Below are positions 1-64,000 of a stretch of DNA of 64,000 nucleotides, one piece after another. Location: contig OX597819.1 of NCBI GenBank assembly GCA_951406725.2, positions 19,716,001-19,780,000 on the forward strand. The letters run 5' to 3'. The DNA is from Octopus vulgaris. Taxonomy: Eukaryota. The notes under the pieces were generated by a model. The model searched no databases. It was not told where the DNA came from and was given only the letters and a program-made list of their open reading frames with translations. A program made the position numbers and the translations under genes. Within the stretch, counting starts at the first letter, position 1. The number at the start of each line of letters is the position of its first letter.

Positions 1-599
1 ATCCTTCGTCGGATACACAGAAAATGTTGAGGGAAGAAGAGAAAGACAGAAGGAAGTGTGGTAAAACGAGATAAGACACAGAAACAGACACAGACATAGG
101 CGCGCGCGAGCACACACACAAACATATTTCTATCTAAATTTAAGAAGATAGGGCGTGATTTGAAAGATATTTTATGTTTACTTTTGCATTTCTTCTAATC
201 TCTAATATCTTCTTTCAACGTGGCACGGAAAATGCTTGCATTGTCTGTATTTCACATGCAATCACCCCTTTAACGACTAATTACATCCTGAACCGGACGG
301 GAAGAGATATACTTCAGAAGGATATAGTCCCAAGTTTACAGCATGAATATATTTAACATTACTAGGCCCTGAGACATAGGCCCTGCAATCAAGAAATATT
401 ACAATTAAGGGAATTCCTATTGTGATAACTTTGAGTTTTATGCATCTTATTCCTCACTATCGAATTGGTCCTGGTTCCAGATCGATCCTCCTGATATCTC
501 TTGTAGATAATAGTTTTACGAAAATAATATGTCCAGGAGTTTCACTACTGTATGAGGAAGAAGTGAAACATGGTGCAATATTTTTAGTAAATATAAGTT

Positions 600-810
600 G
601 GTGATGTGACAGTAGCGTTAGAACCCCGCGCAAAATGCTTACAGGCATTTCGTCCGTCTTTATGTTTGTAGTTCAAAATCCGTCGAATCGGATTTACTTT
701 TCACTCTTTCGGTACCGATAAATCCAATAGCATATTGTCCTTCGAGTCGATATAATCGACTTACACCCTCCCGCGAAGTCGCCTGTCTTGTGCCAAACAC
801 AGAAACCGAT
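600..810 (+). mobile_element. Old SINE family B-related copy
   Basis: gcgttagaaccccgcgcaaaatgctt..gttcaaaatcc..gtcgatataatcgactta..gtgccaaa. Confidence 0.65.
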
Positions 811-1700
811 ATTTCTAGTAAACATAGAGCGTGTTTTAGGAATGTTTAGAGTATATGCCTTCGAGTATATGCTTTGACATGAAATCGAGCCTTGATCAAC
901 TAAATCAATTTCTAAAAGCTGGCCTTGTGACGAAATCGAAGGAACATTTACAGCAAACACAGTCGATATTAACTGTAGCCGGCTAGCCATGAAATGGAGA
1001 ACAATCTCTCAGTATCCCGCGTAAACATACTGGGATAAGACGAGTTTAATACAAACCGCACATTACTCTGTTTAATAAGGAAACGATGCTGTGGATAATG
1101 CAGTTTTACTTATCATGACACAGACAGGAAAATATAAATGCTGGAATTTATTCGATCATAGATATGTTCCAGCAGATTTGAAAATTTGACAGAGTTTATT
1201 AGAAAATTAGTTAAGTCTCTATCTTAATATAGTGCGTTTAGAACTTCAAAAAGAGACCATTCCCAGCCAACAACCAAAGTTGCTCTTATCATCATCATCA
1301 CTATCATCAGCATCATGGTCATCGTCGTCGTCATCACTTGGAGATTTTCAATTAATAAAGTTGGGTGTTGAAGTCTACAGTAATATTTCATTACCGCCGT
1401 TCATTGCAACAATGCTGAGTCCGTGAGGTAGACACAGTACTGGATTCAACAGTTGACAGATAAATATGTTGCCTGTAGACATAATGTAGCGACGTTAACA
1501 GGATAAGACAATGCCATTGATTGAGAGGAACTTAATTAACGTGATATTCTCTGATAATCAAACATGATTATTTATATTCATATACACATACGAATATACA
1601 CATGCATGCAAATATGCGAATAGAGACGTCCAAGAACCGTTTTATAAACAGACGCACAAACTCATGTGATTGTGTGTGCGTATATATATTTATATAAACA

Positions 1701-1768
<68 letters not shown>

Positions 1769-2136
1769 TATATATATATATATATGAAAATGGGGAGAGA
1801 GGGAGAGAGAGAGAGAGAGAAGAAGGAGAGAGACGTGTGTATGTAGTGTTTCTGTGTTTTTGGATGTGTATACGTGTAAGCATGCGTGTAGTTAATTAAT
1901 TACTATTTGCTTTTTCAATGTAAAAGTTATCTAGAGACGACAGAAAGAAAACGGCTTTGACTGTCAGAACAACTTAAAAAGTTTAATACGAAAAAAGAAA
2001 AAAAATGCGAACGTATAAATGTACGCTTGTTTTTCTCTGATGCGTTGCTATAAATCATAGGAAAATTTTAATTCGTTAATTATAATTATAAATACGTGCA
2101 TGAGTGTATGTGTGTATTTAGATACATATATATATG

Positions 2137-2180
<44 letters not shown>

Positions 2181-4350
2181 ACACAGACACAAACACCCAC
2201 ACATACACATGCATACATATACGTGTGTGAGTGTGTAGTGTGTATGTATATATATATATATAGATATATATACAAGTTAAGTTCCTTATTGCGATTACGG
2301 TCTGGAAAGGAGACACTGTAATGCAGCATCCAAATCTTCTTTCGGGTAATTCTCAGGTAGTGTGCCTGAAGAGCGCGTTAACTATTCAAAAGGTACCCGG
2401 CGTCATACGCGGTAGAGTGCTTTCATCGTTGTATACACATAAGAAATTCCCAAATGCACGTTGTGTATATTTTCAATGTTTCATGAGGAGTCGGAGTGTA
2501 ACTGGAAGCTTTATTTAGCACAACAATTTTCTCAGCTGTCTTCTGCATAGCTACCTATTTATTGGGGAACGATGTAATGACATCATTTACATCGTGCAGT
2601 CCAGGGAGATTCATCAGGTGACGTAATATGCTTCAAAGATTGTATGATTTACATTTCGCTCCAACTTACATACTTATGATATTACGGTGTGCTGTCAGCA
2701 GCTGACACACACACTGGTGAAGTCACTAACGTCACACCGTCTTCCGCATCATTTCACACGCAGAAGCACACACACACGCATTCTGGTTCTTATAATAGAA
2801 TTTGTCTAGCGGGCTGGCTGGCTGGCTGGCTGGCTTGCACGCAGAACCATTTGCTTGAGGCATTTCTTCCGGCTTTAAAGTTTGAGCTCAATTTGCACCC
2901 AGGTCGTCTTTGCATTTCATTAATTTGGTGTCTTTGAAATAAGGACCAGTTATGAATTAGAGTCGATAAAGTCGACTAACCCCTTCACACGAAATGTCAG
3001 GACTTGTAACTGTTGTGGAAACGATTATTATATCAAACAATCTTAGCTATGTGACTGACTATGTTTTTATATGTTGAGAATAGCAGGTGTGCGCCCATGA
3101 ACGTGTGCCTATATAGTATACGCCTCTGCGTCACTGCAGCTTAAATTATCGGGAACGTATTAAAACCTTCGGAATGTATGATATGTATTTTCGCGGGATA
3201 TATTCCTGTCTGTAAACAGTGACTGTGACCAGCCATACTTTCATATTAGTGGATGTAGCAACTGAATCTTAAATCTGCGTTTGTTTGTTTTACACAAGAA
3301 AAAAGGGACGTATAGGGTGAAAATTGCCATGCGAAGGTCTACTCACATTTCAGGGAAAACACTACAGCTATGTTGAATGCTACGACATACATAACTGTGC
3401 TTCCTCCAGAATCTGCTCCTAGTTCACAAGGTATTTCGCGTCACAAATACAAAATCCTTGTTGCTATTATCTTCCTGTCAGAGGCATATCTTTAATGAAA
3501 TCTATAAGAAATGCTTGCCATTAATCAATGCTCAAGAAATAACAGTAAAAACCATGTTTTCGAAATCCTGCCGTATTCGAAAATGAAAGAAGCAATATGT
3601 GGTAGATTTCCTGTTGCTCTTTTCCTGAACAAAGTGTTAGATCACCTCAAGAAATCTTATGTCCACTTGGATTTCATTGAGAACAGCCATAACAGCATCA
3701 ACAACGAGAACAACAGCAGCAACAACCAGAACAAGGATATCAGCAAGAACGCTTGGCACAAATAGCAACATCAGGAGCCAGCCATTTCAAGAAAACTGCA
3801 CAGAAAATATGTGGTTCTTCAATGATAAATGGAACACAGATTGTAAAATGAGGCACAACAATATTTATCATAATGAATGCAAAATGTTGTATTCAAAATA
3901 ACATAATATATTACTGGTACATATCTGTGTTTATTCCTAAAAAGCTCTAGACATTTCTTAAGAGTACGAAGTAAGAAGGTTGTGATCTTTTAAAGAAATG
4001 ACGCCAGACGTTGCTCTATATTTGGTGTGACTCACTAATGTTTATGTCGCACTTAGAGCCAGATTATAATTTGAAATATTAAAATCAAAAGAATTTGTTC
4101 AGACGAAATTAAGTAATATAAAAATATGAATTTGTAATACAAAGATTATGTTTTTTGGCTTTGAGCAATGTACCGTGTTTTCAATGATTTAACTGGTCTT
4201 GTGATGTGATGGTAAGAAAAAATTCTTGACATTTTACCAATAACAGCGAATTCTTGTCCAATGAAGCTTCTAAAAAAATCACTGAAACATACAAAGTTAC
4301 CTGACGTTTGAGAATTGATTTATTTTGTTTTTCGGTATTTCATCATATAA

Positions 4351-4449
<99 letters not shown>

Positions 4450-4809
4450 AGTATATATATATATATATACACATACATATATATGCATGCGTATATACAT
4501 GCATATATATATATTTATTTATGGATGTATATATATATATATATATGCATATATACACATGTGTCATATGAGTCTTTGTATATAGACACACACACATTGA
4601 CAGTCAGATGTATATATATGCGCACATGCGTACGTGTGTACGGGTATACATATACACTTGTGTACACCGCATTTCTAAAATTTCAACATATGATGTTCTG
4701 TTAATATTTCACAAGACATATTTATTAAGAATGTTCAAAAGAATAGCGATTCTCATCTTACGTTACATAGGTAATATTGGTTCCGTTTGAACAAAAGTCA
4801 AGGCGCCGT

Positions 4810-4864
<55 letters not shown>

Positions 4865-5174
4865 GTTTATGTCTGTGTGTGATACAAGGAGATGTGGAAG
4901 TTGATTTCGTTGTGGTGATCTTTGGTGCTGTATGGCAGCCTATGTGGGTCAAATAAGATACTTTGTGGTATGGTGGCACTTCATAAACGAGTGTTGTTTT
5001 ATTCTTGTCAATGTAGAATAATATTCAGTAAATCTCTTTTTTCTCTTATAATTTATCTTTCTCTTCTATTCAACGAAGTCAACTTCTTTCCTTGCCTTCA
5101 TCTTCTCGTTCTCTTTCCTCTTCATCACTAATTTCATTTTGTACTACATAATCTCCTCCGCTTCGTTATTGATG

Positions 5175-5219
5175 CTGTTGCTCTTCTTGTTCTTGTTCTT
5201 CTTGTTCTTCTTGTTCTTC

Positions 5220-5251
<32 letters not shown>

Positions 5252-5445
5252 CTTCTTCTTCTTCTTCTTCTTCTTCTTCTGCTTCCTATTCTTTTTATTC
5301 CCCTTCTTCATCTTCTTCTTCCTGTTCTGCTTCTTCTTCTGCTTCTTCTTCTTCTTCTTCTTCTTCTTCTTCTTCTTCTGTTTCTTCTTTTTCTTCTTCT
5401 TCTTCTTCTTCTTCTTCTTCTTCTTCTTCTTCTACTTCTTCCTCT
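5175..5445. repeat. (TTG)n/(TTC)n compound microsatellite
   Basis: Read directly from the sequence. Confidence 0.95.
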
Positions 5446-8439
5446 ACTCTCCAGCCAAAGTATATTCGCATGGTCAGCTTCTTTACATTATTCATCGAAA
5501 ACAGGGTCTTTCTATGTGTATCCCCTTCTTTACCATTCTGCAGCATCCCCTCCCTATTCACCTCTCCCTCTCTCTCTTTCTACATCTCTCTCTCTCTTTC
5601 ACTGCCTCTCTCTTTTCTCTGTTGGTGTCAGACATTCGATGTCTTAAAAACTGAAATGCTGGAACGAATGTCTTAAAATCCTCTCCACCCAATCAGAATG
5701 CATTTTTCACCCAAGAAAATACAGAATAATGTTAATGCTCTGATTCCTCGTCTCTCTTTGGTCTGATTTAAAAAACAAGTTTATTCAACTGAATTATACT
5801 ATGTCCTATCCGGAAATCGTGCCAGATTATTAGAGATCGAAGAGGAGGGGGATGAGGATGATGATGATGATGAGGGATGATGATGAGGAGGAAGCATTCT
5901 TCTCATATCTACATCAACTTCCGCACCTCGTCCTGCAATAATTTTCCTTGTCACACGACATTTCTTTCACGCTTTTCTGCTTAGCTTTTGTTTTACACTT
6001 TTTGGGCTGCCTCGGTGGGTAGTGTGTCCTCATAATCATAATCATCATCATTATTATTATTACTATTGCTGTTATTGTCAATTTTTTTCATTATTATTAA
6101 TATTAATATCAATGCTGTTATTATTCCTATAAATATTAATAGACTATCAAATATTTCATTATTTACGGAATATATCGCGAAGTGGTTTAATAAGAATGCA
6201 TAACCAGGAGGCCTACGACATTATGTAACATGTAACAGAAACAATACCCGAAGCCCCGGATAATACACGTTACTATGTTGGAGGGTGTATAGATAAAAAG
6301 AGTAATGCCATTATTATTTCACATGACAATGGATGATGTGATATGAGAAGACTAAAATCCGCTCTCCATACACTAGCAAGAGTATCTCTTTAAGTACCAC
6401 TTTCAAAATTAATAACTGCAACAAAATATTAATAGATTAATATCCATAATGCGGTTGCACACATGTTAATGTAAACACTGGAGAGCCACTCCGCCGTTAA
6501 CATCAGTGATGTGTGCAAACACCCTGTGCAGCCACCTGCTCCTCGCTGTTAATTGTGAACCTGTGGATCGTTAGGTTAACGACACGTTGTCCTCTTAATG
6601 AAACATCATACACTGACAGGGCAAGAAGGTAATTTATTTACCACACAAGGTGCAGGCAATCCTTGCACATTAACTAAATATTAGGCAAATGGCGGTATTT
6701 TGTTTTTGTTTCCTTCATTAGGTATAAATGTTGATATTCGAGCGAATAGCCAATCTATTTTGCTTTTATAAAATTGCACAGTCGTGTTGCATACTGTAGT
6801 TGTTTGAGTGACTGCCTTGGTCCAGTGGCATTGCACTCGATTTTCACGGAGTGTCAGCTGTTGGAAACAGGAAGTCCTACAGCGTTAATACAAAACTGAA
6901 TTTGTATTATTATTAATATATTATATATTAATCTCCGTAGCCTGTTTGTTGCCTGTTCAAGCTTTGATAAACACAATACAACAACCATCAGGTGTGATGT
7001 TTCACTGGTAGTCTAATCTATGATAAATACTCGCCTTCTGTCACTGCCGTAGAAGCCGAACGTTGCAATCGAGAAACACTTCAACTCTTAGAAATCGGTT
7101 TCTATGCCACCAATTGCGCAATACTGAATTATGTTGTGAGATATCAGAACACGTAGGGTTAAATGAATGCATTACGCTATTAATCGTAGTTCAGTTGCAT
7201 TCAGTGTTCGCATCTCGAATTTGCTTTGTTTATTTTTCTGCGCACGACAAATAAATTCGATTTAAATGATTGGATCATAACATCAAAATGCGTATCGTTT
7301 CGCCAGTCTTAGTAGCATGATAATAAACTATACTGAGAATTGCTCACTTTAATCGAAATACAGACGTCGACAAAAATTTGAAATATTACGAGTAGATTAT
7401 TGATTTCATATCTATATTAATGCCCTGTCCTCTTGCAGTCTCACATTCGTAAGCACCCTTTTATATAACTTATGAGGAAAGATACCTTCACATACACACA
7501 CACACGGGCACACACACATACATATATAAAAACATACATACAATATTGTTATAGGAATATCTCGTTACATCGACGAATGACGGTTCAGTTTTCTAAAGAA
7601 CCTACATGATCAATATTATTATATTGGATATGTTTTGTGCAAAGCCAGTCCCCCTCTTTCCTCCTTCAAACTTGTAACACTATGGGTGAAGAAGAGGCAC
7701 GGGCCCAGTACTTATCGCAATGCAGTAGTTGTATGAAGTCACCTTCTCTTTGATGACAAACTGAAGAGCTGCTGACGGGCCACATCTACCATGGCTCCAT
7801 CATTTATGAGTGACCTTCCTCCAGCAAAAATTCTGCGACTTACTAGATAACCTATTGTGGGGACATTAGTAGGTGAGAAAAGACCTGGGAACAGTTGTGC
7901 CGAAATAAAAAATGCTTCCACTTCGCTCAAAAATCTAGAACTCTAGAACCAGGCCTCGATATCTGCAGCAATTTCAGGTCATACCCAGAAGAAACATACT
8001 TCCATATTCCTACATATGCAATCACGCACGAACATCTATACAATAGCAGCTTGACTTCGGAGCAAGGAAAAGCATTTAAATTGTTTCCCAACATGGATAA
8101 TATAGTAGTAAAATCTCCCTAAATTCACATTCTACGGTTTCAAAAAGAGAGTAACGCATTGCACGATTCTATTCTCGACATGCGAAATGAATAATCCTGG
8201 ATGGCCATAGATGGAATACTTTTGGTTATATATCTTCTCAGTCATAGCTGAACCGAGGATAACACAATAATAACAGTACGTTTCCCAATTCTTTCTGGAG
8301 GTCATTGATATCCCTTCTCTCACAAACTCATAGCGTCTAATGGAATTCATGAAAAAAATAGAACGTCTTTGACTAAAAGACTTCGTACAGGAAGTAATAT
8401 CTAATGTTATAAAGAAGTGTTATTAATAATAATGTAATG

Positions 8440-8447
8440 TGGTGCTG

Positions 8448-8492
<45 letters not shown>

Positions 8493-8550
8493 GTAATAGT
8501 AGTAGTAGTAATAGTAATAGTAGTAGTAGTAGTATTAGTAGTAGTAGTGA

Positions 8551-8603
<53 letters not shown>

Positions 8604-8605
8604 TG
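8440..8605. repeat. (TAG)n/(TGG)n microsatellite
   Basis: Read directly from the sequence. Confidence 0.95.
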
Positions 8606-9384
8606 ATTGTTAGTAGAATCTGTGATAATATATTTCGGTCAGCTGACGTTATTAGCTCTGAGAAATTAGGAAACGCTGCGAAGCAAAGATGCAGGGACGT
8701 TATATCGTTCTGCTTTTCTATGATAACTGGAATGAATGCTTATTAGTGTGGAAATATTGCTTGGTATAGTAACAAAAATGGTAACAATATACATATACAT
8801 ATATGCGTGCTTGCTATCGGTGTTACTTCATGCGTTCAGGCTTAGATATAATTCTTTTTCACATAAACAGAGGGTGGCCAATCTCGTAAGCACGTGGTAT
8901 GAAGTTATATCATCTAAGTATCCTTCAGGGCGAGAAAAAGAACAGAAGGAAAATAAAATGAATGTAACATGAAAAATATAAAACGCAAAAAATGAATATT
9001 ATATCAGAACAAAGATGGTGAAACGGAGTATTACGAGTCAAATGTTTATGATATTAACGGCAACAGTTGGAATATTATTAAACGTATATCCACACTAGAA
9101 TCTATTAATGTCCAATTCTTTCTTAATATTTTTCTTGTCTAATTATATGTCTTATATATCACCTTTAGAAGTCGTTTAGTTAACAATTGAGGAAAATGAA
9201 GAAAAATTATTTCATATACATATATGTGTGATTTGATACGATATTCATAAGTGCGTGTATTTGTTTATGTATATCTATAAGCATATACATATATTTATTC
9301 ATGCAGGTATATGTACATATGAATGTATATAATGTCACACACAAGCACACACACACACATACACACACGCAGATGCATATATAA

Positions 9385-9600
9385 ATGGTGGTGACCCCCT
9401 TCGGTCAGACAGTGACCATGGGTTTGCACCTAGAGAGTTACTCTCTGAGGCACAAGTCTGGGCAAGGTTGTTTTTTATGGAAGACCAGCGGTCGCTCATG
9501 CATACCGGCCTCCCCTCTCCACGTCACCGATATTGTCCAAGGGAAAGGCAGGGGCCGAAACAGCTTGGCACCTGTGACGTCGCAACTCATTTCTACAGCT

Positions 9601-9602
<2 letters not shown>
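9385..9602. mobile_element. RTE-related repeat fragment (RTE 5' UTR-like or RTE-derived SINE part)
   Basis: GC-rich ccctctccacgtcaccgatattgtccaagggaaaggc..ggccgaaacagcttggcacc resembles RTE-associated sequence (recognised by eye); ends in a microsatellite. Confidence 0.45.
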
Positions 9603-9694
<92 letters not shown>

Positions 9695-10189
9695 TGTGTG
9701 TGTGTGTGTATATGATAAGAGGTTGTATGTAATTACCCTTTTACGAAAAGCAGATTTAATTGATGAATGTATAATCCTGATAAGTAAATGTTACGAATTT
9801 CCATAACACCAATATCTTTTCTCGTCGATTGTAGCTTGTCTCTACATGATCGCTTTCGATACCGTCATATTTCACCAGATTTGCTCGATTATATTTCAAG
9901 ATATCTTTTCAAATCATTGGGATGTGCAGCAATGCAACTGACCAGTCTATTTTTGCAATATTTAATGAACTAAAACTTATACTTGATTTTGCCACTCACA
10001 TCTTTGTTCTGTATATATTTTCAACCAAATGAACAAGTATTCATGGCTCGTTTCTGCAGTGAATGGTTACAATTCTTGAATTACATCGTGATATTATTTA
10101 GCCTTGATTACTGGCTTATCATCGCTGCTGCTGTATTTATCGCCTAAAGCAAGGTCTTTATTTGCTCCCTAATAAAGGCTGGAAAGTGT

Positions 10190-10570
10190 AGGTCGAGTGG
10201 ATGTGAAATCTCTAAACGAGTAAATATAATACTTTTACAACATATCTTTCTAGGAAGTGAGATGGCAAAATAGATGACACGCCGCTCAAAATGATTATCA
10301 CTGTAGTTTTCCTCAAATGAACGAGATGTTAAGCACTTAAATTAATTTTTCTAAAACGTATTATTGACCTGAAAAAATAATAGTCTTAGAACCCTTCCTT
10401 GAGGTATACCACTTATTACAGGTGATTTCGGCGAGAGAAAAACCATACACAAGTTGAGTCCTGTCACGTAGGAACTGAAAGCGCCATTCTCTGAGTTTTC
10501 CTCCACACCAAGATCCCTTAACATATGACCGGTGATTGTCAATTGCCTTAGCAAAACCAACGTATACACA
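10190..10570 (-). pseudogene. CR1-group LINE RT fragment
   Basis: VYVGFAKAID..GGKLREWRFQFLRDRTQLV and PVISGIPQGRVLRLLFF (DFAKAFD and SGVPQG motifs). Confidence 0.75.
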
Positions 10571-11882
10571 CACATACTTACAAACATACGCGCATACATT
10601 CAAACATGTACACGCGCAAATACACATGCACACATACGCACATACCCGCAGACACACAGACAAACCATTTGTAAACAGAATCTGCTAATAGCTTACTAAA
10701 CAAGAGAGCACTGCAATATAAATAATAACGTTATGTAGATTGAGCTTTAACAATCGCTCTATATACTTTAAAATATATCGGGAAACATATAAAATATATT
10801 TATATTTAATATTTCATATACACCTGCAACAAGGAAATCTGCAGTTCAAGCTATAAATACAAAGAGGGAAATTCAAATATATATATATTTACCCTCATTA
10901 TCGAAGAATATCTTGTGTGATGTATGTCAACAGTTTTATATTTATGCTATAATTGAAGCTATCAATATAATATTTTACACCACATTATCACATATACGAA
11001 CTTAACAATAATTTACCACCGAGCAATATTAATAAATACACATACAGATCAAAGGTAAATTGACGGCATTTATCATGGAAAGCGTCTTTCTTCTTTGCAA
11101 ACGTGATGGTCAAAGAAGAAATTTCATTTTCGCTGCTATGCTGTGGTCGCCAATGTGATGGAGATGTCTCATTGAAAGACTTTGATTCATCTGGAATTGA
11201 TCTGCAACTTTAAATATTTTACTCTGAGGATTATTTCCCACACTCCATTTGACAGCCGAAAGGCACCTCTCAGATGGCCCAGGCTGAGCTGAGTAAATTT
11301 TACAGTCACTTTATTCTGGCAAAAAGAATGCAAGATTTTGTGCAATGTTCGCTTAGTGCACCCTCTTTGTACGCCCTCATTGATAATCATACAAATCTTT
11401 CGATAATTATTCAAATCTTTTGATAATCATACACATCTTTTGATTCGCAGCATGGTTCTTTGATAGAAACAATTAATATACCGTAATCCCAAACGAATAA
11501 TAATGAATTAATAAGCTTAAAGCATCAAGATGTGTCTGTTTTTGAGACGTTTTTACATATTTCTCATGAAGCATAATTTATGTTCAAAACATTTCAAGAT
11601 TTATATGCTTACCTAAACTCACAAAGTTTTAGGAATATGTTTAAACATGGCTAAACATATTTGCTGACGTGATATCGGGTTCAATACCAAAGCATGAAAC
11701 ATTTGGCAAGTGACTTCTTCTATAGCATTGTGTAGAGTAATGCCTATCCAGAGAATCTGGGACATGAAAACTGTTGAGGAGGTAATTTATTATTATTTAG
11801 CCCGTTTCCTAATACGATTCAGTCTCTCTTTTTTTTTAATTAGGAGTATATACGTGTAGAATTGTGTTTCTTGTGAAGGTGC

Positions 11883-12216
<334 letters not shown>

Positions 12217-12880
12217 GCATGGGTGGGTGTGTTTTTATGTGTCTATTTTTGTGCCTTTTTGTCATCGTCATCGTAACTTGGGAGTTCGGCACGGAGAAGT
12301 ACAAAACTGGATTTCTTCGACTAAACCCCGGAATGGCTGCAGTCTGGTGAATGTTGCAATTTTGTAACAAAACATTGTAAATGGCTGCAATTTACTTTTA
12401 AAAGTATTGTACCAGGTTAGACATACTGAATCTAAACGGAAAAGAATTCGATTCTCTGATGTTACAAATTACTTTAATTTGTCTCACATCTGAATACACT
12501 TGTATATTTGGTTTGTTAATGCTATTAGAATCTCATTGCTTGTATATCGAGGTTGTGTTTGCGGGATTGTGTTTGCTTCTTCCCTTGTGTGTGGATGCGT
12601 ATTTGTGTCTTCAGTTTGCCATGTGCTTGTAGACCCGAAACCTAGTGATACAGAGTATCAGACCAAAATCTCTTGCGACTGAAGACTTTTATACATATAC
12701 GTAAATACACACATAAATACATATTCAAATACGATATAGAAACGCAACACATACATACGTACATAAACATATATATGTACGTTCTCTCTCTGTCTCCATA
12801 TCTCTCTGTCTATAAAAATATATATACATACACAATATATATAGAACGCATATATACATATATATATATATGCATGTATG

Positions 12881-12934
<54 letters not shown>

Positions 12935-13937
12935 ACACTCATGTGTGTGTGTGTATACACATATACTTAGCAGTGTTTGTACATACATATTTACGCAACC
13001 CATAATGCTTATGCATTATAAATGGAAGTAATTAATTTTTCTCTAAAGGAATGATAAGACAATGTTTAATCACGCTATATAAATATTAAGAATATTTATC
13101 ATGTTAAAGATTTAAAGAGTACGAACAAAAAAAAATGACTGGGTGATAAAGTAAGATTTACGACAAAACAGTTCATTCATTCTTGCACACGCCTATCTCT
13201 TTCAGTTGTCCTTGCCATTCTATTCCATTATCGTTGAGTAAATTTTTAAAGATCAAGTGTTATGGAAAGTCATAAAATATATCAAACACAAATGCAAGAC
13301 TAGTAACTCTGTCTGCTGAGATGAAGTAAGTTTCCTGCGATATTTCACTTGTAAGGAAATCGTCTCCGCTCTATGTTTCTGTCAAGATTTCAATTTTCGC
13401 GTCATCTTATCTTATGCTATTGCAGTGGAAGTAAATTAAAATATTTTCCCATTTGAATATTGGCATTTAGCACGAAGCTTTTGTCAGATTATGGTTTTTT
13501 GCGTTCCATTCTCTAGCATAATTTCTGAAAACAATACAATAATCTACTGAATCCTTGTTATTATTATTTATAGTCTATGATTCCCTCAAACTTTTAAATC
13601 ATAAAGAGGAAAGAAAAACCGAAAAAACAACCGAAGCAAAGTGAATGAAATTAGATAAATGAGAATGAGTATATGAACAATGATGGATGAAAATGAGTAA
13701 AAGTATTGAAGATTTAAATCATCTGACGCCAATCTGACTTGAAAATGACGGTCCATTGTATATTTTGATATACAGAATTATATATTTATGAGTGAAAGGT
13801 TATTTTAAAAGGACAATTGTGAAGGCAGAAGCCATATCTTTTCTTCTGACGTTAATAGCCTCTGCTTGTAATACAAGCATCAGGTCAAATATATTTTTTA
13901 TTTTATTTATAATTGTATATACGTTATATATATGTGC

Positions 13938-13992
<55 letters not shown>

Positions 13993-15764
13993 TACACACA
14001 CATATATATATATATATATACATATGTATATATGTATATATGGATATATATTACACACATATGTTTGTTTATATACGCTCAGACAGACACACACACATAC
14101 ATATATATGCATATGCATATAAAGGAATTTATATAAATAGTGTGGGTACACATATATGCGTGGTGACGTTCTCCAAGACGACCATTTATTCGTGTGTGTC
14201 TATGTGTGTCTGTAGTGCAGCAATTCATATGCTTTTGTTGCTTCTTCTGTTTCAGATTCTCCTTAACTGAGAAAAATAAGTGTCTGTAACTCGGTATATT
14301 CTTTCTACTGAATATTTCAGAAATGTGAATTGTTCAACAAACGAAACACGAAATGATAGTGATCCTGTCAAAACGAAACGAATATGTTTCTGAATGAATA
14401 ATGATATTCTGATAAACGATGTTTAAGTTTTCTGCCTCGTACCACGGAATCATTTTTGGCTTTATGTATTATATATGCTTTTTGCTCTATTCTCTATTGA
14501 AATTATGCAACAAAAATATTCCTGAAGATTAAAGAAATCTCGTGAAAACTATGCCTAAACAGATAACACACACACACACACACACACACCAACAAGTGTG
14601 TCTCCATACACAAACCCACAAACGCATACATTTATTATTTTGTCCGTTTACAGATTACGCATGAAAAACTGCTTACATGTAAAATTATTTTTCTACACGC
14701 TAACGTCGGCTTATACAAAAAAAGCAAGGAACAAAAAATCTTTGCGATAGATTGTTGGAAATCGCACTGTAAATAATTCGATTCATATACACAAAGTACT
14801 GCATCATTCTACTGTATTAAAAGATACCAGCTCTTTTTCAGTGAAATATCTGGTTGCTGTGTTATTAAGATGTCTACAGTCAGCCTACACTGAGAAGGAC
14901 CATGAAGGATTGTGTTCCAGTATGTCTTCGGAAGGTACAACTTAATTTTCGGAATCTATTTTTAGGATTACATAGCATGATTTCAGAGAATTTTGTCCCT
15001 GTTTCCAGAATATCACGTCACGGCGACCCTCATATTAGTTTCTATAAATCCCAGCGCGGAGTTGTATCAAATATAAAAAAGTTTTGTTTAAAAGACTATA
15101 GAATGAAGTCAGAAACCGTGTGCCTTTCCTTACACTATCCACTGCATGAAATACAAGCAACGAGTCAAGTATTTTGAGGTGTTGACTCACATTCAAGTTT
15201 CACATTTTCCATCGTTTCATCTTACCTAGACCAAAAAATTGTCTTCACGGTGGAAAGCGATGTAGATATATTTTTATATTATAACACCTAAATATTGCGT
15301 CAAAATGCGTCTCGAAAGGAAAAAGTTGACCGCTGGCCATAGGACACGGGACTATCAAATGTCTATCATGTTTCTAGAAAATGTTGGTTCGTGTTGTGCG
15401 GTCAGCCTTCGACTTTCCATCCATCCAAGATTATTTTTAACTAAATATTTACGCGTAAATATTTATTTGGTTTATCTAATACCAGTTACACCATTTAAAA
15501 GTTTTGCATTGTATCCACAATGTTTCTGCATTGAATCTTTTCAATTTCAATACAGAGGTAACATGAACAAAAGTCTAACCGGTTTGGGCTTCTATCGCTT
15601 CCAGACTTTGTTTTAAGATACTATCATGGTACAAGATATTTACAAAATTATAACTGCCGAAAACCTAAGTCATACACAAAAAGATGTCATCCAAATGCCA
15701 CGTACTTGTTGCTGTTGTTGTTGTTGTAAAATAAGCTCAGTTTAATCCGCACACACTTTAAAAT

Positions 15765-15950
15765 GCATGACCAAGTCGTCAGGCTGTTGCACACAGGATC
15801 CCACGATGCAGGTTTCAATTTCTGAATCGGATAGTGCTATGTGTTCTTGAACAAAAGACTGCGGCTCATGTTGTTCTGCGACCACTTCAACACGTAACCT
15901 GTGGTATACTGTGCTCCTGTACAGGCAACGGTGATTCGGTGCACAGAGCG
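15765..15950 (+). mobile_element. Degenerate SINE of a third family
   Basis: tRNA-like head (ggtttcaatt B-box relic) followed by gtgttcttgaacaaa; weak. Confidence 0.4.
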
Positions 15951-16276
15951 AGCTAATATTCTGCACAAAAAAAAATTTCCCCTATGAACAAATCATGTCT
16001 GCAGTTTGTTCAGTAAGGCATTACAGAACCATCTTTCTCGGACCACGTGACACATCCATCCAATCCGCATTCAGTAAACTAATGATAATTGGCGTTATCG
16101 ATCTGTTCAAACCATCCATTTTTTAAAGCAAGGAAATAATTTAAAATTTCCAGTTTCAATTTTGAGTCATTATTAACATTTAAGGAATTATTAATAGTTA
16201 TTTCTAGAAACAAAATCTGCCGCACTGATGCAGTATCATCATCTTCAGAGGGTACTTTATTGCGGTATAAATATTT

Positions 16277-16497
16277 ATTTCTTTATTTCCCACAATAGGC
16301 GAAACATAGAGGTGACAAACAAGGGTAGACAAAGGAATTAAGTCAATTACATCGACCCCAGTGCGGAACTGGTACTTATTTTATCAATGATGAAAGGCAA
16401 AGTCGAGATCGGCGGAATTTGAACTCAGAACGTACGTCAGACGAAATATGGTGAGCATTTTGCCCGGTGTGCTAACGGTTCTGCCAGCTCGGCGCCC
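16277..16497 (-). mobile_element. SINE family B
   Basis: Colinear with 53796-54021. Confidence 0.85.
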
Positions 16498-17003
16498 TAT
16501 TGGGTTTAAATATTGCGCTTTTATACCCTCAAATGAATACATATAATAACAAAATTTGATGAGAATTGTCCCTGCCATTATCGGTTTCCGATTTGTTTCT
16601 TATTAAAGAAACGGTACAAGTAAGGATATATTTACCTTGTATCCATCTATGTTATAAATGTTAGCTGAGAGTTGGTCCAGTGCAGAACAGAACGTTGTGT
16701 AATTGTGAAATGGAGATAATTTCGCATTGCTCTATAATAGCTAAGTTTATTAAACACTGTGTAGTATCATGAATGTTACCTGTCTGATGGGTTGTCCATA
16801 ATGTCATCGGGTGGAGTCGTGAGTTTCTAGGAAACATATATTTCCCATGAGACCAGTTTACAAAGCCGAAATCAGCGAATTGCTACTACAACTTTATCGT
16901 TCCTTCTCCAACTGTCGTATCTACGACAACGAACGGTGCCTAAAACAAATGGAGGAAAAGTGGCACATATTAACACGTCATGTACGCCAGCAACAAACAA
17001 GAT

Positions 17004-17060
<57 letters not shown>

Positions 17061-17094
17061 GGAGACAGATATAGACACATACATACCTTCAGTA

Positions 17095-17378
17095 TTCTTC
17101 TGCAGCACAGCTTTCAGAGGTTTTAGTCGGACAAATCGACACAAGAACGTACTTTTTTAAATGCCTGGTACATATTTTATTAGTCTCTTCTGATGACACG
17201 CTGTGTTATGGGGACGTAAAGACACCGACACCGGTTGTCTACCAAATCCACTCACAAGGCTTTGGTTGGACAGAGGCTATAGTTGAAGACACCTGCCCAA
17301 GATGCCACGCAGTGGGTCTCAACCCAAAACCATGTGGTTGGGAAGGAAGATACTTATCACACAGCTACGCCTACGCCT
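17095..17378 (-). mobile_element. SINE family A, degenerate and internally deleted
   Basis: Reverse-complement match to 35337-35755, lacking the central microsatellite. Confidence 0.8.
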
Positions 17379-17416
17379 GCATAATACATACATACATACA
17401 TACATACATACATACA

Positions 17417-17452
<36 letters not shown>

Positions 17453-17542
17453 CATAGGCAAGACCTGTATCGCTAGATGTATGTCGGAATCTGGTGTCAC
17501 TCCTTCAGATTGTAAAAGAGAAATATTTGTAAAAGAATATTA

Positions 17543-17696
17543 CTGGCTGTTTGCTAAGTAGCTTGCTAACTAACCACATGGTTCCGGGTTCAGTTCGACT
17601 CTGTGGCACCTTGGGCAAGTGTCTACTACTATAGCTTCGGGGCGACCAAAGCATTGTGAGTGGATTTGGTAGACAGAAACAGAAAGAAGCCCGTCG

Positions 17697-17751
<55 letters not shown>

Positions 17752-17990
17752 GCGTGTGTGTGTGTGTGTGTGTGTATGTTTGTATGTCTGTGTTTGCCCC
17801 CACCCTCCATCGCTTGACTACCGATGTTGATGTGTTTACGTCCCCGTAACTTCGCGCTTCGGCAAAATGACTGATAGAATAAGTACTAGGCATACAAAGA
17901 ATAAGCCCTGGGGTCGATTTATTCGACTAAAGGCATTGCTCCAGGACGGCTGCAATGAAATAACTGAAACAAATAAATGAATAAAAGAAT
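17543..17990 (+). mobile_element. SINE family A
   Basis: Colinear with 35337-35755. Confidence 0.9.
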
Positions 17991-17997
17991 ATTTACC

Positions 17998-18202
17998 TAT
18001 TTCTTTATTACCCACAAGGACAGACATAGGTATTAAGTCGATTACATCGACCCCAGTGCGTAACTGGTGCTTAATTTATCGACCCCGAAAGGATAAAAGG
18101 CAAAGTCGACCTCGGTGGAATTTGAACTCACAACGTAACGGCAGACGAAATAACGCTTAGCATTTCGCCCGGCGCGCTAACGATTCTGCCAGCTCGCCGC
18201 CT
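17998..18202 (-). mobile_element. tRNA-related SINE family B with a 24-bp TSD
   Basis: ggcggcgagctggcagaatcgttagc..gagttcaaattcc..ggggtcgataaattaag; TSD taaatgaataaaagaatatttacc at 17974-17997 and 18203-18226. Confidence 0.9.
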
Positions 18203-18731
18203 TAAATGAATAAAAGAATATTTACCGTTTATAAAATCTATCCAGTCACATACATTAAGTCCGAGCAACACGTGTGAGTGAAAGCATTGCCAAATATGAC
18301 GCTCTAAAAATACGCCATAACTATTCTATTCTCAACCATTATGAGACTCAGCATTGCTACTAGGTTATAAAACAAGTCATTTCATCACGTGGAGAATCTC
18401 ATCACTTACGTAAGAGAATATGACATTTTAGGAGCAGTGTAGGGTATTATATTTATAGTTACCCGTATTGCTATTCTTTTGAAAAATGATCGATTTGCCA
18501 CTTGAAGATAACAGAATTTACTATTGAGAATTTTGAATATGTGATCTACGTAAATTCGTTGGTTATTTACATAACTTATTTCCATATCAGTTGAAGCATA
18601 ACAGCGAACAGGGTGAACAACGTTACCACAAGAAAGGATTAAATATTAAATGTTTAACAGACAACACTTAATATTCCTCCCCTCAACTCTATTGGGATAT
18701 TGAGTCATCTCGACATGCAGTCACGTATTTG

Positions 18732-18763
<32 letters not shown>

Positions 18764-18849
18764 AAACAATCAATACAGCTATCAATTTTATTCTATTTTT
18801 TGTCAATATAATACCCTACGAATCTATATGGACATCTATCATGCTTGCT

Positions 18850-18895
<46 letters not shown>

Positions 18896-18950
18896 GTGTG
18901 TGTGTGTGTGTATTTGTATATATATATGTATGTATGTACATATATGTATG

Positions 18951-19005
<55 letters not shown>

Positions 19006-20189
19006 GTATTATAACGCATGTATGTACGTATTATAACCTACATGTATATTTATGTATGCATATATAACAAATTCTGTTATGTTATCGACAACAGAGATCA
19101 AAGTAAGAGTAGGACTGGTTGTGGGAAATTTATTCTGAAAGTCTTCCGATCCTGCCCTCGTATGTATTTTCATAAGATCATTTGATAATGCCTATACAAT
19201 AGAATATATATCGCATAAATCAATAAGAAATATATCAACTATTATTTTGCGTTGCGAAAAAACCATAATATTTCGGAGAGGTATAAAGTCGATTAAACCT
19301 TTACTTACACTTTTACCGGTTTCAGTCATTAGATTACGACCATGACAGAGTACCGCCTTCTAGGATTTCAACAAATGACCCCTGAATAGCATTACTTAGT
19401 TTTGTTGGTCGTATTTCTCGAATCGCTAGGTCAAATGTAAAGAGTGTAGATTACGAATGTTACTTCAGTCTTCGAATTTAATATCACGCAAGATTTTATA
19501 CGAGAATACGCAAAGAAAAGCTCATGCTTGTAAAACTACACAGGCTTACACTGTATCCACTGCATTCGAATGTATTTTCCCGTCTATCTGTCTGTCTGTC
19601 TGCCTATCTATCTATGCATCTGTTGTAAAGTATAGGTGTTGGGTGGGGATGCTATTGACTTCTGTACAGTTTCTATATCTCAAATTTCGCCATAGTATAT
19701 ATTGACCGGATAATGCTAGGGCAGGGGCAATTTGGGAATGCTACGGTAGGGACACTTCTGGAAGGGGCAATTCAGTAGAATGCAGCTAAATGTGAACTTG
19801 TTGCATACCAATCCCCTTCAGAATCATAATGCAAGCCACCTTTCTTTCATTATCTTCTTTTTCGACTGTGTAGGTTACAGCCTGAGGTTATTGACAATGA
19901 GTGCTTACTGCAATGACCAGACAAACGGATGGTTATGCTATAACCGGAACAATTATAAAGCTAACATATACAACAGTGACCAAGTAATATGTGTTTCAAC
20001 GATGTCATTAAGCCTTTATGATTCCAAGCTTCCTTATTTTTGTAGATAGCAGATTTTATTTGAGTGCCAACACTTGGAATTTTCAAGAATTTTGAGACTA
20101 ATTAGTTCGCTTGTCATATTCTGAAGCAACCTCTCCTAAACATTTCTTAGAATATATTAAGTAAATGATTCCGATATAAACACAAACTA

Positions 20190-20400
20190 GGCGGCGAGGC
20201 GGTGGAATCGTTACTGACCCGTGTATAAGCATAGCAGTATTTCGCTCGTCTTTGCATTCCCAATTGAAATTTCGCGGAGATCCACTTTGCCTTATAATAT
20301 TTCGAGATGGATTAAATAAGTACTAGTGGAATACTAGGGTCGGTGTAATCGACTTAACCCAACCCCAGAAGTTGCTGGCCATGAGACCAAATTCGAATCT
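20190..20400 (+). mobile_element. Old SINE family B-related copy
   Basis: ggcggcgagg..gaatcgtta..actttgcc..taagtactagt..gtaatcgactta. Confidence 0.7.
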
Positions 20401-20753
20401 AATAGATCTATCAATTTTATTCTATATATGTTTGTATATATATGTATACATATATACGTTTGTGTGTGTTTGTGATTTACGAGTTGTAGATTATTGAGAG
20501 TGGGGAGTTGCTAAATTTTGTCGACTACAGTGGGATAAAAGTAAACGTACGTGTCACAGGATTTGAACATGGAAAATAAAGTTCAGGAAAGAAAACCAAC
20601 GCAATTTATCTCACACGACGCTTTTATAGTTCTTTAAGCTTATCGAATTTTGTTAATAAATGCAAAATTATAAGACTAGATATTTTGTGGTGAGTTATGG
20701 GGATACGTTAAAATCCATACCAGCAGTACTGTTGTATATATATATATATATAT

Positions 20754-20790
<37 letters not shown>

Positions 20791-21288
20791 TTGAAATATA
20801 TGTGCAACAATACTGCAGAAAACTGTTTATTGTAAGGAGCAGAATATTTTTAATACCATTTTATCCAACGTATTCAGGATGCACGATTGCATATCAATCA
20901 TATTTAGGATTCCGTATAAATTCACGAAAGGAAAGCATGAAAAAGAAATACAACAAGCGACTCACTATGTTGTTTAAAAGGGACACAGTAAACGGTTGAA
21001 GGGAAAGGAAAAGAAGCGAAACAGGATGAGAAAAATGGAAATTGGGAAACATTATTATCTATATTATCAATATGTAAGGGGCATACATTTATATTAAAGC
21101 ACGATAGTGAAAATACCTGTAAAGATAGGGCTTTATAAAGTGGAATTTATGGATGGTTTATGTACCGATCAGGTTTTTGCTTTCCTTTTCGGTTGGGGGT
21201 ATTTTTTCCTGGATGGAATGTTTTATATACAATCACATGTGTAAATGTAGGCACTCATATACAAATTTTGTACCAAAACATGGGTCTA

Positions 21289-21343
<55 letters not shown>

Positions 21344-22694
21344 GTATATTCACACACACATACATAAATACATACATACATACAATCGTACATTCATATG
21401 CGTGTATATGAATACAACTGTATACATATATGTATATATGTATGTATACCTACATATCTATAGACATGTGCAGATTAGTCTCCATATGCAACTGCATTAG
21501 TGTTTGCAAACGCATGTGTATATATATATTCATGCACGTCTAGTATTCTCAATATATGTCACGTGTATTTTTGGGGGGTTATTATCATTTGCAAATACAC
21601 ACACACATGCGAATATAATGTTATATTTATGGTAAGGGTACATTTATAAGTATATGCAAGTATATACATGTGCATATTTCTATGTATATGTGTTCATGAA
21701 TATATGTCTATAAATATGTATATGATGGCCGACTCTCCTACGATTATCTTTAAACAGTATCTGATTTTATTCATTGTTTTTGTTTTAGAACTTTTTTTGT
21801 TTTTGTTTTTATATAGCGTCATATTTATTGTATTCACACGAACTTCTTTCGATAAGTGTCCTAAAATATTATACATTGGCACAGATGATGTTATCTCTTG
21901 CTGTTTTATGTCATAATTTTTTTCTTTTTTTTAATATCAATAAAAATCTCATCTGAACTTGTTATGAAAGAGATAGTGTGAGATACAAACAGTTAAAAAT
22001 TATATAAGGTACAATGAATAAGAGGATGGCAGAGACTTGCAGGAAGGCAACAAAAGGTAGCGATACACGAGAGAAGGAGATTAATAGAGAGGAGAGAGAG
22101 AATGAAATGATAAGAGAAAGTGAGTGTACACAGAAACATCACGCATATATATTTCTATATATGTATATATGCACGAACGTATGCGTGTTTGCATGTATGT
22201 ATATGCATATATACATAATATATATATATATATATATATATAGACATACATGTACATATTTATATATATGTGTACGTGTGTATATATATATTTGTGTGTG
22301 TGTGAATATATATATATATTTTTTTGTATGTATGTATGCATGTATATTTGTACATATGCATGACGGGGGATAAAAAACATCTGACAATATAAGAAACGAG
22401 AATTTGGAGGAAAACCCAGAAATATTGCAGAAGGGATGAAAATTGCAGAACAGAGAGAGAGAGAGATAGGGACAGAAAAAGAGGTTGAGAAAGAGAGAGA
22501 GACAAAGAGGGAGGGAGGAAAAAGAGAAAGAGATGGTGGCGATGGAGAAAGAAATATAAGAATTAGGTTGGGAGTAATAAAGAAAGAAATATATTCTTCT
22601 TTCTGTATTGATCAAACAAAAACTTTAGGTTAGGTTAGCTGTAAGTTTCCCATTTGAACAATTATCGGAATATTAACAAAAGTGAAAGAGGTAT

Positions 22695-22995
<301 letters not shown>

Positions 22996-23686
22996 CATGG
23001 TGAAGACCTAGAGCAACACCAAAAAAATTATAAAACAAATAATATGAGACAGCAATATGGGCTGAGAAAAATAAACAATAACAATAATAACAAAAATCGT
23101 TCAATTACCTCCCCCGAATATAATATCTCCATATATATTTCTATCTATATTTTACCCTCTTTTATTCATTTTTCATTTCATAAACGCTATCATTGATGGG
23201 TTACTTGTCAAGGAAACAATATGCCACCGGGTATGGCAAATAATATTCTATAACGGAAAATAGCTTTCAAATGTAAATAATACCAGTTATAATAAACATG
23301 TTACATCTGGAAGATGCTATATTAACTACAGCATTTTCCAATATACTATCGATATGTTAAGGTTTTGCAGGCAAGCACAGAAGATCCGCATCACTAGAGT
23401 ATTGAAGTAACATCCATTATTTATGCTCATGTATGTATGCACATATATGTAGATATATAAATGAATGTGTATACACACACATACACAGACACGCGCAGGC
23501 ACTCACACACAAACACATATATATGCACTTATATATGCATATATACGTATATACAGACATATGTTTATATATATATATATATATATATATAATGCATAAA
23601 TACATATATATATATACATACATATATAAATATATATATATATATGACTATCTATCTACATACATATATATATATATATGTATATT

Positions 23687-23740
<54 letters not shown>

Positions 23741-23900
23741 TATATATTTCTTTGTATGTATAAGGATTTATATAGTGAGGTAGGAAAAATTACATGCATA
23801 CATTTGGACGCACACACATATATAATAATGTATATGCGTATGGGTTTGTCTGTGTGTGTGTATAAAAGTATAAACGCTTATTTCGGCAATACATACATAC

Positions 23901-23968
<68 letters not shown>

Positions 23969-24158
23969 ATATCCATTTCATAAATATATATTTACATATA
24001 TATATATGTGTGTGTGCATATTATTTCCTAAAAATGTTAGTATGTATATATGTCCATACATATACACTCTTGCATACATACTAATATTCATGCGAATATA
24101 TATAAAGGAATTTCTCTGTAGCTTATCTGAGCTTGCTTGTATATATATATATACATAT

Positions 24159-24226
<68 letters not shown>

Positions 24227-24524
24227 GTACAGATATTGAAAGATGAATATGCTTGTATGTGATTTTGTGTGTGTGCGTTCATCGTTCATACATGGTACAT
24301 ATTCATAAGTTGGGAATTTGGAGAGATATTTATGGTTGGCTAAACAGCATAATTCACGAAATACGAAAGGCATTCATGTGCAACAACATCTAATATGCGA
24401 GTTATCTCAGCCAAGCAAACGAAGAAGGTCTTGTGAGCAATAAGAGAAGCAATTTCGGAAAATCTGTCCTGAACCGGAAATCACTTCGACGAAAGTCCCA
24501 GGCAAATATTTCAGTGCCAGAACA

Positions 24525-24565
<41 letters not shown>

Positions 24566-25185
24566 ATGCTGCTGCTGCTGCTGCTGCTGCTGCTACTACT
24601 ACTACTACTACTACTCATACTACCGCTCTTGCAGAATCGTCGTTAAAGATTAACACCGGTCTCTATCGGGTCCTATATTACAAAAACACGCCGTATACAT
24701 CATACTTATGCAAATACACACGGTCTCACATGCAATTACATATATGTGTGTATGGTTGTGTGAGTATCAATAGCGATCCTTTATAATTTGTTATTAAATA
24801 TATACACACACACACAAACAAACACATACACACACACAGAGACACACAATAACTCGCACAAATATATGTAGACAAAATTAGAATGGGAGAGGATGAGTCG
24901 AGAGAGATTGACAATTAAACATATAAATGTGAAAGTTTACACCCATTAACATGAGGGTGTTGATGTAGAATCATGCTAAGGGCGTTTTTGGTTACATACT
25001 TATATAAATGTACCTTATATGCCTTTATGTGTATCTATCTATCTATTTATCTCTCTCTCTCTCTCTCTCTCTTTATCTCTCTCTCTCTCTCTCTCTTTAT
25101 CTATCTATCTATCTATTTATATATCTGTCTATATTTACATATCAATTTATGCGCACACATATATATATATATATTTATATGTTCA

Positions 25186-25217
<32 letters not shown>

Positions 25218-25244
25218 CATATATATTATATATATATATTTATA

Positions 25245-25341
<97 letters not shown>

Positions 25342-25437
25342 TCAGAGTGAATACTTGATAACTGTAAGCACCTGTATATGCCAGCTAGTGGTATAGGTGA
25401 TAGAATCCGCAGAATCCTTTGCGCCCTGTCTTTCTTT

Positions 25438-25483
<46 letters not shown>

Positions 25484-26097
25484 TGCATCATGTGTATATA
25501 TACGTGGGCTGTATGTGTATATGTACTACGTCCGTTCTTACTTGGAAAATGATAAATTACTAACGAGGATATTTGTGTTACATCCTACTTAGAGATTTCG
25601 TCATAGCGGTGAAGACATTCTTGGATACGTTTGTACAGTTGAGACAAATGCCCTTGACTTCGCAGACAGACTTGTAACATGGAATAGATTTTACTGCCTA
25701 CAAGATCAGCGTTATTTCTGTAAGACACACACACACACTCACACACACACGCGTGCGCGTACAAACACACACACACACACATATATACATTATCGACTGC
25801 ATAGAGTCATTACATGTGCTTTGCTTGTGCGCCGGCACGCTGCTATTCAGTGTGAGGGCCATGAAATTTCGAATCATTTGGTATGAAAACATACGAAAGT
25901 CACAGATTGGGGAGACAACCCGCTATAATTTTATTCAGGATTAATGGATATCCAAGTATCCCCATTTTCGTGGTTTATCAACATCACGTACTTGGATCAG
26001 GACGAAATTAATCGCCAGCTTTGTCTAGTTTGGTAAGTGCCAATGCAAGAATCATTCGGACCTGAGTCACTCTGTTACTAAACATTGATATATATAT

Positions 26098-26172
<75 letters not shown>

Positions 26173-26177
<5 letters not shown>

Positions 26178-26950
26178 CGTTATCCCGTAAATAATGCGGT
26201 TTTGTCAATTGCATGAACTAAAATCGAAGGGGACGTGATAATCTGCCTACATCAACTTATTGTAAAAGCAGGTAGTAATTTTACCTTGTACTTATTTTTA
26301 GTGGAGGTTTGGAATAATGCAGTTCAATTTTAACAGTTATTTTCTCAAAGCTATGATGGAAATGACAAACGACCATTTTCGGTATATTTTGCTTTAGTAG
26401 TTCAATAAAGGCAACAGCGCAGCATAAAGTGCGAGGAATATTAATGCAGCATATCTAAGCTTCTCTCCTAGGAAATAGCAGAGAAGCTTAGATATAGTCA
26501 TTCAAGCAATCATTCAAATCAGCGCTAGAAGAAAAACGATCATCTTTGGTTTTAAGAGGAAAAGTGTTCTTCAAACAGGATAATGCTCTGCCACATATAA
26601 TAGTATGGATGACATTCCAAATGCTGGAGCAGTTTGGATAGGAAACGATGCACCATCCATCACTTTCACCGGACATTACCCCATCTGATTATCTTTTATT
26701 CCACAGTCTTCAAAATCATTTGGAGGGAAAAAATATGAATTACGTAGACGAGGTCAGAACAGTAGTGTAAGAGTATCTTTCATCACGGACAAGTGAATTT
26801 TGGAAAAACCGCTTGCAGGTTTACCAGATAAATGGGAGGGCATACTAGAAAATGAAGGGGAGTGTATTTTAGATTTAATAAATAACTTTGTTTATCTTAA
26901 TTTTGAAAAACAAAACGTATTAAAAACCCCGTAATATTTATGTAATGACC

Positions 26951-26955
<5 letters not shown>
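26173..26955 (+). mobile_element. Internally deleted mariner (DD34D-type) element with both TIRs
   Basis: Imperfect TIRs tattgcgttatcccgtaaataatgcggtttt / aaaaccccgtaatatttatgtaatgacccaata. Transposase relics MMEMTNDHFRYILL and VFFKQDNALPH..HHPSLSPDITPSDYLLFHSLQNHLEGK..LPDKWEGILENEGE. Inserted in (TA)n. Confidence 0.9.
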
Positions 26956-27023
<68 letters not shown>

Positions 27024-27108
27024 GAGGGTGAAAAATGTGAAAAATTGGATATTAATTTAATAACATCAATTTAACTCCAGTGGTTTCGCGCATAAAAAAA
27101 CTGAGATT

Positions 27109-27156
<48 letters not shown>

Positions 27157-27786
27157 ACAGGCTAATGTAAATATATATTTTTTCCTAGATTTTCATAAGA
27201 ACCTTATTAGCAATAAAGTAAGGTATGTTTCTTTGAATAGACTTTATGTTTGAAAACATTGATTCATACGAAATATATTGAAGCCGCTTAAGTGAGAGAC
27301 TTTAGAACCAGCGTAAGATAGAAGTCGTCCAAAAGCTTGTATGATTTACGAAAGCACAAATGTTTGATAGAAAGATAACAGGTTTCCATTTGAAACCATT
27401 CACAGTCGTTTATATCTCTAGAATACATTCATATTAACCCCTCGGCGTAAATTTGAAAGAGGCAAGTTTATTTTGCTTGGCGTATGAATAGCTTACAAGC
27501 ACATGTCACATGAAGTAATCACAAATTCGGCACATCGGTAGAGGCTTCACTTCCCGCAGTAGCGAGACATTGCTATTCAGAGCTGGGCGTTGATACATAT
27601 TTTAACAGAAAATTATTTTATGATTAAAAGAGATATTTCAGTTTCTAAAATTGCTCTGAAGATGGAGTGGCAGGTTAAATACTCTCGGCGATCGGTAATT
27701 TGAAAGGACTCATTTGATTTTCTATTCAGCTTCTTTATATCAGTATACAAATGTATTCCGTAATACGTTGTATCCATATTTATATA

Positions 27787-27866
<80 letters not shown>

Positions 27867-27897
27867 TGTGTATATATCTGCCTGTGTTTAGCATAAT

Positions 27898-27951
<54 letters not shown>

Positions 27952-28059
27952 GGAGAAAATAATACACGAGAATAAAATAATTCGCGAAAAAATAATTTGC
28001 GAAGATATCATTGACACTGTTATTATCTAGTGTAACATTTTAACATTGATAATAACAGA

Positions 28060-28520
28060 ATCAATATTATAGGCAATTTCAGACCCCACAAAAATCATTA
28101 AAAAGCTGAAGGATTACAACTGATCAAAGGGCATACTAAGTATGTCCACCTGCTGGAAATAACAGTCAAAACTCTTATTTAAATCAACAAAATACACTGA
28201 TAACCACAGAGTCCTAATACTTGAATGTACTTTGGGAGACTGTCTTAGCCCGTTTGCCATCGGACGGTCTGAACTCTTGTGAGCCCTTGAACCATAAATT
28301 GACTTTAGTACAGGGTCCATTTTCCTAGATGGAGAAGACAGGGTCTTTGGTACAATGCCTTGCCAGCTCGTTGGTCGGTATTGCATTTGTTACCAAAGTT
28401 GTAATTCAGCCCTTCCTGGATCTCCAATATTGTCATTTCCTCAGATTTCGCGCTCTCTCTTTCTCGAGAGAGTAGAACCTTAGTTCCTTTAGCTTCTCTG
28501 AGTAGCTCATGTTTCACTGA
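28060..28520 (-). pseudogene. RTE-like LINE RT fragment
   Basis: QYRPTS..GSRAHKSS..GLRQ..YFVDLNKSFD resembles the NYRPIS, GFR and FVDLTKAFD RT motifs. Confidence 0.55.
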
Positions 28521-28849
28521 GTAAATCTTCTTTGTCCAGTGACAATGGATTACCTCATGTAATCTGGAACGATTGCAGGATCTATTCAGCTACTGACCGG
28601 CACATTCTTGCCATCTTCGTAATATTCACATAGAATGTTGCATCAATACTTTTGTGGATTTCCAGGTCACACGCTGATTCTGACACTGAGATTGCTCTAC
28701 AAACTGGTCTCGTGTAGTCCCATTGTAATCTGATTTTTGGCACTGTTAGAATATTTGTAGCATTGAACTGTATGTTCAGCTTATATGAATATTACATTCT
28801 AGTCATTTTCCAGTTTTAGTTTGAAGTCAGAGTCCAAAAACGCAGATGA

Positions 28850-29115
28850 AAATGGCTGACTGAATAGCTGAGATCATGTCTGATAGTGCCACCACAGACA
28901 GTGGTGGTCCCTGTAGAGTTGCATGAGTGTCTCCGTTGTAAATTGATGCCTCCCAGGAGAGACCACTCCTCGACTGCAAGTGTCTGACTTCAGCCTTTTA
29001 AAATGTTATTTCGCCACTCTTCCTCCTGTTTCCAGTGATACAAAAGTCACGTAATTTGTGGCATATCCTTTCATGATCAACATTGTAAAACGCCTTGACA
29101 GATCCTAGATATTTA
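28850..29115 (-). pseudogene. CR1-group LINE RT fragment
   Basis: AFYNVDHERICHKLRDFCITG..GPPLSVVALSDMISAIQSA, degenerate. Confidence 0.6.
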
Positions 29116-30249
29116 TGCACATAAATATGTATGTACAAACTTGTAACTGTTTCGGCGAACCATGTTTAAATTGCTATTTCCCCTTATTAAGTCACATTTT
29201 ACAGAAGCTTTATGGTATCACCACTTATTTGGATTTTCCTACTATCATGTATATAGTTGTCTTCTCTAGATGACTTTCAAGGAGAAATTTATCTAGATAT
29301 CTTTAGAATGTTGTAAGATCTTTCTCTTCTATAATGATAGCGTAAAATAAAGAAAATTCTGTTGAGCAAAAGTAATATGTAGGCGAATATTGCACTTGCC
29401 GGAATGTTGTACTAATATTTAGTGTTTATTTGGGCAAAACGTGAAATTACACAAAATATGGTATTTGGCTCCACAGGTGTGAAGGAATGCACATTTTCAT
29501 TGGTCTTTGAGCTCTTATTATTTTCAAACTTGACAATGAGGACTGCACACACTTACGAACCAACATATGTTTCTTCTCTTTCCTCATCTTTTCCATCCTA
29601 CTTCCTAAATTTGACACCTTGAAAGGTCATCTAACCATTCTCTCCCACCATGCGGAGATGTTTGTTTACAATCATATTGATAAGTATACAATGAGAAGGG
29701 AAATAGGTGGAAGCGAGAGAATAGAAATAAGATGCTTTGTAATGAAATTTCAATGGGCTGACCACAATCAAATTGAAAAGAAATCTCTCTATTGACCCTT
29801 ACATCCTTGTACCTTTCTTCTTTTTTCGCCATTGTTCTGCCCCCAAAAATATAGTTTTTTTGCTTTTTTTCTTCTTCATCCATTGTCTTCAAAACAAACA
29901 GTTTAATTAAAAATAACCCACCCTCTCTTTCTCTATTATCCTTTCTTTACATTTCTTTCTCGATTACTCTGCTCCTTATGTTATTTTCTTTCTCCCAAAA
30001 AAAAAAAAAGAAAAATTCTCCTCTTCTAAACAAACTAAAAAAATATTCCATTCACATAAAAGACGGAAACGTTCTGCTTTTATCATTCGGATTTTAAATT
30101 TATCTTCAAGATTTCGGTTAAAGGAACGGAAGCGCCAATAAAGAAATCTCCAAAATTATGACTGCCACATTTTTCTCAGTATACAATATCTGTGCATCGC
30201 TTCAGACACTCTTTATTTACAGACATAATTACATTCTTTATTCTGTTAT

Positions 30250-30392
30250 TTCTTTACTTTTTCATTCATTTGATTGTGGCTATACTGGAGCAATGCCTGC
30301 AGTCGAACAAATCGATCCCAGAACTGATTCTTCCAAGTACATCCCACGCACACAAATACATACATACATGCATACATAAATACATAAATACA

Positions 30393-30446
<54 letters not shown>

Positions 30447-30592
30447 ACAGGTTTCTTCCAGTTTCCGTCCAACAAATACACTCACAAAGATTTAGTCGGC
30501 CCAAGGCAATAGTAGATGATACTTGCCCAAGGTGCCACACAGTGAGATTGAACCCAGAGCTATGAGCTTCGAAAGCAAGCTTCTTACCACAT
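30250..30592 (-). mobile_element. SINE family A, deleted copy
   Basis: Head, microsatellite and tail match family A. Confidence 0.8.
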
Positions 30593-30649
30593 TTGTATAT
30601 GTGTGTGTGTACTTGAGTGCGTGCGAGTTTTTCTTTTTAATTGTTGCTC

Positions 30650-31240
30650 TCTTGGCCGAGCAAAGTCTGTATTCGTGGAGATATAGCCCAGCCTGTTCCA
30701 GGGGAATGCAATTAATACTATGTAACCTTTCAATCTCTTTAAATCACATTATGTTGAATTACCATATATATTGTAACGTTGCACCTCTCATGAATACTGA
30801 AAGAGGATCTGCGGGTATTTAGCCTAATATTAAAGGGTCCCTCAGTTGCTGCCATATATTTCTGTGTATGCATCCTTTCGTTGCAGCTATGGTTGACGCT
30901 CATATCGTTGTTGAACAGGACCACCTCTGCTTTGTAGTCTTGGCCTCAGCGTTGTATTCATGGACAGGTAGGATGCCTTCGTTATATCATCGTTCAACTT
31001 TCTGAAAAATCCCTTTACTCTCCAGTCCGATTTCTTATTTAGTTGAGTTACTCAGGTTCCACTTGGTTTTGAAGGAAACGTTCGGCTAATGATCCCTGGT
31101 GGTAATAAGCGTATTCAGTTTAGCTAAGATTGCATTATTTCTCCTATATATAAACAGCAATCGGACTGTTTGCCCTGCTTGTTGAAGCTATAGTATATAT
31201 GAGGGAGCCACTTCATTGTTTTGTGTGACACTGTTGCCTA
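30650..31240 (-). mobile_element. Possible decayed 5' part of a LINE (APE endonuclease start)
   Basis: GPFNIRL resembles GTWNVRTL, followed by a YLHEYR-like segment; the match is weak. Confidence 0.3.
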
Positions 31241-31339
31241 AGAGCCCATCATTTGCGTCGGTGTCTATTGTATATATTCTGTTTCGTCTGAGAACAGTAA
31301 AGGCATGTCTGCATCTTTACGAAAACACATTTCGTTACA

Positions 31340-31685
<346 letters not shown>

Positions 31686-32214
31686 TGTTCTCGTTCTCGT
31701 TCAATTCCTTCTCGTTCTGTATCACCATTCATAAATACCTTTATCATTATTATCATTATTATTATTGTTGTCAGTGTGATTACTCTTAATATTCTTTTCA
31801 AAATCCCCACCACGATCATCATCGTCGCCGACGTAGTCACCGCTGTCGACGTTGTCATCGTCGTCATCATCAGCATCATCCTCTTGTATTCTTTTTGTGT
31901 CATTACAAACGCTCACTGACTTCAAGAAATTACTCTAAAAACCTATTTAATATTTCCAGCAGCTTCCAGCCCACAATAGTATCGTTAATGAACCTTTCTT
32001 TAATTAACGCATCTCTCTTTCCCTTATGAAGTTTTAACACACACCCACACACTTTTCACTCAAGCGGAGACACACACACACACACACGCACACGCATGAA
32101 TTTATTTTCATGATACATTTTTATATAATTATAACTTTCTTATAATGTATGTGTGTGTTTGTGTATGTATATATATCTATAATAAACACACACAATATAT
32201 AAATATATATATAC

Positions 32215-32287
<73 letters not shown>

Positions 32288-33532
32288 TATTCATGAATAC
32301 ATAAATACATATATACACATATATATATATATTTATATATATATATACACATAAACACACACACGTATATATATATATTTATATTCTTTCTTTTTCTTAT
32401 ATTCTTTTATGTTTTTCGGTCATTTGATATTAAAAGTAAGTTATAATACCATTTATTACTATTATTAATATATATTGTAGAATCTAAACCATGTTGCTTT
32501 CGTTATTCATAGATTTCTATCAGCAACAGAAAAATATCCTATAATGAGCATTTCCGTTTTTTCCGTTTCGTTTTTAATATCATTTCCGGTAACTGCAGAA
32601 AGAACAATATTTATATATACATTCCAGTACATTTATTTAATTTTTTTGTTCATTTGATTACAGTTTTATCGCACAGACATAGACGCGTATACATTCATAG
32701 AAATACACACACACACGCACCACACAAACGCACACAAACACGCATATGCACACATATTATAATGTCTCCTCTGTATTTTTGCTAATGTGTGTGTATCGAA
32801 AATCTAATTTGATTCACTTTCATCTAATTTATATTCCAATAGAAATGTAGTATTTTAAGTTTTGTATTTGTTATCCAAATATAATTATCGTTTAGAAGTA
32901 TGCAATATTTAGAATATCATAAATGAATATTCAATTTGCAATTTGATTGTTCCGTTTTCAAAATGGCGGCTAATAATTGTCAAAATAGCGAAATACATTC
33001 GACGAAACAAAATTAAGAATTTCAGCTGTGTATATTTGTTTTATTTTTCTCCTCATTTTATAGGCAATAAAATAAAAGAAATGTAATTTGATAAATATAT
33101 TAAGGTATTTATTGCTATGGAATATTCAGAGATAAATGGTGATGATGGAGGAGAAATAAATTTTACTTTCTGAAATAAATTTGCGAAATTTCTTTTAAAT
33201 CATTTGTTCTAAATTTCCCATAAATTATAGAACTGAAGCAAAGTAGGTTTAAGTTTGCTGGAATAGATTAGACTTCGTCAGGGATTTTAGTTTCATTATT
33301 GAATGGTTTCTCAATATATAACAAACATTTCAACAATAGGAATGAGTTCATGTTGTTTTGCTGCATTTAACGGTTGGATGATTTCGCATTTTATTGACAC
33401 TGCAAGAGTGAAAATAAAATAAAAAAAGGGGAGTTGGAAAGATTTGAACCTAAACATCAACAGTAATCTGTTTAATAATTTAATGTGTCTGCCAATTGAA
33501 TACAATTGCATTGCAGTATTTGATAGGAAATG

Positions 33533-33948
33533 AAGGTGGCGAGCTAACAAATTCTTTAGGATGCCGGACAACATGCTTATCAGCATTCCATCCATCTTTA
33601 CTTTCTGAGTTTAACTTTGCCTTTCATGCCTCGGGATCGATACAATAAGTACCAGTTGAGTACTTTGTTTGGTGTAATTGATCCACTACTCCCTCAGAAT
33701 TGCTGGCATTGTGCCAAAATGTGAAATCAATATTTAATACTAAATATGAGGCGACGATCTGGCAGAATTGTTGGCATGCAAGAAAAATGCGTAGCGTTAT
33801 TTCGTGAGTTCAAATGCGCCCGGCGTCGACTTTGCTTTTCGTCCTTTCGAGTTCGATAAAGGAGGTACTAGCTGAAAACTGGAATCGATGTAATCGACTT
33901 ATCTCCTACCCTGTAATTGACGGCATTGTGCCAAAATTTCAATCTAAT
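33533..33948 (+). mobile_element. Two tandem old SINE family B-related copies
   Basis: Repeated ggcga..ggcagaat..gagttcaaat..actttgc..taagtaccagttgag..gtgccaaaat at 33533-33730 and 33748-33948. Confidence 0.75.
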
Positions 33949-34199
33949 ATTTTATAACAAATATTTTTTGGGGGCGTGAAATAGCATAGGTGCTTGTAAA
34001 TCGCATTGAAATTCCACCTGCAGTCTTAAAAAGTTAGAAAGCATTTTGTCAAATAGTAGTGGATCCTCTTATGAAGGCTATATAATTATGCTAATTAAGC
34101 ATTTGAATGTTGATCCTAGGTGTCATCGTTTAAATTTTCTTCCAGTCATTAGGTCACACGAAATATTCTCACAAGCTTTGAAGGATGAAAAAGTAATTT

Positions 34200-35200
34200 A
34201 TTTTTAGTGAAATATTTTTTTATATTTATCAAATTACCCTCTATTTTTGTTAATGGCTGTCATCTAAATTGCTCCAAAATTCGATTCTCGTTGGACCGAG
34301 TTGCATTAGTTGCTTTCCGGGTAGCTTTTGACTGTTTCTAACTCATTTAACATCTTCTCTTCAAAGAATGTCGTAGGTTACAAAGCAAGTCAGACAGTGC
34401 AATGTAGGGAGACTATGTTAGATGCCGTTTGAGACTCCATCCAAACGCAACAAACTTTGTGTGGCTAAGCAAAGTTGTATAAGTTGTTGGGTTGTGTTGT
34501 TGGATCACAAACTCTTTCCTCGTTGACTACTTGCACACGTATCCGGTGAATCGTTTGATTCAGTTCCTTCTGCTGCCGGAAGTACATATCAGAATCGAAA
34601 TTTTGGTTGTGTGTTAGAAGCTCATGAAAATATCATTTCTATTGAAATCTCACCCGACATGAATTATAATACGCCATTTTAGAAGTTGATGTGGATTCTC
34701 AGAAAAACCATCGGGTCGTTTCCACACCCTGTTACACCAATCATTTCACATGAATTTTAGTTTCATGCCTTTTGGTGATTGTACCGTAGATGGAACACTG
34801 GTGTAAGCAGTTTTACTCCGCCAGACTGTGGTAGTTCCATACATCATAGGGGAAAATCAACTCAAATTTCACTGTGTTCCTGAACAGAATTCGTTAGAAT
34901 TTCCAGCATCTCTGCAATCTTCGTAGTTGTGATTCTGGGTGCATGATTCAATACTTCCTTTCAAAAGATTATCGTCCGAGTCTGAAAGTTTTCTGGAGCG
35001 ACTAGGATTTTCTACGCTAAAATCTGCAGCGTTTGAATTTTGCTAATTCTCTCCGAGTTCTTGATTCCTTTACAGCGACTTCAGGATACGCATCACACGT
35101 CGTCCTTCCTCTTTCAGCAGCGCATTCACTTTTGCGAGAAGGGAATCATTACACGGCAAACGAGCAACTTTTTGTTCCCCTTTTTTGACCTCGAAAACTG
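34200..35200 (-). pseudogene. Old, highly decayed mariner transposase
   Basis: Minus-strand relics resembling the mariner HTH (CDAYPEVAVKE..AKFK..DFSVENPSRS..DDNLLK..PRITTTKIAEML) and the YSPDLAPSD motif (*SPYIALSD). Confidence 0.65.
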
Positions 35201-35336
35201 CTGATAAATGTGATTGTTGGTGTGAGACATAAACAGCAGTTTAAAATCTGTGAAACTTTCCAGACGTTTATCATTTAATTATGTAAGGACATGCCTAGAT
35301 ATGTAACTATATGCATGAGAATACGCACATAAATAC

Positions 35337-35500
35337 GCGCAGGAGTGGCTGTGTGGTAAGTAGCTTGCTAACCAACCACATGGTTCCGGGTTCAGTCCCA
35401 CTGTGTGGCATCTTGGGCAAGTGTCTTCTGCTATAGCCCCGGGCCGACCAATGCCTTGTGAGTGGATTTGGTAGACGGAAACTGAAAGAAGCCTGTCGTA

Positions 35501-35537
<37 letters not shown>

Positions 35538-35755
35538 TTGTGTGTCTGTGTTTGTCCCCCTAGCATCGCTTGACAACCGATGCTGGTGTGTTTACGTCCC
35601 CGTCACTTAGCGGTTCGTCTAAAAAGAGACCGATAGAATAAGTACTGGGCTTACAAAGAATAAGTCCCGGGGTCGAGTTGCTCGATTAAAGGCGGTGCTC
35701 CAGCATGGCTGCAGTCAAATGACTGAAACAAGTAAAAGAGAAAAGAGAAAGAGAT
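35337..35755 (+). mobile_element. tRNA-derived SINE family A, full length (reference copy)
   Basis: A-box tggctgtgtggt, B-box ggttcagtcc, body ttgggcaagtgtcttct, internal (TA)n(TG)n, tail ggcggtgctccagcatggctgcagtcaaatgactgaaac plus (aaaagag)n. Confidence 0.9.
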
Positions 35756-35869
35756 AAAACATACAAATCTGCACATACATTGATGCATACATCCATACAT
35801 ACATACAAATAAACAAAAAAACCTAGTTGTTGATGTTGAAATTCCAATATATAAGTATATATATATATG

Positions 35870-36075
35870 TTTGTATATCTGTGATTTTCCCCACTGTCGC
35901 TTGACACCCGATAATGTGTGTTGCACTTGTCCGTAACTTAGCGGTTCGCCAAAAGAGAGCGGTAGGATAAGTACTAGGCTTACAAGAATAAGTCCTTCAG
36001 TCCATGTTTTTCAACTAACGGCGGTGCTCTAGCATGGACGCAGTCAGATGACTGAAACATATAAAAGAATAAAAG
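35870..36075 (+). mobile_element. SINE family A, 3' half
   Basis: taacttagcggttcg..ggcggtgctctagcatgg..gactgaaac. Confidence 0.8.
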
Positions 36076-36549
36076 TATATATATATATGTGTGTATATAT
36101 ATATATAAGAAGAAGGAGAATATGGGAGTACGATGATATTAGTATGTTGAATGCTCAACCCCGCAAATGACCCGCTGTGGGTGGTAGTAGTAACTGTTAA
36201 ATTCATAAAACATCTCTTTTGAATTTTTTGTTTCTAAAATTTGCGTAGGTGTTATTCTAAACAGCAATAGTGGTAAAGTTAAGAAGGAGAAGGAAGGAGA
36301 CAAAGAAGAAGACGAAGAAGAAGAAGAAGAAGAAGAAAGAGAAGAAAAAGAAGAGGAAGAGAAGAAAGAATAAGAAGGAATGTAGGTAGTGTGAAAGTAG
36401 TAAGGTGTTAAATGTTCAAATGACTTAAAATTGGCTCGTTATCGATTATAGCAGTGATTGGGACTGTTTTTAAAATAATTCTTGGGAATCTATTGAGTGT
36501 ATCATTTATCGCGTGTGTATTTGTGTTATACCAAGGCCGTGATGGACAT

Positions 36550-37485
36550 GTTGTTTGCCGTAGACGCGTTCAAAAGGGGTCTGTATTTTGTAATAAAGAG
36601 AGTCTCTTTACTGATTCGTTGGCTCCAGGTTGTATCGTCCCTGAATTGGTAGAGGGGAAAATCCTGAAGCTTGGATTTTTGTTATTGGTGCAAATATCTA
36701 TGAGTTGGCTAAATGCTACTTTTCTGTTTTGGGGAATTTTGATCTGGGATCTGTAGACTATTTTTGTTTGGCCTATGCATTGCTCTTGACACCTGGAGCA
36801 GGTTACTGCATATATCAGGTTCTCCGAAGCACATGTGAAGTCGCTTTTCACCGTGAAACGTTGTTCCTGTTTGAAGGTGAACTCTGATCCCTGAATTAAA
36901 TTGACGCATTTCCACCAGTTGGGTCTCCGCACTTCTTACTGTAGCTTCTCTGTTGTTGAGCGTATTAGGACTTGTGTTAGGAGACTTTTCATAGATTTGG
37001 GCTGTCTCTTGCTTTTTATTATGGTGTGTGTTTCGAGGATTAAGTTCATTCTGTGGTCCTTTTTAAGCAGGGGTATGTTTTGGAGGATGGTGTCGAAGGC
37101 TTCATTGTTGAGAGGGTTGTGTGCGGAGATGTATGGTAGGGCTTTTGGCTGTAAATCTTTCTTTAATTTGGGATGTCTGAGTTCCTGGATGTTGCGTTCT
37201 AGGGCACATTGAAAGCATATGTCAATTAGTGAAGGTGAGTAGTTCCTGGTGATGGGTGTATCTTTTAGTTCATGTAGTCGTGTGTCTCTGGTATTTGCAT
37301 TAGAAACTATAGTACACATCCTTGTTGCTAGGTTGAAGGAGATATTCATTCTGATGTGTCTGGAGCGGCATGAGTTGAACGGTAGATATTGCTTGGAATC
37401 TGTATGCTTATAGTATATATCTGTTTCTATTACGTTGTTAGATTTCTTAACGAGTATGTCGAGGAAGGGATGTTGTTGCTGTAGA
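36550..37485 (-). pseudogene. Decayed Penelope-like element (RT thumb + GIY-YIG), related to the 58688-60328 element
   Basis: ORF pieces 36936-37676 and 36570-36932 contain PFLDILV, ETDIYYKHTDSKQYLPFNSC, LPYISAHNPLNNEAFDTILQNIP and FTCASENLIYAVTCSRCQEQCIGQTK, with stops and frameshifts. Confidence 0.92.
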
Positions 37486-38239
37486 GATTTGACTGAAACT
37501 AGTAGTTTAACCTGTATACGGTGCTGAATAAATATGACAAACCCACTTAATAACCATTTATCATCTTTCAGACGTAAAAATATAGCTACTAGTACATATT
37601 TATCTAGTATGATCTGAGAACTTAAGGAAAGTATACGGAGAGTTATTCTCAATTGGATATAGTGCGGAAAGCGCAACCATCATATAAAGATAGCAGATAC
37701 CGATGCAAACTTTGATCTATGGAAAGTTATGAGATTTTAAAGCACAGAGACAACAATAATAATCTAATAAATAATAGATTAGTCCTTAGGGTATGCTGCA
37801 TGCATAGTATCGCCCGCACATCTAAATATTTTGGAAACAAATAATATAATATCCATCATACAATAATTTGATTCTAGAAAATATCTTTCATATCATACCA
37901 TCCAGTGTAGCAAATAATATATATATTATATATAACGTTGCCCTTTTATAAAACCTGCCAGTTTAGTCTGCATTCATCCTCCTCGATGACTGCTCTGTTT
38001 GTTCTTTCAATTCCGAGACTTTCTTCCCTATTACTCATAATAAGTATAATTATAATGAATTATCAGATCGTACGCCACGCTTAGGCATACTCTATACTCT
38101 CCTACGAACTATATCATTCTACAAACATGAACGACTGTGAATGGAATCTTGTTTTATAAAACCGCATCCAAAGATATATTGATCTTCATTTACTTCGCAA
38201 TTTGCATTGTTACGAACACCTCGACCTATCCTTATAATT

Positions 38240-38648
38240 TTTATTCTTTTATTTTTACGCGTTTTAGTCATTTGAGTGCGTCCATGCTGGAGCACCGCCT
38301 TTGGTCGAGCAAATCGTGTCCAGGATTTATTCTTTGTAAGCCTAGTACTTGTTCTATCGGTTTCTTTTGCCGAAATGCTAAGTTACGGGGACATAAACAC
38401 ACCAGCATCGGTTGTTAAGTGATGTTGGGGGACAAACACAGATACACAACATATACACACACATACATATATGTATACATATATACGACGGGTTTCTTTC
38501 AGTTTCCGTTTACCAAATCCACTCACAAGGCTTTGGGCGTTCAGAGATTATAGTAGAAGACACTTGCCCAAGGTGCCACGCTGTGGGACTCAATGCAAAA
38601 CCATATGGTTGGTAAGCAAGCTATCTACCACACAACCACTTCTACGCC
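38240..38648 (-). mobile_element. SINE family A
   Basis: Full-length reverse-complement match. Confidence 0.9.
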
Positions 38649-39049
38649 TTTATTTCTTCTTATTTTTTTATTTTGTCGTATTTATTTTTAGTTTTTATCC
38701 TTTCTGTTTCCTTAAAACCAGTGTGTATCTTATAGTTTCAGCAAAAGAAAATTTTTTTTTAATTAAACTTGTATCAATTTTATAAACTTATGTCTATTTT
38801 TTATATTTTGAAATTTTGTATAAATATTTTTTGTTGCATTTTATTCATTCTTTTATATTATATCATGTTATTAAATTTTGTATTTCCTATACCTATTTAC
38901 TGGTGTAATATTCTATGATTTGCAGAGTTGTAACTTCTCTCTACAGTTAATGACGGTAAAATATATAACAATATAATATTTATATTCATATTTTGTTAGT
39001 TATTTGTAATTACATTTTATAATTACAATATATTCTTTATACATACACA

Positions 39050-39095
<46 letters not shown>

Positions 39096-39107
39096 TATAT
39101 ATATATA

Positions 39108-39255
39108 TATCCGACGGCCTTCTTTCACTTTCCGTCTACGAGATCCACTCACAAGACTGGCCGTCCTGAGGCTACAGAAGGCAGTTGCCCAAGGGGCCAC
39201 TCAGTAGGACTGAACCCGGAACCCTGTGGTTGGTAAGCAAGTTACTTACCACACA
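39108..39255 (-). mobile_element. SINE family A, 5' part
   Basis: ttccgtctac..ggactgaacccggaacc..ggttggtaagcaag. Confidence 0.8.
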
Positions 39256-40447
39256 CACAAACATATATATATCCTTACATGCTTATGTTATTATATTTTC
39301 CCAATGTTTTGAAATAAATTTGTCTGTTCTAGAAATAATTATCTCATTTTTTAAATATAATCCCTGGTTTTAAGTCAACAGAATATGTGTACGCCTTTCT
39401 CGGATGAAATCTGAGTTTAATTACGTGTTCATTGTTGAATGGCTTTATCATGACCAGCTTAACAGTTTGCTAGGGGGAAGCATTTTGAGGCTTCTATTTT
39501 ATATACAAGCAAACCACAGTTCAAGGCTTCAATTGGTTTATATATCTTTCTTCTTTTGGATGGTCCTTATATCACATTCTGAATTTTTAAATTTTACTAT
39601 TTATCATACAAAATATATATAAATAATATATAAATTTTGCTAAATCTTAGATATACATTTTCTCCCCTCTACAATTGATGCCCATTTAGATTTCATTGTG
39701 ACTTCCTTATTTTCCATTTAAGCCGCTTTCACCTGATAATAAGAAAATATTTTATGTCACTCATACTCACCCGCTTTCTGGGCATACATCACTGCCTTAC
39801 TGACATCTTCTGAAATTTGTTCATTTATGTAGACATAGCAAATTTATAGCCATAGTAAAATAGGGGTCTGGGAGCGTACCTGATATTAATTAATTTATCA
39901 TCAGTAGCTAGAACTTAAATGGTAAATTCCCAGTGGTTTAATTCGTGGTGGATGTATTAAATTAGCTGCATTAAATCTTTTGATGTTGGTAAAAAGAGAG
40001 ATAAATGCAGCTATATTACCATCTGAAGACTCCCATTGTTAATGTCGTCTGCCACTCCAAATTACAGTTGCAGTATTTCCTCCCTAAGTTCGTTCTGCTG
40101 CATTAATAGCAACAGGCCTGTAATTCTTTTATTTTCTAGTTCAGATTATAAAATTTGGTAAAATATTATAATAGCGTATCTTGTATGTTGAAAACCTATG
40201 TGGTCTTATACACCGTGAAAAGCGGTGTATTTCAAATTGATGTAATGCCTGCATTGTTCGATTACATGGAGCCGCCTGAAACGGCTGTAATGCACTAATG
40301 ATTTGACATCCTTGTTTGTTTTTTATTAACCTTACTTTGAGGTGTGAGGATAATACCGGACGGACTTGATACCTCAACTTAAGTACCTTATTCAACCGGA
40401 CCTCCTTAATTATCTCTTATATATATGTATATATATGCATATATATG

Positions 40448-40512
<65 letters not shown>

Positions 40513-40992
40513 CAAAACAGAAAGTTCGAAATTATGGTGTTACCTATTCACCTTTACTAATTATATGTGCTAACACGAGCTACAGCAATTTAGATATTAG
40601 GTAGACACGTAAGATTCTACTAAAAGAAATTCTTCAGACACAGAATTAAATAATAATACTCTTAATTATGATTAAATAACATCATTCATTTCTGAATCTG
40701 TAGATATTTCTGATAAGATGTTCCCTATATTTTTATTTAGCATTTAAATCTTTGCTATTCCTATTAGCAAATTAAACATGTGTAATGGCGAATAAATAAT
40801 ACCAAACGTTTTCCAGCTCCTAGATTCGTCGTACCATGACTCAATGACAGTTAGTCCCTTGCATCTATAACAACTGGACCAACTATATATTGAATGTTAA
40901 CAATTGAAATAGTCGAGATATTACCATAGCTATCTGCGTTATGTGTAAGTATATATATAGATAGATCGTGGAAATAATAGCTAGATGGATAA

Positions 40993-41050
<58 letters not shown>

Positions 41051-41394
41051 GTAGATACAAAGATAGATAGATGGATAGATAGATAAATAGATAGATATAT
41101 TGAAAAATAAAGACATATAGAGAGCCGTAGAAAGAGAGATATACAGAGATACACATATACATAGAAGAATAGGTAGTTAGACAGATAGATAAAGAGATAG
41201 ATAGATAGAAAAAAGACAAATGAAACACTTATTCATTTGTTTTCTGTTAACACATAGTTCTTCATTTTCTACATGGAACTGAAATCAATCATTTTAGAAT
41301 TTTAGAAGATATGATCAATTATTGAACAAGGTGCTAACGATATATTGTTATTATCAACATCATTTCCCTTCTATTTTAATGATATCGCAAATTA

Positions 41395-41445
<51 letters not shown>

Positions 41446-41654
41446 TATATTTTACTTTTCTTTATTTCAATTACGCTGTTTTCGTTGCTGGTCTTTTATT
41501 CTTTCCATTTTCTCTCCCCGTCTACTTTTATATCGTTCTTCTGCTTTTTAACTCGCCATCTCTATTAAATTTAATGACAGTTAAACCACTGCCATGGGGG
41601 AAAAACAACGCAACAAAACACTATCGATGGCTTGGTAGCATTTTAAGCATTTCT

Positions 41655-42224
41655 GTCATCATCATCATCATCATCATCATTACTATTGTGTAATGGCGTA
41701 GTAGTGGTGGCATTGTTGGTGTTGTTTTGTTGCTGGTGGTGGTGGTGGTGGTGAGGATGAGATTAATGTTGTTGGCTATGGTAGTGGTACTGTAATCGCA
41801 TTTATGTAAATTTAAATAACATACAGAAGTAGCAGCAGTAGCAGCAGCAGCAGCAGCAATAGATGCAATAGCAGCAGCAGCAGTAGCGTTGTCAATGGTA
41901 ACGTAGATAACTGAAACAGAATGAGTGATGAGCAAATCAATAATTATGAAGATGACGATAATGATGATAACGATGACGATGTCAACGACGACGATCATTG
42001 CGACGATGATGATGATGACCATGGTGATGATTAAGGTGATGATGAACGTGGTTATGATGGTGGCGGCGGCGGTGATGGTGTCTCAGCTGATGTAATGATG
42101 GGGCTGCTGTCGAGGTGGCTTGTTACTTGAGTGAATGGTGATGATGACTATATCCATAGTTATAAACATCGTAAGAACCGCCAGCACCAGCACTAACACT
42201 AACAATAACAACAACAATAATAAC

Positions 42225-42296
<72 letters not shown>

Positions 42297-42414
42297 TATA
42301 ATAATAATAATAATGATAATAATGATGATAATAATAATGATAATAATAATAATAATAATAATAATAATATTAATAATAATAATAATAATGATGATGATGA
42401 TGATAATAATATGG

Positions 42415-42487
<73 letters not shown>

Positions 42488-42710
42488 TTATAATAATAAT
42501 AATAATGAGGATGAGGTTGATGATAATTATAGTGATAATAATAATAATAATAACAACAACAAGAAAAATAATAACAATAATGATGATGATGATGATATTG
42601 TTGTTGTTGTTGTTACTATCGTCGTCTTCAACATCATCATCCTCCTCATCATCATCTTCATCGTCATTTTTGTTGTTGATGCTGTTGTTGCTGTTGTTAG
42701 CATCATTATT
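41655..42710. repeat. Trinucleotide-repeat field including long (AAT)n
   Basis: (CAT)n, (GGT)n, (GCA)n, (GAT)n, (AAT)n and (GTT)n tracts read directly. Confidence 0.93.
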
Positions 42711-43037
42711 ACAGGAGCGACAACGAACATTTGCGGTAATAACAACAAATAGCTATTCATTTAAAAAAAAACATAATAAAGCAACAATAAAATGTGTATT
42801 TGTAAAAGTTCATTATTACATATAATATCTTGGGTTTTTGTAGTTCATGTGTGTGTGTGTGTGTTTCTGCCTGTGTACGTATATGAGGGTGCCTACGCAT
42901 TGTTTGGTTCTATATCTGCATTCAGTGTGTGTTTGTGAGTGTGTGACAGAATTTGTGTATGTATCCGTGGTGTGTTTGTGTGGTGAAGTGAGTATATGTG
43001 CGTAATATATGCTTCTACTTTGTGCTGTAGTTATCAC

Positions 43038-43076
<39 letters not shown>

Positions 43077-44206
43077 CTCATACACAGAAGCAGCATAGGC
43101 GCACGCACAGAGAAAGAATCATACACGCATAGTCATACATATTCATACATATATAACACATATGCACACTTTAACTACCCTATTATTACATGATTGAAGC
43201 CTAACAATTTATACAAACAATGATGTTCAACGAAAACAAGGCAATTCTCTAAGAGCCAGTATTACATTTTCGTGCTGTTCGGCCCAGTAATCACGAACAC
43301 ATGCGAATATACACGTGCTTAGCTCATCCCTGGCTTCTACACATTGCATCTAAATAAATGTAGTTTATGTACACAGACAGATTGGCTACGTTGTTCAGTA
43401 ACGTTTCCATTGATTAGCTTGGCTGAGCTTTCACGCTTTAATTGGCAATGCGACCATATCTTTCTTCAATAGATAGATTTTTGAATCTATCCGGCCATAA
43501 TCAACGCTGTTTGAAGGTCTGCTACTAAGTGTTGTCGTGGTTTGTTTATTTCTGCTATTCATTCCATTGTTCAACTTGTAGACATTTGTGATTTATATAA
43601 AGCATATGATGCTGTTCTCTGATGCAGTTGCTGGCCAACTTTACATGTGCAGTTATCTTTTTTAATTCAGCACTTGTCAGCATTCTCCTGCTTTGCATGC
43701 GTCTTCACTGCATGAATTACAGCAACTGGTTTATATAACGGCCTCCTCAAAACATCTCGACTATCCAACAGCTAACTTCATAAACACCTCATATAATTTC
43801 ATTGTTTTGTTAAATTATCCTTTATAATATTGCTGCTGTTGCTCTTCTTAATAACAGTAGCCCTCCATATACGCTAGATAGGAGGCGACACCAGTCAAGT
43901 ACAGAGATTTGCCATAAGATAACAGCTTCCCCCCCAAAAAAAATTACAAGGCTTGTGCTTATGTCAGGGTCATTGAACACAATGCTAAACAGCTTTTCTT
44001 CCAGCTTGTCACGTTCGTAATCTAAATTTAATCATCGTGGTTGGCTTAGTGTTTCTTTCTTACGTGGTCGATAAATGAAGTACGACTAAAACACTGAAGT
44101 CGATGAGACTGGACAACGACATCTTTGGACATCTTTGAAATCTTTGTGCGCATTTGACGTCTCTAATTGATACCTGGGTTCGATTTATGCAAATTAAGCA
44201 AAGCCA

Positions 44207-44558
<352 letters not shown>

Positions 44559-44763
44559 TAATTCGAACCATCTAGCAGTTCTTGAAATACCTTGTCCACC
44601 GAAAAACAAACAGACATACAAACAAACACAACTATTCTTCCTCAACAACTTTTGTTTATGGTTTTTGAAATTCGAAAAGTTTGACTTCTTTCCAGAGATA
44701 TGACAATGGAAAGTCAACAATTTCACACAACACTGCCTCGACGTCATGAATATATGAATACAT

Positions 44764-45150
44764 TTATATAAAGCTGAAGTTGTCTGTGTATGGCGGGTTT
44801 GGTAGCCTTCAACTAACGCAATCTCCTCCGAGACCCTGAGGCGCAAGTTGACCAAAATTGAGAGTATGATAGAAGTAGGCTTGTTCTTCCTTCCGTACAA
44901 GAAAAATTCAAATCGGACCATGTTAACAAGAAAAATTATTTACATCAAAAAGGTGCTTTTTTTTTCTATGAAAATCCCTATTTTGTACGGTTTTTTGACT
45001 GCTGTGTCGCCATTTTGCGGTTTATTTCAACCAGAAAAAATGTTCACTTGAAGAGAATAACAAGCTACATAATATAACACTTTTACTCTTCAAAAATTCC
45101 AATTCTACAGGGTCGAAAGAAACACGAGCACCGCCGGGCGATACTGCTAG
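44764..45150 (+). mobile_element. Non-autonomous Helitron-like element
   Basis: 5' ttatataaagctgaagttgtctgtgt; 3' GC-rich imperfect hairpin (cacgagcaccgccggg), then a short spacer and CTAG|T; no TSD seen. Confidence 0.65.
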
Positions 45151-46607
45151 TTTAACCTAAAATGCTTTTCAAGACTTTGGTTTGTAAGTCCTACCAAACC
45201 CATCGTATTTGCTTGTTCTAGCATATTTAGATTATTACCTTTTCGCGTCGCTCTCCAGCAGTCTACGAGGCGCGTCGATCAACAAAAGATGTAGAGTTCA
45301 AAAGATGGCTTCATGAACCCTTCGGGTTAACACCTGGTGATTTCTAATATCCTGGTACTAATAAGCGAGTGTATCGTTGGCAAGTATTTGTGAACAATTA
45401 ACGAGAATATATTATAGAGTGATTAGGGAAAATAGTTGATTAAAATAGGAGAAAAATAACGAGCGAATTTATCTGACGATTTAAATTACGTCTTTTATTT
45501 TGCTCATACTTTGAGAATACGGACGTCTCTGGAATAAGTACTACTTCTGGCCTACATATTCAATGGCTCCCTTCCATACTCTAGCTGGGTTGACCTATCG
45601 AATTTTTCTCCCAGTCAATGACATCATTGAACCATTTAAACATTTCCTTCACTGCTCATTTGCTGTTATGTGTTCTAATTATATGAATACACATCCGTGA
45701 AAAGCAATTTCAGAAAGACCAATCTACTTAAATGTAACGTAATGTGTTGCTTTTAGTAGTTACATTTAACCTGTAGTGAATACACTAGTGAGTGGCTTGT
45801 TTGACGCAGCAGGTAGACTCGGTGATAGACTAACAAACCTAACGTAGTTGCAGATCTGAAAGAACGAATGAGACACCCTACCTGCTTTATTAAGCACTTA
45901 CACAATTTTCCGATTAGTTCTTCAACACGGAATAGCGATAGTTAATTACGTATCCCGGAGAGAAACAGGTATTTAATCAGGCTTTGAAATACATACACGA
46001 GAATAAACATGAAGTATATTTAATAAATATTAGTAGCTTCCTATATAAAAATTTATCATGGACGCAAGCCGGATTTTGGTGAGATATTACGTAATAAAAT
46101 CATCGTGATGCTATTTGAATCATGTAGGGTAGATGAATATGAAAGTTATCGAGTGAGTTTCATATAATTTACGATGCTACATTTGTAAGTACGTCAGTGC
46201 CATTTACTCATCAATGACAACTTGAAAGCATTCTCAGAATACCTATTAACGAATATCCTGTTTCACCTCTGCATCTCTAAGATGTCTACGCGTACGAATC
46301 TACTGCGTTCTGATCAGATTGTTGGAATCGAATACATTCTCTGTAACATAATACGTGCAGAAAAACACATTACTATATCTGCAAAATACAAAATGTATTT
46401 ATCATACACACATAAGTACAAAAAAAAAAATTACAAAAAACAAGTACGCGCGCAACAAATATTTATATATAGAACTACAGGCAGACAAATACGCACATAG
46501 AGATATACACGTAAACACATACATATATGGATGGATATAAGAATGTATCAAAGTATATTCGTACCTAATATAGAAATATAAGTGTAATTTACATACAAAC
46601 AAACATA

Positions 46608-46672
46608 TCTATCCCCCTATATATCTATCAATTTATATATCTATCTATATAACTATCTATCTATCTGTCTGT

Positions 46673-46736
<64 letters not shown>

Positions 46737-46753
46737 TTATCTATCTATCTGGC

Positions 46754-46784
<31 letters not shown>

Positions 46785-46962
46785 CTATCTACCTGTATGT
46801 CTGTCTCTCTGTCTATCTATCTATGTATCTATCTATTTATCTATCTATCTGTCTATCTACCTATCTAACTCTCTAGCTATCTTTCTTTCTTTCTATCTAT
46901 CTATCTATCTACCTATCTATCTATATATCTATCTATCTATATATATATATATCTATTTATCT

Positions 46963-47010
<48 letters not shown>

Positions 47011-47152
47011 CCTGTCTATCTGTCTCTCTGTCTATCTATCTATCTATGTATCTATCTATTTATCTATCTATCTGTCTATCTACCTATCTAACTCTCTAGC
47101 TATCTTTCTTTCTTTCTATCTATCTATCTATCTACCTATCTATATATCTATC
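46608..47152. repeat. (TATC)n array with an internal ~220-bp duplication
   Basis: The variant block acctgt..ctaactctctagctatctttctttctttc occurs twice (~46790-46930 and ~47010-47150). Confidence 0.9.
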
Positions 47153-47197
47153 TCTTTCGTCTTCCTTTTGTGTGTAAAACACAACTTTCGATAGGGA

Positions 47198-47602
47198 CAT
47201 GCTCAAAATAGGCTGTATAAATGTAAGTGGCTTGTGGTCGCCTTGGATACAAGGCTTCCTGTAAAGCGACATCAAGTCACAAAATCTGCAATTCTACACA
47301 GACAACACATTTGTGACTTGTACACTTAACTTAGATAAGAAACATAGGTTACTGGAAGCTGAAGGCGTCTTTCACGGCATGCCAGGCCTGTAGGGACCGG
47401 ATTAGCACATTAGTTAAGAGAGCATTTACGGGTGTCATCATCAAAAACAGCAATTAAATTAGAATTGATTAGGTACAGTAAGGCCCTAGCAGTAGACCGT
47501 AATAGAACAGAGGGAGACCTAGTTAAGAAATTAGAAGAGGCACTTAGACCTGACATCGCGTCCAACGTACTGGCAACGAGGTTGGCTCTCGACCAACATT
47601 TC
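47198..47602 (+). pseudogene. Tx1/L1-clade ORF2 fragment (endonuclease start plus post-EN linker), internally deleted
   Basis: MLKIGCINVSGL (APE N-terminus), GYWKL, and AIKLELIRYSKALAVDRNRTEGDLVKKLEEALR. Confidence 0.7.
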
Positions 47603-47619
47603 ATTTGTCAGAGCTATAT

Positions 47620-47881
47620 ACTCTTTCTTTTACTCGTTTCAGTCATTTGACAGTGGCCATGCTGGAGCACCGCCTTTAGTCGACCAAATCGACCCCGGGA
47701 ATTATTGTTTGTAAGCCTAGTACTTATTCTATCGAACTATGTTTGCCGAACCGCTAAGTTCCGGAGACATAAACACACAAGCATCGTTTGTCAAGCGATG
47801 GTGGGGAACAAACACACACGCAAAAACATATGCACACACATACATACACACAAACACACACACACACACATACACACACAC

Positions 47882-47931
<50 letters not shown>

Positions 47932-48092
47932 GACGGGCTTCATTCAGTTTCCGTCTACTAAATCTACTCACAAGTCTTTGGTCGGCCCGATGCTATAGTA
48001 GAAGACACTTGCTCAAGGTGCTAAGCAATGGAACTGAACCCGGAACCATGTGATTGGTAGTCAAGCTACTTACCACACAGCCACTCCTGCGG
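47620..48092 (-). mobile_element. SINE family A
   Basis: Full-length reverse-complement match. Confidence 0.9.
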
Positions 48093-48247
48093 CAATGTGA
48101 CAATTAGTTGGTTGTCTTAAAACTCAGAGCTTTATATCTGTGTTTATATCTATATGCACACAGGTGTGTGAGTATGTATATAGATAGGTATACGTACATT
48201 TATTGGTGGTCATATTATTATTATTATTGTTATTATTAATTAATATA

Positions 48248-48465
48248 TATTGCGGAGATGTACTTGCATAGCAAGTGACCTGATCTGCGATCGTGTGCTG
48301 GAACGAAAACAATTGCAGCGTGGAATGTGCTTATAAGCCACTTAAGAAACACAAAAACCGTTAGATTCACTTCAACATTTAAATTCAATTTGTCAAAATA
48401 TTTTCGTCACTTTGAGGCCGTGACCTGTTCACTGACAAAATCTCGTGCTGCATCTTTCTAGAAGA
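48248..48465 (-). mobile_element. Probable solo PLE pLTR fragment carrying the G3-C8 hammerhead-like motif
   Basis: Non-microsatellite block starting at a TA-rich site and containing the motif. Assignment to a PLE is inferred. Confidence 0.45.
48389..48439 (-). ncRNA. Minimal hammerhead-like motif, G3-C8 variant
   Basis: Minus strand: UUUGUCA - GUGAACA - G - GUCAC(ggccucaaa)GUGAC - GAAA - AUAU - UU - UGACAAA. Perfect 7-bp stem I, 5-bp stem II, palindromic stem III (AAUAUU). Confidence 0.7.
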
Positions 48466-48507
48466 TTACAAATATAGATACTACCGAATACTTATATATA
48501 TATATAT

Positions 48508-48588
<81 letters not shown>

Positions 48589-48670
48589 TTATTTCTTATA
48601 CTCGTTTCAGTCATTTGACGGCGGCCACGCTGCAGCACCATCTTTAGTCGAGCAAATCGGCCCCAGGATT

Positions 48671-48744
<74 letters not shown>

Positions 48745-51053
48745 CTGTATGCTTCATGCATAGGTGAGTACTGGTGAGTTTTCCAAGTGCACCAACATTT
48801 AACACTCTACTAATCTAAATGCACGACGTCCGCCAACGTACTTACTTTTGTTTCTACGTCTAGTGCATGTGTCGTACTGGCGGGTGATTATAATGTACAC
48901 GACAGCAAACCTTCCACAACTACGTTTGTACATAACTACAAAACATACATATATACATACTGCATTTATGTACATATACGTACGTACACATTTGTATGTG
49001 TGTGCTTTTCTTTATGGAGTTGCAGCTTATAGTGATTCTGTTATAAATATATTTTATTGCACTCTGTTCAGTACATATTTCGGTTAATTATATTTCTCGC
49101 CTGTGTTTATGCATAAAAATGTGCACGTAATGTTGTCGTTATTCCTGGGAATATCATTAGTGAATTATTATAGATGTTGTTAGTATTGATCACAACAATA
49201 AAAGCGACAACAAATGAACTATGATTCGGTGAATAGAGCAACCTTGATGCGTTTGTTTAGCCAACATTACGTATCACCGTATCAACACACTGCTATATGG
49301 ATTTTCAAAGAAGCTACCTTAATTAAGCACCTAAAAACCACAAATCGACAATCATCAAGAGCTTCTTCGTTGTCACAAATTAATTGGCTGCTATAAATGT
49401 CAAAAAAATCCCACTGATCCTCAGACTGACTGTGTCACTCTCTTGCATGTCACGGTGTCCTTGATACTGTTTATTTTTCGGTTTTACTTTTTTTTTTTAT
49501 ATATTTTTGTTCGTTTCTGACTATAACTATACAACGTGATGCAGCTGAAATATTGAATTAATTATTGACTAGCTTCTTAGATTCCTTACTAGATCCAACA
49601 ATGCATTGACTTTTTATTTCATTTCTAAATGTATACTCATGTGACAATGCTTCATTGAACTACATACTGGTGAAAATATTTTTACAAACAGACGATCGAT
49701 TTCAGATCAAATAATTTCGGTACAAATTCTAGAAAGGAAAACACTTTCATTGGTTGTTTTCTTTGAATTATCTCTCTATGTATTCATGCATAATTAGATA
49801 CAGAGCTTTGTTTTTCTTCCCGTACGTATAATCATCTTTTTTTCCCTCTTCTTCAATGTTCAATGTTTCTCTGAAGATATTTCCGGAAAGGAAATAAAGG
49901 AAAACAGGAAAGAAAATAAACGTCAATATCAACGTCACTTAAATCAGATCCTAATGAATTCTCATGGCATCTGTGTTGTTATTTTGTGACAGAAGCATAG
50001 TTCGTTGATCAGGTCTATTTGTGTTCAGTATTGAAAACGAACGATTTACTTATATTTATTAAGAAGGCAAGCGTGGAACTACAGATCATAAATCAGATCT
50101 CACTTTGAACGTCAGCTCGGAATTAAACCCCTGCTTATTGTATAAATTGTTCAACACGAATTGCTTCCTATTTCACTTAATGTGTAGACTTTAGTTTTGG
50201 TGAATGTTGTTGCCTTTCTTTTAACTGCTCTAGATGAAATGATAGAGAACTGATCGCGGGAAAAATTATGTATGATATAATTATATAACTTTATGTTCTG
50301 GGATTAAATCGTACGCATGTAGGCAGATACTACACACACACACACACACTCACGCACAAACACATACACACACCATCGAGAAAAAAATTCTACTTACTCG
50401 TCGAAATATTCCTGGCAGCTGAAAGGGAACTCAAATTATGAAATAAAAGTGGAAAATTCTTCTGCAACAGAGGACCTTACGTAAACGGTAAATAACTATT
50501 TCAGTTACACAGATAATAAAAGAGTATGCTATTGAATGCTATTAATACCTCATTTCACTTCAATATTTGAATACAATATCAGGAATTTTAGGTAGTTCTT
50601 GGCCACATTTCCAATTTTCTCTGGAAATTTCTGTATGATGAGTATTAATCCGAGTGGCGCATGAAGTACAACGCTGCCAGTAGCCCCATCTTTTACAAAC
50701 CAAGCTACAGGTCAAATGGAGAACCATATTGCACTCTCAGGGAATACTTTCTGTGCAGCCAATGATCTTGGCATCTTTATTGCCAGCATGGAGGAACTCT
50801 GAGGTTTGAGACGTAGATGTTGAAGGGATGTTATAGAAAAGATCTCTGCTTTCTACACAAGGTCGATTCTGACTAGAAAGAAACATTCTGGAAGTAACCG
50901 CCTGAATAACTAATCTTCGTATGTCTTTTTGATGGCTTGTCCGTCAAATGTCCAATATTTTATATCTCTCTGTGAAAGGTATAAATCAGAGATGCGTCGA
51001 TAGCAGTCCTCAAGACAAGTGTGTGTGTGTGTGTATGTGTGTGCGTGTGTGTC

Positions 51054-51084
<31 letters not shown>

Positions 51085-51183
51085 ACTGGGAAGAGAAATA
51101 TTAAACGAATACATGCGTTTGAGAATTAGTACATCAAAAACTAGTTATTATTGTAGTAGCTGTATAGTAAGAAGCTTGCTTCC

Positions 51184-53139
51184 GTTTCCGGTCGTGGAGT
51201 TGACTTCTTGTCACGTGAAAGTGAGGACGTGAGCTTTGAGTTCCGTCCTAAAAAGAAAAAAAGAACAAAAACAGAGAAGGTTATCGAGGTAGGTGATTTT
51301 GTTTGTTGTGAGCTGGGCATAATTTATTGCGTGCGAATTATTTTTACAGTAAATTGTGCCCAGCTCTGGGACAATTTCGCCTGCTCTCGGCGGCTGCTGT
51401 TTTTGTGTATTGAAAATTTATTGGATTTATTTTTGATGGGGCGTATCCTCGCACGAATAGAATCCGTTGCTGTTGCAGTTACCGTTCGCTGTATTGTGTT
51501 TGAATTACTGGACAACAAAAAAGATTTATGCCAAGGAACCTATCCACATAAGGCCGGGATTACCTGTTGGCCAAATGGATTTTTGCTGTGTGAACTGTTT
51601 TTTTTTAATTTTCCGTTTATCCTTTCTGCTTTTTTCTTTCCTTATGAACTACTAATTAATTTTTGGACTTACTATGTTTTTTTTAACTTTTGTGTACCTT
51701 TTTCACATTCTCTTGACCTTTGGACATTTTTTTGGAACTCTTAAGACATTCTTTTGCACATGGCCAAAAAATAAACGTTGCCGCTGCTTTAGAGTGGGAG
51801 GTGGTCCCACCCAAACAGTGGATTAAAGATCTTGAGAAGAGGACGATGGTACTACGGACCTATTCTAGGTCGTGTGGTGCCATCGCCCTCTTCGACAAGA
51901 GCGTAATAGAGAAAGAGTTGGCAGACTAACCTGCCAACTATATAATTTATCTCACGGGGGACCAAATTTGCAATGGTGTGGTTGCTGATTGGTGCCACCG
52001 AGGAAGCTGGCAGATTTGCCAGCGAGCCCCTTGAGGGAGAAGAAATTTTGTTCCTCCTCACTTATTGTGGAAGGAAGAAAAGAAGAGCCTGGGTGTCCGG
52101 GCTGACTCCGGGTACGGGGGCGCGATGGATCGAGAAGACCACCTGGCGAGGCCTGGGGGAGAGCGGGCCCAGGTTATTGAGTTTGAAGATTACTCCTGCG
52201 GTCGACTGGGAGGGGTCAAAGGCAACTTTGATCCTGTGGACCCCGGTGGCCGTGGGAGACATGATGTTTCCAGATTTCCTAAACATGGCCGGGTACAGGT
52301 ACCCGGTGATAATTGAGGGCCGCCCCCAAGTGTCACCTGTGCATGGAGCCTGGCCATATCAAAAGGAATTGTCTAGGGGGTCGTGGTGGGGCCCTGGAGC
52401 ATGAGAAAAAGAAGGTGTCCGCCGCCCCCTCATTGTGGGGGGGACGGTGGAAGTCGTGGAGGAAGTTGCCTCCACGAAAAGAAAAAGAAAGGTAATCAAC
52501 AATAGTTGCTCACCAAAGAATTTTCAGGCGGCGGAGGAGCAGCCCTCTGCTCCCGCAGGTTCAAATAGAAAGAGGAAAAAGAGGAGCAGGAGACGGTCGG
52601 CAGATGTTCCTGGGCCGCCGACGGAGCCGCAGGTGGGATATGTGCCACCTGCGGATAGGGCTCCGTCAGTGGGACTTATGAGGTCCCTTCCAGTGAAGAG
52701 GAGGTGTTTGTCCTCTTTTACCACGAGGGAGGGACAGTAAGTTTTTGGACGGCTCGGTTGACCGAGAACGTGTGTACTCGGTCTGCTCAAGTAGTGTGAT
52801 ATGAAAAATATGAATGCAGCTTTCATCTTGGCATTTGAAAATTTGTCAGAATTTTTTCAGTTACTACCTCTGCAGCCACCTTTGACAAGGAAGAATTTGC
52901 TCTCCTCATTGCAGGCCCCGACTTATTGATGCAGAGTTGTGTGCAGGCGGCAAGTCACTTTGCTTGGGGGACCTGACAAAGAGAATTGTTGTAAGAAACT
53001 TTGTATTCGAGGGTTTGTCGGTCGGTGGGCGCCGACATCCCTCACATTCGTATCATTTTGTTTCATTTCATCTCATCTTGTCCATGTCCAGCCCACAAGC
53101 TTCTCTTTGTAAGGCCTATATGGCCAATTTAATGAAATA
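51184..53139 (+). mobile_element. Tx1/L1-clade LINE, internally deleted (ORF1 relic plus 3' end, ORF2 largely missing), with 15-bp TSD
   Basis: TSD aagaagcttgcttcc at 51169-51183 and 53140-53154; GC-rich ORF1 relic; A-rich 3' end aatgaaataa. Confidence 0.8.
51760..52740 (+). pseudogene. Disrupted LINE ORF1 with a CCHC zinc knuckle
   Basis: Frameshifted ORFs 51720-51929, 51973-52404, 52313-52495 and 52435-52740 contain ..YPVIIEGR-PKCHLCMEPGHIKRNC (CX2CX4HX4C), followed by a basic low-complexity tail. Confidence 0.8.
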
Positions 53140-53478
53140 AAGAAGCTTGCTTCCCAACCACATGGTTACGGGTTTAGTCCCAATGCGTGTAAATTTGGGC
53201 AAATATCTTCTACTATAGCATCGGGCCAACCAAAACTTTGAGAGTGGATTTGGTAGATGGAAACTGAAAGAAGCCCGTCGTACATGTGTGTGTGTTTTCC
53301 TGGGTTTGTCTCCCACCATCACTTTGACCAGTGGTGCTGGTGTGTTTACGATCCCGTAATCTAGCGGTTCGGCAAAAGGCTCCGATACAATAAGTACTAG
53401 GCTTACAAGGATTAAGTCCTGGGATCGATTCGTTCGACTAAAGGCGGTACTCCAGCATGGCCGCAGAATAAAAGAGCA
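53140..53478 (+). mobile_element. SINE family A with its head split by the Tx1-like insertion (first part at ~51155-51183)
   Basis: agaagcttgcttcccaaccacatgg..ggcggtactccagcatggccgcag. Confidence 0.85.
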
Positions 53479-53795
53479 TGTGCATAGTTATACGTGTAGA
53501 AATATATTGAGACGTTCAGCTCCATGGTAAATCCTCTGAGTCTAAAGAATATCGTTCAATGTATAACAACACTTACTTATAAGACACGTATTTGCATGGG
53601 CCAACGGGTATTGGTCCATACCTATTCTGTTGTATCTATGTAGACTCTGGAAAATTTTAAATCAAACTTTCACTCAATGATTGAGTAATACATTAGCGCC
53701 TCTACAGGGACACTACACGAAAGTACGAAAGATAGCAACCGTATTTTCTGTAAGCCACAACATGCTGTTCACAAAACCACGCAGTAATTGATATA

Positions 53796-54021
53796 TATTT
53801 CTTTACTACCCACAAGGGGCTAAACACAGACGAGACAAACAAGGACAGACAAACGGATTAAGTCGATTATATCGACCCCAGTGTGTAACTGGTACTTAAT
53901 TTATCGACCCCGAAAGGATGAAAGGCAAAGTCAACCTCAGCGGAATTTGAACTCGGAACGTGACGACAGACGAAATACAGCTACGCATTTCGCCCAGCGT
54001 GCTAACGTTTCTGCCAGCTCG
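53796..54021 (-). mobile_element. SINE family B with a 19-bp TSD
   Basis: TSD ccacgcagtaattgatata at 53777-53795 and 54022-54040. Confidence 0.9.
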
Positions 54022-56394
54022 CCACGCAGTAATTGATATAGTCGCTCGTGCAGGTGTGGCAGGAACAAATAACTAGGGCGGGCTTCACTGAAATACCTTT
54101 GCAATTATATCTTCTTGATTAAAGGCGACTTCAGGCTAAACCTCAAGCCCAACCATCACCACATCCGCCACCACCATAACAACAACTACAACAACAAGAG
54201 CAACGATGAAAACAACAATAACAACTAAAATCCTTTAGCGTTGATGGAAATAGAAATGAGCAAACTGAATGATATTATTACTCTCGCTGTTAATCCTCTT
54301 GTTGTTGCTGCCGTTATTGTTGTTGTCGTTGTTGTTAAGCAACAAGACGGTTAAGGGTGAATAGGTGATTGTCTAGGGCTTAGGGGCGGGAGACCCCAGA
54401 CATTGGAAAAAAGAACTTTGGTCGTCTTGTTGTAGTCGAGGACTCTTCGTTGACGCCCGACACCACTGGGAGGTGGCCCTTGAAGTCGCTGGAAATGAAC
54501 GGCTTTTGTTGCTGCTGCAGTTGATTCACAACTTGGTCCGGAACGAGGGGGCACCGCCCAAAGTCTTTCTTCAAATAACCATAACATCAGACTGTTTCAG
54601 CTACAGCGAACACCAGTCTCAGCATTTCGTGGTGCAAGTTTTATTTGAGTGAGGTGACGTTTGTAGGAAACAGGGTTGCTTTATCTAACATGTTATTACG
54701 CTATCACAAAGAAGACCTCTTAGCATCAATGCTATATTTTTGAAACGTGGCCACGTAAATAGAGATTCAAAAGGCGTTCCACACCTGACAGTCCTGTTTT
54801 CATTTTGGCAAACACTTTAAATCTTTATTTAACCAGACGCGATTTTGTTAAATTTTTTTGCTCCTCCTGTTTCTTGATAAAGATGATACACGAATTATTA
54901 GGAAATTAGCTGCAACCAGAATGAGCAATGAATGTTCATTATTCGCTGCGGTCTCAACTCACAGTCTAAGTTCAAAATGTTACACTTCAATAGAATCTAA
55001 TGAACAACTTGCAGGTGGATTAATATTCGAAGTAAAGATATATTGTGATCTCTAAACGTTCTGTTAAATAAAAAAAAATATGAATGCAGCTTTCATCTTG
55101 GCATTTGAAAATGCCTAAGGAATTTTATTGGCACATTACAACGTGGCTCTCCTTAAAGAGTACAACAGAATCTACGAGCACAAAACCTAATTCTAATTCT
55201 TTCCAAGTGTAGTTACGTATGTGAAGCATAAACGCGAGAGAGATATACACATATGGGGTGAGGTTATATTTATACATATATATTTGCTAATATATGTGTA
55301 TGTGCATGTGTGTCTGTGTAGTGTGCATGTTTATGAATATATGTATGAACGTATATACGCATGCACATGCAGGCTTGTATGCTTATATAGAAGTATGCAT
55401 GCATGTATACATATACCTTTATCGCACTGCCGTTATTTCGATTATTTGCGAGAGATTTAGTCTCCTAAACGGATTATTCTGTTTATAATATGCTTTAAAC
55501 TACTTCCTTTGCCATTAACATGGAACCGCTGTCTCATCACAGATAATACCTGCCGTAATCAATTAAGAAATCATCTTAGCGGATGGACATTCCTTTCGAA
55601 GTTTTGAAAATAGTTATCATTCTTATGAGACAAACATGCGTGAGTTTGTTATAGAATTCAGTCTCGATAAGATTAAATATTAAAGCTGAAGCCATTAGCT
55701 CTACTGGATAGTAATGGCAGTTCGGTGATATTCTCAACACGAATACGAAATCTTAATGTTAAGATATGATAGAGCGAGCGATTTTATTGTCAGAGGCAGG
55801 AGTTTAATTGTCGATAAATTATCCATACTAAGAGCTTTCCGTGACGTTTATTAACACCGCGACGCAACTGGTAAACGTTGTTAAATTAAGACGATGGCTT
55901 AAAGAAATGAAAACTCCAAATGAAATACGGAAAGAAATTCTTTGATATTCGACAATATTTCACCGGGGTATTTTTATTTATTTATTTTATTTCTATTTTT
56001 AGAGATACATTTCAAGAAATATAGCTTCAAAATTATATTTTAGAGTATCATTAAAGTTTTTTATAGCTAGGGAGAGGCGATTCACAGTGGGTTTCAAAAC
56101 TTAGATACAGTTACTAATTAAAGTGAAGCTTGCTTTTATATTGCCGCTGTTATTCATATCAAATATCTGAAGGTAACGCCACTGTGTAATGTTTAATAAC
56201 ACAAACGCATATATTCTTCAAGATATACAAAGTCCAACAGATGTGTATATGCATATACATACACTGTCACGACGTTAAGGAAATATAAGTCGGACAACAG
56301 ATGAGATGAGAATTATATCAGCATACACATATTCGCAGGGAAAGAGGTGAAATTATCATTATTATATTCAATAAGTTATATGTTTTTCTTTTCT

Positions 56395-56429
<35 letters not shown>

Positions 56430-56648
56430 TCCCTGATAAACACACACATATATGCACATTCACACAAACATACATTGATAGATATATGAGAGAGAGAGAG
56501 AGAAAGTGTGAAAGAGCGAGAAAAAGAGAGATAGAAAGAAAAAGGAAGCGGAAAATAAGAAAATAGAAACCTCAATTTATGATTTATCATCATTAAACAC
56601 ATAGGATCAATGCGACGTTAATAAATTGCTATGTGTATATATATGTAT

Positions 56649-56737
<89 letters not shown>

Positions 56738-56743
<6 letters not shown>

Positions 56744-56870
56744 GATGAGCTGGAAAGTTCCTGGTTTTCGGTAAAGGGAAATGCAGTTGGGTCAGTCAGA
56801 TATAATTTTATTCAACATATTCACACACGGTGGCTTTTCAGTTTTCCTGGGCGCTTTAAAGGAATTCGGA
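56738..56870 (+). mobile_element. Mariner/Tc1 terminal fragment
   Basis: TA-flanked gaggatgagctggaaagttcctgg resembles a mariner TIR. A related degenerate sequence lies near 25855-25945 (shared tataattttattca). Confidence 0.4.
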
Positions 56871-56874
56871 GTGT

Positions 56875-57018
56875 CTGTGTGGTAAGTAGCTTGCTAACCA
56901 ACCACATGGTTCCGGGTTCAGTCTTACTGCGTGGCATCTTGGGCAAGTGTCTTCTGCTATAGCCCCGGGCCGACCAATGCCTTGTGAGTGGATTTGGTAG
57001 ACGGAAACTGAAAGAAGT
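56875..57018 (+). mobile_element. SINE family A, 5' part
   Basis: Near-identical to 35348-35490; ends before the microsatellite. Confidence 0.88.
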
Positions 57019-57022
57019 AAAA

Positions 57023-57060
<38 letters not shown>

Positions 57061-57302
57061 TTTGGGTATGGTAGATGAATTCAGCAAACATTCAGATTCA
57101 GATGATCAGAGGAATATGGTACTTAATTTGAGGCACCAGAAATTAGTTCGGTATTATCCATACAAATTCAAAATAAGGTGATTAAAATCAAAATATACAA
57201 GTGAAGACACCATGTTCTTAGTCTATCTCCTTAACTTCTTGGAGGTGTTAGGTAAAATGGTACTAATGTATCCATCTCTTTTAATTTAATTCTATGTCTT
57301 TC

Positions 57303-57388
57303 TGCAGCTGATGATTGCTCTGCATTTAAATTGATGTAATGGTTGCATTGTTCAATTAAATAGATTTGCGTGAAACAATCGTACTGCA
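57303..57388 (+). ncRNA. Hammerhead-like motif with a canonical core and extended stem II
   Basis: UGCAG - CUGAUGA - ~57-nt insert with inverted repeat (auuuaaauuga...ucaauuaaau) - GAAA - CAAUCG - UA - CUGCA. Stem I is a perfect 5 bp; the base of stem II is degenerate. Confidence 0.6.
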
Positions 57389-57570
57389 TTGCCTCTGTTT
57401 ATCCTTCATGCTTATTTTGACACACACACACGCGCGCGCGCGCACAAACACAAACACACACATACACACTCACATAAATATTTATATTTGGAAATTACAA
57501 AAAAAAAAGACGAAGACGGGTGTATAAACAACAAACTGTTGCATTAGTTTGATGCTCGGGAAGAGAAAGT

Positions 57571-57606
57571 CTTTTACATTTCGAGCTTACGCACTTCAAC
57601 AGAAAG
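57571..57606 (-). ncRNA. Minimal hammerhead-like motif, CUGUNGAA variant
   Basis: Minus strand: CUUU - CUGUUGAA - GUGC(GUAA)GCUC - GAAA - UG - UA - AAAG, inside a ~170-bp dispersed repeat (57495-57665). Confidence 0.5.
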
Positions 57607-57812
57607 GCACACTGAATTAAAAAGAGAGAGAAAATAAACAAAAGGTTTAGTGACTAGCGATCAATCACACATATATGCATACATACATACACATATTTAT
57701 ATATAGCAATTTAGCTACGTTTAAAAAAAACCTATGAGATATTAAACATCTAAAGATTTACTGGCCTTTTGTTAAAAATGTTCGTGTGTCACAGTATATA
57801 TGTGTATGTATA

Positions 57813-57868
<56 letters not shown>

Positions 57869-57929
57869 GAAATGAAGAAAATGCTGACAAATAATTGAAG
57901 TAATTTAAGTAATTTAATTAGGTGAAAGT

Positions 57930-57976
57930 TCTTTTTACCGGTTGCGCATTTGTTATGCTTATCAAAATATAAAAGA
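57930..57976 (-). ncRNA. Second copy of the U3-A8 / GCAA hammerhead-like motif, in the 3' pLTR (PLE sense strand)
   Basis: Reverse complement of 60448-60494 (ctttttaccggttgcgcatttgttatgcttatcaaaa). Confidence 0.6.
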
Positions 57977-58687
57977 GAGATTAGAGTCTGTCTCTTATAT
58001 GTGAAAAAAGAGGCTCCAGAGTTGTTTGGGATTTGCTTGGTTTCGCTCCTAAAATTTTGATTGGTCATTATGAAGGGGTCACGTGAATGTTTGAATGGAA
58101 GTTGGTGTTGGGGTAAGAAAAAAGGCTCCAGAGAAGTTAAAATTTGGCTAGTGTCCCGCCTAAAATTTCTTATTGGCCATAATAAAGAGGTCACGTGAAT
58201 GTTTAGAATTTTCGAAAATAGTGTTGTTGAAAATTCTTATTGTTCAGGCTGGTCAGTAGACGTCATGTGGATATCTTAAATAGCTTTTTAGCGCGTAGTT
58301 AGGGAGTGTATTTTCCGCTTGACTGGATAAGTAAGTTCGTTTAGAACAGGGAGAGCTGTATGTATGTATGTATGTGTGTGTGCGCGCGCGCGTGTGTGTG
58401 TTTATATGTATGTTGCGGCGCGCGCGCGTGTATATATGTGTGTGTGTGTGGGTACAATTTTCAATATTTATAGTTCTGCTGGCCTTGTGCCTGTATCGGG
58501 AAGCAACGTATTTGTGTGAAGTCAATATTTACAGCCATTTCCAAAAAATAGTGTTGGATGTTTTGCACCCGTATTCAATTATGTGTATGTGTGGAACCAT
58601 ATATTTGTGTGTGTCATGGTGTTAATATCTGGGTAAAGGTGTGTGTAGGGTGTGTGCAGGTGTAAGTGTGTTTGTTGTGGGTTCGTG

Positions 58688-60328
58688 TTAGGGGCATGTG
58701 TTTAGAAGTGGTCTGTATTTATTAATAAGGTGGGATTCCATGGTTATTCGCTGGGTATGAGTGGCATTGTCTTTAAATTTGTAGAGGGGAAAGATTCTAA
58801 AATTGGGATGGAGTTGTGCGGCACAGGTATCAATATGTGCACTAAATGCTATTTTTCTATATTCCTGTATTATTATTTGGGATCTGTGGACAGTCATGCG
58901 TTGGCGGAGGCTATTTTTTGTTTGGCCTATGTAGTGTTCATTACAGCCCGAGCAAGTTAAGACATATACTAGGTTTTCTGATGCGCATGTGAAGTTGTGT
59001 CTTACTGTGAAACGTTGTCCTTGTTTAAAAAGGAATTCCGGACCTTCTATTAGGTTGATGCATATACCACAGTTGGGTCTATTGCATTTGTTTACTGTGG
59101 GTTTAGTTGTTGTGGTTGGCAGTACTTTGGCATTTGTTAGGATGGTTTTCAATGATTTGGGTTGCCTTTTGCTCTTTATGATTTCGTGTGTTAGGAGGAT
59201 TTGGTTCATTCTATGGTCCTTTTGTAATACAGGAATGTTCTGGAGGATGGTGTCAAAAGCTTCATTGTTGAGGGGGTTGTGTGTAGAGATGTATGGTAGA
59301 GTATGGGGTTTCGATGTAACAGGTTTAGGGCGTCTAAGTTCCTGCGTGCTGAGTTTTAGGGCGCGTTGGATCCCATTGTCAATTAGTGACGTGGGGTAAT
59401 CCCTGCTTGTTAATGTGCCCTTGAGTTCTTGTAGACGTAAGAGACGGGTGTTTTTATTGGAGACTATAGTGCAAATTCTCTTGGCTAAGTTGTAGGGAAT
59501 GTTAATTTTAACGTGTCTAGGGTGGCATGAATTGAAAGGGAGGTATTGCTTGGAGTCTGTGGGCTTGTAGTATATGTCTGTTTCTATTTTTTTGTTGTGA
59601 ATTTTAATGAGGATGTCGAGGAAGGGAATTTGTTGAGGGCTGTATTCCATTGTGAAAATAATGTTTGTGTTGAGCCCATTTATAAGAGTGTGAAATTCGT
59701 TAAGCTTCTCGACGGTTTCGGGCCAAAGGATGAAGCAGTCATCAAGATATCTCTTCCAGTTCTTCTCTATGTGTGTGTGGAGAGTGGTGCCAAATTGGTT
59801 AAGAACGTTATTATAGAGGGTGATTTCCAGGTATCCCATGACTAAGTTGGCGTAAGTGGGAGCTGTTTTCGTTCCCATTGCCGTCCCTGATTTCTGTCTG
59901 TAGAATTTGTTGTTGAAGGTGAAGAAATTATTCTCTAAGATGAATTTGAGTCCTTCTAAAATAAATTCCTTTTTGATGCGGTGTGGGAGTTCGTTGGAGT
60001 AATTATCCAGCCAGAATTGGATAGCTTCTATTCCTAGGTTGTGGGGGATGTTGGAGTAAAGATTGACTACATCGAATGTTACTAGCAGGGTTTGTTCAGC
60101 AAGAAGTGTATTGGGGAGGTGGTTGAGCATATCTAGATCGTCCCTTATGAAGCTTTTAATGTGTTTGAGGAACGGCTTGAGAAGGGTATCAATGAAGTTG
60201 CTAAGGCGGTGGGTTTCGCAAGCGGGACCTGCTATTATAGGTCTCAATTTGAGGTCATTTGGTGAGGGGACATTGATTACAGAGTTTGTGGCTTCCTTGC
60301 ATGTTCTTACCCCAACACCAACTTCCAT
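58688..60328 (-). CDS. Penelope-like element polyprotein (reverse transcriptase + GIY-YIG endonuclease), 5'-truncated but uninterrupted; probably Neptune-type
   Basis: 546-aa ORF with PLE RT motifs (LRPIIAGP, TFDVVNLYSNIP, QKSGTAMG, WKRYLDD, IPFLDI, DIYYKPTD), a Cys-rich linker (CNRPNCGIC) and a GIY-YIG domain (NLVYVLTCSGCNEHYIGQT..LRQRMTVHR). The first ~9 codons, including the ATG, come from the inverted pLTR. Confidence 0.95.
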   Translation of the reverse strand: MEVGVGVRTCKEATNSVINVPSPNDLKLRPIIAGPACETHRLSNFIDTLLKPFLKHIKSFIRDDLDMLNHLPNTLLAEQTLLVTFDVVNLYSNIPHNLGIEAIQFWLDNYSNELPHRIKKEFILEGLKFILENNFFTFNNKFYRQKSGTAMGTKTAPTYANLVMGYLEITLYNNVLNQFGTTLHTHIEKNWKRYLDDCFILWPETVEKLNEFHTLINGLNTNIIFTMEYSPQQIPFLDILIKIHNKKIETDIYYKPTDSKQYLPFNSCHPRHVKINIPYNLAKRICTIVSNKNTRLLRLQELKGTLTSRDYPTSLIDNGIQRALKLSTQELRRPKPVTSKPHTLPYISTHNPLNNEAFDTILQNIPVLQKDHRMNQILLTHEIIKSKRQPKSLKTILTNAKVLPTTTTKPTVNKCNRPNCGICINLIEGPEFLFKQGQRFTVRHNFTCASENLVYVLTCSGCNEHYIGQTKNSLRQRMTVHRSQIIIQEYRKIAFSAHIDTCAAQLHPNFRIFPLYKFKDNATHTQRITMESHLINKYRPLLNTCP

Positions 60329-60432
60329 TCAAACATTCACGTGACCCCTTCATAATGACCAATCAAAATTTTAGGCGCGAAACCAAGCAAATCCCAAACA
60401 ACTCTGGAGCCTCTTTTTTTCACATATAAGAG
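60328..60432 (+). promoter_or_regulatory. Putative pLTR Pol II promoter (E-box, CCAAT, E2F-like and TATA-like motifs)
   Basis: TCACGTGAC, CCAAT, GGCGCGAAA and CATATAAGAG in order, ending ~30 nt before the hammerhead-like core. The E-box/CCAAT/E2F block is tandemly duplicated in the 3' pLTR (58005-58092, 58118-58204). Confidence 0.45.
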
Positions 60433-60447
60433 ACAGACTCTAATCTC

Positions 60448-60494
60448 TCTTTTATATTTTGATAAGCATAACAAATGCGCAACCGGTAAAAAGA
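60448..60494 (+). ncRNA. Minimal hammerhead-like motif, U3-A8 / GCAA variant, in the inverted pLTR
   Basis: UUGAUAA - GCAU(aacaa)AUGC - GCAA - CCGG - UA - aaaaga. Stem II is perfect, stem III is palindromic (ACCGGU), stem I is weak and U/A-rich. Confidence 0.6.
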
Positions 60495-60592
60495 ACTTTC
60501 ACCTAATTAAATTACTTAAATTACTTCAATTATTTGTCAGCATTTTCTTCATTTCCTTTTTTATATATCACCACTCGTGTTCGACATCTCCT

Positions 60593-60647
<55 letters not shown>

Positions 60648-61247
60648 TATATACTTATATGTTTATTGATATACGGGAGGAGGTATATGTCTATATATGT
60701 GATGGTCAAATTATACATACGAAGGAGTATACATCTGAATACACATATGTAGCCAGGTATATATACTGGGGTATCTGTGTAATTATAGATACATTGGTGT
60801 ATGTATATATTTATATAAGCATATATACATACATAATATATGTCAAGAAAACATGAACATAATGAAAAACCGAGAACATAAAAAAGCAACATCATGGAAA
60901 ACGAACTTTTGATTTTGCACAACCAAAGAAACAAATAGAGGACGAGAGAGGCAACATAAAGAACAAATCTCCCCTGTTTTATCTACTCTGCATTTTGAAA
61001 GTTCTGACAAGACACGACTCCGTAAAAACGTCGTTCCCTCAAATTAAATTAAATAACATTTGGGATTCGTGGAGGGTTTCAGTGGTAACAAAAACAGTGC
61101 AGTACGAACAAAACAGTAAAAACAAAAAGCAAATGCTCTTAAATCATGAAGAGATGAAGTGGTGAACGCCGGAGAAACGAGCTTGGTAGGAGAATGTAAA
61201 AATGTGTCACCCTCTTGTATATATACTCTTTCACTCTTTTACTCTTT

Positions 61248-61345
61248 TCCTTAAATCCTTAAATCCTTAAATCCTTAAATCCTTAAAAATGTTTTAGCCC
61301 GAAGGCCGCGGCCATGCTGGGGCACCACCGCTGAATGAGCTACAC
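61248..61345 (-). mobile_element. Very short LINE-type 3' end with a (TTTAAGGA)n tail, nested in a SINE tail
   Basis: Minus strand ggtggtgccccagcatggccgcggccttcgggctaaaac plus ~4 TTTAAGGA units; interrupts the (actctttt)n tail of the adjacent SINE. Confidence 0.65.
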
Positions 61346-61822
61346 GTTTTACTTGTTTCAGTTATTTTACTGCGGCCATGCTGGAGCACCGCCTTTAGTC
61401 GAGCAAATCGACCCCGGGACTAATTTTTGTAAGCCCAGTAATTACTCTACCGGTCTCTTTTGCCGAACCGCTAAGTGACGGGGACGTAAACACACCAGCA
61501 TCGGTTGTCAAGCAATGCTAGGGGGACAAACACACACACACAAACACACTCACATACACATATATATATATGTGTGTATATATATATACACATATATCTA
61601 TACACATATATATATATATACATATATATACATATATACAACATATATATACATATATACAACAGGCTTCTTTCAGTTTCCGTCTACCAAATCCATTCAC
61701 AAGACATTGGTCGGCCCGGGGCTATAGCAGAAGATACTTGCCCAAGATGCCACGCAGTGGGACTGAACCCGGAACCATGTGGTTGTTTAGCAAGCTACTT
61801 ACCACACAGCCACTCCTGCGCC
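61346..61822 (-). mobile_element. SINE family A
   Basis: Full-length reverse-complement match. Confidence 0.9.
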
Positions 61823-61830
61823 TGGACATA

Positions 61831-62246
<416 letters not shown>

Positions 62247-62265
62247 ATATATATATATATATATA

Positions 62266-62524
62266 TTACTCTTTTACTTGTTTCAGTCATTTGACTGCAG
62301 CCATGCTGGACCACCGCCTTTAGGCGAGCAAATCGACCTCAAGACTTATTCTTAGTAAGTCTAGTACTTATTCTATCTCTTCTATTTCGCCGAACGGATA
62401 AATTACCGGTACGTAAACACACCACCATCGGTAGTCAAGCGATGTTTGGTTGACAGACACAGACACACAAACATATACACACACATACACACACACACAC
62501 ACATATATATATACATATATATAC

Positions 62525-62609
<85 letters not shown>

Positions 62610-62748
62610 CATACATATATACGACAGGCTTCTTTCACATTCCGTCTACCAAATCCACTCACAAGGCTTTCGTCAGCCCGAGACTATAGTAGAAGACACT
62701 TGCCCAAGGTACAACGTAGTGGGACTGAACCCGGAACCATGTGGTTCG
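62266..62748 (-). mobile_element. SINE family A
   Basis: Near full-length reverse-complement match. Confidence 0.88.
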
Positions 62749-62772
62749 TAGGTATAGATGGATAGATAGATA

Positions 62773-62997
62773 TATTTCTTTATTGCCCACAAGAGGCTAA
62801 ACATAGAGGGGACAAACAAGGACAGACAAATGGATTAAGTCGATTATATCGACCCAGTGCGAAACTGGTACTTTAGTTATCGACCCCGAGAGGATGAAAG
62901 GCAAATTCGACCCCGGCGGAATTTGAACACAGAACGTAACGACAGACGAAATACCGCTAAGCATTTCATCCGGCGCGCTAACGTTTCTGCCATCTCG
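62773..62997 (-). mobile_element. SINE family B
   Basis: Colinear with 53796-54021. Confidence 0.88.
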
Positions 62998-63201
62998 CAA
63001 TACACACATCAAAATCTATACGATTTTGATGTGTGTATAGACTTCCATGTCAGTATCGTGGTGAATCCGTTTTCCATTTTGTTCATATGAATCGATATGT
63101 ATATATATATATATATATATATGGGAGTGAATGAAGAATGCGGTACATATGAGGATATAGCGTATTTGTCTCATTTAATATATGTGTGTGCATTAAAAAT
63201 G

Positions 63202-63255
<54 letters not shown>

Positions 63256-63273
63256 CATATATATATTGTCATA

Positions 63274-63379
<106 letters not shown>

Positions 63380-63940
63380 GTATTTAAGTGTGAGTGGTGG
63401 ATGGAAAATAAAACAATAGATGGTTTTATATTGGTACTATTTTGGTTTTGATGTATGTATCAAATTTATTTTTCTATGTCCGTATACATTTGGTTTCGTT
63501 TTTCGTTTTGTTTATACGCATCGATAAATATATGTATGTGAGTGAATGAATAATGGGTTATATGCAAAAATATGGTGTATTTATCTTTCTTCTTTTTTTT
63601 TTGGTCTCGTTGTTCGTATACCGGACATTGTGTTTTTTTCGTTGACCGTATCGAGTTTATTTGGTCTTTGGTTTAGTTTCTATAAATGGGAAATAGTTAT
63701 CTCCCCTCTCTTCGAATTGTGTTTAAGTCGAATTCATACCATAAACCGTTTTATTTTGATATAAATTATTTTATTCAGATTTGAATTAATATACGTGCAC
63801 CTTCGTTTTGGGATCACTACTACTTTGTTATCTCCCTTACTTATTTGATCTCCTGTGTGAGCTTTCTGTCCGGCCTACGCCATGAAAGATCTGTAGCCGC
63901 TACTCACATTTTTTTCTCTCCCTGTTTTATTTTTGTGTTC

Positions 63941-63976
63941 CTTTCTGTGGAAGAACGTAGGCTCGAAACGTTAAAG
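63941..63976 (+). ncRNA. Minimal hammerhead-like motif, CUGUNGAA variant
   Basis: CUUU - CUGUGGAA - GAAC(GUAG)GCUC - GAAA - CG - UU - AAAG. Same family as 57571-57606 and 12033-12060. Confidence 0.55.
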
Positions 63977-64000
63977 CCTTTTTCAATTCCCGAGCGTTAT

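Follow-up and report, generated by a model that had tools for sequence, protein, structure and literature searches.

The minus strand of the window (the whole 64-kb stretch of Octopus vulgaris DNA that was analysed) contains a sequence with the layout of a hammerhead ribozyme in which the core residues 3 and 8 are exchanged, raising the questions of whether the reversed pair is a product of decay or the established state of a lineage and whether a motif of this kind cuts. The order of parts proposed for 48439-48389 in the initial annotation (helix I, GUGAACA, an extra G, GUCAC/GUGAC, the palindrome AAUAUU and U17) was recovered, and the motif was found to lie within a short insertion derived from a Penelope-like element (PLE).

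Layout of the motif and of the insertion

The features of the insertion, all on the minus strand, are as follows, with the basis of each in parentheses.

48249..48455, minus: whole insertion, the ~205-nt 5' end of a PLE transcript (92-94% identity to the best dispersed copies)
48440..48455, minus: leader between helix I and the likely transcription start at the A of AGATGCAG, 48455 (pile-up of the 5' ends of copies)
48433..48439, minus: 5' strand of helix I, UUUGUCA (sequence; pairs covary between families)
48426..48432, minus: core G3-U4-G5-A6-A7-C8-A9 (GUGAACA), with G3 at 48432 and C8 at 48427
48425..48425, minus: extra G between A9 and G10.1 (identical in all sister families; passages of PMC4209133)
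48406..48424, minus: helix II, 5 bp, GUCAC-GGCCUCAAA-GUGAC, with a 9-nt loop (two CpG-type changes relative to the family)
48396..48405, minus: G12-A13-A14, palindrome AAUAUU and U17 (sequence)
48389..48395, minus: 3' strand of helix I, UGACAAA (sequence)
48249..48341, minus: codons 1-31 of the PLE ORF (family MAYKHLPRCNCF...), homologous to the N-terminus of the sister ORF of L147, MTIPKYNNICF...
about 48309-48253, minus: optional PLE 'tail', the last ~57 nt

The insertion contains the leader, the hammerhead and the first 31 codons, is followed by AT-rich sequence, and spans the part of a full unit (L150) that reaches from the pLTR to the tail. The window copy has an A where an extra G precedes the leader in other copies, and the ATG of the PLE ORF is changed to GTG. 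Common short interspersed repeats flank the insertion at 47930-48090 and 48600-48670, with several further copies in the window, and a GC-rich region (48%) at 51700-52900 contains broken frames resembling the first ORF of a LINE-type element.

The core pattern matched once in the window and in none of 100 shuffles, and a descriptor allowing any 3/8 pair returned 48389-48439 as the single site in 64 kb. Residues U4, G5 and A6, A9, G12, A13 and A14, the A15.1-U16.1 pair and H17 are all present in both the window copy and the family, while G3 and C8 stand in place of the C3 and G8 of the literal consensus (CUGANGA). The motif is solo and not arranged in short tandem units. The palindrome AAUAUU can form helix III only between two copies, closure within a monomer being predicted to cost ~5.4 kcal/mol, and the cut is predicted between 48396 and 48395. 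Folding of the window motif was unremarkable (z = -0.86), the minimum-energy fold was not a hammerhead, and an Rfam scan of 46000-51000 at E<=5 returned no hammerhead, only microsatellite-driven miRNA matches. Support for the motif is drawn from comparison between families instead of from the single copy.

The perfect stems had been taken in the initial annotation as an argument against decay. However, stem II reads GUCAC/GUGAC in the window and GUCGC/GCGAC in the family, a difference at two CpG sites that change singly as often as together and are not clearly coupled (68/5/5/2 of 80 copies; about p 0.1 by hand), and the argument from perfect stems is not supported. In predicted folds the probability of helix II was 0.04-0.49 for the window copy versus 1.0 for L150, and G3.U17 was predicted to lengthen helix I into an inactive register. 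The two CpG-type changes are thus predicted to misfold the window copy, which is most likely a dead insertion, one stub among thousands. The extra base after A9 was confirmed, but the special parallel drawn between it and the CUGUNGA-A family did not stand, since the base is common to all sister families and, according to passages of PMC4209133, a base between 9 and 10.1 is a conserved trait of PLE minimal hammerheads. The same passages give the palindromic helix III as a known trait of these hammerheads.

The 3-8 pair in the repeat family and its sisters

The insertion is one copy of a dispersed ~205-nt repeat (3,208 candidates, of which 40 were scored, the best being 91-94% identical). An exact 18-mer around the core occurred 7,728 times in the genome and its reversed control 0 times, while the same context with C3 occurred 32 times, as 28 C.C, 2 C.U and 2 C-G. 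With one scaffold pattern G3-C8 was counted 5,905 times, C3-G8 851 times, G.G 216 times and C.C 27 times, so that copies with the Watson-Crick pair G3-C8 are to be set against 243 with G.G or C.C. Among 80 copies chosen by the downstream motif, a selection unbiased with respect to the core, 76 had G3 and 73 had C8. Contigs of four runs (four organism labels) contained no alternative letter at position 3 or 8 above 8%. The pair was also found in 69 of 95 members of the older N7=C family, and it persisted across several subfamilies that differ in N7, loop II and palindrome. In a tree of 35 copies, built from the sequence behind position 9 with positions 3-9 left out, one branch (99/94) has all 14 rows of the G3-C8 families on one side; three chosen rows that the pattern missed are absent from this tree, and its root is a midpoint only. 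The simplest reading of these sequences is a single swap that was retained across several subfamilies. The genome copies, which the initial annotation had suggested as a check, therefore give G3-C8 as the family state instead of CUGANGA, with the stems kept.

Departures from the pair are unequal in frequency. G.G was eight times commoner than C.C and was present in all loop-II subfamilies, and C8 was changed to U or A in 175 copies on a different pattern. Three of the five G.G loci with a readable inverted arm have G8 in both arms. Change of C8 to G (216) lies far above change of G3 to C (27; L247-L266), and in the sisters C3-to-G is above G8-to-C (3 vs 0 of 100); the C8-to-G excess may be due to RT error or a context hot spot. 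A C3.C8 locus (L063) that had been considered as an intermediate lineage was ruled out, its relatives being G3-C8.

A sister PLE found through its ORF protein (54% identity, with a homologous N-terminus) has C3-G8 at the homologous place and keeps U4-G5-A6, G10.1-C11.1, GAAA, the extra G and the ends of stem II. Canonical CUGANGA cores occupy the same position in 851 copies of sister PLEs, and among the matches listed C3-G8 was present in 87 of 100 from the GTCG sister families (371 in all). When L150 and L147 were compared without the hammerhead pattern, U4, G5, A6, G12, A13, A14 and A15.1 were identical. Pairs of helices I and III, taken from family majorities, differ between families with pairing kept (A-U to G-C, U-A to C-G, and A-U to G-C or G.U). 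At H17 the G3 families have U, and two C3 families have chiefly C; G3 could mispair with C17, for which a hint is given in PMC3884650, there as 'data not shown'.

The z-score, the silence of Rfam and the predicted misfolding of the window copy are what would be expected of a chance or decayed look-alike. Such a look-alike would hardly be common to thousands of copies, occupy the position of the canonical cores in sister PLEs and possess helices that covary between families, and this reading is very improbable and, by sequence comparison, largely refuted. The same comparison argues that the natural, family-wide G3-C8 variant of the PLE minimal hammerhead is real.

The joint exchange of residues 3 and 8 had further been taken in the initial annotation as evidence against random decay. 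In one young sister family, whose 1,312-aa frame is intact, A9C is fixed (CUGAUGC-G) in 3,477 copies (4,328 minus 851; L159-L188, e.g. G000:C1:496324, and L147:7686-7740), while its older members retain A9. Another sister family, which is old and has a loop II of 5 nt (L486-L505; n = 55), has U3.G8 in 25 copies, C-G in 10, C.A in 9 and U-A in 4. The abundance of the A9C and U3.G8 families indicates that core damage is no bar to spread of the element, and since sister families carry non-paired or broken cores the double swap alone is no proof of selection for cleavage. Judged from these families, the constraint on the core in this PLE clade is loose. U3-A8 or A3-U8 sister subfamilies, suggested at first by 40 pattern-picked matches, were not confirmed; U3-A8 accounted for 2 of 100 among the matches listed and 4 of 55 in the old family and is best read as decay. 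Within the patterns used, which cover only families with GTCRC/GYGAC stems, C3-G8 was the only other Watson-Crick 3-8 pairing confirmed as a family state.

The parent element and the ends of its copies

Copies extended in the 5' direction (976) led to a PLE and, together with its ORF, caused a fixed-length SINE or MITE to be dropped as the source of the repeat. The linkage to a PLE ORF that had been suggested as a check was found: in 28 of the 29 loci L117-L145 the core follows the ORF at a distance of 962-1,141 nt. A script count that included short flanks and sister families gave 40 of 53 rows. A whole unit of 4,261 bp (4.26 kb) in the order hammerhead-ORF-hammerhead is present in L150, with a stop and frameshifts. 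Its ATG is 92 nt behind G3, the motif returns ~1 kb behind the stop, and the pLTR, which has the hammerhead inside, is from a partial tandem. The motif lies 15 nt behind the common 5' end of the copies, which also bear the marks of PLEs, namely inverted 5'-truncated arms, (TA)n or AT-rich flanks and a one-sided tail. Two 3' ends ~57 nt apart were observed, 50 of 100 copies having the tail and 50 of 100 lacking it. Ten dispersed copies (L300, L332, L333, L335, L336, L339, L355, L369, L374 and L375) share one inverted junction, indicating that the inverted composite itself multiplied.

A stop-free frame of 1,025 aa in L146 matched GIY-YIG (CCHH) with an E of 1.8e-5, while Pfam RVT_1 gave no match to this ORF; the RT is assigned from the motifs YVDD and GAIG, from weak RVT_1 matches of homologs and from the name given by the source for the top match. 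The top protein relative that bears a name is labelled Octopus vulgaris. The linker before GIY-YIG (CQSNCAVC, 8 residues, C) is by eye a short CX2-5CxxC linker like that in the Nematis rows of Fig. S2 of Craig et al. 2021. Between RT motifs 3 and 4 (L146:2171-5245, minus strand, residues 470-605) there are ~68 extra residues relative to the C. remanei row of Fig. S1 in that paper; the long insert sets this ORF apart from the Nematis rows in Fig. S1 and occupies the position that the insertion-in-fingers domain has in telomerase, here in a PLE with a C-terminal endonuclease. Metagenome relatives were found at two loci, both of which stop at the ORF without the 3' UTR.

Another PLE is present in the window at 57840-60600, with a 5'-truncated RT and GIY-YIG frame of 546 aa (58688-60328, minus strand), inverted ends and a tail that also ends in ACATCTCC. 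The hammerhead descriptor gave no match on this element, and a decayed relative of it lies at 36570-37679. Its ORF was rejected as the partner of the motif, being of another family with a long Neptune-like linker, and a locus in which an ORF of this type abuts the 3' UTR of the G3-C8 family (L082) reads as a nested or chimeric insertion.

The ends of copies were compared with the cut site in the first 100 of 6,909 copies taken by the downstream motif, with the arms of inverted pairs counted separately. The 5' end was 1-30 nt upstream of G3 in 70 copies, 37 of them at -22 to -19, and at or behind G3 in 23; the alignments of the remaining 7 run further upstream, about 3 of them via microsatellite only. 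One copy in 100 started at the cut site, as the result of an internal deletion. Junctions inspected by eye among the first 100 of the 300 rows listed formed no clear peak (16 at +36, 10 at +37 and 7 at +35), and 4 of the 16 at +36 fit helix-I microhomology. Of 22 non-inverted copies, in which one locus accounts for two rows, 14 have an extra G before AGATG, compared to a background of 21% (p 1.5e-5); for all non-extended copies the figure is 35 of 68. This G is presumably the cap copied at the transcription start. The template of the inserted copies was probably uncut RNA, and their ends carry no information on what becomes of RNA that has been cut. Directly upstream of the 5' end shared by the copies (L081-L110), CTAAC...TTTCTCAG resembles a 3' splice site with its branch point, and it overlaps the likely transcription start as well; neither a shared upstream exon nor spliced copies were seen that would point to a spliced-leader origin of the 5' pile-up.

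Possible activity of the G3-C8 motif and relation to known hammerheads

The motif is best explained as the pLTR hammerhead of an abundant PLE lineage with G3-C8, the sisters having C3-G8, and as a likely self-cutter, slow and in need of a second copy or of the element's protein (probability about 0.5, from sequence). This explanation is favored because G3-C8 (5,905) exceeds G.G (216) and C.C (27), persists in the older N7=C family (69/95) and falls on one side of the 99/94 branch, and because the sister C3-G8 is at the homologous place, helices I and III covary and the core is behind the ORF in 28/29 loci. It is further favored by the partial rescue obtained with C3G/G8C mutants, the U17 of G3 families, the shared-junction arrays described below and a phage sequence. 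The last (L519; IMGVR_UViG_3300019776_000919, 98395-98549), the one convincing case among 30 matches of which 2 passed the filter, is a type I hammerhead with G3-C8 and helices I, II and III of 5, 5 and 10 bp. Against the explanation are the A9C family (3,477 copies) and the U3.G8 family, the lack of a clear copy-end or junction peak at the cut site, the inactive register predicted for G3.U17, and the finding that, of 9 Xenopus retrozyme dimers, just 1 was cleaved in vitro (bioRxiv 10.64898/2026.07.22.740005).

A slow, assisted cut of this kind could operate as follows. Transcription would start at the capped A of AGATG, and the RT of the element would initiate internally at one of two sites within the first ~100 coding bases, yielding tail-less and tailed ends, and run to the cap, leaving ~205-nt stubs from uncut RNA. 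The reversed Watson-Crick pair would keep residue 8 placed with its 2'-OH still acting, and the palindrome AAUAUU could pair as helix III between two copies. A rare cut after U17 might then strip the RNA of its capped leader or release unit-length RNA from tandems.

The thriving A9C and U3.G8 families and the uncut template of the copies speak for a rival reading in which the motif is a catalytically silent relic. Its fold would be kept for binding or positioning of the PLE protein, or would overlap an internal promoter, and G3-C8 would have arisen once via mismatches that were tolerated and been retained for the stability that pairing lends to the fold. In the portions of PMC11167929 consulted, hammerhead mutants of an anole PLE insert unaffected and no RNA-seq ends are reported at the cut site. 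According to PMC8557442 the Naiads, which lack canonical hammerheads, spread all the same. Loss of catalysis is harder to reconcile with the identity of the catalytic residues U4, G5, A6, G12, A13, A14 and A15.1 between L150 and L147, and with the change of both 3 and 8 to a Watson-Crick pair that remained stable over subfamilies despite changes of N7, loop II and palindrome. We hold a silent relic as the less likely, tentative alternative.

Tandem arrays of 166-175-bp units with the G3-C8 motif and one shared junction were found at six sites on three contigs, namely C2 (30 units), C22 and four sites on C28 (L536, L546, L547, L549, L550, L552 and L553). The junction consists of the tail-less end, (TA)n and AACCTTATT, with a one-letter change at one site, and spans different loop-II subfamilies; arrays on C26 and C29 have other junctions. 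Recurrence of one junction on C2, C22 and C28, and the layout of non-LTR retrozymes in passages of PMC7229834 and bioRxiv 10.64898/2026.07.22.740005, are consistent with a motif that is efficient in tandem form and supports a retrozyme-like offshoot, in which transcripts of the arrays would be cut into 166-175-nt units and the PLE enzyme would re-insert these after circularisation. Such a circular route depends on cutting, but the arrays could also have spread from linear multimeric RNA produced by internal initiation or at the DNA level. The unit moreover includes the (TA)n target and non-element letters, and only 79 of about 7,700 pattern matches are in arrays, making such an offshoot an improbable account of the motif.

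If the G3-C8 motif cuts, nature uses the reversed core pair of the laboratory rescue mutants, and searches for CUGANGA or U3-A8 miss part of the hammerheads, about 7,700 copies in this one genome. Whether it cuts or not, the clade brings together, in close relatives, cores that are intact, swapped or damaged, a natural collection that makes the purpose of PLE hammerheads directly testable, the A9C family being a natural test of the need for cutting. A more far-reaching proposal, which the present sequences leave doubtful, is that an animal retroelement lineage relies on a natural active G3-C8 hammerhead missed by CUGANGA searches, that a G3-C8 retrozyme spin-off spreads via RNA circles, and that the core series C3-G8-A9, C3-G8-C9, U3.G8 and G3-C8 in one PLE clade of one genome tunes the cutting rate between removal of the leader and copying of uncut RNA.

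Only engineered G3-C8 and natural U3-A8 were found in the literature searched, some figures, supplements and one key paper being outside its scope, and no natural G3-C8 hammerhead. The natural G3-C8 pair appears to be new; the PLE minimal hammerhead type, the extra base and the palindrome are known. The available passages on metazoan PLE pLTR hammerheads (Cervera and de la Pena 2014, PMC4209133) describe the same type I layout, extra base, G10.1-C11.1, palindromic helix III region, pLTR location and thousands of solo copies; the core covariation there is U3-A8 (S. mansoni), in contrast to G3-C8 here, and the supplement passages contain CUGA only. Natural 3-8 covariation is likewise described in the consulted part of Perreault et al. 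2011 (PMC3088659), but as U3-A8 and not G3-C8.

The closest experimental parallel is the hammerhead of Poseidon_Ac (PAc), as presented in sections of Frangieh et al. 2024 (PMC11167929). It lies near the start codon, the RT starts internally at two sites and produces a tail, uncut RNA is the template, and the identical swapped pair is present in a mutant. This hammerhead cuts only with protein and is partly rescued by C3G/G8C, in agreement with the general partial rescue by this double mutant (PMC8495972). The swap is engineered there and natural here, PAc belongs to another PLE clade, and the tail is ~57 nt here. The C-terminal EN+ PLEs of the Nematis and Neptune type (Craig et al. 2021, parts of PMC8557442) resemble the present element in having RT followed by GIY-YIG with CCHH, the CX2-5CxxC linker, inverted 5'-truncated copies, a one-sided tail and (TA)n targets, while the C. 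remanei row has ~68 fewer residues between RT motifs 3 and 4 and DKG instead of DKS. Non-LTR retrozymes, in the portions of PMC7229834 and bioRxiv 10.64898/2026.07.22.740005 consulted, match the layout of the 166-175-bp arrays elsewhere in the genome. They differ from the window copy, which is a solo PLE stub, and from the array units, which carry the minimal G3-C8 motif.
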